Origin: a plasmid
Direction: 5' to 3' (one strand)
Length of the DNA: 64,000 nt
Sequence record: NZ_CP020440.2
Shown here: piece by piece, positions 1-64,000 of the stretch
Position numbering within the stretch: position 1 is the first letter of the stretch
Layout of the letters: each line of letters opens with the position of its first letter
Translations under genes and position numbers: made by a program
The notes under the pieces: generated by a model
The model's input: only the letters and a program-made list of their open reading frames with translations
Databases searched by the model: none
Told to the model about the DNA's origin: nothing

Positions 1-605
1 ACCAGATCCTGGATAGCGCAGAGCTGCATTTCGCCGAACACGGGTTCTCGGGCGCGTCGTTGCGCGACATGGCCGCCGATGCAGGGGTCAACCAGGCCCT
101 GATCCGCTATTACTTCGGCAGCAAGGAGGCCCTGTTCCAAGAGGTGTTCCGCCGCCGTGGCGGGGCGCTGTCGGGCCGCCGGCACGTGCTGCTTGACCAG
201 CTTCTGGCGAAGGACGAAGACCCGACGGTTGCTGATATCGTGCGGGCTTATCTGACGCCACAGTGGGACATGAAATACTCGGGTCCCAATGGCGCGGCCT
301 TCGTCCGTCTGCAGGCCCGCCTTCATGCCGAGCCCGAGGAATATGCCCTGCAACTGCGGCGCGAGGTCTATGACGCCTCGGTCAAGCGCTACATCCAGGC
401 ACTGGAACAGGCGCTGCCCAACCTGCCGCGCGAGGTGATCTCGGTCCGCATGGCCTTTCTGGTCGGCACCTATCTGTTCATGCTGAACGATCTGGGTCGG
501 CTGGGCGACATGACCGACGGCCAGCTGTACGAGATGGGCAAGGAGCCGATGCTGGACCACCTCGTCAGCTTCCTGACCGCTGGGCTCAAGGCGCCCGTTC
601 CCTGA
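1..605 (+). CDS. TetR/AcrR-family transcriptional regulator, 5'-truncated by the window start
   Basis: The frame continues from position 1 (QILDSAELHFAEHGFSGASLRDMAADAGVNQALIRYYFGSKEALF), a TetR N-terminal HTH motif, followed by a C-terminal ligand-binding-type region. Stop at 603-605. Confidence 0.8.
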   Translation, partial: QILDSAELHFAEHGFSGASLRDMAADAGVNQALIRYYFGSKEALFQEVFRRRGGALSGRRHVLLDQLLAKDEDPTVADIVRAYLTPQWDMKYSGPNGAAFVRLQARLHAEPEEYALQLRREVYDASVKRYIQALEQALPNLPREVISVRMAFLVGTYLFMLNDLGRLGDMTDGQLYEMGKEPMLDHLVSFLTAGLKAPVP

Positions 606-627
606 TCTTCAGCCTTAATTCCGCCAT

Positions 628-664
628 AGAATAATATTCGTTGTAATTATTCACACGAATAATT
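628..664. promoter_or_regulatory. AT-rich (~25% GC) intergenic promoter region with the inverted repeat TATTCG-N14-CGAATA; candidate TetR operator
   Basis: A 64-bp AT-rich island in a ~68% GC context, between the TetR stop and the maleate isomerase start. TATTCG (635-640) and CGAATA (655-660) are exact reverse complements. Confidence 0.4.
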
Positions 665-702
665 AGGCTATGATTCGAACCGCATTCAGCCAGGGCAGAC
701 CC

Positions 703-1452
703 ATGACCCCCATCCGCATCGGCCAGATCGTTCCCAGTTCGAACATCACCATGGAGACCGAGATCCCGGCGCTGCTGAAAGCCCGCGAGATGATCGCGCC
801 CGAGCGTTTCACCTTTCACTCGTCGCGCATGCGCATGAAACATGTGACCAGGGACGAGCTGTCCAAGATGGACGCCGACAGCGACCGCTGCGCGCTGGAA
901 CTGTCGGACGCCAAGGTCGATGTGATGGGCTATGCCTGTCTGGTCGCGATCATGTCGATGGGGCTGGGCTATCACGCCGCCTCGCAGGAGCGGCTGACCA
1001 AGGTGGTGCGCAGCAATGACAGCGACGGCGCGGTGGTGAACTCGGCCGGGGCGCTGATCGCCGGGCTGAAGGAACTGGGCGCGAAAAAGGTCGCGGTCGT
1101 CACCCCCTATATGAAGCCGCTGACCGAGATGGTCGTCGAATACATCCGCAACGAAGGCTTCGAGGTCGTCGATTACCGCGCGCTGGAAATTCAGGACAAC
1201 CTTGCCGTCGCGGCGCATGACCCGATGAACCTGCCCGGTATCGTCGCCGGTATGGATACGGCCGATGCCGATGTGATCGTGCTGTCGGCCTGTGTACAGA
1301 TGCCCTCGCTGCCCGCCGTTTCGGTGGTCGAGGCGCAGACCGGCAAGCCGGTGCTGACCGCCGCCATCGCCACCACCTGGTCGATGCTGCGCGCGCTGGA
1401 CCTGCCGACCCGCGTGCCGGGCGGCGGCGCGCTGCTTTCGGGCGCATACTAA
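703..1452 (+). CDS. maleate cis-trans isomerase (Asp/Glu/hydantoin racemase superfamily; NicE/MaiA-like)
   Basis: The N-terminus RIGQIVPSSNITMETEIPALL matches the hallmark motif of maleate isomerases (IGxIVPSSNTTMEtE). Both catalytic Cys contexts are present (YACLVA, VLSACVQMP). An alternative upstream start lies at 670. Confidence 0.75.
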   Translation: MTPIRIGQIVPSSNITMETEIPALLKAREMIAPERFTFHSSRMRMKHVTRDELSKMDADSDRCALELSDAKVDVMGYACLVAIMSMGLGYHAASQERLTKVVRSNDSDGAVVNSAGALIAGLKELGAKKVAVVTPYMKPLTEMVVEYIRNEGFEVVDYRALEIQDNLAVAAHDPMNLPGIVAGMDTADADVIVLSACVQMPSLPAVSVVEAQTGKPVLTAAIATTWSMLRALDLPTRVPGGGALLSGAY

Positions 1453-1463
1453 GGAGACCCGCC

Positions 1464-2246
1464 ATGACCAACGGCTATAACGTCCACGCCAACGGCATCC
1501 GCCATCACCTGCTGCATTATCCCGGCCCCGGCCCGGATCTGCTGCTGATCCCCGGCATCACCTCGCCCGCCATCACCTGGGGCTTTGTCGCCGAGCGGCT
1601 GGCCGAGCGCTATAATGTCCATGTCCTTGACGTGCGGGGCCGGGGGCTTAGCGAGGCGGGCGATCTGGACTATTCGCTGGACGCCATGGCCGATGATGCC
1701 ATTGCGCTGGTCGCGGCCTGTGGCCTGCAAAAGCCGATCCTGATGGGCCATTCCATGGGCGCGCGCACCGCCATCCGTGCGGCGCGCAAGAACGCCGAAC
1801 CCTTCTCGGGGCTGATCCTGCTGGATCCGCCGGTCAGCGGGCCGGGCCGGCGCGCCTATCCCAGCGCATGGCCGTGGTATGGCGATTCCATCCGCATGGC
1901 GCAAAAAGGCTGCTCGGCCGAAGACATGCGCGCCTTCTGCCCGACATGGACCGATGAACAGGTCGCGCTGCGCGCCGAATGGCTGCACACCTGCCAATAT
2001 ACCGCGATCAAGACCGCCTATGACGGGTTCCACACCGACGATATCCACGCCGATCTGCCGCATCTGAAACTGCCGGTGCGGCTGGTCAAGGCTGGCGGCG
2101 CGCCGGTGATCGGACCCGAGGATCTGGCCGAGATCCAGTCTTTGGTGCCGCATCTGGAAACCCGCATCGTCGAGGGGGCCGGTCACATGATCCCCTGGGA
2201 CGATCTTGAGGGGTTCCTGACCGCCACCATGGATTTCCAAGCATAA
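1464..2246 (+). CDS. alpha/beta-fold hydrolase, N-formylmaleamate deformylase (NicD)-like
   Basis: GHSMG nucleophile elbow, 260 aa. Sits between the maleate isomerase and NicX-like genes, matching the nicD-nicX arrangement of nic clusters. Confidence 0.65.
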   Translation: MTNGYNVHANGIRHHLLHYPGPGPDLLLIPGITSPAITWGFVAERLAERYNVHVLDVRGRGLSEAGDLDYSLDAMADDAIALVAACGLQKPILMGHSMGARTAIRAARKNAEPFSGLILLDPPVSGPGRRAYPSAWPWYGDSIRMAQKGCSAEDMRAFCPTWTDEQVALRAEWLHTCQYTAIKTAYDGFHTDDIHADLPHLKLPVRLVKAGGAPVIGPEDLAEIQSLVPHLETRIVEGAGHMIPWDDLEGFLTATMDFQA

Positions 2247-2267
2247 CCTCCAAACAGGGAGACTGAC

Positions 2268-3299
2268 ATGGACCACACGAGCTTTACCGAGATCTGCCTG
2301 CATCAGCTGAAGATGTCGGGCGTGCGCAAGGATGAGCGCCTGATCGTGCTGACGCAGGGCAATGAACGGCTGGCCTATGCCGATGCCTTCATGGCCGCAG
2401 GCCAGCGTCTGGGCGCGAATATGTATCACATGCGCCTGCCGGCGCCGCTGCCGACCGATGGCTGGGCGGTGGGCCAGACCGGCCTTGCCGCCATGCCCGA
2501 TGCGGTCGAGGCGCTGAAGAATTGCGACATGCTGATCGACTGCATCTTTTTGCTGTTCAGCCCCGAACAATTCGCCATTCAGGCCGCCGGCACCCGCATC
2601 CTGACCGCCGTCGAGCCGCCCGAGCTGCTGGCGCGGATGCTGCCCTATCCCGAGCTGCGCGAAAAGGTTCAGATCGCGGCCGATATCCTTGACCGGGCCA
2701 AGGTGATGCGCATCACCTCGGCGCATGGCACCGATGTCACCTATAAGCTGAACACCTATCCGACCGTGCCGGAATATGCCTGCACCGACACGCCCGGCCG
2801 CTGGGACCACTGGCCTTCGGGCTTCGTGTTCACAGGGGGCGACGATGACGGCGTTGACGGCACCATCGTCGTGGCACCGGGCGACATCCTGCTGCCCCAG
2901 AACCTGATGGTGCGCGAACCGATCACCTACACCATCGAGAAGGGCTGGATCACCGACATCCGTGGCGGGCTCGAGGCGGAGATCGTGAAATCCTACATGG
3001 ACAGCTTCAACGACAGGCGCGGCTACGGCATGAGCCATGTGGGCTGGGGCATGAACCCGAACGCGAAATGGCACAACTTCGTGCCCGGCACCTTCGAGGG
3101 CGGCATGGGCATGGAGCCGCGCAGCTTCTACGGCAACGTCATGTTCTCGACCGGCCCGAACAACGAGCTGGGCGGCCCGAACGACACGCATTGCCACCTG
3201 GACATCCCGATGCGCAATTGCTCGTTGTTCCTTGATGACCAGGCGATCGTGATCGACGGCGATATCGTCGTCAAGGACATCCAGCTGGCCCGCGCCTGA
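2268..3299 (+). CDS. 2,5-dihydroxypyridine 5,6-dioxygenase (NicX)-like protein (aminopeptidase-T/M29-like fold)
   Basis: 343 aa, the size of NicX. The N-terminal region resembles the M29/NicX family. The assignment rests mainly on conserved gene context (deformylase upstream, maleamate amidase downstream). Confidence 0.55.
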   Translation: MDHTSFTEICLHQLKMSGVRKDERLIVLTQGNERLAYADAFMAAGQRLGANMYHMRLPAPLPTDGWAVGQTGLAAMPDAVEALKNCDMLIDCIFLLFSPEQFAIQAAGTRILTAVEPPELLARMLPYPELREKVQIAADILDRAKVMRITSAHGTDVTYKLNTYPTVPEYACTDTPGRWDHWPSGFVFTGGDDDGVDGTIVVAPGDILLPQNLMVREPITYTIEKGWITDIRGGLEAEIVKSYMDSFNDRRGYGMSHVGWGMNPNAKWHNFVPGTFEGGMGMEPRSFYGNVMFSTGPNNELGGPNDTHCHLDIPMRNCSLFLDDQAIVIDGDIVVKDIQLARA

Positions 3300-3355
3300 T
3301 CCGGCCGCGGGCGGCCCGGTCGCGGGCCGCCCCCTTTCCCTGCAAGGAACAGAAC

Positions 3356-3976
3356 ATGTCTCAGCAACAGGTCTATGAGGCCGCCGGCTTCGGCGGCACG
3401 GTCGCGCGGGGCACCCGCCCGGCCATCGTCGTGGTGGATTTCACCTATGGCTTCACCGATCCGCAATATCCCACCGCGGCCGACATGTCGGCCGAGATCG
3501 CGGCGACCCGCAGGCTGACCGACCTGGCCCGCGCCAAGGGGTTTCCGGTCATCTATACGGTCATTGCCTATACACCGGGCGAACTTGACAAGACGCCCTG
3601 GCTGAAAAAAGCCACGGGGATGTCGGCCTTTCTGGCGGACAGTCGTCTGGTGCAGATCGACGAGGCGACGGGCAGGCAACCGGGTGACGCGGTCGTGGTC
3701 AAGAAGGGCGCCTCGGCCTTTTTCGGCAGCGCGCTTGGCGGGCTGCTGGTGGGGGCCCGGGCCGATACGGTGGTGGTCTGCGGCACGACCACCTCGGGCT
3801 GCGTGCGCGCCACGGTGGTCGATGCCGTGCAGTCCGGGTTCAACGTCCTGGTGCCGCGCGACTGCTGCGCTGACCGCGCCTCGGGGCCGCACGAGGCGAA
3901 CCTTTACGACATGCAGCAGAAATACGCCGATGTGACGGATGCCGAAGATATCCTTGCTTGGCTGGAGACGCTGTAA
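3356..3976 (+). CDS. isochorismatase-family hydrolase, maleamate amidohydrolase (NicF)-like
   Basis: 206 aa cysteine-hydrolase/isochorismatase fold (VVVDFTYGF ... VVVCGTTTSGCVRATVVDA with the catalytic Cys). Context as for NicX. Confidence 0.7.
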   Translation: MSQQQVYEAAGFGGTVARGTRPAIVVVDFTYGFTDPQYPTAADMSAEIAATRRLTDLARAKGFPVIYTVIAYTPGELDKTPWLKKATGMSAFLADSRLVQIDEATGRQPGDAVVVKKGASAFFGSALGGLLVGARADTVVVCGTTTSGCVRATVVDAVQSGFNVLVPRDCCADRASGPHEANLYDMQQKYADVTDAEDILAWLETL

Positions 3977-4080
3977 GCGGCCCGCTTTCCGGAAGATGGC
4001 CGCCGGCGGGGGAAACCCGCGCCGGTTGTGCCCGCCGCATGATCCTGGCGGCGTACCCCCCTCCGCCGGGAAACGGATGA

Positions 4081-5655
<1,575 letters not shown>

Positions 5656-5681
5656 ACGCCGGTGGCAATCGGGATGAAGAA

Positions 5682-5706
5682 AGGCGGCCCAAGGGCCGCC
5701 TTTTGC
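5682..5706 (+). terminator. rho-independent terminator of gdhA
   Basis: GGCGGCCC-aag-GGCCGCC followed by TTTTGCC, 27 nt after the gdhA stop. Confidence 0.7.
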
Positions 5707-5981
5707 CAAATCGGGACGCGTCATCCTTTCAGCGGCCCCGAAGCTCCATCGTGGATCCCGGCCTCAAGCCGCGGATCTGCCGGGGTTTGAATATCCCCTT
5801 CCGGGCGGAAGAAGGGCAGACCTGTCCGACGATGACGGCAGGAGGAATGGCGGGCAGCTGCTGCGAACGACCGAGGCCGGGGCTGGCCGTCCCGGATGCC
5901 CGCTTCGCTCCGGTGGACAGCGACGGCATCCGCGCCATCCGCTTCCGGCTGGAACCACGGGGCAACGCGGATGCCACCGCG

Positions 5982-6812
5982 CTAGGCCACCTCGGCCGCC
6001 AGTCCGCCGCGCCCGGCCGAGGCCAGCCGGGCCAGCGCCTCGGTCACCTCGACCCGGCGGTAGGTTTCCGTGACCAGCCCCTCGGCCGAGCGCAGGCCCA
6101 CGCGCGTCTGCAGGGCCGCCTGCCGGTCCTTCGGATCGACCTCGGCGTCGCAGGCGACCAGCCAGTTCGCATAATCGTCGTCGTTTTCCTTGATCGGGAT
6201 GCCGCTGCTGTTCACCGCCCCCGGTGCGCGGCGCATCGACACGATCTCGGACACCGGGCGCAGCGCCTGCGTCGGGTTGAACTCGGTCCGCTTGTCGGTG
6301 CCGGCGATCTCGACATCGCCGCCGGCCACCCGCCCCGAGGCGCTGTAGACAAAGGCCGAGGCGATGCGGTCCAGCGCGGCCTCGACCTCTTTCGGGCGAT
6401 GGACCACGTCGCGGGGCGGGCGGTCGGGAACGGCGAGACGGGTGATGCCGCGGTCGTTGATCGCGTCCAGGACCTCGCGGTGGTCGTCGGTGCGCAGGAT
6501 CACCTCGCGTCGGGCCGGCCAGAAGTCATAGGGCGCATGGGCGCCGTGGCTCTTGCCGATATGGAAGGCATAGATTTCCGGATAGACGGCGCGGCTGCTG
6601 CGGCGCGTCGGGCGGGCGTCGTAATAGGCCATCATTGCGCATTGCACCAGATGCGTGGCGCCGACCCCGCCCAGCGGCGCGTCGATGACAAGGCCGAGGC
6701 GGTCGAGCTCGGTCCAGCCGGGAAACAGCGCCTCCATCGTGGCCGGCCGGCCGCCGATGCTGATCTGGAACATGTCGGTGCGAAGCAGCCCGGCGACGTG
6801 CATGGTGGTCAT
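5982..6812 (-). CDS. conserved hypothetical protein (276 aa), divergent from acxR
   Basis: Long ORF with strong GC3 bias on the coding strand and no recognisable motif (motif HIGKSHGAHAPYDFWP). The reading frame is clean. Confidence 0.6.
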   Translation of the reverse strand: MTTMHVAGLLRTDMFQISIGGRPATMEALFPGWTELDRLGLVIDAPLGGVGATHLVQCAMMAYYDARPTRRSSRAVYPEIYAFHIGKSHGAHAPYDFWPARREVILRTDDHREVLDAINDRGITRLAVPDRPPRDVVHRPKEVEAALDRIASAFVYSASGRVAGGDVEIAGTDKRTEFNPTQALRPVSEIVSMRRAPGAVNSSGIPIKENDDDYANWLVACDAEVDPKDRQAALQTRVGLRSAEGLVTETYRRVEVTEALARLASAGRGGLAAEVA

Positions 6813-7036
6813 CCTCCTCCTGTGCCGGCCGCGAAACGCCGCGACCGGCCGCCAACCTAGCGCGGAACGGGCGGGCTGACATCACCTTTGTTGCGGCGCA
6901 CCGGCGCTGGCGCGAGGGCCGTCGCGGCTCAGCCGGCTTCCCAAGCCGCAGGGGCATCACCGCCGGTTCCCGGAGCCTTTTCTTGACATTCCACGGCCGA
7001 ATCGCCTTAACTTCAGCACCTCACAAGAGGCCTGAC

Positions 7037-8878
7037 ATGGCGGAGAGCATCCAGAAGGAGGACTGGGAGCGCTTTCGGGCCTTGGGGAGCGTGCCCCCAA
7101 GCATTCGCGAAATCGTTCTCAGGTCGTGGGTAAGATCACTCGACAGCGTCGGGCTGCAGGGCCTGAAGCGTGCCCCTCTGGTCGCGGACGAGGAATTGCG
7201 CGCCATCCGCCGGCGCAATGTCCGGCTGCTGCGGGCGGCGCAGGACGCGGTCGGGCGCGCGGGCTACATGCTGGACGGCGCCGGGGCGATGCTGCTGCTG
7301 TGCGACCGCGCGGGCATGGTGCTGGATGCCGCGGGCGACACCCGCATCCGTTCGCGCGGCGAGGAAAATCACCTTCATCCGGGAGGGCTTTGGGATGAGG
7401 GCGCGATCGGCACCAACGCGATCGGCACCGCCCTGCACCTGGGCAAGGCCGTCAGCATCGCGGGGGTCGAGCATTTCTGCGAGGCGATCCAGCGCTGGTC
7501 CTGCGCGGCGGCCCCGGTTCGCGATCCGCTGACCGGCGGCATCCTGGGCGCGGTCGACATATCGGCGCCTTCGGACGAAAACCTGCGCCAGGGCGCCGCG
7601 CTTTCGGTCAGCCTGGCCATGCAGATCGAGGAAGCGCTGCGCCGGCTTGGCCTGCAGGAACACCAGATCCTTATCGACCGGCTGCTGTCCCGGCGCAACC
7701 GGGGTGGCGAGGAGTTGCTGCTGCTGGACAGGTACGGCAACCGGATCTGGGCCAGCGAAAGCTTTGGCCGCCTCGCGGAGCGTTTCGACGCCGGCCAGCG
7801 GATGATCGAGGAATTCGCCGCCGGTTCGGGCGCAGGCGGCGATGGCGATCCCCGCGCCCTTGCGGGACGGATGCGCGAGGTGCTGCCCGAGGCAGATGTG
7901 AACCTGATCTCGGAAAACGGCGAACCGCTGGGGCTGATGCTCGCCTTTGCCGCGCCGCGCCCGCGCGGCGGCGCGGTCCGGGCCGAGCTTGCCGCCATCG
8001 CAGAGACCGGCCCGACCATGGCCGCGATCTGCGCCGAGGCGCTGGAGCTGGTCGAAAGCGGGGTGCCGCTGCTGATCAAGGGCGCGGCCGGCAGCGGCAA
8101 GGAAACGCTGGCGCGCGCCCTGCATGGCGCGGGGCCGCTGGCAAGGCTGCCGCTGGCGGTGGTGGATTGCGGGCTGATGGATGCCGAAAGCCTGCGCGGC
8201 GGTGCGGGCGGCCTTCCGGGCGCGGTGGGCGGCACCCTTGCCCAACTCGCCGAGACCGGCGGCACGCTGGTTCTGGACGAGCTGTCCGAGACGCCCGCCG
8301 CGGTGCAGGCGCTGCTGGCGCAGGCGCTTGCGCATCTGCGCCGCGAAGCCGGCGCGCCGGTGCAGTTCATCAGCCTCTCCTCGGTCCCGCTGTCGGAACG
8401 GGTGGCGACGGGGGCGCTGCGGGCGGACCTGCATTTTCGGCTGTCGGGGGCCATCCTGCGGCTGCCCGCGCTGGCCGAACGCCGCGGTGACCTGGAACAG
8501 CTGGTGAAGCGGTTCTCGGAGATCTATTCGGACCGCCGCAAGGGCAGCGCCCTGCGCTTTACCCCCGCCGCCATGCTTCGGCTGCAAGCCCATGACTGGC
8601 CGGGCAACCTGCGCGAGTTGCGCAACATGATCGAGGCGCTGTCGGCGACGTCCTTCAGCCGGCTGGTCGACGTGACCGACCTGCCGCAGGGCATCGCGCA
8701 CGGACCCGGAAAGATGCGCGAGGACACGCTGCGCGACCGCGAACGGGCCGAGATCCTGAATGCGGTGGCGCAATGCGGCGGCAACATGACCGAAACCGCG
8801 CGCCGGCTGGGGATCTCGCGTTCGACCCTTTACCTGAAGCTTGAACAATATGGCGTGCCGCGCGGTCGCCGGCACTAG
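7037..8878 (+). CDS. acxR: sigma-54-dependent Fis-family transcriptional activator with N-terminal GAF-like sensor (AcxR/AcoR type)
   Basis: AAA+ sigma-54 interaction domain (Walker A variant GAAGSGKE, the GAFTGA-region and WPGNLRELRNMIE) and a C-terminal Fis HTH (TETARRLGISRSTLYLKLEQYG). AAGAGG RBS 6 nt before the ATG at 7037. Immediately upstream of acxABC. Confidence 0.8.
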   Translation: MAESIQKEDWERFRALGSVPPSIREIVLRSWVRSLDSVGLQGLKRAPLVADEELRAIRRRNVRLLRAAQDAVGRAGYMLDGAGAMLLLCDRAGMVLDAAGDTRIRSRGEENHLHPGGLWDEGAIGTNAIGTALHLGKAVSIAGVEHFCEAIQRWSCAAAPVRDPLTGGILGAVDISAPSDENLRQGAALSVSLAMQIEEALRRLGLQEHQILIDRLLSRRNRGGEELLLLDRYGNRIWASESFGRLAERFDAGQRMIEEFAAGSGAGGDGDPRALAGRMREVLPEADVNLISENGEPLGLMLAFAAPRPRGGAVRAELAAIAETGPTMAAICAEALELVESGVPLLIKGAAGSGKETLARALHGAGPLARLPLAVVDCGLMDAESLRGGAGGLPGAVGGTLAQLAETGGTLVLDELSETPAAVQALLAQALAHLRREAGAPVQFISLSSVPLSERVATGALRADLHFRLSGAILRLPALAERRGDLEQLVKRFSEIYSDRRKGSALRFTPAAMLRLQAHDWPGNLRELRNMIEALSATSFSRLVDVTDLPQGIAHGPGKMREDTLRDRERAEILNAVAQCGGNMTETARRLGISRSTLYLKLEQYGVPRGRRH

Positions 8879-8921
8879 GCTTTCTGCATCGCGTCATCGC
8901 GTCCGCAGCATGTCCGACGCA

Positions 8922-8940
8922 TTGTCCGAAAACCGGACAA
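8922..8940. promoter_or_regulatory. perfect palindrome TTGTCCG-AAAAC-CGGACAA, candidate enhancer-binding (UAS) site for the sigma-54 activator
   Basis: 7-bp perfect inverted arms. An additional TGTCCG half-site lies 10 bp upstream (8911-8916). Located in the acxR-acxA intergenic region. Confidence 0.4.
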
Positions 8941-9010
8941 CACACGGTCGGACCGCGAAGGCATCCTGTCATCACGCCACGGGGAGGTGGCGCAATGGGA
9001 GGAGCAAACC

Positions 9011-11164
9011 GTGCCATTGGACAAATCCAACAATCGAAAAGTGCAGGTGCTGGGCATCGACGCCGGCGGCACCATGACCGACACGTTCTTCGTGGACAGC
9101 GACGGCGATTTCGTCGTCGGCAAGGCGCAGTCGACGCCGCAGAACGAGGCGCTCGGCCTGATCGCCAGTTCCAAGGAGGGGCTTGAGCATTGGGGCCTGA
9201 CGCTGGAGGACGCCCTGGGCGAGATCCAGACCGGCGTCTATTCCGGCACAGCGATGCTGAACCGGGTCGTGCAGCGCAAGGGCCTGCGTTGCGGCCTGAT
9301 CGTCAATGCGGGGATGGAGGATTTCCACCGCATGGGCCGCGCGATCCAGGCCTATCTGGGCTTTGCCTATGAGGACCGCATCCACCTGAACACCCATTAC
9401 TACGACGAACCGCTGGTGCCGCGCCATCTGACGCGCGGCGTGATGGAGCGGGTGGACATGTCCGGGACCGTGGTCATTCCGCTGCGCGAGGACACCGCCC
9501 GCCAGGCCGCGCGCGAACTGATCGCGCAGGATGTCGAGGGCATCGTCATCTCGCTGCTGCACAGCTATCGCAACCCGGCCCATGAACGCCGTGTGCGCGA
9601 CATCGTGCAGGCCGAGGTGGACGCCTCGGGCAAGAAGATCCCGGTCTTTGCCTCGACCGACTATTACCCGGTGCGCAAGGAAACCCATCGCACCAACACC
9701 ACGATCCTGGAAGCCTATGCCGCCGAGCCGTCGCGCCAGACGCTGAGCAAGATCACCTCGGCCTTCAAGGAGAACGGCTCGAAATTCGACTTCCGGGTGA
9801 TGGCGACGCATGGCGGCACCATCTCGTGGAAGGCCAAGGAACTGGCGCGCACCATCGTCTCGGGTCCGATCGGCGGCGTAATCGGTGCCAAATACCTGGG
9901 CGAGGTGCTGGGCTATTCCAACATCGCCTGTTCGGACATCGGCGGCACCTCGTTCGACGTGGCGCTGATCACCCAGAACGAACTGACCATCCGCAACGAC
10001 CCCGACATGGCGCGGCTGGTGCTGTCGCTGCCGCTGGTCGCGATGGATTCGGTCGGCGCGGGCGCCGGTTCGTTCATCCGGCTGGACCCCTATACCAAGG
10101 CGATCAAGCTGGGCCCGGACAGCGCCGGCTATCGCGTCGGCGTCTGCTGGGAAGCCTCGGGGATCGAGACCGTCACCATCTCGGACTGTCACGTCATCCT
10201 GGGCTATCTGAACCCCGACAACTTCCTGGGCGGCCAGGTCAAGCTGGACCGCGAACGCGCCTGGAAGGCGATGAAGGAACAGATCGCCGACCCCTTGGGC
10301 CTGTCGGTCGAGGATGCGGCTGCGGGTGTCATCGAGCTTCTGGACAGCGACCTGCGCGACTATCTGCGCTCGATGATCTCGGGCAAGGGCTCGACGCCGG
10401 GCAACTTCGTCTGCTTCAGCTATGGCGGCGCGGGACCGGTCCACACCTATGGCTATACCGAGGGGCTGGGGTTCGAGGACGTGATCGTGCCGGCCTGGGC
10501 CGCGGGTTTCAGCGCCTTCGGCTGCGCGGCGGCGGATTTCGAATACCGCTATGACAAGTCCCTGGACATCAACATCGCAAGCGACGCCTCGGCCGATCTG
10601 AAAGCGACGCAGGCCGCCACGCTGCAAGCGGCCTGGGAGGAGCTGAAGGAGCGCGTGCTGGAGGAATTCGAGATCAACGGCTATGCCGCCGACCGCGTGC
10701 AGCTGCAACCGGGCTTCCGCATGCAGTATCGCGGCCAGCTGAACGACCTGGAAATCGAATCCCCGATCATGGCGGCGCACTCCGCCGAGGACTGGGACAA
10801 GCTGGTCGAAGCGTTCAACGACACCTACGGCCGGGTCTATGCCGCATCGGCCCGCTCGCCCGAACTGGGCTATTCCGTGACCGGCGCGATCATGCGCGGC
10901 ACGGTGCCGATCCCGAAGCCGAAGATCCCGAAAGAGCCCGAGGCCGGCCCGACCCCGCCCGAGGAAGCCAAGCTCGGCACGCGCAAGTTCTATCGCCACA
11001 AGCAATGGGTCGATGCCCAGCTTTACCGGATGGAGGCCCTGCAGCCGGGCAACCGCATCACCGGCCCCGCCGTCATCGAATCCGACGCCACCACCTTCGT
11101 GGTGCCGGGCGGTTTCGAGACGTTCCTGGACGGCCACCGCCTGTTCCACCTGAAAGAGCTTTGA
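9011..11164 (+). CDS. acxA: acetone carboxylase beta subunit (hydantoinase/oxoprolinase A family)
   Basis: VQVLGIDAGGTMTDTF N-terminal ATPase motif of the hydantoinase-A family. GGAGGAG RBS 6 nt before the GTG at 9011 gives a 717-aa product, the size of AcxA. The track ORF starts at the GTG at 8987. Confidence 0.85.
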   Translation: MPLDKSNNRKVQVLGIDAGGTMTDTFFVDSDGDFVVGKAQSTPQNEALGLIASSKEGLEHWGLTLEDALGEIQTGVYSGTAMLNRVVQRKGLRCGLIVNAGMEDFHRMGRAIQAYLGFAYEDRIHLNTHYYDEPLVPRHLTRGVMERVDMSGTVVIPLREDTARQAARELIAQDVEGIVISLLHSYRNPAHERRVRDIVQAEVDASGKKIPVFASTDYYPVRKETHRTNTTILEAYAAEPSRQTLSKITSAFKENGSKFDFRVMATHGGTISWKAKELARTIVSGPIGGVIGAKYLGEVLGYSNIACSDIGGTSFDVALITQNELTIRNDPDMARLVLSLPLVAMDSVGAGAGSFIRLDPYTKAIKLGPDSAGYRVGVCWEASGIETVTISDCHVILGYLNPDNFLGGQVKLDRERAWKAMKEQIADPLGLSVEDAAAGVIELLDSDLRDYLRSMISGKGSTPGNFVCFSYGGAGPVHTYGYTEGLGFEDVIVPAWAAGFSAFGCAAADFEYRYDKSLDINIASDASADLKATQAATLQAAWEELKERVLEEFEINGYAADRVQLQPGFRMQYRGQLNDLEIESPIMAAHSAEDWDKLVEAFNDTYGRVYAASARSPELGYSVTGAIMRGTVPIPKPKIPKEPEAGPTPPEEAKLGTRKFYRHKQWVDAQLYRMEALQPGNRITGPAVIESDATTFVVPGGFETFLDGHRLFHLKEL

Positions 11165-11186
11165 TTTCCCGGGGAGGAGAAACACC

Positions 11187-13502
11187 ATGAACATGCAATC
11201 CAAGGTCGAGACCCGCGGCATCGTGCGCGGCGGCGAGACCCTGAAGCAGCACCGCGACCGGCTGATGGAGGCCACGAAGCGGACCAAACATTACGCCGGG
11301 CTGGACAGGCTTGAGCTGCGCGACAGCGACCCGATCAAGTACAACAAGCTGTTCTCGCGCCTTCGGGCCGGCGTCGTCGATGCCCGCGAGACCGCGAAGA
11401 AGATCGCCGCCTCGCCCATCGTCGAGCAGGAGGGCGAGCTGTGCTTCACCCTTTACAACGCGGCGGGCGACTCGATCCTGACCTCGACAGGGATCATCAT
11501 CCACGTCGGCACCATGGGCGCCGCGATCAAGTACATGATCGAGAACGGCTGGGAGCATAACCCCGGCATCAAGGACAAGGACATCTTCTGCAACAACGAC
11601 AGCCTGATCGGCAACGTCCATCCCTGCGACATCCACACCATCGTGCCGATCTTTCATCAGGGCGAGCTGATCGGCTGGGTCGGCGGCGTGACCCATGTGA
11701 TCGACACCGGCTCGGTCGGGCCAGGGTCGATGTCCACGGGCCAGGTGCAGCGGTTCGGCGACGGCTATTCGATCACCTGCCGCAAGATCGGAGAGAATGA
11801 CGAGCTGAAGCGCGACTGGCTGCATGAAAGCCAGCGCATGGTGCGCACGACCCGCTACTGGATGCTGGACGAACGCACCCGCGTCGCCGGCTGCCACATG
11901 ATCCGCAAGCTGGTCGAGGAGGTGATCGCGGACGAAGGCATCGAGGCCTATTGGAAATTCGCCTATGAATCGGTCGAGCATGGCCGCATCGGCCTGCAGG
12001 CCCGCATCAAGGCGATGACCATTCCCGGCAAATACCGGCAGGTCGGCTTTGTCGATGTGCCCTATGCGCATGACGACGTGCGGGTGCCGTCCGATTTCGC
12101 CAAGGTCGATACGATCATGCACACGCCGTCGGAAATCACCATCCGGGGCGACGGCACCTGGCGGCTGGACTTTGAGGGCTCGTCCCGCTGGGGCTGGCAC
12201 ACCTACAACGCGCATCAGGTCAGCTTCACCAGCGGCATCTGGGTGATGATGACCCAGTCGCTGATCCCGACCGAGATGATCAACGACGGCGCCGCCTATG
12301 GCACCGAATTCCGGCTGCCGAAGGGCACCTGGATGAACCCTGACGACCGGCGGGTGGCCTTCAGCTATTCCTGGCACTTCCTGGTCTCGTCCTGGACGGC
12401 GCTCTGGCGCGGGCTCTCGCGCAGCTACTTCGGGCGCGGCTATCTGGAAGAGGTGAACGCGGGCAACGCCAACACCTCGAACTGGCTGCAGGGCGGCGGC
12501 TTCAACCAGTATGACGAGATCCACGCCGTCAACTCGTTCGAATGTGCCGCGAACGGGGTCGGGGCCTCGGCCCACCAGGACGGCATCAGCCATGCGGCCG
12601 CCGTCTGGAACCCCGAAGGCGACATGGGCGACATGGAGATCTGGGAACTGGCCGAGCCGCTGGTCTATCTGGGCCGGCAGATCAAGGCATCCTCGGGCGG
12701 CGCGGGCAAGTATCGCGGCGGCTGCGGCTTTGAAAGCCTGCGCATGGTCTGGAACGCCAAGGACTGGACGATGTTCTTCATGGGCAACGGCCATATCAGC
12801 TCGGACTGGGGGCTGATGGGCGGGTATCCGGCAGCCTCGGGCTATCGCTTCGAGGCGCATGACACCCGCCTGAAGGAGATCATCGCCGAAGGCGGCGCGA
12901 TCCCGCATGGCGGCGACACCGACCCCGAGAACCCGACATGGGAGGCGATGCTGCCCGACGCGCGGATCAAGCGCGACAAGCAGGCGATCACCACCGAGGC
13001 GATGTTCAAGGACTATGACCTTTACCTGAACTACATGCGCGGGGGCCCGGGCTTCGGCGATCCCCTGGACCGCGAGCCGCAGAAGGTGGCCGACGACGTG
13101 AACGGCGGCTATCTGCTGCCCCGCTTTGCCGACAGCGTCTATGGGGTCGTGCTGCGCGACGCCGGCGACGGCATGAAGGGTGTGGACAGGGACGCGACCA
13201 CGGCGCGCCGCAAGGCGATCCGCCAGCAGCGCCTGGCGGAATCGGTGCCGACACGGGAATGGATGGCCGAGGAGCGCAAGCGCATCCTTGCCAAGGAGGC
13301 CGGGGTGCATGTCCAGCAGATGTTCGCCGCATCCTTCAAGCTGGGCCCGCGCTTCGAGCAGCAGTTCCGCAGCTTCTGGGACCTGCCGGCCGACTGGCGG
13401 CTGATGGAAGCGGATCTGCCGATCCCCTCCTACGGGCGCGAATACTCGATGGACATTTCCGAGCTTCCGGACGTGAAGACGGTCCAGTTCGTCGAGGAAT
13501 GA
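11187..13502 (+). CDS. acxB: acetone carboxylase alpha subunit (hydantoinase B family)
   Basis: 771 aa hydantoinase-B/oxoprolinase family protein, encoded immediately after acxA. Confidence 0.85.
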   Translation: MNMQSKVETRGIVRGGETLKQHRDRLMEATKRTKHYAGLDRLELRDSDPIKYNKLFSRLRAGVVDARETAKKIAASPIVEQEGELCFTLYNAAGDSILTSTGIIIHVGTMGAAIKYMIENGWEHNPGIKDKDIFCNNDSLIGNVHPCDIHTIVPIFHQGELIGWVGGVTHVIDTGSVGPGSMSTGQVQRFGDGYSITCRKIGENDELKRDWLHESQRMVRTTRYWMLDERTRVAGCHMIRKLVEEVIADEGIEAYWKFAYESVEHGRIGLQARIKAMTIPGKYRQVGFVDVPYAHDDVRVPSDFAKVDTIMHTPSEITIRGDGTWRLDFEGSSRWGWHTYNAHQVSFTSGIWVMMTQSLIPTEMINDGAAYGTEFRLPKGTWMNPDDRRVAFSYSWHFLVSSWTALWRGLSRSYFGRGYLEEVNAGNANTSNWLQGGGFNQYDEIHAVNSFECAANGVGASAHQDGISHAAAVWNPEGDMGDMEIWELAEPLVYLGRQIKASSGGAGKYRGGCGFESLRMVWNAKDWTMFFMGNGHISSDWGLMGGYPAASGYRFEAHDTRLKEIIAEGGAIPHGGDTDPENPTWEAMLPDARIKRDKQAITTEAMFKDYDLYLNYMRGGPGFGDPLDREPQKVADDVNGGYLLPRFADSVYGVVLRDAGDGMKGVDRDATTARRKAIRQQRLAESVPTREWMAEERKRILAKEAGVHVQQMFAASFKLGPRFEQQFRSFWDLPADWRLMEADLPIPSYGREYSMDISELPDVKTVQFVEE

Positions 13503-13573
13503 GCGTTCCGGCTGCGCCCATTCCCCCCCTGTGGCGCAGCCATCCCTTCAAGGCCAATCCAATGGAGGAACCG

Positions 13574-14074
13574 ATGGCCTATACCAAAGCCAAGATCAAA
13601 GACCTGGTTGACGGCAAGATCGACCGCGACACCCTGCACACCATGCTGTCCACGCCGAAGGACAAGGAACGGTTCCAGATCTATCTGGAGATCCTGCAGG
13701 AGCAAGTCGACTGGGACGACCCGATCATCCTGCCGCTGGGCCCGAAGCTGTACATCGTGCAGCGCAAGTCCGACGGGAAATGGATGATCCGCAGCCAGGC
13801 GGGACATGATTTCTGCGAATGGGACCAGAACTGGAAGCTGCACGCCCGCATCCGGGTCAGGAACACCCCGGCCCAGATGGAGGAGCTTTATCCCCGGCTG
13901 ATGGCGCCCTCGCCCGAATGGCAGGTGATCCGCGAATACTTCTGCCCGCTGTCCGGCGATCTGCTGGACGTCGAGGCGCCGACCCCCTGGTATCCTGTGA
14001 TCCACGACTTCGAGCCGGATATCGAGACCTTCTACAGGGACTGGCTGGACCTTCCGGTGCCCGAGCGCGCCTGA
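13574..14074 (+). CDS. acxC: acetone carboxylase gamma subunit
   Basis: 166-aa small subunit with the Cys-rich segment (CEWDQNW ... CPLSGDLL). GGAGGAA RBS 4 nt before the ATG. The upstream in-frame ORF extension (from 13259) overlaps acxB and was rejected. Confidence 0.8.
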   Translation: MAYTKAKIKDLVDGKIDRDTLHTMLSTPKDKERFQIYLEILQEQVDWDDPIILPLGPKLYIVQRKSDGKWMIRSQAGHDFCEWDQNWKLHARIRVRNTPAQMEELYPRLMAPSPEWQVIREYFCPLSGDLLDVEAPTPWYPVIHDFEPDIETFYRDWLDLPVPERA

Positions 14075-14176
14075 CCGGACCTGGGGCCTAAGGCCGGTGG
14101 AGTGTCCGAAAATCGGACGCTCCATCAGCTTTTGCCCATGATAGCCATGACCCACGAACGACCCGGAGGGAATAGG

Positions 14177-15214
14177 ATGAAAGCGCTCGTGTACCAGGGT
14201 CCAGGCAAGAAGGACTGGATCGAAAAGGAAAAGCCCGGCATCGAAAAGCCGACCGACGTCATCGTGCGGATCACCAAGACCACGATCTGCGGCACCGACC
14301 TGCATATCCTCAAGGGGGACGTGCCGGCCGTCACCCCAGGGCGCACCCTGGGGCATGAAGGCGTCGGCGTCGTCGAGGAGGTCGGCGGTGCGGTGGCAAA
14401 CTTCAAGCCCGGCGACGCGGTGCTGATCTCCTGCGTCACCTCTTGCGGGCGCTGCGCCAACTGCAAGCGCCAGCTTTACGCCCATTGCGCCGACGGCGGC
14501 TGGATCCTGGGCCACAAGATCGACGGCACCCAGGCGCAATATGTTCGCATCCCCCACGGCGACAATTCGCTTTACCCGATCCCCGAAGGCTCGGACGATG
14601 AGGCGTTGGTGATGCTGTCCGACATCATGCCGACGGGCATGGAGATCGGCGTGCAGGCCGGCGGGGTCAAGCCCGGCGATACCGTCGCCATCGTCGGCGC
14701 CGGTCCGGTCGGCATGTCGGTGCTGCTGACGGCCCAGTTCTATTCGCCCGGCCGCATCATCATGATCGACATGGACCCGGCCCGGCTGGAACTGGCCCGC
14801 CAGTTCGGCGCGACCGATGTGGTCCAGGTCGGCGCCGAGGACGCGGCGGCGCGGGTGCTTGAGCTGACGGACGGGCAGGGCGTCGATGTCGCCATCGAGG
14901 CCGTGGGTATCCCCGCGACCTTCGACATCTGCCAGAAGATCGTCTCGGCCGGCGGCAACATCGCGAACGTCGGCGTGCACGGCAAACCCGTGCAGCTGCA
15001 TATCGAAGAGCTTTGGATCAAGAACATCAACATCTCGATGGGGCTGGTCTGCACCAACACCACGCCGATGCTGCTGAAGACGCTGAAATCCGGCAAGGTG
15101 GATCCGGGTCGGCTGGTCACGCATCGCTTCAAGCTGGACGAGATCATGCAGGCCTATGAGGTCTTCGGCAATGCCGCGCGCGAAAAGGCGATGAAGGTGA
15201 TCATCTCGGCCTGA
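14177..15214 (+). CDS. adh: Zn-dependent, NADP-type secondary alcohol (isopropanol) dehydrogenase
   Basis: MKALVYQGPGKKDWIEKEKP ... GHEGVGVVEEVG ... CGRCANC: the medium-chain dehydrogenase catalytic and structural zinc sites, with strong similarity to Thermoanaerobacter/Clostridium beijerinckii sADH. GGAGGG RBS. Completes an isopropanol->acetone->acetoacetate module with acxABC. Confidence 0.85.
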   Translation: MKALVYQGPGKKDWIEKEKPGIEKPTDVIVRITKTTICGTDLHILKGDVPAVTPGRTLGHEGVGVVEEVGGAVANFKPGDAVLISCVTSCGRCANCKRQLYAHCADGGWILGHKIDGTQAQYVRIPHGDNSLYPIPEGSDDEALVMLSDIMPTGMEIGVQAGGVKPGDTVAIVGAGPVGMSVLLTAQFYSPGRIIMIDMDPARLELARQFGATDVVQVGAEDAAARVLELTDGQGVDVAIEAVGIPATFDICQKIVSAGGNIANVGVHGKPVQLHIEELWIKNINISMGLVCTNTTPMLLKTLKSGKVDPGRLVTHRFKLDEIMQAYEVFGNAAREKAMKVIISA

Positions 15215-15228
15215 GACAGCCGGGCGGG

Positions 15229-15258
15229 GGAAGGCTGGTCAGAAAACCGGAGCCTTCC
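15229..15258 (+). terminator. putative terminator hairpin after adh
   Basis: GGAAGGCT-14 nt loop-AGCCTTCC, a perfect 8-bp stem directly after the adh stop. No strong U-tract, which is common in high-GC alphaproteobacteria. Confidence 0.4.
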
Positions 15259-15415
15259 TCGAGCCCTGCGCAGGCAGGGCGTAGGATTTCGGGCCGCCGG
15301 AATTGACAGCCCTGCACGGTTCCGGCAAGTCTTGGGAAACAGGGTCGCGGATGCGCCTTGCTTGAACCATGCCCCGGCGGGGCTGCAAGTTTGATGATCC
15401 GTTGTCGGAGCCGCC

Positions 15416-15901
15416 TTGACCGATCCTGTCCCGGTGTCTGCCCCACCCCCGCCTTATCCCCTGGCCCTTGCGCTGTCGAATGCGCGCCTTGGGGTGTTCC
15501 GCCTGCGCCCGGGCGAGGATCCTGTCCTTGCCCTGCGCGCGGTGCAGCGGCGCACCGGCGCGCGGGCCATGGCGGTGGTCACCTGCGTGGGCAGCCTGAC
15601 ACGGGCCGAGATCCGGCATGCGAACCGCCCCGAGGGCACGCGCTATCAGGGCCATTTCGAAATCACCTCGCTGACCGGCACGGTCGATCCGGACGGAGAG
15701 CATCTGCACCTAACCATAAGCGACGGCGATGGCCACGCCTTTGGCGGGCATCTGCTGCCCGGCTCGGCAGTCTATACCACGGCCGAGATCGTGGTGGCGC
15801 TGTTGGACGATCTGGCCTTCGCCCGCGAGCCATGCCCCCTTTCGGGTTATGACGAACTCGTCATCCACGACGCCTTGCCGCCAAAGGAACCCCAGGCATG
15901 A
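15416..15901 (+). CDS. PPC/DUF296-domain protein
   Basis: About 160-aa protein of the PCC (DUF296) fold family. Its stop overlaps the ECF S-component start (ATGA). Start uncertain (TTG at 15416 or an internal ATG). Confidence 0.6.
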   Translation: MTDPVPVSAPPPPYPLALALSNARLGVFRLRPGEDPVLALRAVQRRTGARAMAVVTCVGSLTRAEIRHANRPEGTRYQGHFEITSLTGTVDPDGEHLHLTISDGDGHAFGGHLLPGSAVYTTAEIVVALLDDLAFAREPCPLSGYDELVIHDALPPKEPQA

Positions 15902-16479
15902 CATCCAACCGCTTTTCCACCCGCAATCTGGTTCTGGTCGCCATCGGCATCGCGCTGAACCTCGCCCTGGGCCAGGCGGCGTCCTTTCTCAACCTGCCGA
16001 TCTTTCTCGATTCCGTCGGGACCGTGCTGGCGGCGGTGCTGGCCGGGCCGGTGATCGGCGGGCTGACCGGGTTGCTGACCAACCTGCTGTGGGGGCTGCT
16101 GCAAGGGCCCACTGCGGCCTTCTTCGCGCCGGTCGCCATGATGGCCGGCATCGCGGCGGGCCTGCTTGCCCGTGCGGGGCTGTTCCGGACCTGGTGGCAG
16201 GCGGCGATCTCGGGCGCGGTGATCGCGGTCGCCCTGGCGGTGGTGGCGGTGCCGATCCGCATCTATCTGTTCGGCGGCGTGACCGGCAGCGGTGCCGACT
16301 TTGCCGTGGCCTATCTGCTGAAGGTCGGCGAAAGCCTGTTCGGCTCGGTCCTGATCACGGTGATCGGCACGAACCTGGTGGACAAGATCGTCACGGCGCT
16401 GCTGGTCTGGGGGATCCTGCGCGGCCTGCCCACGCGGGCCGTCGGTGATTGGCCCTTTCTTGCCCACAGCCGGGCCTGA
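15898..16479 (+). CDS. ECF transporter substrate-specific (S) component
   Basis: 193 aa with 5-6 predicted TM helices and the Gly/Ala-rich signature of ECF S components. Translationally coupled to the EcfT and EcfA genes downstream. Confidence 0.7.
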   Translation: MTSNRFSTRNLVLVAIGIALNLALGQAASFLNLPIFLDSVGTVLAAVLAGPVIGGLTGLLTNLLWGLLQGPTAAFFAPVAMMAGIAAGLLARAGLFRTWWQAAISGAVIAVALAVVAVPIRIYLFGGVTGSGADFAVAYLLKVGESLFGSVLITVIGTNLVDKIVTALLVWGILRGLPTRAVGDWPFLAHSRA

Positions 16480-16491
16480 CCGGCGGCCGCG

Positions 16492-17238
16492 ATGTTCCAG
16501 CCCGGTCCGGACAGCGCCTTTCGCCGCGCCAACCCGCTGACACGGCTGGCCCTTGTCGCGGCAGTGGCGGCGATGCTGCCGTTGTGGCCGGCCCCGGTGC
16601 TGCTGGCGGCGCTTGCGGTCGTGCTGACCGGGGGCGCAGCCCTGGGCTTTGGCCGATTGCTCGCTTGGCGGATGGTGCTGCTGATGCTGCCCCTGGCGAT
16701 TGCGCTGGCCGTCGTTCAGGGCCTGCTGGTCCCGCGGGGGCCGGTGGCAGCCTGCGGCCCGCTTGCCTGTTATCCCGAGGGCCTGGCTTACGGGCTGAGG
16801 GTGTTCGCGCGGCTGACGCTTCTGCTTGGCATCGGCCTCGTCTTCGTGATGACGACGCGGCCGTCGGACCTGGCACGCGCGCTGGACGGGGCAGGCGTGC
16901 CCCCCTCGATCTCCTACCTGCTGACCGCGCCGCTTGCCCTGGTCGAGACGGTGGGCCAGGAGGCGCGCGAAGTCCGCGACAGCCTGCAGCTGCGCGGGTT
17001 CTCGGCCCGGGGCGGGCTGCGCGCGCGGGTGCGGATCCTGGCCGCGATGATGAACCCGCTGGCGCGCAGCCTGATTACCGATGCCCCGGCCCGCGCCGAG
17101 GTGCTGGAAATGCGCGGCTTCCGCGCCTTTCCGCGCCGGGGCCTGATCGACCCGATCCAGGACAGCGCGGCCGAGATCCGGCTGCGGCGCGCCTTCCTGG
17201 TCCTGGCGCTGCTGCAACTGGGGCTGGCGGCGGCATGA
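16492..17238 (+). CDS. ecfT: ECF transporter transmembrane (T) component (EcfT/CbiQ family)
   Basis: 248 aa, CbiQ-like, with the conserved Ala-Arg-Gly-type coupling-helix region (MMNPLARSL). Confidence 0.75.
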   Translation: MFQPGPDSAFRRANPLTRLALVAAVAAMLPLWPAPVLLAALAVVLTGGAALGFGRLLAWRMVLLMLPLAIALAVVQGLLVPRGPVAACGPLACYPEGLAYGLRVFARLTLLLGIGLVFVMTTRPSDLARALDGAGVPPSISYLLTAPLALVETVGQEAREVRDSLQLRGFSARGGLRARVRILAAMMNPLARSLITDAPARAEVLEMRGFRAFPRRGLIDPIQDSAAEIRLRRAFLVLALLQLGLAAA

Positions 17239-17960
17239 CCCTGGACGCCAGCAATCTTGAATTTGCCTGGCCCGGCGGCACGCCGCTGTTCCAGGGGCTC
17301 GACCTGTGCCTTGACCGGGGCGAGCGGCTGGCGATCCTCGGCGGCAACGGTTCGGGAAAGTCCACGCTGGGCCGCTGCCTAGCCGGGTTTCTGCCAGTGC
17401 AGGGCCGTCTGGCGTGGAAGGGCCGCCCCTGGTCGGCGTTGTCGCGCGCAGACCATGCGGCGGCGGTGCAATATGTCGGCCAGCGGCCGCACCTGCATCT
17501 GAGCGGGCGCGGCTTCACCCTGCGCGAGGAGGTCGCCTTCGGCCCTGAAAACCTGGGCCTGCCCTCGGCCCAGATCCGGGCCAGGGTGGACGAGGCGATG
17601 GCCTTCCTGGGCCTTTCGCATCTGGCCGGGCGCGATTGCCACCGCCTGTCGGGGGGCGAGACGCAGCGCGCGGTCCTGGCCGGTGCCCTGGCGATGCGCC
17701 CGGAGCTTCTGATCCTGGACGAGCCGATGACCGATCTTGATGCGGAAAGCCGCGACGGGCTGGCCGCGCATCTGCGCGAACTGCCCTGGAGCATGACGGT
17801 GATCGTCCTTGATATCGGCTATCAGGACTGGATGGAGGACCTGGTGCCGAGGCATCTGCTTCTGGACGCCGGGCAGGTCCAGGGTCCGTTCGACAACGCC
17901 GAACTGTTCAGCCGGCCGCTGCCGGAGCGGCTTCTGCGGCCCGCCCGACTGTCGCCATGA
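17235..17960 (+). CDS. ecfA: ECF transporter ATPase A1
   Basis: Walker A GGNGSGKST, signature LSGGETQR, Walker B LLILDEP. The true start MTLDAS overlaps the ecfT stop (ATGA). The 503-aa track ORF from 16449 is a frame read-through. Confidence 0.8.
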   Translation: MTLDASNLEFAWPGGTPLFQGLDLCLDRGERLAILGGNGSGKSTLGRCLAGFLPVQGRLAWKGRPWSALSRADHAAAVQYVGQRPHLHLSGRGFTLREEVAFGPENLGLPSAQIRARVDEAMAFLGLSHLAGRDCHRLSGGETQRAVLAGALAMRPELLILDEPMTDLDAESRDGLAAHLRELPWSMTVIVLDIGYQDWMEDLVPRHLLLDAGQVQGPFDNAELFSRPLPERLLRPARLSP

Positions 17961-18634
17961 CCGCCGGCGTCGAGATCGAGGGGCTGAGTTTCGGCTATCC
18001 GGGCCAGCCGCTGCTGTTCTCGGGACTGGACCTCAGCCTGCGCGCCGGCACGGGCTTGGCGGTGCTGGGGCCGAATGGCCGGGGCAAAAGCAGCCTGCTG
18101 CGTCTGCTGTCGGGCCTGGAGCGTCCGCTGCGGGGCCGTATCCGGGTCGCCGGGCTCGACCTGTCCCACGCCCTGGCGCGGGATGTCGCGCGGCTGGTCG
18201 GCATGGTGGCGCAATCCTCCGACCGCCAGTTCCTGCGGGCGCGGGTGATCGACGAGGTCGCCCTGGGCGCCCGGACCCTCGGCCTTGCCCATCCCGGGAT
18301 GCTGGCACAGGGCGCGCTTGAACGGCTGGGCATCGCGGATCTGGCCCCGTGCCATCCCCTGGACCTGGATGCGGGCCGGCGGCGCCTTGTGGCCCTGGCG
18401 GCCGCCGTCGCCCATCGCCCGCGCCTCTTGCTGCTGGACGAGGCGCAGCGCGGGCTCGACCGGCTCAACCGCGGTTTTCTCGAGCGGCTGATCCAGTCCG
18501 AAACCGTTCTCGGCACGACCGTGCTGGCCGTGACGCATGACACGGACTTCGCCCGGCGGATCGCCAGCCACATGCTGCTGGTGTCGCAGACCGGGGTGGA
18601 GGTCCGCGCCTGCAAAGATTGGTCCGGAGGATGA
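17957..18634 (+). CDS. ecfA: ECF transporter ATPase A2
   Basis: Walker A GPNGRGKSS and Walker B LLLLDE. Start overlaps the previous stop. Confidence 0.75.
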   Translation: MTAGVEIEGLSFGYPGQPLLFSGLDLSLRAGTGLAVLGPNGRGKSSLLRLLSGLERPLRGRIRVAGLDLSHALARDVARLVGMVAQSSDRQFLRARVIDEVALGARTLGLAHPGMLAQGALERLGIADLAPCHPLDLDAGRRRLVALAAAVAHRPRLLLLDEAQRGLDRLNRGFLERLIQSETVLGTTVLAVTHDTDFARRIASHMLLVSQTGVEVRACKDWSGG

Positions 18635-18812
18635 CGAAGGTAGGCAGGACGCTGCCCTGCCGATTGGACTGACTGGGCACGCAGCAGGCCTTATCTTCGA
18701 ACACTGTGCAAGGTGGGCATCGCCCAGCCTTCGATGTTGCGGCAGGCGGCCTCCGGCTGCGACAACGCGCCTGCTTTCCCATTGATGTCTTTTTTCAATT
18801 CCTTACGGGAAC

Positions 18813-19709
18813 ATGCCTGGCAGCCAATTCGTTGAGAGACCATCTTGCCCCTTGAGAAAGGCAGACGAATTGACCGCACGGGCCGATGCTGAACGAAGGG
18901 CTCCCTCGAACCGGGAATATGCCGTCGATCTGATGCGCGCATTCGGCGGCGCGGTGATTTTCGCGTTCCCGCTTCTGATGACGATGGAGATGTGGTGGCT
19001 GGGCTTCTACATCGATCCCCTGCGGCTTCTGGTGTTCCTGACGCTGAACCTTGTCATCCTGTTCGGGCTGTCCTGCTTTGCCGGGTTTCGAAAGACCTTC
19101 CACCTCAAGGAAGATGCGCTTGACGCCTTCGCAGCCTATGGCGTCGGCACGATCTGCTCGGCCGCGCTTCTGGCGCTGTTCGGGATCATCACCTGGGACA
19201 TGCCGCTCAGCGAAATCGTCGGCAAGATCGCCGTTCAGGCCGTTCCCGCCAGCGTCGGCGCCATGGCCGCGCGCAGCCAGCTCGGCGATAACGAGGAGGA
19301 AGAGGAGAAAGCCGCGGACGGCTATGCGGGTCAGCTGTTTCTCATGCTGGCAGGGGCGCTGTTTCTGGCCTTCAATGTCGCACCGACCGAGGAGATGATC
19401 CTGATCTCGTTCCTGATGACGCCCTGGCATGGCTTGGCCTTGGTGGTCGTATCGATTCTGGCGCTGCACGCCTTCGTTTATTCGCTGGACTTTTCGGGCC
19501 AGGAAGAGCTGCCGGGCGACGGCGGCTTCTGGCGGACCTTTTTCGGCTACAGCATCGCCGGCTACGGGATCGCGCTGCTGGTCAGCGTGTATGTGCTTTG
19601 GACGTTTGGACGGCTCGACGGCGTGGGCATGGGGCAGGTCGCCATGATGACGGCCGTGCTGGGCTTCCCGTCGGCGCTTGGCGCCGCGCTGGCGCGGCTG
19701 GTCGTGTGA
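18813..19709 (+). CDS. integral membrane protein of the TIGR02587 family
   Basis: Multi-TM protein (PLLMTMEMWWLGFYIDP ...) with an acidic loop (DNEEEEEK). Paired with the TIGR02588-like gene downstream. The N-terminal start is uncertain. Confidence 0.6.
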   Translation: MPGSQFVERPSCPLRKADELTARADAERRAPSNREYAVDLMRAFGGAVIFAFPLLMTMEMWWLGFYIDPLRLLVFLTLNLVILFGLSCFAGFRKTFHLKEDALDAFAAYGVGTICSAALLALFGIITWDMPLSEIVGKIAVQAVPASVGAMAARSQLGDNEEEEEKAADGYAGQLFLMLAGALFLAFNVAPTEEMILISFLMTPWHGLALVVVSILALHAFVYSLDFSGQEELPGDGGFWRTFFGYSIAGYGIALLVSVYVLWTFGRLDGVGMGQVAMMTAVLGFPSALGAALARLVV

Positions 19710-19719
19710 GGCAACAGGA

Positions 19720-20142
19720 ATGGAGCATCGGCAGGTGTCGGATCAGCAAGACAAGCGGCAGGACAGCGGGACCCCGGCCCTCGAATGGATCGCGGCGGGC
19801 ATCGGGCTTGTCCTGACCTTGGCGATGCTGGGGTTTATCGGCTGGCAGGCCTGGAAAAGCACGGGAGAGGAGCCTCCCGCGATCAAGGTGAATGTCCAGC
19901 GGATCGTTCCGTCGGCCGATGGCTGGCTTGTCGAGGTTGCGGCGCAGAACCTGTCGGCCGCTACCGCCGCCGCCGTCCAGATCGAGGGAGAGTTGCTGGA
20001 CGGCGAGCGTGTGATTGCCACCAGCCAGGTCACGCTCGACTACGTCCCCGGCAACTCGGAGCGCCGTGGCGGCCTGTTCTTTCGCGAGGACCCCGAGGCG
20101 CACGGGCTGAAGGTGCGCGCCCTGGGCTATGCTGAACCGTGA
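19720..20142 (+). CDS. TIGR02588-family small membrane-anchored protein
   Basis: 140 aa with one N-terminal TM helix. Conserved partner of TIGR02587. AGGAA RBS. Confidence 0.6.
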   Translation: MEHRQVSDQQDKRQDSGTPALEWIAAGIGLVLTLAMLGFIGWQAWKSTGEEPPAIKVNVQRIVPSADGWLVEVAAQNLSAATAAAVQIEGELLDGERVIATSQVTLDYVPGNSERRGGLFFREDPEAHGLKVRALGYAEP

Positions 20143-20562
20143 GCGCGTTGCACAAAGGGACGGGGTCACGCGGCAGCGGGAAGTTGCGGTGGGCCGAGAT
20201 GCTGCTGACCGTATCGCCGGTTCCCTTGGCCGCGACGACGACGGATAATCAAGTCCTGGTTCCAACGACCTACTCGAAATCGGTTCTGCGCAGCGTTGCA
20301 GGGGTTCCGGCGATCTTGATCGCGAATTCGGCGGCAATGCCGACGCTGCCATCAAGGACGATCCTGAACTGATCTGCGACGAGGAAAAGCTCTATCGCAG
20401 CCGCTGATCCGTCAGGCTGACGCAGACAGGCCGTCTATCGCACGGTCACGGAGCGGCTTGTCCGGGCCGCCCGCAGCGCCGCTCCGCCTTGGCTTTCCGA
20501 CGCGCGTTTCGGAACGGATTTGCCCCTGGCGCCGTTCCTGAACCAACCGAAGGAGAAGCCCG

Positions 20563-21303
20563 ATGATCCGAGCGGTTCTCGTCACGGCCGTCGCTTTCGC
20601 CGCCGCCTGGGGGGCAGGGGCCCCGGACCTCGGACGCCATCCGGTGCAGTCCGGGACCGATGGCGCGGCCCCGGCCCACGCTGTCCCGCAAATGCAGCCG
20701 CAATCCCCGGCGACCGGCTTTCAGGCCTTGGGCGCGGCCTTCGATCGCGCCAACCGGGCGCTGATGCGGTCAGGGCCGCTGCCCGAAACCGCCGCCCGGC
20801 CGGCGATGCGGCCGACCGGGATCGGGACGGACCGGCCATTTGCGCGGCCCGCCACGGCGGGGCAGATCGCACGGGGCGCCCGCATTCCGCCGCCGCCGGC
20901 CTCTCTGCGCAATGCAAGCGACCTGTCCTGCATCGCCGTCGCCATCTATCACGAGGCCCGAAACCAGGACGACTTCGGCCAGCGGGCCATCGCCTCGGTC
21001 ATCCTGCAGCGCGCGGCTCTGTCGCGGCGTTGGGGCGATACGGCCTGCGACATCGTCGTTCCCAGGCAGTTCAGCTTCATGACCTCGCGCTACGATTACC
21101 CGCCGATCGACGACATGAGGGCCTGGAAGAAGGCCGTGCGCCTTGCCGCCCGCGTCATGATCGAGGGTCCGATGCCCGAACTGAAGGGGGCGGATCACTA
21201 TCACGCCAAGGCCGTCACCCCCGACTGGGCGTCGAGCATGGTCCGCGTCCGTCTGGTGGGCGACCACATCTTCTATGTCGATCCCCGCTCCTCGGCGATC
21301 TAG
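20563..21303 (+). CDS. SleB-family cell wall hydrolase (secreted)
   Basis: Signal peptide, a Pro/Ala-rich linker, and the C-terminal hydrolase_2 domain motifs AIYHEARNQ ... VILQR ... QFSFM. Confidence 0.75.
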   Translation: MIRAVLVTAVAFAAAWGAGAPDLGRHPVQSGTDGAAPAHAVPQMQPQSPATGFQALGAAFDRANRALMRSGPLPETAARPAMRPTGIGTDRPFARPATAGQIARGARIPPPPASLRNASDLSCIAVAIYHEARNQDDFGQRAIASVILQRAALSRRWGDTACDIVVPRQFSFMTSRYDYPPIDDMRAWKKAVRLAARVMIEGPMPELKGADHYHAKAVTPDWASSMVRVRLVGDHIFYVDPRSSAI

Positions 21304-21566
21304 CAGCGCTCCGGCCGGTAGCGACAGGTGTTGAAAGCGGCACGCCCCCGCGACATGAGCGCTGACCCGGCCTCGCTTTCCGAAAAGCGGATAGCGCGTC
21401 GCCCGGCTGGCCGGGTGGGGTGAAGGTGGCAGGCCGGGATAAGCACCCATGCCCCACCGCAAGCAGCCCCCCGCACAATTCTGAAACGATTACTTTGAAA
21501 GCAAGAAGCGGAGTGCCGAGGGGTCTCGCTCGGCGATATCCCTGCCGAGAACCAGGCAGAAAAGGC

Positions 21567-22325
21567 ATGCGAGATATGGCTTTACTTGAAGGCAAGGTTG
21601 CCATCGTCACCGGCGCATCTTCCGGCATCGGACGCGCCGTGGCGCTGATGTTTGCCGAACAGGGCGCGGCGGTCGTCCTGGCCGCGCGACGCAAAGCGCG
21701 GCTGGATGAGGTGGCAGACGAAATCCGCGGCAAGGGAGGACGGGCCCATGCGTCCGCCGGAGACATTGGCCTTCCGGAAACCCATGCGCGCCTTGTCGCG
21801 GAGGCGATACGCGAATTCGGGGGCCTCGACATCGCGATCAACAATGCCGGCACCGTGGGCGTGGCAAAACCGCTTGCCGAAATCGCGCCGGAAGACTGGC
21901 AGCAGACGCTGACCACCAACCTGACGGCGGCCTATCTGGGCGCCCGCAGCCAGATACCCGCCATGCTTGCGCGTGGCGGCGGCTCTATCGTCTTCACGTC
22001 CAGCTTCGTCGGAACCAGCGTCGGCATTCCCGGCATGGCCGCTTATGGCGCATCGAAGGCCGGGTTGATGGGCCTGGTGAAGGGGATCGCCGCCGATTAT
22101 GCGGCGCAAGGCATCCGGGCGAACGCTCTGCTGCCGGGCGGTGTCGACACCGAGATGGCGGGCGACCAGAGCCAGAAGGATTGGGCGGCTGGGCTTCATG
22201 CCATGAAGCGGATCGCTCGACCCGAGGAGCTTGCCTCTGCTGCTCTTTTTCTGGCCAGCTCCATGGCCAGCTTCGTCACCGGGTCAGCATTGTTCGCGGA
22301 TGGGGGCAATGCCGCCGTGAAGTGA
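21567..22325 (+). CDS. SDR-family NAD(P)-dependent oxidoreductase
   Basis: TGASSGIGRAV cofactor motif, NNAG, and the catalytic YGASK. Confidence 0.85.
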   Translation: MRDMALLEGKVAIVTGASSGIGRAVALMFAEQGAAVVLAARRKARLDEVADEIRGKGGRAHASAGDIGLPETHARLVAEAIREFGGLDIAINNAGTVGVAKPLAEIAPEDWQQTLTTNLTAAYLGARSQIPAMLARGGGSIVFTSSFVGTSVGIPGMAAYGASKAGLMGLVKGIAADYAAQGIRANALLPGGVDTEMAGDQSQKDWAAGLHAMKRIARPEELASAALFLASSMASFVTGSALFADGGNAAVK

Positions 22326-23200
22326 CAGGCGCCTGGCCAGGAACGGGCGCCCCCGGCATTCGGCCATGAAGCCGTCGAGGATTTGGCCATGTGATCCGAT
22401 CCCCAACGTTAGAGCGCCCGCAGGCAGAGTTTTCCTGCTTCGCTCAGGGTGACGGGCTGGTGCCCCTGATTTCGTCAGCATGATCGGGACCTTGTTGCCG
22501 ATCGCGCCATGTGGCCGTTCCTCGTTGTAGTATCTTCGCCAAGCCTCCAACTTTTCTGGCGCATCCGCAAGGGTGAGGAACCAGCGCTGGTTCGGACATT
22601 CGGCCCTGAACCTGCCGTTGAATGCCTCGATGAAGGCGTTGTCGGTGGGCTTGCCGGGTCGGGAGAAGTCAAGGACGACCCCGCGCTGGTAAGCCCAGAG
22701 GTCCATGTCGCGGGAGATGAACTCGCTACCCTGATCGACGCGGATCGTCTTGGGATAGCCCGCCGTTCGGCAGACTCGGTCGAGCGTCGTAACGACGTCC
22801 TCGCTTCGGTCGCTGCAGCGCACGTCGAGCACGGGCATATAACGCGAGGACGTGTCGACCACGGTTAGAACCCGCAACTTCTTGCCCGTCGCCAGCTGGT
22901 CATGCACGAAGTCCATCGCCCAGACGTCGTTCGGTCCGACAGCCTCGACACGGTCATCCCGCAGCTTCGCCTTTACACGTCGCTTGGGCGTCTTGTGCCT
23001 GAGCTGCATGCCCAACTCCTCGTAGATGCGATAGACTTTCTTGACGTTGATGCCCCAGCCTTCACGGTCGAGCAGGACGTGAACGCGTCGATAACCATAC
23101 CGAACCCGCGTCTCAAAGATCTCCCGGATCCGCTTTGCCACAGCAGCCTGATCGGTGCGGCGGGATTGGGAGTGGAACGTCGAGCGATCAAACCCGATGG
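22284..23200 (-). pseudogene. IS3-family transposase OrfB (integrase core) fragment; orfA and the 5' end are missing and the 3' end is aberrant
   Basis: The DDE integrase core (DVWAMDFV ... TVVDTSSRY ... KPTDNAFIEAFNGRFR ... YNEERPHGAIG) is intact. The 5' side is truncated at about 23200 within the OrfB N-terminal region. The abnormal C-terminal read-through tail overlaps the SDR gene. Confidence 0.75.
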
Positions 23201-23355
23201 CCCCACATACCGTGGTCACCGCCGAGGAGATCGAAGAGCGCGGTATCCGCAGCGTACAGGACGCGCTGCGCGAGGTGCCGGGCGTCGCGGTCAATTCCAC
23301 CGGATCGAGCTTCACCCAGGTCCGCATCCGCGGCGCCGAGGCGAACCATACGCTG
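23197..23355 (+). pseudogene. TonB-dependent receptor plug-domain fragment (about 50 aa only)
   Basis: VVTAEEIEERGIRSVQDALREVPGVAVNSTGSSFTQVRIRGAEANHTLI is a typical TonB-dependent-receptor plug segment. No signal peptide upstream and no barrel downstream, so it is a deletion remnant abutting the IS3 fragment. Confidence 0.6.
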
Positions 23356-23559
23356 ATCCAATCTGGGCCGCCCGGTCATGGACCCGGACAACTTGGTTAT
23401 GGCCGCGATCCTGGCGGCGCATCCCCATCGCGTCGCACTGAGCCGCATCGGCCGGGTCGAGGTCTGGCAAAAGATCGGCGGGCCGGATACCGGCGGCGTG
23501 TCGCTCGTCGGGCCGCATACCCATGTGCTGCAGAAACTCCTGCGGGCGCGGCGCAGACA

Positions 23560-23850
23560 TTTGGCGAACATGCCGATCCCCGGGGGGCTGGTCCCGGTCG
23601 TGGGCTTTCACCCGGCAAGCCCGATCATGGACAGACGAAGCTGAGCCTTGACGAGATGGCGGGACGGCGGGGCCGGCATCGCCCGACGATCTTCCGCGAA
23701 CTCAGCCGCAATTATTTGCATGAAAGCGACATTCCGAAGCTCAATGGCGACTGCTGTGTCGTTGCGCAAAGCTATTCGGATGAACGGCGGACCCGGACAA
23801 CGCAAGCTGGTGCGTGATCCCGGGCTGCGCGACCAGGCCGAGCGATGTCT
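23560..23850 (+). pseudogene. degenerate IS30-family transposase 5' fragment (HTH_38 region), forward copy
   Basis: KLSLDEMAGRRGRHRPTIFRELSRNYLHESDIPKLNGDCCVVA is about 80% identical at nucleotide level, with indels, to the inverted copy at 24000-24330. Confidence 0.55.
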
Positions 23851-23999
23851 GAGGTCCGGCTGGGCAGACCGCATAACCGGAGCTTCACCTGATCCGGACC
23901 AATCCAGGCGGATGTCCAGACGAGGGTGCCGCCACCGAGAAGATTTTTCGGGCTGCTCACAATACATTTTCAGTCCAGCGAAAATAGAGGCGTATTATG

Positions 24000-24395
24000 G
24001 CTCGACCTGGTCGCGCAAACCGGGGTCGCGCACCAGCTTGCGCCGCCGCGTCCGTCGCCCGTCCGAATAGCTTTACGCCACGACACACCAGTAGCCGCTG
24101 AGCTTCGGGATGTCGCTGTCGTGGAAATGATTGCGGCGAAGCTCGCGGAAGATCGTCGAGCGGTGCCGGCCGAGCCTGTGCGCCATCTCGTCAGGGCTCA
24201 GCTTCATCTGCCGCCAGCGCTCGATCTTGCGGCGTTCCGAAAGGGAAAGGTGGGAAAACCGAACCTTCATTCCTATGCTCCTTTCATGGCTCAACCCATT
24301 GTTGAGCACAGAAAGTCGCATTTCAGGATAGCACGTATCCCCTCTACAGCAAGAAAATTAATAATTGGATTTATGTAATATATATTTGGCTCTGG
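24000..24395 (-). mobile_element. IS30-family element 5' end (left-end region plus an 82-aa N-terminal HTH fragment of the transposase at 24073-24321)
   Basis: LSLSERRKIERWRQMKLSPDEMAHRLGRHRSTIFRELRRN is the IS30 transposase N-terminal HTH, with a stop after 82 aa. An AT-rich block (24340-24390) lies upstream. Confidence 0.6.
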
Positions 24396-24783
24396 CGACC
24401 AAAGGGGCCGCTGATCGGCCGAACAAAAGGCGGCATGAACACCAAGCTGCATGCTGTCGCCGATGGGCGCCCGACCCGGTTCTTCATGACCGCAGGCCAA
24501 GTCAGCGATTACACCGGCGCGGCGGCCCTGCTGGGTAGCTTGCCCAAAGCGGAATGGTTGCTGGCTGACCGGGGCTACGACGCTGATTGGTTCAGAGATG
24601 CTTTTAAATACAGGGGGTTAAAGCCATGCATCCCGGGCAGGACGTCGCGGGGCGAACCTGTCAAGGACGATAAGCACCGCTACAAACGCCGCAACCGGAT
24701 CGAGATCATGTTCGGCAGGCTGAAGGACTGGCGCAGGGTCGCCACCCGCTACGGCAGATACCCCAAGGTCTTCCTCTCCGCAG
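24396..24783 (+). pseudogene. IS5-family (IS427-like) transposase C-terminal fragment
   Basis: GRLIGRTKGGMNTKLHAVADGRP ... ADRGYDADWFR ... RNRIEIMFGRLKDWRRVATRYGRY is the C-terminal half of an IS5-group DDE transposase. Truncated 5' by the IS30 fragment and 3' by the IS256 end. Confidence 0.7.
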
Positions 24784-26115
24784 GGTCACGTCTGTCAAGC
24801 TGGTGTAAATTCCGTGATAGCCTGAGGGCATGATCAGGCGGCTTTCGTGGTTATGCTGAGAATGGGGTCGATTTCCTCCTTGTCGATCTGAGCGAAGGCC
24901 TCGACCATCATGTAGCGGCTCGAGGTCTGCCATTCGTCGTTGGCTTCGAAGAGCACGGCGCCGATCAGCCGCATGATCGAGGCCTCGATGGGGAGTGAGG
25001 GCATGACTGCCATTGGTTCGAAGGAGTGCCCGAACGCCGACGACGTCGGCGCGGCGCTTCACCTCCTTGTTCAGGCGCTCGATCGGGTTGGTGCTGTGCA
25101 GCTTGGTGCGATGCTGGCGCGGGAAGGACATGCAGGCCAGCACGTCGTGTTCGCTCCTCGCCATTGGGCTCGAACCATGTATGGATGGCTCCCGCGTGGC
25201 AAGAGGCTTGTTATGTTCGACAACTGGTCGGGTGCGGCCATGTATTCGGCGTCTGATCTGCGGTGATCCCGCGCGCCCTGATGAACGTCCGCCTGAGGCC
25301 CGGGTCCCTATCAATGGCACGCGCTTAAGGCGCTCCGGTCCGAACGGGGTGTCCCTTCCTCATGTCCGTCAGTTTGCCATCATCTCACTCTGCCCTCGCC
25401 ACCTCGTTCAGGCCAGCAGCAGCGGCCTGCAATCCTATCTGCTCAAGCCGGTCTCCAGGCTTCGCCCGTTTTCAGCATGGCCCAGATCGCCCGCGCCATG
25501 CGATTGGCCAAAGCGATGGCTGCAACCTTGAGCGGCTTTGTCGCGACCAGGCGGCCCAGCCAATCTGTGCTGGGTTCAGAAAGCCTGCGCGCGGAGATCA
25601 CGCCCATGGCGCCAAGAGAGAGCAGCCGTCGGATATACCGGTTGCCCATCTTGGAAATGGAGCCCGGCCGTTCCTTGCCGCCACTTGAATGGGGCTTGGG
25701 CGTGAGCCCCAGCCAGGCAGGCAGATCACGGGCTGACCGGAAGCTCGACACATTGGGCAACGTTGCCGCCAGAACGCTGGCGGTAATGGGCCCGATGCCG
25801 GGCATTGTCTGGAGCCGACGGGCTGTCTCGTCCACTTCCGCATCGGCTTTGATCTGAGCCGTCATGACATCGATGCGCTGCTTGGTGTCGCGGAACTGGC
25901 CGGCAAGCAGGTCGAGTGGCATCCGTGCCTCTGGCGGCAGACCAGCTGTCTCAGCCTCGGCAATGAGGCGACCCATGTTATGGACGCCTTTCGGAACGAC
26001 AATGCCGAACTCGCCCAGATGTGCCCGGATCGCGTTGGCAAGTTGTGTCAGCTGACGGACCAGAAAATCACGTGCCCGGTGCTGCATCAGCACCGCCTGC
26101 TGCTTCTCGGTCTTC
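24784..26115. repeat. 1.33-kb direct repeat, identical to 43925-45256 (IS256 3' part plus nested IS110 3' part)
   Basis: The six-frame ORFs are residue-identical between the two copies (offset 19141 bp). Divergence begins exactly at 26115/45256 and outside 24784/43925. Confidence 0.85.
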
Positions 26116-26367
26116 CAGCTCTCGGGCGACACGGGCGCCCGAGATGCTGGTATCGGCGATCATCACTGATCACCAGCCTGACCCCGCCGAGGCCTTGGGC
26201 ATGCAATGAGCGCAAGAACTCGGTCCAGAACGTCTCGGCCTCGGACGGGCCGATCCCCAGGCCGATGATCTCCCGGCGCTCCTCGGTGCTCGCGGCCACA
26301 GCAATTATCGCCGCGACCGGCACGATTTGGACCTGTCGCGTATTTATGCCGCGCCAAGTGCCCGTTT
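24784..26367 (-). mobile_element. IS256-family element remnant (copy 1) carrying a 5'-deleted nested IS110-family element; its left side is interrupted at 26367
   Basis: Right terminal IR GGTCACGTCTGTCAAGCTGGTGTAAATT at 24784. IS256 transposase C-terminus (FPRQHRTKLHSTNPIERLNKEVKRR) with a frameshift. IS110 transposase C-terminal 229 aa at 25443-26132. IS256 mid-region (VAAIIAVAASTEERREIIGLGIGPSEAETFWTEFLRSL) at 26087-26323. Deletion junction near 26115-26160. Confidence 0.7.
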
Positions 26368-27897
26368 AGACCCCATGATCGCCGAGTGAGTTGACTGGGT
26401 CTGTGGCCTCTCCCGCGGCATTCTCCGTTCGAGGGTTGCGCCAGATTGGCTGGTGCCGAGCCTCAAGAATGGGGGAGAGACCGCATGGAGCATACCACGT
26501 TTATCGGGCTGGACGTCCACAAGGCGTCGATCTCGGTCGCCGTTGCGCAGGGCATGCGCGGCGGCGAGGTCCGACACCTGGGATCGGTCCCGAACCGTCC
26601 GGATCACATTCGCAAGCTGGTGGAGAAGCTGGCCTCGGCTGGGGCGCAACTGCAGTTCTGTTACGAGGCCGGTCCCTGCGGCTATGGCCTGCACCGCCAG
26701 CTTGTTGCGATGGGGCACGACTGCAGCGTGATCGCGCCCTCGCTGATCCCGTTGAAGGCCGGAGATCGGATAAAGACCGACCGTCGCGACGCGGTGATGC
26801 TGGCCAAGCTGCATCGAGCGGGTGAGCTGACGGCGGTCTGGGTGCCGGATGCGGCACATGAGGCGATGCGCGATCTGGTCCGCGCGCGGGCGACGGCGAT
26901 GCGGGTGGCGGGCAAGGCGCGCCAGCATCTGCAGGGCTTCCTGCTTCGCCACAGCCGGATCTATCCCGGCAAAAAGGGTTGGACCGGGGCTTACCGGCGC
27001 TGGCTTGCGCTGGTCCGCTTCACGCATCCGGCGCAACAGATCGTCCTGCAGGATTACATCGACGCGGTCGCCGATGCCGAGGCGCGGGTCGAGCGGCTGA
27101 CAGAACAGATCGCGGACCTGCTGCCGCACTGGAGCCTTGCGCCGGTTGTGGAGGCCGTCCAAGCGATGCGTGGGGTTGGGTTCATCGTTGCCGTGACGGT
27201 GGTGGCCGAGGTGGGCGACTTCGGGCGTTTCGATACGCCGCGTCAGTTGATGGCCTATTTGGGGCTGACGCCCTCGGAACATTCCAGCGGTGCCAGCGTG
27301 CGGCGGGGCGGGATCACCAAGGCAGGCAGCGGTCTCGCCAGGCGCGCGCTGATCGAGGGGGCCTGGAGCTACCGGATGCAGGCGCGGATCAGCGTGAAGC
27401 TGCTGGCCCGGCTCGAGGCCTTGCCCAAGGTGGTGCGCGACATCGCCTGGAAGGGTCAGCTCCGGATGTGCCAGCGCTACCGGCACCTGATCGCGGTCGG
27501 CAAGGCGAAGGTCGTGGCGGTGACCGCGATCGCGCGCGAGATGCTGGGCTTTGTCTGGGCCATCGCCCGGGCCGTGACTGCGCCACCCGCCAGCCCGGAC
27601 GCCACTGCAGCCTAAAGAAGGGAAGATCGCCCAGATCAGGCCGATGCACAGGGCTGGGGGCGGAACGCGGTGGGGAACCCTCGTGCCCTGTTATGGGCCG
27701 ACACAGTCGATGCCCGATCTTTAGACCGAGGCAGCCCCAGGACGTAACCACGGTCATGCGGTAGCCAACCCGCGCATGAGAGCTTGCTCAACCGTCGTCT
27801 CGGTTCCGCCTCCTGCCCTGCGCATCCACATCACGACGGGCCCGGCAAAGCCGGATTAAACGTCATGGAATAAGGGGTTGACTGCGATCATGAGAAC
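26368..27897 (+). mobile_element. IS110/IS1111-family insertion sequence, copy A (left arm of a 1.5-kb inverted repeat)
   Basis: DEDD-type transposase and about 280 bp of non-coding 3' region. The whole arm is repeated in inverted orientation at 29276-30832. The boundary with the central IS5-like element is not resolved. Confidence 0.7.
26485..27615 (+). CDS. IS110-family (DEDD) transposase, 376 aa
   Basis: N-terminal IGLDVHK motif and the C-terminal IS116/IS110/IS902 domain (MRGVGFIVAVTVVAEVGDFGRF ... LGLTPSEHSSG). GGGGGAGAG RBS. 99.7% identical to the 29555-30724 copy. Confidence 0.85.
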   Translation: MEHTTFIGLDVHKASISVAVAQGMRGGEVRHLGSVPNRPDHIRKLVEKLASAGAQLQFCYEAGPCGYGLHRQLVAMGHDCSVIAPSLIPLKAGDRIKTDRRDAVMLAKLHRAGELTAVWVPDAAHEAMRDLVRARATAMRVAGKARQHLQGFLLRHSRIYPGKKGWTGAYRRWLALVRFTHPAQQIVLQDYIDAVADAEARVERLTEQIADLLPHWSLAPVVEAVQAMRGVGFIVAVTVVAEVGDFGRFDTPRQLMAYLGLTPSEHSSGASVRRGGITKAGSGLARRALIEGAWSYRMQARISVKLLARLEALPKVVRDIAWKGQLRMCQRYRHLIAVGKAKVVAVTAIAREMLGFVWAIARAVTAPPASPDATAA

Positions 27898-29275
27898 AGG
27901 GTGCTGAAGAAGTTGGGCCTTGGCGCCATGTGAAGAACATGATTCAGCCCTCGCAGGCTTTAGCGGGGGGCGGTAATGCGCGGAGCGGACGAGACGAGCG
28001 GATCGCTGTTCAGCCATGTCGATCTGGAGGCGCGTATTCCGGCGCATCCGCTGCGGAAGATCCGGCAGGTGGTCAACGACGCGCTCGCGAGCCTCGACGC
28101 GGAGTTCGAGGCTGTTTACACCGACTTCGGTCGCCCCTCGATCCCGCCGGAACGGCTGATCCGGGCGAGCCTGATCCAGATCCTGTTTTCGGTCCGGTCG
28201 GAGCGGCAGCTGATGGAACAGATGCACTACAACCTGCTGTTCAGGTGGTTTGTCGGCCTTGGGATCGATGACCCCGTGTGGGTCCCCACGGCTTCACCAA
28301 GAATCGGGACCGCCTGTTGACGACCGAGATGTCGCGCAAGGTGATGGCGGCGATCTTGGCTCATTGCGATGTCGCGCCGCTTTTGTCGGACGAGCACTTC
28401 TCGGTTGACGGCACGCTGGTCAAGGCCTGGGCTTCGATGAAGAGCTTCCAGCCCAAGGCCGCCGACACGCCGCCCGACGACGATCCGGGCGGCCTGCCCG
28501 GACTCGACAGCGCCGCCAAAGACCACCCCGAACAGCCCCCTTCCGAAACCGCACCGATGCCCCGCCCCGACCGCCAGTCCCGCAATGCCGAGGTCGACTT
28601 CCGGGGTGAGAAGCGGTCGAATGCGACGCATGTCTCGACCACCGATCCCGACGCGCGGCTTTACAAGAAGTCGCCCGGCACCGGCGCGATGCTGTGCTTC
28701 ATCGGCCATACCCTGATGGAGAACCGGAGCGGCCTGATCGTGCAGGCCGATCTCACTCGGGCCGACGGCCATGCAGAACGCCGGGCGGCGCTGTCGCTGA
28801 TCCACGCCCATTCTCCGGGCTCCACCCGTCAACTGACGCTCGGCGCGGACCGGGGCTACGACGTGGCCGCCTTCGTTCGCGACCTGCGCCAGGCCTGCGT
28901 TACGCCCCATGTCGCGCGAAAATCTCGGCACTCGGCGATCGACGGCCGCACGACCCGACACGCGGGCTATGCCCTGTCCCAGAAGCATCGCAAACGGATC
29001 GAGGAGCCCTTTGGCTGGGGCAAGACCGTCGGCGGCCTCGCCCAGACCGTCTACCGCGGCGTCGAACGGGTCGGGGCCCACTTCATCCTGACGATGACCG
29101 CCAGCAACCTCGCCCGGCTGCCCCGATTGCTAGGGGCAGGACCGAAAGCGGGAAGCAAAATCATCACGCCCGCGGCCCGGACCGCGGGCCAAGGCCACGC
29201 CGACGCCCCAAGATCGGGAAACCCTCCCAGTTCGGCGACTAATTCAGCGGCCTGCTACTAATTCAGCGGCCTGCT
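27898..29275 (+). mobile_element. IS5/IS1182-family insertion sequence (transposase interrupted by a frameshift) at the centre of the palindromic block
   Basis: Imperfect terminal IRs at both inner junctions. A tandem 19-bp duplication (ACTAATTCAGCGGCCTGCT x2) at the right end. Confidence 0.6.
27976..29261 (+). pseudogene. IS5-family transposase (InsH N-terminal DUF772 plus DDE domain) with a frameshift at about 28270
   Basis: N-terminal part 27976-28320 (RIPAHPLRKIRQVV ... LLFRWFVGLGIDDPVW). C-terminal part 28278-29261 in the -1 frame (GFTKNRDRLLT ... DGTLVKAWASMKSF ... ADRGYD). No slippery heptamer at the shift. Confidence 0.7.
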
Positions 29276-30832
29276 CTCATGATCGCAGTCAACCCCTTAT
29301 TCCATGACGTTTAATCCGGCTTTGCCGGGCCCGTCGTGATGTGGATGCGCAGGGCAGGAGGCGGAACCGAGACGACGGTTGAGCAAGCTCTCATGCGCGG
29401 GTTGGCTACCGCATGACCGTGGTTACGTCCTGGGGCTGCCTCGGTCTAAAGATCGGGCATCGACTGTGTCGGCCCATAACAGGGCACGAGGGTTCCCCAC
29501 CGCGTTCCGCCCCCAGCCCTGTGCATCGGCCTGATCTGGGCGATCTTCCCTTCTTTAGGCTGCAGTGGCGTCCGGGCTGGCGGGTGGCGCAGTCACGGCC
29601 CGGGCGATGGCCCAGACAAAGCCCAGCATCTCGCGCGCGATCGCGGTCACCGCCACGACCTTCGCCTTGCCGACCGCGATCAGGTGCCGGTAGCGCTGGC
29701 ACATCCGGAGCTGACCCTTCCAGGCGATGTCGCGCACCACCTTGGGCAAGGCCTCGAGCCGGGCCAGCAGCTTCACGCTGATCCGCGCCTGCATCCGGTA
29801 GCTCCAGGCCCCCTCGATCAGCGCGCGCCTGGCGAGACCGCTGCCTGCCTTGGTGATCCCGCCCCGCCGCACGCTGGCACCGCTGGAATGTTCCGAGGGC
29901 GTCAGCCCCAAATAGGCCATCAACTGACGCGGCGTATCGAAACGCCCGAAGTCGCCCACCTCGGCCACCACCGTCACGGCAACGATGAACCCAACCCCAC
30001 GCATCGCTTGGACGGCCTCCACAACCGGCGCAAGGCTCCAGTGCGGCAGCAGGTCCGCGATCTGTTCTGTCAGCCGCTCGACCCGCGCCTCGGCATCGGC
30101 GACCGCGTCGATGTAATCCTGCAGGACGATCTGTTGCGCCGGATGCGTGAAGCGGACCAGCGCAAGCCAGCGCCGGTAAGCCCCGGTCCAACCCTTTTTG
30201 CCGGGATAGATCCGGCTGTGGCGAAGCAGGAAGCCCTGCAGATGCTGGCGCGCCTTGCCCGCCACCCGCATCGCCGTCGCCCGCGCGCGGACCAGATCGC
30301 GCATCGCCTCATGTGCCGCATCCGGCACCCAGACCGCCGTCAGCTCACCCGCTCGATGCAGCTTGGCCAGCATCACCGCGTCGCGACGGTCGGTCTTTAC
30401 CCGATCTCCGGCCTTCAACGGGATCAGCGAGGGCGCGATCACGCTGCAGTCGTGCCCCATCGCAACAAGCTGGCGGTGCAGGCCATAGCCGCAGGGACCG
30501 GCCTCGTAACAGAACTGCAGTTGCGCCCCAGCCGAGGCCAGCTTCTCCACCAGCTTGCGAATGTGATCCGGACGGTTCGGGACCGATCCCAGGTGTCGGA
30601 CCTCGCCGCCGCGCATGCCCTGCGCAACGGCGACCGAGATCGACGCCTTGTGGACGTCCAGCCCGATAAACGTGGTATGCTCCATGCGGTCTCTCCCCCA
30701 TTCTTGAGGCTCGGCACCAGCCAATCTGGCGCAACCCTCGAACGGAGAATGCCGCGGGAGAGGCCACAGACCCAGTCAACTCACTCGGCGATCATGGGGT
30801 CTAAGCTGACTTTCAGTTCGAAGGCGACGGGC
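29276..30832 (-). mobile_element. IS110/IS1111-family insertion sequence, copy B (right arm of the inverted repeat)
   Basis: Reverse complement of 26368-27897. Outer flank is an IS3 fragment. Confidence 0.7.
29555..30724 (-). CDS. IS110-family (DEDD) transposase, copy B
   Basis: Identical to the 26485-27615 product except for one residue (I/V). Confidence 0.85.
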   Translation of the reverse strand: MAGAEPQEWGRDRMEHTTFIGLDVHKASISVAVAQGMRGGEVRHLGSVPNRPDHIRKLVEKLASAGAQLQFCYEAGPCGYGLHRQLVAMGHDCSVIAPSLIPLKAGDRVKTDRRDAVMLAKLHRAGELTAVWVPDAAHEAMRDLVRARATAMRVAGKARQHLQGFLLRHSRIYPGKKGWTGAYRRWLALVRFTHPAQQIVLQDYIDAVADAEARVERLTEQIADLLPHWSLAPVVEAVQAMRGVGFIVAVTVVAEVGDFGRFDTPRQLMAYLGLTPSEHSSGASVRRGGITKAGSGLARRALIEGAWSYRMQARISVKLLARLEALPKVVRDIAWKGQLRMCQRYRHLIAVGKAKVVAVTAIAREMLGFVWAIARAVTAPPASPDATAA

Positions 30833-31121
30833 TTTTCCAGCCCAATGCTGAGTACCGCCGACGTGGATTGTAGAAGCCGTTGATGTATTCTACGATGGCC
30901 ATCTCGGCTTGCCGCCTGGTTGCTCATGACCGCCGCCAGATCAGCTCGGCCTTGATGGTTTTGAAGAACGTCTCGACGGCCGCATTGTCATAACAATTAC
31001 CTTTGCCGCTCATCGAGCCTTTGAAGCCATGATGGCGCAGGATCTTCTGATGGTCATGCGCGCAGTGTCGGCGACCGCGGTCGCTGTGGAAGATGCAGCC
31101 TTTGGGCGGTGTTCTGCCCAT
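30833..31121 (-). pseudogene. IS3-family transposase C-terminal fragment
   Basis: FHSDRG ... KGNCYDNAAVETFFKTIKAEL ... IVEYINGFYNPRRRHSALGWKSPVAFE: the integrase-core C-terminus of an IS3 OrfB. Truncated on both sides (by ISb copy B on the right side of the IS3). Confidence 0.7.
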
Positions 31122-31324
31122 TTCTGGTTGGGTCGATCAGCCGTGACGTCGCGATCCAGAAGGTCTGGCGCAATGTTGAACGTATGTAGGAGAGGAAATC
31201 GCGGTTGCGCGACGAGGTCCGGAAGCGGGGATCGCCGATGATCCGATAGGCCTCGGCCCGGGCGGTGGCACGCTCGATTCCCGATTCCCCGTGCATGCGG
31301 GGCCGTCCGGTGTTCACCATGGCC

Positions 31325-32100
31325 TCACCACAGTCTGCCCGGCGTCCATGGTAAGCACGTCGACGCAATCCGACGGAATAGTTGACACCATGGCGCCCCC
31401 GGCAGGGCCGGCGACGGCGTCCTACCAGAAAGCGTACCCATCGTGCCAGCCGTAGCCGAACCAATAGCGCTGGCGGCGGAGGCGGATGGGGCCTGACGGG
31501 ACCCAGCGGGCGCGCCGTGATACGCCCCTGCCCCCTGCCCTTCGCGCCAGACGCAGCGGAACCCCAGATACGAGGTCGAGGTGTCCACCGCCCCGGCATG
31601 CCGGGCGTCGGGGCGATAGCGCCGGCAATGGCTGGGCGCGCACAGGTGCGAGCCGCCCTTGATGACCCGGCGCGGGATGCGCACCCGAGGCGGATCGTGC
31701 TTGTCTCGGCCCGGCCACCGCGCGGATTCTGCGGGATGCAGCAGGCCCTGGCGGCATCGACCGGATGGCTCGCGGCGTAAAAGTCCTGGGTCCATTCCCA
31801 GACAGTGCCGATCATGTCGTGGATGCCGTGGCCGTTCGGGGGCAAGGCCGTCACGGGCGAGGCGCGCTCGCGGCCGTCCGGGGCCAGGTTCTCGTTGGGA
31901 AAGGCGCCCGCCGCCCGGCCCCGGTTCGTCGCCCCGGGCAAATTCGGCACAGTCCAGGCCGATTTTGCGGTGCCACTGACGAAGGGTTGCCGAAAGGTCG
32001 TGCGCGGGATCATGGTTCGGTTGTCGCGCAGGGAAATTGGGATCTCCGGCTGACGCAAGGCCGCACGGGCGTCACCGCAGGCGCTTTGCCGCGCCCGCCG
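31325..32100 (-). pseudogene. formylglycine-generating enzyme (FGE/SUMF1) family gene, multiply frameshifted
   Basis: The motifs GIHDMIGTVWEWTQDFY and RVIKGGSHLCAPSHCRRYRPDARHA ... TSTSYLGFRCV lie in different frames of the minus strand. Confidence 0.6.
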
Positions 32101-32491
32101 GAATGATGACGACCTCTCCGTTCTGGATGTTGCGTTGCGCGACAAGGTGGTCGGCGAAATGCCGGACCTCGCCGATGCTGCCTTTCAGGATCGACACCTC
32201 AAGACACTGATCCTGATCCAGATGCACATGCATGGAGGATATGGTCAGGTCGTGGTGGTCGTGATGCGTGGCCGTGACCTTGCGCGCGACCTCGCGCGCC
32301 TGGTGGTCGTAGGTATAGACCACCGCCGCCACGCAGGGGGCATCGGGCGTCGCGTCCGCCCGCAGCCGCGCCAGACCGGCCCGCGTCAGGTCGCGGATCG
32401 CCTCTGATCGGTTGGCATAGCCGCCATCGGCCATCAGCCGATCCAGTTCCGCCATCAGATCGTCGTCGAGGGTGACCGTGACCCGCTGCAT
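32072..32491 (-). CDS. nikR: nickel-responsive transcriptional regulator NikR
   Basis: MQRVTVTLDDDLMAELD ribbon-helix-helix N-terminus, and a C-terminal nickel-binding domain with the His/Cys cluster (HHDHHDL ... HVHLDQDQC). The track ORF is 5'-extended to 32644. Confidence 0.85.
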   Translation of the reverse strand: MQRVTVTLDDDLMAELDRLMADGGYANRSEAIRDLTRAGLARLRADATPDAPCVAAVVYTYDHQAREVARKVTATHHDHHDLTISSMHVHLDQDQCLEVSILKGSIGEVRHFADHLVAQRNIQNGEVVIIPAGAAKRLR

Positions 32492-32612
32492 CGTCCCGCC
32501 TCCTGCCCGGAAGCAGGCCTGTCGATCCTGCACCCGCCGCCCCTTCCCGCCAAACTGCCCGAGCGCCGGCCGGGAGGCAAGTGCTTGACTTGGTGCGCCA
32601 TCCGCGCCGATA

Positions 32613-32640
32613 GTATGCGAAATTTTCATATTCGTCATAC
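32613..32640. promoter_or_regulatory. NikR operator GTATGC-N16-TCATAC in the nikA promoter
   Basis: Matches the E. coli NikR palindrome GTATGA-N16-TCATAC in 11 of 12 half-site positions with the exact spacing. Overlaps a sigma-70-like TTGACT (32585-32590) plus a -10-like TAGTAT. Confidence 0.7.
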
Positions 32641-32658
32641 CCAACCAAGGGCCTCCTC

Positions 32659-34197
32659 ATGACGGTGATCCGAACCGCCCTGGCAATCCTTCTGGCATCG
32701 GCCGCCCTGGCCCATGCCAAGACGCCGGATCTGGTCCTGGCGATCGGCGGCGAGCCCGAGACCGGCTTCGATCCCCTGCTGGGGTGGGGCGGCTATGGCA
32801 ACCCGCTGTTCCAGTCGACCCTGCTGAAGCGTGGGCTGGACCTGTCGACCCAGGCCGACCTGGCCACGGACTGGACATTGTCCCAGGACCGGCTGACCTG
32901 GACGGTGACGATCCGCAGGGACGCAAAATTCTCGGACGGCACGCCCGTGACCGCCAGGGACGTGGCCTTCACCTTCAACACCGCCAAGACCTCGGCCGGG
33001 GCAGTGGACCTGCAGGTGATGACCGGGGCCGAGGCCATCGACGACGATACGGTCAGGATCACGCTGGAAAAGCCTTGGATCACCTTTGTCGAGGCGTTCT
33101 ATACGCTTGGTATCGTGCCGGCGGCATCCTACGGCCCGGACTACGGCCGCAATCCGGTGGGATCGGGCCCGTTCAGAATGGTGTCCTGGGCCGAGGGCGA
33201 ACAGCTGATCGTCGTCCCGAACGAAACCTATTACGGCCCCCCCTCGCCTTTCGGCCAGATCACCTTCCTTTTCACCGGCGAGGATGCCGGGCTGGCGGCG
33301 GCGAAGGCGGGCGTGGCGCAGATGGTCTCGGTCCCCGCGCAACTGGCCGACGCGATCCCGCCGGGGTTCCATGCCGTTCCGGTCAAGACCGTGGACAACC
33401 GGGGCCTGAGCCTGCCGTTCGGCCCGCCGGCCGAGGTTGACGGCCGGAGGGTCGGCAACGCCGTCACTGCGGATCCCGCGATCCGCCGCGCAATCAACCT
33501 TGGCCTTGACCGCGACCTGGTGGTCGAGGTGGCGCTGCATGGCCACGGCACCCCGGCCTTCGGTCCGGCGGACGGCTTGCCCTGGGCGGGCACGGACGAT
33601 TGCACCGCCTTTGACCTGGACGCGGCCAAGGCGGTGCTGGATCAGGCCGGCTGGGTGCCCGGCCCGGATGGCGTCCGCGTCCGGGACGGACTGCGCGCGA
33701 GCTTTCCGATCCACTATCCGTCCTCGGACGCGACCCGGCAGGCCCTGGCGGAAATCGTGGCCGAGCTGCTGCGCCCCCTGGGAATCGAGGCGATGCCGGT
33801 CGGCAGCAGCTGGGACGCCATCCAGCGGGTGATGCACGCCGAGCCGGTTGTGTTCGGATTCGGCAGCCATTCGCCCTATCAGCTTTACAGCCTGTTCGCC
33901 TCGCGCATGGCGGGGGTGAAATGGGCGAACCCGTCCTATTACAGCAACCCCCAGGTCGATGCGCTGTTCGAGAGGGCGCAGGCGGCGGACAGCCTCGAGG
34001 CCTCGTTCCCGCTGTGGTCGCAGGCAGCCGAGGCTTATGGGCTGAAGGGGGACAATGCCTGGGCCTGGCTGGTCAACCTGGATCATGTCTATCTGGTCAG
34101 CGACTGCCTGGACCTGGGCCAGACCCAGATCGAGCCGCATGGCCACGGCTGGCCGATCACCGCCTCGCTTGCGCAGTGGCGCTGGACCTGCGACTAG
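32659..34197 (+). CDS. nikA: nickel ABC transporter periplasmic substrate-binding protein (SBP family 5)
   Basis: Signal peptide followed by a 512-aa family-5 binding protein. Preceded by the NikR operator. Confidence 0.75.
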   Translation: MTVIRTALAILLASAALAHAKTPDLVLAIGGEPETGFDPLLGWGGYGNPLFQSTLLKRGLDLSTQADLATDWTLSQDRLTWTVTIRRDAKFSDGTPVTARDVAFTFNTAKTSAGAVDLQVMTGAEAIDDDTVRITLEKPWITFVEAFYTLGIVPAASYGPDYGRNPVGSGPFRMVSWAEGEQLIVVPNETYYGPPSPFGQITFLFTGEDAGLAAAKAGVAQMVSVPAQLADAIPPGFHAVPVKTVDNRGLSLPFGPPAEVDGRRVGNAVTADPAIRRAINLGLDRDLVVEVALHGHGTPAFGPADGLPWAGTDDCTAFDLDAAKAVLDQAGWVPGPDGVRVRDGLRASFPIHYPSSDATRQALAEIVAELLRPLGIEAMPVGSSWDAIQRVMHAEPVVFGFGSHSPYQLYSLFASRMAGVKWANPSYYSNPQVDALFERAQAADSLEASFPLWSQAAEAYGLKGDNAWAWLVNLDHVYLVSDCLDLGQTQIEPHGHGWPITASLAQWRWTCD

Positions 34198-35163
34198 GTG
34201 CGGCTGATGCGCACCCTTGTCCGGCAGGTGGCGCTGCTTGCGATGGTGTCTGTCGCGGTGTTCCTGCTGATGAAGGCGTCGCCCGTGGATCCGGTCGATG
34301 CCTATCTGGGGCCGGCCATGGCCCATGTCGGTCCCGATAAGCGGGCACAGATCGCGGCAAGCTGGGGGCTGGACCGGCCGGTGCATGAACAGTTTCTGGC
34401 CTGGGCGGGGCATGTGCTGAGGGGGGACCTGGGCTTCAGCACCACCTATAACGCGCCGGTGGCGCAGGTGATGGGCGACCGGATCGGCGCGTCCCTTGCG
34501 CTGACCGGGCTGGCCTGGCTGCTGTCGGGGGCATTCGGCTTTGCGCTGGGGCTTGTCGCGGCGGCGCGGGCGGGCGGCGCGCTGGACCGGACGATCCGGG
34601 TCTATTGCTATGTCCTGGCCGCGACGCCGACCTTCTGGCTCGCGATGCTGATGCTGACGGCGTTTTCCGTCCGGCTGGGCTGGACCCCGATCTGCTGCGC
34701 GGGCCCGGTTGGTGTGCCGCCCGACCAGATCGGGTTCTGGGACAGGCTGCATCACCTGATCCTGCCTCTGGCGGCGCTGACCCTGTTCGGCGTGGCGCAG
34801 ATCGCCCTGCACACCAGGGTCAAGATGATCGAGGTCCTGGCCTCGGACTATGTGCTGCTGGCGCGCGCGCAGGGGGCGGGCCGGCTGGACATCGTGGCTC
34901 GCCACGGCATCCGCAATGCGGGCCTGCCGGCGCTGACCGTGCTGATGGCCTCGACCGGAGAGATCTTTGGCGGCTCGATCCTGGCCGAGCAGGTCTTTGC
35001 CTGGCCGGGGCTTGGCCGCGCCACGGTCGAGGCGGGCATGAAGGGCGACGTGCCCCTGCTGACCGCCATCGCCCTGCTGACGGCGCTGATCGTGTCATCG
35101 GCCAACAGGGTCGCCGATCGCATCTATCCCGTGCTCGACCCCCGGATGCGGGGAGCGACATGA
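34198..35163 (+). CDS. nikB: nickel ABC transporter permease
   Basis: DppB/NikB-type permease, 321 aa. Confidence 0.75.
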   Translation: MRLMRTLVRQVALLAMVSVAVFLLMKASPVDPVDAYLGPAMAHVGPDKRAQIAASWGLDRPVHEQFLAWAGHVLRGDLGFSTTYNAPVAQVMGDRIGASLALTGLAWLLSGAFGFALGLVAAARAGGALDRTIRVYCYVLAATPTFWLAMLMLTAFSVRLGWTPICCAGPVGVPPDQIGFWDRLHHLILPLAALTLFGVAQIALHTRVKMIEVLASDYVLLARAQGAGRLDIVARHGIRNAGLPALTVLMASTGEIFGGSILAEQVFAWPGLGRATVEAGMKGDVPLLTAIALLTALIVSSANRVADRIYPVLDPRMRGAT

Positions 35164-35972
35164 CCGGGCGCGTCCGGGCGCTGGTCCTGGGGGCGCTGTC
35201 GGCATCGCTGATCGCGGCCGTCCTTCTGTCGGCGGCGGCCTTGGGCGAGACCGGCATCCGCGCCGATTTCGCCGCGCGCAGCCTGCCCCCGGGGCCGGGT
35301 CACGTCTTCGGCACCGATCAGATGGGGCGCGACATGCTGGCGCGGTCGCTGCATGGGCTGGTGCTCAGCCTGCGGGTCGGGCTGATCGCGGCAGGACTTT
35401 CCGTGCTGCTGGCGACGCTGATCGCCATGGCCTCGGGCCTGGGGCGCCGGGCCGACCAGGCGGCGGGCTTCGTCACCGACGCGATGCTGGCCATGCCGCA
35501 CCTGATGCTGCTGATCCTGCTGTCCTTCGCTCTCGGCGGCGGCACGGGCGCCGTCATCGTCGCGGTGGCGATCAGCCACTGGCCGCGGCTGGCCCGCATC
35601 CTGCGCGCCGAACTGCTGCAGGTGCAGGCCGCGCCCTATGTCGAGACCTCGCGCGCGCTTGGCCGGTCGCGGGCCTTTGCGATCCGGCACCACATCCTGC
35701 CGCATATGGCGCCGCAGATGCTGGTGGGGTTCCTGCTGATGTTTCCGCACGCCATCCTGCACGAGGCCGGGCTGACCTTCCTGGGCTTCGGGCTGGAACC
35801 GTCGCGCCCTGCCATCGGCGTCATGCTGTCCGAGGCGATGCGCCAGATCAGCGCCGGCCGCTGGTGGCTTGCGCTGTTTCCCGGCCTGATGCTGCTGGCC
35901 ATGGTCCTGACCTTCGAGGCCCTGGGCAGCAGCCTGCGCCGCCTGACCTTCCCGCGCGAGGCGCAATGCTGA
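35160..35972 (+). CDS. nikC: nickel ABC transporter permease
   Basis: DppC/NikC-type permease. The true start MTGRVRAL overlaps the nikB stop. The track ORF from 34605 is a read-through. Confidence 0.75.
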   Translation: MTGRVRALVLGALSASLIAAVLLSAAALGETGIRADFAARSLPPGPGHVFGTDQMGRDMLARSLHGLVLSLRVGLIAAGLSVLLATLIAMASGLGRRADQAAGFVTDAMLAMPHLMLLILLSFALGGGTGAVIVAVAISHWPRLARILRAELLQVQAAPYVETSRALGRSRAFAIRHHILPHMAPQMLVGFLLMFPHAILHEAGLTFLGFGLEPSRPAIGVMLSEAMRQISAGRWWLALFPGLMLLAMVLTFEALGSSLRRLTFPREAQC

Positions 35973-36742
35973 CGATCCGCGACCTGTCCATCGGCTTTCG
36001 CCGCTACCTTGGCCTGTTCCGGCAGGATGAGGTGACGCGCCTGTCCAATGTGACGCTGGATCTGGCGGCGGGCGAGGTGCTGGCCGTCATCGGCGGGTCC
36101 GGGGCCGGCAAAAGCCTGCTGGCCCATGCGGTCCTGGGGCTGCAGCCGCCGAATGCCATCCTGCGCGGCGCCATGACGTTTCACGGACAATCGCTGATCG
36201 GTGCCTATCCAGCCGGCCTGCGCGGCCGCAGGATCGCGCTGATGCCGCAGCAGGTCAGCCATCTTGACCCGCTGGCCCGCGTCGAACGGCAGATCGCCTG
36301 GGCCGCCCGGCGCGCGGGCGGGCGGGCTCAGGCCGCCGGACAACTGGCCACGCTGGGCCTGGCGCCGGGCACGGGGCGGATGTTTCCGAACCAGCTGTCC
36401 GGGGGCATGGCGCGCCGGGTGCTGATGGCCACGGCGACCGGGGGCACGCCGGACCTGCTGATCGCGGATGAGCCGACCTCCGGGCTGGACCTCGAATGCC
36501 GCGACCGGGTGCTGCGCCTGCTGCGCGACCGGGCGACGGCCGGGGCCGCGGTCCTGCTGATCACCCACGACCTGCACGCCGCGCTGCCCTTTGCCGACCG
36601 CGTGGCGATCCTTGACGAAGGCCGCCTGTGCGGGGTCGAGGCTGCGCGGGACTTTCACGGCGACGGCACGGCGCTGACCGCTGCGCATGCCCGGCTGCTG
36701 TGGCGGGCGCTGCCGGAAAACGGGTTCCGGGTCGATGCTTGA
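35966..36742 (+). CDS. nikD: nickel ABC transporter ATP-binding protein
   Basis: Walker A GGSGAGKS, LSGGM signature, Walker B LLIADEP. Starts at MLTIRDLSIGF. Confidence 0.75.
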   Translation: MLTIRDLSIGFRRYLGLFRQDEVTRLSNVTLDLAAGEVLAVIGGSGAGKSLLAHAVLGLQPPNAILRGAMTFHGQSLIGAYPAGLRGRRIALMPQQVSHLDPLARVERQIAWAARRAGGRAQAAGQLATLGLAPGTGRMFPNQLSGGMARRVLMATATGGTPDLLIADEPTSGLDLECRDRVLRLLRDRATAGAAVLLITHDLHAALPFADRVAILDEGRLCGVEAARDFHGDGTALTAAHARLLWRALPENGFRVDA

Positions 36743-37328
36743 GGCGCGCAACCTTGCCGCCGGCTTCGGGACGATCCCGCTGTTCCAAAACGTTTCGCTG
36801 CGGCTCGAGGCGGGCCGCATCCTTGGCCTGCGGGGGCGCTCGGGGGCAGGCAAGACCACATTGGGCCGCGTGCTTGCCGGGCTGCATCCCCCGATGGCAG
36901 GCGAGGTTTTGCTGGACGGATCGCCGCTTTTGCCCAAGGGGGTACGCCCGGTTCAATACCTGCACCAGAACCCGCTGCTTGCCATGAACCCGCGCTGGCG
37001 CATCGGCCGCATCCTGGCCGAGGCCGGACGGCCCGACCCGCATCTGGCCAGGGCCTGCGGGATCAAGCCGGACTGGCTGTCGCGCTATCCGCACGAACTG
37101 TCGGGCGGCCAGGTGCAACGGATCTCGATCCTGCGGGCGCTGACGGTCCGCCCGCGCTATCTGGTCGCGGATGAAATCACCGCGCCCTTGGACCCGGCAT
37201 CGCAGGCGCGGCTTTGGCATGCGCTTTGCGACATCGCCTCGGCCCGGAGGATCGGCGTGCTTGCCATCAGCCACGACCAGGCGTTGCTGGACCGGATCTG
37301 CTGCCTGGGCCAGATGCAGGTGTCGTGA
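36735..37328 (+). CDS. nikE: nickel ABC transporter ATP-binding protein
   Basis: Walker A GRSGAGKT, LSGGQVQR signature, Walker B LVADE. Confidence 0.75.
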   Translation: MLEARNLAAGFGTIPLFQNVSLRLEAGRILGLRGRSGAGKTTLGRVLAGLHPPMAGEVLLDGSPLLPKGVRPVQYLHQNPLLAMNPRWRIGRILAEAGRPDPHLARACGIKPDWLSRYPHELSGGQVQRISILRALTVRPRYLVADEITAPLDPASQARLWHALCDIASARRIGVLAISHDQALLDRICCLGQMQVS

Positions 37329-37341
37329 CGCCCTTGGCACT

Positions 37342-38029
37342 TCAGGACTGGAACAGCCGGCTGTACTGGACTTCGTGCCAGGCGCTGACCATGGCAAGCG
37401 AGGATGCCACGTTGCCGATCTCGTCGTCGCCAAGCGTTCGGGAAACCGCTGCGGCCGCCGGAATGACTTCCGCCGCCGCGATCAGGATGCGCTGCGCGGC
37501 CGTCTGGCCCAGGGGGATAAGACGCGTCGCCGCGGCAACCTGACCCTCGGCATAGGTCCACAGCAGTCCCTCCAGCGCCTGGTGCGGCGGGACATGCCAG
37601 TGGTCGGCGGCAATGGCGAAGGCGCCCGCGAAAGACAGCTCGTCGGGCATTGTGCGGGCCGCTTCGACGTTTAGCCCGCGCAAAAGCGCCACCAGCGCCG
37701 CGCCCAGCCGCCGGTCCTCCCGCTGGAACTCTGCGCTTTCCCGCCCTGCCGCCAGCCAGGCGTCAAGCCCAAGCAGGGCGTCATGGTCCCCGGCTTGCAG
37801 CGCAAGGCACATGCGCCAGAAAAGGGCGCCGTCGAACCGGGCGAAGCTGGATTGCAGGATGCCCAGAATCCAGTCGCGGGCGTCCGCCTCGTCCTTGATC
37901 CAGCCGGCATGGACCGCGCCTTCCAGCCCGCGCGAATAGGAAAAGGCGCCGACCGGCAACCCTTGGCTGACCAGACGCAGCAGGTGCAGCGGCACCCCGG
38001 CCGAGGCGTCGTCCGCGCCGCCTGCGGCC

Positions 38030-38037
<8 letters not shown>
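37342..38037 (-). CDS. ureF: urease accessory protein UreF
   Basis: 231-aa UreF-family protein, convergent with nikE. Confidence 0.8.
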
Positions 38038-38680
<643 letters not shown>

Positions 38681-38695
38681 CGGCTCTCCCCCGGC

Positions 38696-39196
38696 CTAGC
38701 CGGCATGATGGTGGTGGTCATGATGATGGTGATGATGGGCCGGGGCCGCCTGGCCGCCGTCCGCATAGGCGCCCCGCAGCGGGCTGAAGGCGGTGGTCAC
38801 CTCGCGCACGCTGGCGCCCAGCCCTTCCAGCATCGCGCGGATCACATGGTCGCGCAGGATCAGGATGCGGTCTTCCGAAACTGCCGCCGGAAGATGCCGA
38901 TTGCCTATATGCCAGGCAATCTCGACCAGGTGGCGGGTGTCGCGCGCGGTGATTTCGTAAAGATCCTCCTCGGCCGCCTCGACCGGAACGACCGATCCGC
39001 CTTCCAGGACCAGCCCGTCGCCATGGTTCAGCACCACCGTATGCGGCAGGTCGACCAGCAGGCGCGTGCCGTCGGTCAGCGTGACGACCTTGCGGCGCAG
39101 GTGGCGGTCGTCATGGCGCAGCAACGCCCTGCCTGCGCCGGACGCACCGGCGGCCATCGTCTCGGGCGGCCGGCACACGGATATCGCACGCAACAT
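38696..39196 (-). CDS. ureE: urease accessory nickel chaperone UreE (His-rich C-terminus)
   Basis: UreE fold with the C-terminal tail HHHHHHDHHHHAG. Confidence 0.8.
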   Translation of the reverse strand: MLRAISVCRPPETMAAGASGAGRALLRHDDRHLRRKVVTLTDGTRLLVDLPHTVVLNHGDGLVLEGGSVVPVEAAEEDLYEITARDTRHLVEIAWHIGNRHLPAAVSEDRILILRDHVIRAMLEGLGASVREVTTAFSPLRGAYADGGQAAPAHHHHHHDHHHHAG

Positions 39197-39352
39197 CGTC
39201 TTCTCTCCTGCTCGAAAGACATCAGGTTCTGCCCGGAACCGTGCAGCCCCAAGGAATGGCGCGTTCCCGCATGCACGTCAAGTTCGTTCATCTATGGATT
39301 TTCCTTGCATAATTCCGGTCGCAGGTATTTCGTCCGCGCAGGAGATCTGACC

Positions 39353-40255
39353 ATGGCCGAAGCAGCCGCATCACCCACGCACGCGGAATCGACCGGGTTC
39401 TGTTTCCGCGCCAAGGCGCCCTCGTCCGCCGCGGACAAGGGTTGGCTTGGCAAGCTCGACATGCGGTTCGCGCCCCTTGCCGGCAAGACAAGGCTGGTCA
39501 GCCGCAGCCATGTCGGCCCCCTTGTCGTGCAGCGCCCCTTCCACCCCGAGACGGACGGCACGACGCATGTCTATGTGCTGCATCCCCCTGGCGGCGTCGC
39601 GGGCGGCGACCGGCTGGAACTGACCTGCGTGCTGGACGCCGGTGCCCGTACCCTGCTGACCACCCCCGGCGCCGGCAAGATCTATCGCACCGCAGGCGGG
39701 CCGGGCCGGATGACGACCGAGATCGAGGTCGGACCCGGCGCCGTCTGCGAATACCTGCCGCAGGAAACCATCCTGTTCGACGGCGCCGACGCGCGGATCG
39801 AAACCCGCGTCCGCCTGGCCCGGGACGCCACCTATCTGGGCTGGGATTTCCTGTGCCTGGGCCGGCCCGCCGCCGGAGAGGGCTTTGGCAAGGGCGCGGT
39901 CCGCCAGCGCGTCGAGGTGATCCGCGCCGGGCGGCCGATCTGGTATGAAAGGCTGGATCTGCCCGCCGGCTCACCCCATCTGCAGGCGCGGTTTTCCCTG
40001 GCCGGGCAGCCCATCGTCGCGACGATGGTCTATGCGGGGCCGATGCTTGAAGGAACCGACGAGCGGATCCGCGCGGAGGCTGGCGAGGACGCGCGGGGCG
40101 TCTTTTCGGTCAGCCAGCTCGAAGACGTCGTCGTATGTCGCTATCTTGGCGCCAGCATGACGCAGGCCAAGACACTTTTCGGCCGCGCCTGGCAGGTGCT
40201 GCGGGCCGGTCCCATGGGAAAGCGGGCCGTGGCCCCGCGTATCTGGGCAACCTGA
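39353..40255 (+). CDS. ureD: urease accessory protein UreD(UreH)
   Basis: 300-aa UreD family protein. Divergent from ureE across a 156-bp promoter region. The long upstream track ORF (from 38456) is a read-through. Confidence 0.8.
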
Positions 40256-40265
40256 GGAGAGATGG

Positions 40266-40568
40266 ATGGAACTGCTGCCGCGCGAAAAGGACAAGCTCCT
40301 GCTGTTCACGGCGGCCCTCCTGGCGGAGCGCCGCAAGGAAAGGGGCCTGAAGCTGAACTACCCCGAAGCCGTCGCCTATATCTCGGCCGCCATCCTGGAG
40401 GGCGCGCGCGAGGGCCGGACGGTCGCGGACCTGATGTCCTATGGCGCGACCCTGCTGACGCGGGACGATGTCATGGAGGGCGTGCCCGAGATGATCTACG
40501 ACGTTCAGGTCGAGGCGACATTCCCCGACGGCACCAAGCTTGTCACCGTCCACCACCCCATTCCCTAA
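40266..40568 (+). CDS. ureA: urease gamma subunit
   Basis: [37 protein letters not shown] canonical UreA. Confidence 0.95.
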
Positions 40569-40577
40569 GGCACGACC

Positions 40578-40883
40578 ATGATCCCTGGCGAATATTTCCT
40601 GTCGGACGACGAGATCGAGATCAACGCCGGACGCGACACCGTCACCCTCGAGGTGAAGAACTCCGGCGACCGCCCGGTGCAGGTCGGCTCTCACTACCAC
40701 TTCTTCGAGGTGAACGACGCGCTCGTCTTCGACCGGGACAAGGCGCGGGGCTTTCGCCTGAACATTCCGGCGGGAACCGCCGTCCGCTTCGAGCCGGGGC
40801 AGGACCGGGTCGTCGAACTGGTGGCCACTGGCGGCGCGCGCGAGATCCACGGGTTCCGCGGCCTGGTCATGGGCAAGCTTTGA
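40578..40883 (+). CDS. ureB: urease beta subunit
   Basis: MIPGEYFL ... [13 protein letters not shown] canonical UreB. Confidence 0.95.
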
Positions 40884-40896
40884 GGAAATTTCAGAC

Positions 40897-42600
40897 ATGG
40901 TGACCATTTCCCGATCCACCTATGCCGACCTTTATGGCCCGACCACGGGCGACCGCATCCGCCTGGCCGACACGGACCTGATCATCGAGATCGAGGAGGA
41001 TTACGCCATCCGCGGCGAGGAGGTGACCTTTGGCGGCGGCAAGGTCATCCGCGACGGGATGGGGCAGTCGCAGCGCGTTTCGGCCGAGACCGCCGATGTC
41101 GTCATCACCAATGCGGTGATCCTGGACCATTGGGGCATCGTCAAGGCGGACGTCGGCATCAAGGACGGCCGCATTTCGGGCATCGGCAAGGCCGGCAACC
41201 CCGATATCCAGCCGGGCGTGACCATCGTCATCGGCCCCGGCACCGACATCATCGCGGGCGAGGGCGCGATCCTGACGCCGGGCGGCATTGACAGCCATAT
41301 CCACTTCATCTGCCCGCAACAGGCCGAGGAGGCGCTGGCCAGCGGCACCACGACGCTGGTGGGCGGCGGCGCCGGGCCGACCGTCGGCACCCTTGCAACG
41401 ACCGTGACCGCCGGTCCCTGGGCCATGCACCGGATGCTCGAGGCCGCCGACGCGCTGCCGGTCAACATCGGCCTGCTGGGCAAGGGCAACGCCAGCCGGC
41501 CCGAGGGTCTGCGCGAACAGGTCCGCGCCGGCGCCTGCGGGCTGAAGCTGCACGAGGACTGGGGCACCACCCCCGCCGCCATCGACACCTGCCTGACCGT
41601 CGCCGACGAGATGGACTTCCAGGTCGCGATCCATACCGACACGCTGAACGAAAGCGGCTTCGTGCGCGACACCATCGCGGCGATGAAGGGCCGCACGATC
41701 CACAGCTTCCACACCGAGGGCGCGGGCGGCGGTCACGCGCCCGACATCATCACCGCGGCGGGCGAGGAGAACATCCTGCCCTCGTCGACCAACCCGACGC
41801 GGCCCTACACCGTCAACACGGTGGACGAGCATCTCGACATGCTGATGGTCTGCCACCATCTCAGCCCCAGCATCCCCGAGGACGTGGCCTTCGCCGAAAG
41901 CCGCATCCGCAAGGAAACCATCGCGGCCGAGGACATCCTGCACGACCTTGGCGTCTTTTCGATGATGTCGTCGGACAGCCAGGCGATGGGGCGCATCGGC
42001 GAAACCACGCTGCGCTGCTGGCAGACCGCCCACAAGATGAAGGTCCAGCGCGGCCCCCTGCCCGAGGACAGCACCCGGAACGACAATTTCCGCGCCAGAC
42101 GCTATGTCGCGAAATACACGATCAACCCGGCGATCACCCACGGCTTTGCCCATGAGATCGGCTCGATCGCCGTCGGCAAGCGGGCGGATCTGGTGCTTTG
42201 GAAACCGGCCTTCTTTGGCGTCAAGCCAAAGCTGGTGATCGTCGGCGGCATGATCGCGATGGCGCCGATGGGCGATCCCAACGCCTCGATCTCGACCCCG
42301 CAGCCGGTGCATTACCGGCCGATGTACGGCCTTTACGGACGGGCGCTGGCCTCGACGGGCGTGACCTTTGTGTCGCAGGCGGCGCTGGACGACGGGATCG
42401 GCGACAAGCTGAAGCTTGCCAAGGCGCTGTCGGCGGTGCGCGGCACGCGCAGCGTGAAGAAAAAGGACATGATCCACAACGGCTTGACTCCAAAGCTTGA
42501 AGTCGATCCCCAGACCTACCAGGTGCGGGTGAATGGCGAGATCATCACCTGCGAGCCTGCGGAAAGCCTGCCGATGGCGCAGCGCTATTTCCTGTTCTGA
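40897..42600 (+). CDS. ureC: urease alpha subunit
   Basis: Nickel-ligand motifs (IDSHIHF, carbamylated-Lys region [16 protein letters not shown]) and the mobile flap CHHL. Confidence 0.95.
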
Positions 42601-42672
42601 CCGACAGAGGCAGTCTGCGCCGACGGCACCGGCCGGTACCTGTGCCGTTGGCACATTCCAGCCTCTCCCGCC

Positions 42673-52981: not shown

Positions 52982-53726
52982 GATGCGCGTCCTGATCCTT
53001 GGCGGCACGACCGAGGCACACGCCCTGGCCCGCGCCCTGGCCGGGGCGGGGATCCAGGGGCTTTATTCCTATGCCGGACGCACCGCACGGCCGGTGGCGC
53101 AGCCCCTGCCCACGCGGACCGGCGGCTTCGGCGGCGCCGAAGGTCTGGCCCAGGCCCTGCGGCGCGATGCCATCACCCATGTGATCGACGCGACCCACCC
53201 CTTTGCCGCGACAATCAGCGCCAACGCAGTCGCCGCCTGTCGGCGGACCGGCACGCCGCTGCTGGCGCTGGAGCGGCCGGAATGGCGCCCCGGTCCGGGC
53301 GACCGCTGGCAGGCGGTTCCCGACATCGAAGCGGCCGCCCGTGCCCTGCCCCAGGGCCCTACACGCGTCTTTCTGGCCATCGGGCGCCAGCATCTCGGGG
53401 CCTTCGCCGCGCGCCCGGTGCACGACTACCTGCTGCGGCTGGTCGATCCGCCCGAAGGGCCGCTGCCCCTGCCCCGGGCGCGAGTCGTGGTGGATCGCGG
53501 CCCCTTCACGCTTGACGGCGACCTGGCCCTGATGCGCCAGGCGGGCATCCGGATCGTCGTCGCCAAGAACGCGGGCGGCAGCGGGGCGCGCGCCAAGATC
53601 GACGCGGCCCGGCTGCTGGGCCTGCCGGTCGTCATGGTAGCGCGGCCCCGGCTGGCAGATCGCGCGACCGTGGCAAGCGTCGAACAGGCGCTGGACTGGC
53701 TGCATCACACACCCCTTGGCGTATAG
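52980..53726 (+). CDS. cobK: precorrin-6A reductase
   Basis: [20 protein letters not shown], 248 aa CobK/CbiJ family. Start codon overlaps the cobL start on the opposite strand. Confidence 0.85.
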   Translation: MMRVLILGGTTEAHALARALAGAGIQGLYSYAGRTARPVAQPLPTRTGGFGGAEGLAQALRRDAITHVIDATHPFAATISANAVAACRRTGTPLLALERPEWRPGPGDRWQAVPDIEAAARALPQGPTRVFLAIGRQHLGAFAARPVHDYLLRLVDPPEGPLPLPRARVVVDRGPFTLDGDLALMRQAGIRIVVAKNAGGSGARAKIDAARLLGLPVVMVARPRLADRATVASVEQALDWLHHTPLGV

Positions 53727-54433
53727 ACCCAAGGCCCCACCCGCCGCGTCGTGGAGGAGCCCACGATGACCAGGGTGCGCATGTCGGCCATATCCTCCTG
53801 CACCTCGGCCAGGGTCACGGTCCGAATGCTTTCCTGCGGGGTCGAGACGGCGCGGGCAAAGGTGATCAGCCGGTCGGGCGCGGCGCCTTCGCGCAGGATG
53901 GCCAGGGCGCGGCCAAAGCCCACCGGCCGCGCGGCCGAGCGCGGGTTGTAAAGCGCGATGGCGAAATCGCCCGCCAGCGCGGCGCGCAGCCGCGTCTCGA
54001 TCAGCGTCCAGGGCTTGAGATTGTCCGACAGGTTGATCGCGCAGAAATCATGGCCCAGCGGCGCGCCGGCCCGGGCGGCGGCGGCCAGCATCGCGGTGAT
54101 GCCGGGCAGGACGCGGATGGGGGGCAGCGCGCCCGGCCAGCCCTCGGCCGCGTCGAAGACGGCGGCGGCCATGGCAAAGACTCCCGGATCGCCGGACGAG
54201 ACGACGACCACGCGCCGCCCCTCGGCCGCCAGATGCAGGGCGTGGCGGGCGCGGTCCAGCTCCTCGCGGTTGTCCGACGGGTGCAGGACCAGCCCCGCGC
54301 GCGCAGGGATGCGGGCGACATAGGGGATATAGCCCAGGACGTCCGTCGCCTGCGCCAGCGCCTGCGTCACCTCGGGCGTCACCAGCGCGGGATCGCCGGG
54401 GCCGAGGCCCGCGACAGCCAGCCAGCCGGTCAT
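53705..54433 (-). CDS. cobJ: precorrin-3B C17-methyltransferase
   Basis: MTGWLAVAGLGPGDPALVT. Stop-start overlap with cobI. Confidence 0.85.
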   Translation of the reverse strand: MTGWLAVAGLGPGDPALVTPEVTQALAQATDVLGYIPYVARIPARAGLVLHPSDNREELDRARHALHLAAEGRRVVVVSSGDPGVFAMAAAVFDAAEGWPGALPPIRVLPGITAMLAAAARAGAPLGHDFCAINLSDNLKPWTLIETRLRAALAGDFAIALYNPRSAARPVGFGRALAILREGAAPDRLITFARAVSTPQESIRTVTLAEVQEDMADMRTLVIVGSSTTRRVGPWVYTPRGV

Positions 54434-55164
54434 GCCCTGCCTCCCGGCCGGCGGCCTTGGCCATGGACCAGGACGATGGCGAAATAGGGACATTCCCCAT
54501 CGGCCAGGTCCGCCAGCCGGGCGACGCGCTGGCCCTCCATGGTGCCGCGCTCGACCAGCCAGGCGGCATCCAGCCGCCCCGCCGCCGCCAGCGCCCGGCG
54601 GATGCGCGGCAGGTTGCGCCCGGTCTTCATGACGACCAGCGCATCGGCATCGGCGGCGCGGCGGGCCAGTTCCGCCTCGGGCAGGGTGCCGGGCAGGACG
54701 GCCAGCACGTCGTCGCCCCAGGTGATCGGCAGGCCCGTCGCGGTCCAGCATCCCGCCATGCCGGGAATGCCCGGCACCACCTCGACCTCGACCCGGCCTT
54801 GCAGGCGGGCGTGCAGATGCATGAACGAGCCGTACAGGAACGGATCGCCCTCGCACAGCACCACCACGTCGCCGGCTGCTGCAAGATCCGCCAGCCGGTC
54901 CGCCCAATGCGCGTAGAAATCCGACAGCAGGCGGTCATAGTCGGGCCCGTCGAACGGCAGTTCGGTCGTGACCGGGAATTCCATCGCGTATTCCGCCGCG
55001 CCGGGGGCGATCAGGCCTCGCACGATGCGCCGCGCCATGCCCTCGCGCCCCGCCTTGGCGAACCAGGCGACCTGACGGGCGGTCGAAATCAGGCGATGGG
55101 CCCGCACACTCATCAACTCGGGGTCGCCGGGGCCAAGGCCCGCGCAGATCACCTTGCCCATCAT
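54430..55164 (-). CDS. cobI: precorrin-2 C20-methyltransferase
   Basis: MGKVICAGLGPGDPELMS. Confidence 0.85.
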   Translation of the reverse strand: MMGKVICAGLGPGDPELMSVRAHRLISTARQVAWFAKAGREGMARRIVRGLIAPGAAEYAMEFPVTTELPFDGPDYDRLLSDFYAHWADRLADLAAAGDVVVLCEGDPFLYGSFMHLHARLQGRVEVEVVPGIPGMAGCWTATGLPITWGDDVLAVLPGTLPEAELARRAADADALVVMKTGRNLPRIRRALAAAGRLDAAWLVERGTMEGQRVARLADLADGECPYFAIVLVHGQGRRPGGRA

Positions 55165-55790
55165 TCGCTCCGGCTGGCCAGCGCGTTGACGGCGGCGGCG
55201 GTGATGGCGGAACCGCCGATCCGCCCCTCGACGATCAGGGCGGGCACCGGCGGGGCCTGGATCAGCGCGGCCTTGGATTCGGCCGCGCCCACAAAGCCCA
55301 CCGGGCAGCCGATGATCGCGGCGGGGCGCGGGCAGTCGGGGTCCTCGAGCATGTCGAGCAGGTGGAACAGCGCCGTCGGCGCGTTGCCGATGGCGACCAG
55401 CGCCCCGGCCAGATGCGGCCGCCACAGTTCCAGCGCCGCCGCGCTGCGCGTGTTGCCCAGGCGCGCGGCCAGCGCCGGGGTCTCGGGGTCGTTCAGCGTG
55501 CAGATGACCGGGTTCGCGGCGGGCAGACGGGCGCGCGTCACACCCTCGCTGACCATGCGCGCGTCGCACAGGATCGGCGCGCCGGCAGCCAGGGCCGCGC
55601 GGGCCGCCGCAGCCATGCCGGGGCTGAAGCGGATCAGGTCCGCGATCTCGACCTGGCCGCAGGCGTGGATCATGCGCACGGCGACCGGCTCTTCGTCGGG
55701 GTCGAAACGGGCCAGCGCCGCCTCGGCCCGGATCGTGGCGAAGGAGCGGGCATAGATCGCCCGGCCGTCGGTCTCATAGCTCTGGGGCAT
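55161..55790 (-). CDS. cobH: precorrin-8X methylmutase
   Basis: CobH/CbiC family, 210 aa from MPQSYETDG. Confidence 0.8.
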   Translation of the reverse strand: MPQSYETDGRAIYARSFATIRAEAALARFDPDEEPVAVRMIHACGQVEIADLIRFSPGMAAAARAALAAGAPILCDARMVSEGVTRARLPAANPVICTLNDPETPALAARLGNTRSAAALELWRPHLAGALVAIGNAPTALFHLLDMLEDPDCPRPAAIIGCPVGFVGAAESKAALIQAPPVPALIVEGRIGGSAITAAAVNALASRSE

Positions 55791-56895
55791 GGAAGTCCTT
55801 GAACAGCGGAAAGGTTTCGGGATCGGACAGCAGCCGTTCCGGCGCGTCACGCGCGGCGCCGTCCCGGATCAGCGCAAAGCCGCCGGGCACGGCCACCAGC
55901 GTCACGGCGGCAGGGCCGGGATGCGCGCAGCCCTTGGCGCAGCCCGAGACATGGAGCATCGCCCCGCGCGGCACCCCTGCGGCCAGCGCGCGCGCCAGCG
56001 GCCGCGTCGGACCCCCGGCCTGCGGGCAGGCCGGCGCGCCCGCGCAGGCGGCGACCCGCAGCCGGGGGTCGTCCGGGCGGGCGATCAGCGCGGGGTGGCG
56101 GGCCAGCGCCGCGGGCAAGGGCCCCGGCAGCGCGATCATGCGCCAGGGCGTCAGACGCAGCGGGCCAACATCCGCAAGCCCGCCCAGCAGATCCGCCGGC
56201 ACCTCGCCAAAGACAAAGCCCGCCAGCCGCTGCGACGGTCCAGGCGGGGGCGGCAGCGGGGGCATCGGCACCGTTCCCGCCAGTTCGGGCGGCAGGACGG
56301 CGCCCCCCGCCAGATGCGCCGCCATCCGGCCGCGCCCGTCCGGGCCGACCCCGCCCGAGGCGATAAACCAGCGCGCCATCGCCATCGCGGCGGGCACGGC
56401 CCGATCCGCCGTCACAGGCAGGCCCAGGACCGCGCCCTGCGGGGCAAGCACCAGGCCTTCGCCCAGGCTGAGGATGCGGATGTCCGCCGCGACCGAGGCG
56501 CCCACCGCGAAGCCGAACTTGGCCGGCAGCGCCAGACCGTCGGCCGCGCGCAGGGCCTCGCCCAGCCGGGCGGCCACGGTTTCCTCGGCCGCATCATGGA
56601 AGGGGCACAGGATCAGGTTGCGCCGGGCCTCGGCCTCGGGGGTCGGGTCCAGCAGGCCGAGCCGCGCCAGGCCGGCGTGCAGGGCGGGCAGATCGGCGGG
56701 CCGGACGCCCCGGATCTGAAGGTTGGCGCGATTGGTGAGGTGCAGCGCCCCTGCCCCACAGCCCCGCGCCAGATCGGCCAGGCCACGCGCCTGCGCCGAC
56801 GATAGCCGGGACAGCGGCGGGCGCACCCGCAGGATCAGCCCGTCGCCCGAAGTCATCGGCCGCAGGGCACCGGGGCACCAGCCCTTGATCGTCAT
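55774..56895 (-). CDS. cobG: precorrin-3B synthase (oxygen-dependent, sulfite/nitrite-reductase-like ferredoxin domain)
   Basis: Cys clusters (CPGAL ... CAGAPACPQAGGPTR ... SGCAKGCAHP) typical of CobG. Marks the aerobic pathway. Confidence 0.75.
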   Translation of the reverse strand: MTIKGWCPGALRPMTSGDGLILRVRPPLSRLSSAQARGLADLARGCGAGALHLTNRANLQIRGVRPADLPALHAGLARLGLLDPTPEAEARRNLILCPFHDAAEETVAARLGEALRAADGLALPAKFGFAVGASVAADIRILSLGEGLVLAPQGAVLGLPVTADRAVPAAMAMARWFIASGGVGPDGRGRMAAHLAGGAVLPPELAGTVPMPPLPPPPGPSQRLAGFVFGEVPADLLGGLADVGPLRLTPWRMIALPGPLPAALARHPALIARPDDPRLRVAACAGAPACPQAGGPTRPLARALAAGVPRGAMLHVSGCAKGCAHPGPAAVTLVAVPGGFALIRDGAARDAPERLLSDPETFPLFKDFHAPEL

Positions 56896-59800
56896 CCCCC
56901 GGTCTCCATCGCCAGCGAATTGCGGCGCGTCAGCCACAGCCCCGCCGCCCGCAGCGCGGCAAAGCGGTTGCGCAGCGCGGCCAGCGCCGCCGGGTTGTCC
57001 CGCGCCATGAAATCGACGACCTCGGGCCGGCCCAGCGTCGCGTCGTGATAGAGGTCGAACAGGTGCGGCGGGACCGCCCGGGTCAGGTTCGCAAAACCGG
57101 CCAGATGGTCCAGCGTCGCCGCGATCTCGGCCGCGCCGCGAAAGCCGTGGCGCATCATGCCCGCGGCCCAGGCCGGATCGGCGGCGCGGGCGCGGGTGAC
57201 GCGGGCGATTTCCTCGGACAGGGTGCGGGCGCGCAGCGCCTGGGGCCGGGTCGCGTCCAGATGATAAAGCGCGGGCGCCTCGGCCCCAAGGCGCGCCATG
57301 GCCGCCGCAAAGCCGCCCTCATGCGCCGCGTAATCGGCCGCCAGCAGCAGATCGGTTTCGGCCAGGTCCTGCACATGGACAAAGGCATCCGACGCGCGCA
57401 GCCGCGATTCCAGCGCGGAACGCGCAGGCGCCACGGCGCCGTCGCGGCCGATGGCCCAGGACGATCCGGCAAGCCATGCCTCGCCCGCGTCGTCCCGGCC
57501 GCCAGCGTAATCCTGCAAGGCCCCGCCCATGCCCAGCCCGTAATGCCCGGGCCGGGGGCCAAAGACTCGGGGGACGGCGTGGCGATAGGGGTTTTCGGCC
57601 AGTGGCTCGTCCCGCGCGGCCAAGGCAGCCGCGCCGGTTTCAAAGATTTGCGCCAGCCCCGGAAAGATGTCGCGAAACAGGCCCGAGACGCGCAGCGTCA
57701 CGTCGATGCGCGGCCGGCCCAGCATCGCCAGAGGCAGGATCTCGGCCCCGGTGACGCGCGCGCCGCCCTGATCCCAGCGCGGGGCCAGGCCCGCCAGATG
57801 CAGCGCCATGGCGAAATCCTCGCCCGCCGTGCGCATGGTGGCCGAGCCCCACAGGTCCACGACCAGCCCGCGCGGCCAGTCGCCGTGGTCCTGCAGGTGG
57901 CGGCGCAGCAATTCCTCGGCCATGCGCACGCCCTGGGCATGGGCGGCGGGCGAAGGCACGGCGCGGGGATCGACGGAATAAAGATTGCGCCCCGTCGGCA
58001 GCACGTCGCCCCGCCCGCGATGGGGCGAACCCGAGGGGCCAGCCGCGACCCGCCGCCCCGACAGCGCCGCGGCCAGGCCCGCCATCTCGCCCTGGGCTGC
58101 GCCATAGACGTGCAGCCCGTCGCCGAACCGGGTTTCCTTGAGGTCGCAGACAAAGCGGTCGATGCGGGGGATCGCCTCGGCCGGGCTGGCGTCCGAGGGC
58201 AGGCCCAGGTCGTCCTCGACCCCGGCCAGGCGGGCCTCGTCGCGGATCGCGGCGATCAGGCGGTCGCGGCGGGCGGGGTCCAGCCCGTCGGCGGTCGAAT
58301 ATTCGTCAAGCAGCACTTCCAGCCGGGCAAGGCCGGTCCGGCTGGCCGGGACCAGCGGCGGGGGCATGTGGCCCAGCGTCACCGCGCCGATCCGGCGGCG
58401 GGCCTGCGCGGCCTCGCCCGGATCGTTCACGATGAAGGGATAGATCACCGGCACGCCCGCCGTCAGCGCCTCGGGCCAGCAGTCGGCGGACAGGGCGACC
58501 GCCTTGCCGGGCAGCCATTCCAGCGTGCCATGCGCACCGACATGGACCATGGCGTGAATCCCCTGCGCCCGCAGCCACAGGTAGAAGGCGACATAGCCGT
58601 GGCGAGGAACGCGGGACAGGTCGTGGTATTCGGCATCGCGCGGCCCATCGCCGCGTTCGGGCTGCAGGGCGATCAGCGCCGCCCCGCGCCGAACGGCGGC
58701 AAAGCGGAACGCCCCCGACGCAATCCCCGGATCGTCCTCGGGCCGGCCCCAGGCGGCGGCCAGCGCCTTGCGCAGCGCCGGGGACAGCGTCTTGAGCGCG
58801 GCGCGATAATCGGCGAGCGGCCAGGATTCCCGGGTCGTCAGCAACGCGGGCGCCAGAGGGTCGCCGGGCGCCGTGTCCCAGCCGGCCGCCCCAAGTCCCG
58901 CCAGCACGGCATCGCATGAGGCCAAGGCGTCCAGCCCCACCGCATGGGCGATCTGGTCGGCGCGGCCGGGATAGGTCGACAGCACCACCGCCAGCCGCCG
59001 CTGCGGAGCGGGCGTGGCCGCCAGTCGGTGCCAGCCCGCCACGCGCTCGACCACCGCCGCCACCCGGTCGGGGATCGCATGATGCAGGGTGCGGGCGCAT
59101 TGCAGGTCCGGGTCGCGCGTGCCGGGCTGCTTGCAGCTTACGATCCCCGCGCAAAGCCGGCCGTCGACCTCGGGCAGGACGACATGCATGGCAAGATCGG
59201 CCGGCGACAGGCCGCGTTCCGCTCCGGCCCAGGCGGCCTGCGGCGCGGTCGACAGCGCCACCTGGAACACTGGGCAATCGGGCGCATCCAGGGCCGAGCC
59301 GCCCGCCGCGTCCCGCGCCGAAAAGGCGGTGGCGTTGACGATGGCCACCGGCGACAGCGCATCCAGCGCCGCCCGCACCCACTCCCCGACGCCTGGCGCC
59401 TTGAGCGAGGGCACGAACAGCCCCGCCGCCGAAAAGCCGCGCGCGCGCAGGGCCGCGATCAGGGCACGGATTGGCTGGGTGTCCCCGGCCGCGAGCCAGG
59501 CGCGATAGAAGACGACAGCCACGGCAGGCCCCTCGCCCACGGGCGGCGCCGAAACGACGCCCCGGTCGGGATCGAACCAGCCGCAATCGGGCAGCGCCTG
59601 GCCCTGCGGCGGTGGCGCGGCCTCAAGCCCCGCCGCCCGGGCCAGCGCCGAAAGCGCCGCCCAGCCCGCATCCGGCCCGCCCGCCCGGCACAGGTCCGAG
59701 AGTTCGCGCAGCACGGAAACCGGCAGCGTGGACAGCTCGTCAAGGCGCGGATCCTCGGCCCCGTCGCCGGGCAGGACTGCAAGCGCGATCCCCTGCCGGC

Positions 59801-60122
59801 GGGCCAGGTCCTGCACCGCCATCAGGCCGTAGGACCAATAGCTTTCCCCGCCGATCAGCCGGACCAGAATGGCCCGGGCGCCCGCCAGCGTGCGTTCGAC
59901 ATAGGTATCGACCGACACCGGATGGCGCAGCGCCGCAAGGTTCGCAAGCCGCAACCCGGGCAGCGGCCGTCCCGCCGCCCGGGCGCGATGCCAGCCCTCG
60001 GCAAAGCCGCCGAGGTCGCTGTCCGAAAACGACAGCACCACCAGATCGGCCGGGTCCTGGCCCAGATCGGTCGGCACCGCCGCATCCTCAAGCCCAAGGC
60101 TCTCGCGAAAGACGACGTGCAT
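56892..60122 (-). CDS. cobN: cobaltochelatase subunit CobN
   Basis: 1076-aa CobN/Mg-chelatase H-family protein. Confidence 0.9.
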   Translation of the reverse strand: MHVVFRESLGLEDAAVPTDLGQDPADLVVLSFSDSDLGGFAEGWHRARAAGRPLPGLRLANLAALRHPVSVDTYVERTLAGARAILVRLIGGESYWSYGLMAVQDLARRQGIALAVLPGDGAEDPRLDELSTLPVSVLRELSDLCRAGGPDAGWAALSALARAAGLEAAPPPQGQALPDCGWFDPDRGVVSAPPVGEGPAVAVVFYRAWLAAGDTQPIRALIAALRARGFSAAGLFVPSLKAPGVGEWVRAALDALSPVAIVNATAFSARDAAGGSALDAPDCPVFQVALSTAPQAAWAGAERGLSPADLAMHVVLPEVDGRLCAGIVSCKQPGTRDPDLQCARTLHHAIPDRVAAVVERVAGWHRLAATPAPQRRLAVVLSTYPGRADQIAHAVGLDALASCDAVLAGLGAAGWDTAPGDPLAPALLTTRESWPLADYRAALKTLSPALRKALAAAWGRPEDDPGIASGAFRFAAVRRGAALIALQPERGDGPRDAEYHDLSRVPRHGYVAFYLWLRAQGIHAMVHVGAHGTLEWLPGKAVALSADCWPEALTAGVPVIYPFIVNDPGEAAQARRRIGAVTLGHMPPPLVPASRTGLARLEVLLDEYSTADGLDPARRDRLIAAIRDEARLAGVEDDLGLPSDASPAEAIPRIDRFVCDLKETRFGDGLHVYGAAQGEMAGLAAALSGRRVAAGPSGSPHRGRGDVLPTGRNLYSVDPRAVPSPAAHAQGVRMAEELLRRHLQDHGDWPRGLVVDLWGSATMRTAGEDFAMALHLAGLAPRWDQGGARVTGAEILPLAMLGRPRIDVTLRVSGLFRDIFPGLAQIFETGAAALAARDEPLAENPYRHAVPRVFGPRPGHYGLGMGGALQDYAGGRDDAGEAWLAGSSWAIGRDGAVAPARSALESRLRASDAFVHVQDLAETDLLLAADYAAHEGGFAAAMARLGAEAPALYHLDATRPQALRARTLSEEIARVTRARAADPAWAAGMMRHGFRGAAEIAATLDHLAGFANLTRAVPPHLFDLYHDATLGRPEVVDFMARDNPAALAALRNRFAALRAAGLWLTRRNSLAMETGG

Positions 60123-60141
60123 CAGAGGGGACCGTGCCCGC

Positions 60142-61188
60142 TCATGGCGCGGCCGAAGCCGAGGCCAGGGCGGCGCGCAGCTGCGCGGGGTCCAGGTCGC
60201 CCTTTTCCGCGATCACCACCAGGCGCGAGGCGCGCGGGCCGCTCCAGGGCCGGTCGTACTGATGACGCACCCGGTCGCCCACCGCCTGCACCAGCAGCCG
60301 CATCGGCTTGCCCTGCACGGCGACATGGCCCTTGATGCGCAGCAGGCGGTGGTCGCGGGCCAGCCGCGCAAGCCTGTCCGCCAGCGCCCCGGGATCGTCG
60401 ATCTCGGGCAGGTCCAGCACCACCGTGTCGAAATCGTCGTGCTCGTGATCCTCGGCCCCGTCGTGGTGCGAGGGGCGGGCCGACAGGTCGTCCTCGGCCC
60501 GTGCGTCAAGGCCCAGGACCAGGCGCGGGTCGATCACCCCCTCGGTCAGGGGCAGGATGGGGACCGGGCGCGACAACTCGGCATGGACGGCCGCCAGCGC
60601 CGTGGCGACGCCGGCCTCTCCGGCCAGATCGGCCTTCGACAACAGCACGATGTCGGCGCAGGCGATCTGATCCTCGAACACCTCGGACAGGGGCGTTTCG
60701 TGGTCCAGGCTGTCGTCGGCCGCGCGCTGCGCCGCAACCGCCGCGGGGTCGGGGGCAAAGCGGCCCGCCGCCACCGCCTCGGCATCGGCCAGCGCGATCA
60801 CCCCATCCACCGTGATGCGCGAGCGGATCGCCGGCCAGTCGAACGCCTTGAGCAGGGGTTTGGGCAGCGCAAGGCCCGAGGTCTCGATCAGGATGTGGTC
60901 GGGGCGCTCGGGCAGCGCCATCAGCCGTTCGATGGTCGGGATGAAGTCGTCGGCCACGGTGCAGCAGATGCAGCCGTTGGCCAGTTCGACGATATTGCCC
61001 TCGGGGCAGTTCTCGTCGGCGCAGGCGCGCAGCAGGTCGCCATCGACGCCGAGCGCGCCGAATTCGTTGACCACGACCGCCAGCCGCTTGCCCTGCGGAT
61101 GGGCCATCAGGTGGCGGATCAGGGTCGTCTTGCCCGCGCCCAGAAAGCCGGTGATGACGGTGACGGGGATCTTGTTCAGGTCGGTCAT
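60142..61188 (-). CDS. cobW: cobalamin biosynthesis GTPase CobW (COG0523)
   Basis: GFLGAGKTTL P-loop, CICCT metal motif, and a His-rich stretch (HHDGAEDHEHDD). Confidence 0.85.
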   Translation of the reverse strand: MTDLNKIPVTVITGFLGAGKTTLIRHLMAHPQGKRLAVVVNEFGALGVDGDLLRACADENCPEGNIVELANGCICCTVADDFIPTIERLMALPERPDHILIETSGLALPKPLLKAFDWPAIRSRITVDGVIALADAEAVAAGRFAPDPAAVAAQRAADDSLDHETPLSEVFEDQIACADIVLLSKADLAGEAGVATALAAVHAELSRPVPILPLTEGVIDPRLVLGLDARAEDDLSARPSHHDGAEDHEHDDFDTVVLDLPEIDDPGALADRLARLARDHRLLRIKGHVAVQGKPMRLLVQAVGDRVRHQYDRPWSGPRASRLVVIAEKGDLDPAQLRAALASASAAP

Positions 61189-61550
61189 GGCAGGGCCTCG
61201 GCTGGGGGGATACGGGCAAGCGTCTGCTTGCGGAACAGGATCGAGCGATCGCGCCAGGGCACGATGCCGTCGGGGGCGGCGGCATAGGCGGTCGCGCCGG
61301 CGACGATCTCGGGGGCGTGGGCCTCGGCCAGGCCGGCATAGACATAGGTCCAGCGGCCCGGGGCCGACAGGACCAGCGCACAGCCCTGAGAGCAGGCGGA
61401 CAGGCAGGCGACCGGGCGCAGGGCGAAGGGCGCGCCTGCGGGACGCGCGGCCTGAACCGCCGCGAACAGGCGTTCGCCCGCGCAGGGCACGCCTTCGTGT
61501 TGCGGCTGGCCCGCGCGGCAGGTCGTGCAGATCGTCAGCGTGACCGTCAT
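61185..61550 (-). CDS. DUF1636-family putative metal-binding (thioredoxin-like) protein, first gene of the riboswitch-controlled cob operon
   Basis: 121 aa with Cys motifs (CTTCRAG ... CAGERL ... CLSACSQGC). Stop overlaps the cobW start. Confidence 0.6.
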   Translation of the reverse strand: MTVTLTICTTCRAGQPQHEGVPCAGERLFAAVQAARPAGAPFALRPVACLSACSQGCALVLSAPGRWTYVYAGLAEAHAPEIVAGATAYAAAPDGIVPWRDRSILFRKQTLARIPPAEALP

Positions 61551-61639
61551 ATGCCCTTCGTCCCATGGGACGGGCGGGGACGGACCTGCGGGGACGGGAC
61601 GTGCGCAAGCGGACGCGACCCTGCCCAAGCCGGTCGCGG

Positions 61640-61860
61640 AACACCCCGTCCGCCGTTGCTTCCTTGACGCTGGCAGGTCTCCCGGCTTGCGGATATCGGG
61701 GCCTTCGGCCCCGGCGGCGCCGCGCTCCTTCCCAGGCCCTTGGGGGGCCCAGTGGCATCGCGGACCTTCCCGGTCACGGTCGCGGGGGCGGCTGCGTTCG
61801 GGGCCAAGACCCCTTCGCATTCCCTCTTGGCCTGTCATAGACAGGAACCAGCGCGCGCCC
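61640..61860 (-). ncRNA. cobalamin (AdoCbl) riboswitch upstream of DUF1636-cobW-cobN-cobGHIJ
   Basis: The minus strand reads GGTTCCTGTC ... AAGAGGGAATGCGAAGGGG ... GCCACTGGGCC (B12 box) ... GGGAAGG ... AGCCGGGAGACCTGCCAGCG, matching the conserved cores of the Cobalamin family. Confidence 0.8.
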
Positions 61861-61898
61861 AGATGACCGGGAACGCGGGGCAATGTCAAGGAGAGGCC

Positions 61899-62540
61899 AT
61901 GACCGACGCAACCCTTCCCCCCCCTGCCGTTTCCCCCGAGGAAGCCGCCCGGCACGCGCAGAAAAAGGCCCGCATCAAGCAGGCCCGCGACCGCATGATG
62001 ACCGAAAAGACCGGCGAGAAGGGGCTGGTCATCGTCCATACCGGGCCCGGCAAGGGCAAATCCTCGGCCGCGTTCGGGATGATCTTTCGCATGATCGCCC
62101 ATGACATGCCCTGCGCCGTGGTGCAGTTCATCAAGGGCGCGCGCCAGACCGGGGAACGCGCCCTGATCCAGCGCCATTTCGCGCATCTGTGCCAATTCCA
62201 CACCATGGGCGAGGGGTTCACCTGGGAAACCCAGGACAAGGCCCGCGACATCGCCGCCGCCCGCGCCGCCTGGGACAAGGGCAAGGCGCTGATCCGCGAC
62301 CCCGCCATCCGCATGGTGCTGCTGGACGAGATCAACATCGCGCTGCGCTACGGCTACCTGGACCCGACCGAGGTCGCGGCCTTTCTGCAGGGCGAAAAGC
62401 CGCAGATGACCCATGTGGTGCTGACCGGGCGGAACGCGCCGCCCGAACTGCTGGAGATCGCCGACCTGGCGACCGAGATGGCGCTGGTCCGCCACCCGTT
62501 CCGCGACGGCATCAAGGCCCAGCCGGGGGTCGAGTTCTAG
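61899..62540 (+). CDS. cobO: cob(I)yrinic acid a,c-diamide adenosyltransferase
   Basis: HTGPGKGKSSAAFGM P-loop, CobO/BtuR family. AAGGAGAGG RBS. The track ORF is 5'-extended. Confidence 0.9.
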   Translation: MTDATLPPPAVSPEEAARHAQKKARIKQARDRMMTEKTGEKGLVIVHTGPGKGKSSAAFGMIFRMIAHDMPCAVVQFIKGARQTGERALIQRHFAHLCQFHTMGEGFTWETQDKARDIAAARAAWDKGKALIRDPAIRMVLLDEINIALRYGYLDPTEVAAFLQGEKPQMTHVVLTGRNAPPELLEIADLATEMALVRHPFRDGIKAQPGVEF

Positions 62541-62950
62541 TCCCCGGCCAGGATCGCCTGGAACCGTTCGCGGGCGCGGGCGGGCAGGTCGTCGGGCAGG
62601 ACCGGGGCCTCGGCCTCGCCCACCTCGATCAGCATGACCATGCCCATCGCGACATGGGGCGAGCACTTGATGCCATAGCTGCCCGGCCGGGTCAGCGTGA
62701 CCGAGAAATCCTCGTTGATCTTCGAGCGGAAGGGTTCGGCCCCCTCGGGGATCATGCCGTCGATGGTCGCGGCGTTGTGGCCGGGCTGGGTCGGCAGGAA
62801 CCGCACCGTGTCGCCCGGCGCGATGCGCAGGCGCTGGGGTTCATAGACCATCGGCCCCTGGTCGTTGCGGTTCAGCATGTGGACCTCGTGCACCTCGGCC
62901 AGGGCGGCGTGGGGCAGGATCAGCAGGGCGGCGGTCAGCAGGGTTTTCAT
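62537..62950 (-). CDS. pseudoazurin (type-1 blue copper protein)
   Basis: Signal peptide plus the cupredoxin copper ligands (H ... C ... H ... M: GHNAAT ... KCSPHVAMGM). Confidence 0.8.
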   Translation of the reverse strand: MKTLLTAALLILPHAALAEVHEVHMLNRNDQGPMVYEPQRLRIAPGDTVRFLPTQPGHNAATIDGMIPEGAEPFRSKINEDFSVTLTRPGSYGIKCSPHVAMGMVMLIEVGEAEAPVLPDDLPARARERFQAILAGD

Positions 62951-62953
62951 GGC

Positions 62954-63721
62954 TTATTCCTTGAGACAATGAAAGCGCAGCAGCGTCGCCGCGTCGACCG
63001 GATCGGTCAGGCGGCGCGCGCCGACGCGGAAGGTTCCGGCAAGGCGGGCATCGTCCAGCACCGCAGCCGGGGGGCCGCTGGCGACCATCCGGCCGCCCGC
63101 CATCACCCCCAGCCGATCGCAGCCCATTGCCTGGTTCAGGTCGTGCAGCGCCACGATCACCGTCACCGGCAAGCCGGCGATCAGGCGCAGCAGCGACAGC
63201 TGGTGGTGGATGTCCAGATGGTTCGTCGGCTCGTCCAGCAGCAGCAGGCGGGGCCGCTGGGCAAGGGCGCGGGCGATGCTGATGCGCTGGCGTTCGCCCC
63301 CCGACAACGTGGCCCAGGGGGCGTCGGCCAGGGCCATCATCCCCACCGCCGCCAGCGCCTGTTCGACGATGGCCGCATCGGCATCCGAAAAGGGTGCCAG
63401 CGCCGACAGCCAGGGTGTGCGGCCCAGGGCCACCACCTCGCGCGCGCTCAGCGCCTCGGCGGTGTCGGCCTGCTGCTCGACCAGCGCCACGCGCTGCGCG
63501 ATCTGGCGCCGGGACAGCGAGGCCAGGGGCGCGCCGTCCAGCGCGACCTGCCCCAGGGCGCGCGGCAACAGGCCCGCGACCAGCCGAAGCAGCGTGGACT
63601 TGCCCGAGCCGTTCGGACCGACCAGGCCGAACGTCTCGCCCGCCGCGATCGACAGGCTGACGCCCTGGACGATGGCGCGGGGGCCGGCGCGCCAGCCCAG
63701 GTCGCGGGTCTCGACCCTCAT
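62954..63721 (-). CDS. FecE/BtuD-type ABC transporter ATP-binding protein (iron-siderophore/B12/heme class)
   Basis: Walker A GPNGSGKST, LSGGERQR signature, Walker B LLLLDEP. Confidence 0.8.
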   Translation of the reverse strand: MRVETRDLGWRAGPRAIVQGVSLSIAAGETFGLVGPNGSGKSTLLRLVAGLLPRALGQVALDGAPLASLSRRQIAQRVALVEQQADTAEALSAREVVALGRTPWLSALAPFSDADAAIVEQALAAVGMMALADAPWATLSGGERQRISIARALAQRPRLLLLDEPTNHLDIHHQLSLLRLIAGLPVTVIVALHDLNQAMGCDRLGVMAGGRMVASGPPAAVLDDARLAGTFRVGARRLTDPVDAATLLRFHCLKE

Positions 63722-64000
63722 ACCCGCCTCCGGTTGCCGATCAGGATCAGGGCAAAGCCCGGCGCCCCGACCAGCGCGGTGACGACGCCGATGGGCACCA
63801 CCTGCCCCGGGATCAGCAGGCGCGAGGCGACATCCGCCGCGATCAGGAACACCGCCCCCGCCAGGGCCGAGGCCGGGACCAGCGCGCGGTGGCCCGGGCC
63901 CACCAGAAAGCGCATGGCATGGGGCACGACCAGCCCGACGAAGCCGATCGAGCCGACCAGGCTGACCATCACCGCCGTCATCAGCGTGGTCACGCCGATC
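63718..64000 (-). CDS. FecCD-family ABC permease, C-terminal part (gene continues beyond the window)
   Basis: The C-terminal TM helices of a BtuC/FecD permease. Stop overlaps the ATPase start. Confidence 0.7.
   Translation of the reverse strand, partial: IGVTTLMTAVMVSLVGSIGFVGLVVPHAMRFLVGPGHRALVPASALAGAVFLIAADVASRLLIPGQVVPIGVVTALVGAPGFALILIGNRRRV

What the first reader, a model, noticed from the sequence alone, without database searches (positions are those of the whole stretch)
26368..30832. Near-perfect 4.5-kb palindrome: two inverted copies of an IS110/IS1111-like element flank a frameshifted IS5/IS1182-like element
The 1.53-kb arms (26368-27897 and 29276-30832) are reverse complements of each other and differ by one codon in the 376-aa DEDD transposase. 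Each arm ends with about 280 bp of non-coding DNA that abuts one imperfect terminal IR of the central IS5-like element. This is the arrangement reported when IS1111-group elements (IS4321/IS5075) site-specifically target the terminal inverted repeats of another transposon in a fixed orientation. Here the outer flanks are unrelated: an IS256 remnant on the left and an IS3 C-terminal fragment on the right. No outer IR remnant of the IS5 element is visible. The block therefore either moved as a unit or seeded flanking rearrangements. IS110-family targeting is RNA-guided (bridge RNA), so the about 250-bp 3' non-coding regions (27616-27860 on plus; 29310-29554 on minus) are candidate bridge-RNA genes. 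Their target loop should be complementary to the IS5 end.
Basis: partly seen in the sequence, partly recalled or inferred. Interest (0 to 1): 0.7.

Follow-up and report, generated by a model that had tools for sequence, protein, structure and literature searches.

The report
RNA-guided IS caps both IS5 ends
Two nearly identical copies of a known kind of RNA-guided jumping gene (IS1111 type, like ISPye19 of Paracoccus yeei) have each landed, pointing inward, exactly at the two tips of another jumping gene (IS5 family), giving a 4.4-kb palindrome; the behaviour is documented for this family, and only the target is new.

Summary
The palindrome is real. The arms, 26366-27895 (+) and 30804-29275 (-), are 1530 nt long and differ at one base, which changes I96 to V in a 376-aa DEDD transposase. 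Each arm is an IS1111-group element resembling ISPye19. The core, 27897-29253, is a frameshifted IS5-family element 83% identical to ISPye38.

In 34 of 42 independent copies of the main clade, from many Alphaproteobacteria, the IS1111 right end abuts the IR tip CAGGYYGCTGAA of such IS5 elements or of their roughly 150-bp MITEs. The left flank shows only YTAG. Free IS5 ends read YTAR|CAGG, so the element inserts at the boundary between the IS5 target-site duplication and the IS5 tip. That explains why no outer IR remnant exists.

P. yeei TT13 has the same site empty, with the two flanks contiguous. The block was therefore built in place and did not move as a unit.

The 3' non-coding region encodes a conserved, covarying RNA of about 184 nt (27643-27826). 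One loop is complementary to TAACAGG. A sister clade carries changed loops that match its own target, the EHW codons of IS256 transposase genes.

Verdict: a new member of a known kind, of modest interest.

The parts
26366..26369 (+). TTAG: left copy of the IS5 4-bp target-site duplication. It serves as the left target for the left IS1111-type copy. The last two bases (26368-26369, AG) are the crossover 'core'.
   Evidence: Free IS5 ends read YTAR|CAGG. LE flanks of 45 copies conserve only Y-T before AG. The empty site in TT13 has one TTAG.
26368..27894 (+). Left IS1111-group element (ISPye19-like), 1527 bp if one copy of the 2-nt core is counted. The boundaries are ambiguous by 2 nt because AG(A) is repeated at both ends. 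With an 8-bp sTIR the terminal extensions are 7 nt (AGACCCC) and 3 nt (GAG).
   Evidence: ISPye19 features in PMC6209633 Table S4. The 7/3-nt extension rule is from PMC11187229.
26374..26382 (+). Left subterminal inverted repeat, CATGATCGC.
   Evidence: Reverse complement of 27884-27892 (sequence). Conserved in the LE alignment rows.
26485..27615 (+). DEDD transposase / bridge recombinase gene, 376 aa (Ile96). The motifs LDVHK, YEAG, TDRRD and GLTPSEHSSG are present.
   Evidence: Pfam, NCBIfam. Homology to the solved ISCro4 and IS621 transposases, E 6e-12 and 1e-9.
27643..27826 (+). Predicted bridge RNA / long seekRNA, about 184 nt. It has a long closing stem (27643-27666 with 27803-27826) and two arms.
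   Evidence: 46-sequence alignment. RNAalifold consensus. 13 pairs with compensatory changes, with 0 of 500 shuffles reaching the observed values. Single-sequence fold z = -4.6.
27686..27693 (+). Target loop, 5' side: CCCUGUUA. It is complementary to the top strand TAACAGGG, which is the TSD bases TAA plus the IS5 tip CAGG(G).
   Evidence: The sister clade has AAGCAUUG here and the target CAATGCT.
27719..27725 (+). Target loop, 3' side: UUUAGAC. It is identical to the top strand of left target + core + the first LE bases (T-TTAG-AC), so it is complementary to the bottom strand.
   Evidence: The sister clade has GUUUCCAGA, matching its left target GTTTCCAG|A.
27752..27762 (+). Donor loop, 5' side: GGUCAUGCGGU. 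It is complementary, with one mismatch and one wobble, to the LE top strand ACCCCATGATC.
   Evidence: Sequence comparison. The segment is invariant in the alignment, so there is no covariation support for it.
27775..27782 (+). Donor loop, 3' side: CAUGAGAG. It is identical to the RE end CATGAG plus the core AG.
   Evidence: In L067 (61% aa identity) the RE is CATAAGAG and the loop is GAUAAGAG.
27878..27883 (+). TTGACT: an outward-facing -35 box in the right end. In a circle it would pair with CATGAT (26374-26379) as a -10 box, 17 nt away.
   Evidence: TTGAC is invariant in 46 sequences. In-silico circle junction gives TTGACT-17-CATGAT, 9 of 12 matches. No promoter-like site is found in the linear element.
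27884..27892 (+). Right subterminal inverted repeat, GCGATCATG.
27895..27896 (+). Core at the right junction of the left copy (AA). The right copy has AG at 29275-29274.
   Evidence: RE-side core across copies: AG 35, AA 13, AT 1.
27897..29253 (+). IS5-family element of 1357 bp, 82.6% identical to ISPye38. IRL is 27897-27914 (CAGGGTGCTGAAGAAGTT). IRR is 29236-29253 (reverse complement CAGGCCGCTGAATTAGTC). The transposase is split by one frameshift (ORFs 27976-28320 and 28278-29261).
   Evidence: ISPye38 ends CAGG...CCTG with a 4-bp TTAA duplication.
29254..29272 (+). An extra 19-nt copy of the IRR tip: 17 nt of the IR followed by AG (read on the - strand), lying between the IS5 element and the right IS1111-type copy. 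Its origin is unexplained.
   Evidence: Direct repeat D14. Sequence. Absent from the 99.7% identical IS5 copy in L081.
29276..30802 (-). Right IS1111-group element, the mirror image of the left copy. Transposase 30685-29555 (Val96). Predicted RNA 29527-29344. sTIRs 30796-30788 and 29286-29278.
30801..30804 (-). TTAG on the - strand (CTAA on +): right copy of the IS5 target-site duplication and left target of the right copy.

Best explanation
The block is a nested insertion that was built in place.

Step 1. An IS5-family element of the ISPye38 group inserted at a TTAR site, the stop codon of an IS3-family orfB remnant. This made the usual 4-bp duplication.

Step 2. Two copies of an IS1111-group element (ISPye19-like) then inserted independently, one at each end, with the right end toward the IS5 element. 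They inserted at the composite site YT-AR|CAGG..., which is formed by the IS5 target-site duplication and the IS5 tip.

Targeting is RNA-guided. The 3' non-coding region encodes a bridge RNA / seekRNA of about 184 nt. Its first arm has an internal loop whose 5' side pairs with the top strand (TAR-CAGG) and whose 3' side pairs with the bottom strand (YTAG). The two matches overlap at the core, as described for IS1111 seekRNAs. The second arm carries sequences that match the element's own ends.

By analogy with the family, the element excises as a circle whose junction creates a promoter (TTGACT-17-CATGAT).

Shown here: the anatomy, the site specificity, the empty site, RNA conservation and covariation, and guide/target co-variation between clades. 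Inferred: expression of the RNA, circle formation, and current activity.
For: - Palindrome and gene content.
- Site specificity: 34 of 42 independent main-clade right junctions read AR-CAGGnnGnTGA. Information content extends about 19 nt on the RE side but covers only 2 nt (Y, T) on the LE side (raw junctions).
- Free ends and fully uncapped IS5 copies read YTAR|CAGG with perfect 4-bp duplications. These include ISPye38 itself at its published coordinates.
- Empty site: TT13 pTT13-2 joins window 26248-26372 directly to 30810-33378 through a single TTAG.
- Double-capped arrays recur in other genomes: L084 (P. yeei FDAARGOS_252 plasmid 4, with an intact IS5 transposase), L011/L012, L034/L035, L043, L065 (a 159-bp MITE) and L085 (Azospirillum).
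- RNA: conserved over 27643-27826. The closing stem has 7 pairs with compensatory changes and the apical hairpin has 4. 0 of 500 shuffles reach the observed values.
- Guide/target covariation: the main clade has loop CCCUGUUA and target TAACAGG. The sister clade (76-78% aa identity) has loop AAGCAUUG and 3' loop GUUUCCAGA, and inserts at GTTTCC-AR-TGCTC inside IS256 transposase genes at the ...FPAEHW... codons. Within that clade, L048 has loop AAACAUUG and target TGTT.
- The order 'top-strand match 5' of bottom-strand match, overlapping' and the 3' location agree with PMC11187229 and PMC11208160.
- Junction promoter in silico.
Against: - There are no expression or transposition data.
- No Rfam family matches the region.
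- The donor-arm helices never vary, so they are uninformative. RNAalifold pairs the two donor guides with each other, so the donor-loop geometry is uncertain.
- The fifth tip base is usually mismatched with the guide (guide CCCUG, most targets CAGGC).
- 8 of 42 main-clade copies are not next to a full IR motif. Two of these are explained by a second IS inserted in the IR. Four are partial matches and two are unrelated.
- In L023 and L025 the outer 4-mer does not match the free-end duplication at its first base.
- The 19-nt duplicated IR tip at 29254-29272 is not explained by this history.
Confidence: 0.85

Rival explanations
1. The block is a composite mobile unit (IS1111-IS5-IS1111) that transposed into this site as one piece. 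This possibility was left open for the ISPye46 arrays in P. yeei.
For: Similar arrays recur in several genomes. PMC11578231 could not decide between a composite transposon and preferential insertion for the ISPye46 arrays.
Against: - The TT13 empty site (TTAG|GCCG) lacks the CAGG half-site that the element's guide requires.
- The block is flanked by an IS5-type 4-bp duplication rather than the 2-nt core only.
- Half-capped intermediates exist with the same IS5 copy (L081, 99.7% identical) and in many other genomes.
- The arrays in other genomes have different, co-diverged IS5 and IS1111 sequences and their own YTAR duplications.
Confidence: 0.05
2. The IS5 terminal repeat is recognised by the transposase protein alone. 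The conserved 3' region would then be a regulatory or structural element and not a guide.
For: Target conservation extends to about +19, far beyond the 7 nt that pair with the loop. Off-target sites keep similarity to about +8 (L070, L062, L013).
Against: - The extended conservation is explained by the IS5 element's own IR.
- Loop and target change together between clades at 5 of 7 positions, and again within the sister clade in L048.
- The family mechanism has been shown experimentally for other IS1111 members (PMC11187229).
Confidence: 0.07
3. The palindrome is an assembly artefact, that is a mis-joined or collapsed repeat.
For: Near-identical 1.5-kb inverted repeats are hard to assemble from short reads. 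No read data are available here.
Against: - The arms differ by one SNP and have different inner junctions: AA|CAGGGT... on one side, AG|CAGGCC... plus the 19-nt extra tip on the other.
- The same architecture is present in complete plasmids of other strains and genera.
Confidence: 0.03

Closest known systems
ISPye19 (ISfinder; IS110 family, IS1111 subgroup; Paracoccus yeei CCUG 32053; Lasek et al. 2018, PMC6209633 Table S4)
   Same: It has a 376-aa transposase and a 115-nt left end. Its length is 1522-1524 bp, against 1525-1527 bp here. It has a 2-bp 'direct repeat' and 9/9 IRs that are 'not at the ends'. Copies 86-87% identical to the window's element exist in P. yeei plasmids, and copies 99.9% identical exist in strain FDAARGOS_252.
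   Different: The ISfinder sequence could not be compared here, so it is unknown whether the window's element is an isoform or a sibling IS. The text I read does not report a target preference for ISPye19.
IS4321 / IS5075 (IS1111 family), which target the 38-bp terminal IRs of Tn21-family transposons (Partridge & Hall 2003, cited in PMC11208160 and PMC11187229)
   Same: These are IS1111-type elements with subterminal IRs. They insert in one orientation into the terminal inverted repeats of another transposable element, so both ends can be occupied.
   Different: From my own knowledge, those elements insert inside the IR and interrupt it. Here the crossover lies in the last two bases of the host IS's target-site duplication and the IS5 IR stays intact. 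The host element here is an IS5-family IS and its MITEs, not a Tn3-family transposon.
ISPye46 arrays 'IS110-IS5/IS256-IS110' in P. yeei CCUG 46822 and LM20 (Lasek et al. 2024, PMC11578231)
   Same: They occur in the same species. Two inverted IS1111-type copies bracket an IS5- or IS256-family transposase gene. ISPye46 is recorded as 'inserted within the IR of a partial IS'.
   Different: ISPye46 is a different element: 1361 bp, a 342-aa transposase, TG repeats, and a divergent orientation. Those authors found no related arrays outside P. yeei. The ISPye19-like arrays found here occur in at least six taxa.
Bridge RNA of IS621 (PMC11208160) and seekRNAs of ISEc11, ISKpn4 and ISPa11 (PMC11187229)
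   Same: A DEDD recombinase is paired with an element-encoded RNA that has loops matching both strands of the target and the element's own ends. In IS1111 members the RNA lies 3' of tnp and the top-strand match precedes the bottom-strand match.
   Different: There is no detectable sequence similarity of the RNA to any curated family. The left-target match is very short here (YTAG) because the left side of the target is only the IS5 duplication.
ISPye38 (IS5 family, 1366 bp, 18/18 IR, 4-bp duplication; captured in a trap plasmid; PMC6209633)
   Same: The central element is 82.6% identical over 88% of its length. It has the same tip (CAGG...), IR length and YTAR duplication.
   Different: The window's copy is 1357 bp and frameshifted. 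It carries an extra 19-nt IR tip at one end.

Membership tests
IS110 family, IS1111 group (arms) | DEDD (RuvC-like) transposase with a C-terminal PF02371 domain and the GL-P----SG motif | tested here: met
   PF01548 at 3.5e-15 and PF02371 at 2.8e-22. NF033542 at 277 bits against a cut-off of 140. Aligns to the solved ISCro4 and IS621 transposases and contains GLTPSEHSSG.
IS110 family, IS1111 group (arms) | Subterminal inverted repeats with short asymmetric terminal extensions (7 or 6 nt on the left, 3 nt on the right) | tested here: met
   CATGATCGC (26374-26382) pairs with GCGATCATG (27884-27892). With an 8-bp IR the extensions are AGACCCC (7 nt) and GAG (3 nt). The rule comes from PMC11187229.
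IS110 family, IS1111 group (arms) | The long non-coding region lies downstream of tnp | tested here: met
   The left end is 115 nt and the right end is 279 nt.
IS110 family, IS1111 group (arms) | Insertion at one specific sequence in one orientation, with no true target duplication | tested here: met
   34 of 42 main-clade copies sit at AR|CAGGnnGnTGA, always with the RE toward the IS5 element. Only the 2-nt core is repeated.
Bridge RNA / seekRNA | A conserved structured RNA in the long non-coding end, supported by covariation | tested here: met
   13 pairs show compensatory changes. 98% of cells are paired, against 35-45% when partners are slid. 0 of 500 shuffles reach the observed values.
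Bridge RNA / seekRNA | [quoted passage not shown] | tested here: met
   CCCUGUUA is complementary to TAACAGGG, and UUUAGAC matches T-TTAG-AC. Both segments change together with the target in the sister clade.
Bridge RNA / seekRNA | A second loop matching the element's own ends (donor) | tested here: inconclusive
   GGUCAUGCGGU and CAUGAGAG match the LE and the RE plus core. The arm is invariant in the main alignment, and the two segments are predicted to pair with each other. The only supporting change is in L067.
Bridge RNA / seekRNA | The RNA is expressed, binds the recombinase and is required for transposition | not testable with these tools
   This needs RNA-seq, co-purification and transposition assays.
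Bridge RNA / seekRNA | Match to a curated covariance model | tested here: not met
   No Rfam 15 hit at E <= 1 in 24000-33000 apart from a chance DicF match. No hit does not exclude membership, because an RNA class appears in the library only once it has been described and curated.
IS5 family (central element) | DDE transposase of the IS5 type that scores above the family cut-off | tested here: met
   DUF772 plus DDE_Tnp_1. The intact paralogue scores NF033581 IS5_4 at 267 bits (cut-off 140). IS1182 scores 199 bits, below its cut-off of 270.
IS5 family (central element) | Short terminal IRs and a 4-bp YTAR target-site duplication, with the element occurring on its own | tested here: met
   Three uncapped copies have 18-bp IRs and perfect TTAA or CTAA duplications. 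ISPye38 was captured experimentally.
Composite transposon (whole block) | The block occurs at different sites as one unit, with the duplication or junctions made by the outer elements | tested here: not met
   The empty site lacks the CAGG half-site. The flanks carry the IS5-type duplication. Half-capped intermediates exist.

The most novel reading that the evidence does not exclude
This IS1111 lineage may be a specialised parasite of other insertion sequences. Its guide reads a composite site, the IS5 target-site duplication plus the IS5 tip, which exists only after an IS5 insertion. A sister lineage with the same RNA scaffold has been naturally reprogrammed to hit a conserved motif inside IS256 transposase genes. 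Capping both tips could change the fate of the host IS, for example by blocking or altering its transposition. It could also create long palindromes that drive plasmid rearrangement. In that case the arrays would be a functional interaction between mobile elements and not passive debris.
Probability: 0.25. Interest if true: 0.55.

Novelty: new member of a known kind. Interest (0 to 1): 0.3.

Why it matters
The finding gives a clean natural example of RNA-guided (bridge RNA / seekRNA) targeting in the IS1111 group. It comes with an empty site, half-occupied intermediates, and two sister clades whose guide loops and targets changed together.

For the ISPye19-like element it answers the question left open for the P. 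yeei 'IS110-IS5-IS110' arrays. These arrays arise by preferential insertion at IS ends and are not composite transposons. They are also not confined to P. yeei.

For annotation, it explains a recurrent 4.4-kb palindrome in alphaproteobacterial plasmids. It also fixes the element's ends and its target (YT^AR|CAGG).

It does not reveal a new mechanism.

Tried and rejected
- Rfam scan of 24000-33000 at E <= 1 gave only a chance DicF hit.
- The single-sequence fold of the RNA gave an interior different from the consensus. I relied on the alignment-based structure instead.
- I considered GGCAGCC (27729-27735) as a second guide, because it is complementary to GGCTGC in the IR. I rejected it because it is invariant in the sister clade, whose target differs.
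- I considered 2-bp and 3-bp IS5 duplications to explain the L023 and L025 mismatches. I rejected both because uncapped copies show perfect 4-bp duplications.
- I tried to explain the 19-nt extra IR tip in three ways: nested IS5 insertion at the internal TTAG (this predicts 16-nt spacing, but 19 nt is observed); imprecise IS1111 excision carrying 17 nt of a former target; and slippage plus a point mutation. None is convincing.
- I looked for a hybrid promoter from the RE -35 box reading into the IS5 element and found no plausible -10 box.
- The promoter scan of the linear element found nothing.
- Partridge & Hall 2003 (PMC219399) is not held, so its content is cited second-hand and from memory.
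- My automatic LE finder failed, so LE flanks were taken.

Full report
**Observation.** The repeat finder reports one inverted repeat of 1548 nt at 26366-27913 / 29257-30804. A base-by-base comparison shows identity over 26366-27895 against 30804-29275, with a single mismatch at 26770 A / 30400 G. That mismatch changes Ile96 to Val96 in a 376-aa ORF (26485-27615 on +, 30685-29555 on -). Further inward the two sides are only as alike as an imperfect IR.

The arm ORF hits PF01548 and PF02371 and NCBIfam 'IS110 family RNA-guided transposase' at 277 bits against a cut-off of 140. It also aligns with the solved ISCro4 and IS621 transposases.

The core carries DUF772 and DDE_Tnp_1 in two overlapping ORFs. 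Against an intact 393-aa paralogue the reading frame switches once, near residue 105. The same frameshift is present in a 99.7% identical copy on another replicon, L081. The intact paralogue passes the IS5_4 cut-off (267 bits against 140) but not the IS1182 cut-off (199 against 270).

**Where the window comes from.** The arm is 99.9% identical to two copies on plasmids of Paracoccus yeei FDAARGOS_252, and 74-87% identical to copies in Paracoccus, Leisingera, Sulfitobacter, Salipiger and Azospirillum.

Lasek et al. 2018 list ISPye19 (IS110 family, IS1111 subgroup). Its features are a 376-aa transposase, a length of 1522-1524 bp, a 2-bp repeat, and 9/9 IRs 'not at the ends'. These match the arm. 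I could not compare sequences with ISfinder.

The core is 82.6% identical to ISPye38. The published ISPye38 coordinates in pYEE3 run exactly from CAGG to CCTG (1366 bp) with a TTAA duplication. ISPye38 was captured in a trap plasmid, so it moves on its own.

**Site specificity.** A scan of 185,579 species genomes with the transposase gave 80 loci.
- The right end ...CGATCATGAG is followed by AR and then CAGGYYGCTGAARWAGTC in 34 of the 42 independent main-clade junctions (49 junctions in all, of which 7 belong to the sister clade).
- Information content stays high for about 19 nt on that side.
- On the left side only Y and T before the AG are conserved.
- The conserved sequence is the terminal IR of ISPye38-like elements. 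It can be either end of the element, or the ends of 148-159-bp MITEs (L019, L054, L076, L065).

Free ends of these elements read YTAR|CAGG. Three fully uncapped copies have perfect 4-bp duplications: TTAA, CTAA and CTAA.

Occupied ends read Y-T-A-G|ACCCC...CATGAG|A-R|CAGG. The IS1111-type element therefore recombines within the last two bases of the IS5 duplication (donor core AG, target core AA or AG) and leaves the IS5 IR intact. This is why no outer IR remnant is visible.

With an 8-bp sTIR the terminal extensions are 7 and 3 nt, which is the IS1111 rule quoted in PMC11187229.

**History of this block.** P. yeei TT13 plasmid pTT13-2 aligns with window 26248-26372 and then, one base later, with 30810-33378 at 97% identity. 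At the join it reads CGT-TTAG-GCCGCTTTCAG. The two 'unrelated' flanks are therefore contiguous DNA: the 3' end and stop codon of an IS3-family orfB remnant and what follows it.

The window has TTAG on the left and CTAA on the right, reading on the + strand. This is what a TTAA duplication becomes if the last base is converted to G at each IS1111 left junction. The TT13 site has no CAGG half-site, so the IS1111-type element could not have delivered the block there. An IS5 insertion at YTAR followed by two cappings explains it.

Intermediates exist. The same IS5 copy is capped at one end only in L081, and single-capped copies occur in at least eight other loci.

Fully capped arrays occur in:
- P. 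yeei FDAARGOS_252 plasmid 4, with an intact IS5 transposase;
- a Rhodobacteraceae MAG (L011/L012);
- Falsigemmobacter intermedius (L034/L035);
- an alphaproteobacterial MAG (L043);
- a Paenirhodobacter MAG, around a MITE (L065);
- Azospirillum argentinense (L085).

Each array has its own YTAR flanks.

**The RNA.** Forty-six distinct right ends align with 84% mean identity and are almost invariant from about 27643 to 27826. RNAalifold gives a long closing stem (27643-27666 with 27803-27826) and two arms. Counting pairs gives 98% of cells paired, against 35-45% when partners are slid. Thirteen pairs show changes on both sides: 7 in the closing stem and 4 in the apical hairpin of arm 1. None of 500 shuffles reaches the observed values. 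The helices of arm 2 never vary, so they say nothing either way.

Arm 1 has an internal loop.
- Its 5' side, CCCUGUUA (27686-27693), is the reverse complement of TAACAGGG. That is the duplication's TAA plus the IS5 tip.
- Its 3' side, UUUAGAC (27719-27725), equals the top strand of the left junction T-TTAG-AC.
- The two matches overlap at the core, and the top-strand match comes first. This is what Siddiquee et al. describe for IS1111 seekRNAs. The 3' location agrees with Durrant et al..

Arm 2 contains GGUCAUGCGGU, complementary to the LE sequence ACCCCATGATC with one mismatch. It also contains CAUGAGAG, which is the RE end plus the core.

**Covariation between guide and target.** A sister clade (L036-38, L047-51, L049; 76-78% aa identity) keeps the scaffold but has AAGCAUUG and GUUUCCAGA in the two loop positions. 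Its copies lie at GTTTCC-AR-TGCTC. Joining the flanks and translating gives ...FYDFPAEHWKHLRTTNPIESTFATVRHR..., the conserved motif of IS256-family transposases. Five of the seven paired positions on the 5' side of the loop differ between the clades, and in each case complementarity is kept.

Three further cases point the same way.
- Within the sister clade, L048 has AAACAUUG and the target TGTT, where the others have G and C.
- L036 has UUCCCAGA against the left target TCCCAG.
- In L067 the RE is CATAAGAG and the donor-loop segment is GAUAAGAG.

There are only a few independent events, but they point directly to RNA-guided recognition.

**Other features.** Joining RE and LE in silico gives TTGACT-17-CATGAT across the junction. 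The TTGAC is invariant, and the linear element has no promoter-like site. This fits the circle-junction promoter known for the family.

**What remains unexplained.**
- The right junction carries an extra 19 nt: 17 nt of the IR tip followed by AG, then the complete IR (29254-29272). It is absent from the sister copy in L081.
- The fifth tip base usually mismatches the guide.
- In L023 and L025 the outer 4-mer differs from the free-end duplication at its first base.
- Eight main-clade copies lack a full IR next to the right end. In two of them (L004, L073) a different IS110-family element sits 8 bp inside the same IR. Four have partial matches and two have none.

**Comparison and verdict.** All defining features of an IS1111-group element that I could test are met. 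The RNA meets the structural and complementarity criteria of a bridge RNA / seekRNA, but expression and function are untested.

Targeting the terminal IRs of another transposable element is known for IS4321 and IS5075. In P. yeei, ISPye46 is recorded as inserted in the IR of an IS5-family element and as forming IS110-IS5/IS256-IS110 arrays whose nature was left open. What is added here is the exact target of the ISPye19-like lineage, evidence that its arrays are built in place, their presence well outside P. yeei, and a natural pair of reprogrammed guides.

This is a new member of a known kind. Interest is modest (0.3).

Noticed in passing
window 29235-29272: There is a 19-nt tandem repeat of the IS5 right IR tip. 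Read on the - strand it is CAGGCCGCTGAATTAGTAG followed by CAGGCCGCTGAATTAGTCG. The outer copy is 17 nt of IR plus AG, so the inner tip again forms a near-perfect unoccupied target (T-AG|CAGG). It is absent from the 99.7% identical IS5 copy in L081. Its origin is unknown.
   Followed up: partly
window 44298-45694 (full copy) and 25157-26115 (partial duplicate): A second, different IS110-family element is present (334-aa transposase at 44584-45588 on the - strand). It is 99% identical to one in TT13 pTT13-2. It lies inside an IS256-family transposase gene, next to the ...MSFPRQHRTKLHSTNPIE... region. The left neighbourhood of the palindrome contains a truncated duplicate of this arrangement. 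It may correspond to the ISPye46-type IS110-IS256 arrays of PMC11578231.
   Followed up: partly
L036-L038, L047-L051, L049 (around positions 2990-4400 of each locus): A sister clade of the same IS1111 lineage (Acetobacteraceae, Marivita, Roseovarius, Sediminimonas, Woeseiaceae) is inserted at the EHW codons of IS256-family transposase genes. Its guide loops are changed to match that target.
   Followed up: yes
L004 4436-5827; L073 about 4700-6150: A different IS110-family element (transposase of 305-354 aa, ends GGTTGCCGCC...GGCGGCAACC) is inserted 8 bp inside the same IS5 IR (CAGGCCGC^TGAAATAGTC). That IR is already capped at its tip by the ISPye19-like element. Two unrelated IS110-family lineages therefore use the same IR at two positions.
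   Followed up: partly
L019 4412-4560, L054 1267-1415, L076 4186-4333, L065 4411-4569: MITEs of 148-159 bp carry the same IRs as the IS5 element and are capped on one end, or on both ends in L065, by the IS1111-type element. PMC11578231 describes a 159-bp MITEPye1, but with IS1182-like IRs. The relationship was not checked.
   Followed up: no
L084 4020-4040: In the FDAARGOS_252 plasmid 4 array one right junction reads CATGAG-AG-AA-CAGG. Both a donor-type core and a target-type core are present, which looks like a 2-nt duplication at the crossover.
   Followed up: no
window 28280-28320; L081 about 7920: The same frameshift in the IS5 transposase occurs in two copies on different replicons. The defective copy was therefore duplicated, or mobilised in trans, after the mutation.
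   Followed up: partly
window 30805-31121 and L083 4006-4100: The IS5 element landed on the TAA stop codon (CTAA on the coding strand) of an IS3-family orfB remnant. Downstream lie nikR and an ABC-transporter operon (32072 onward), as in TT13.
   Followed up: partly
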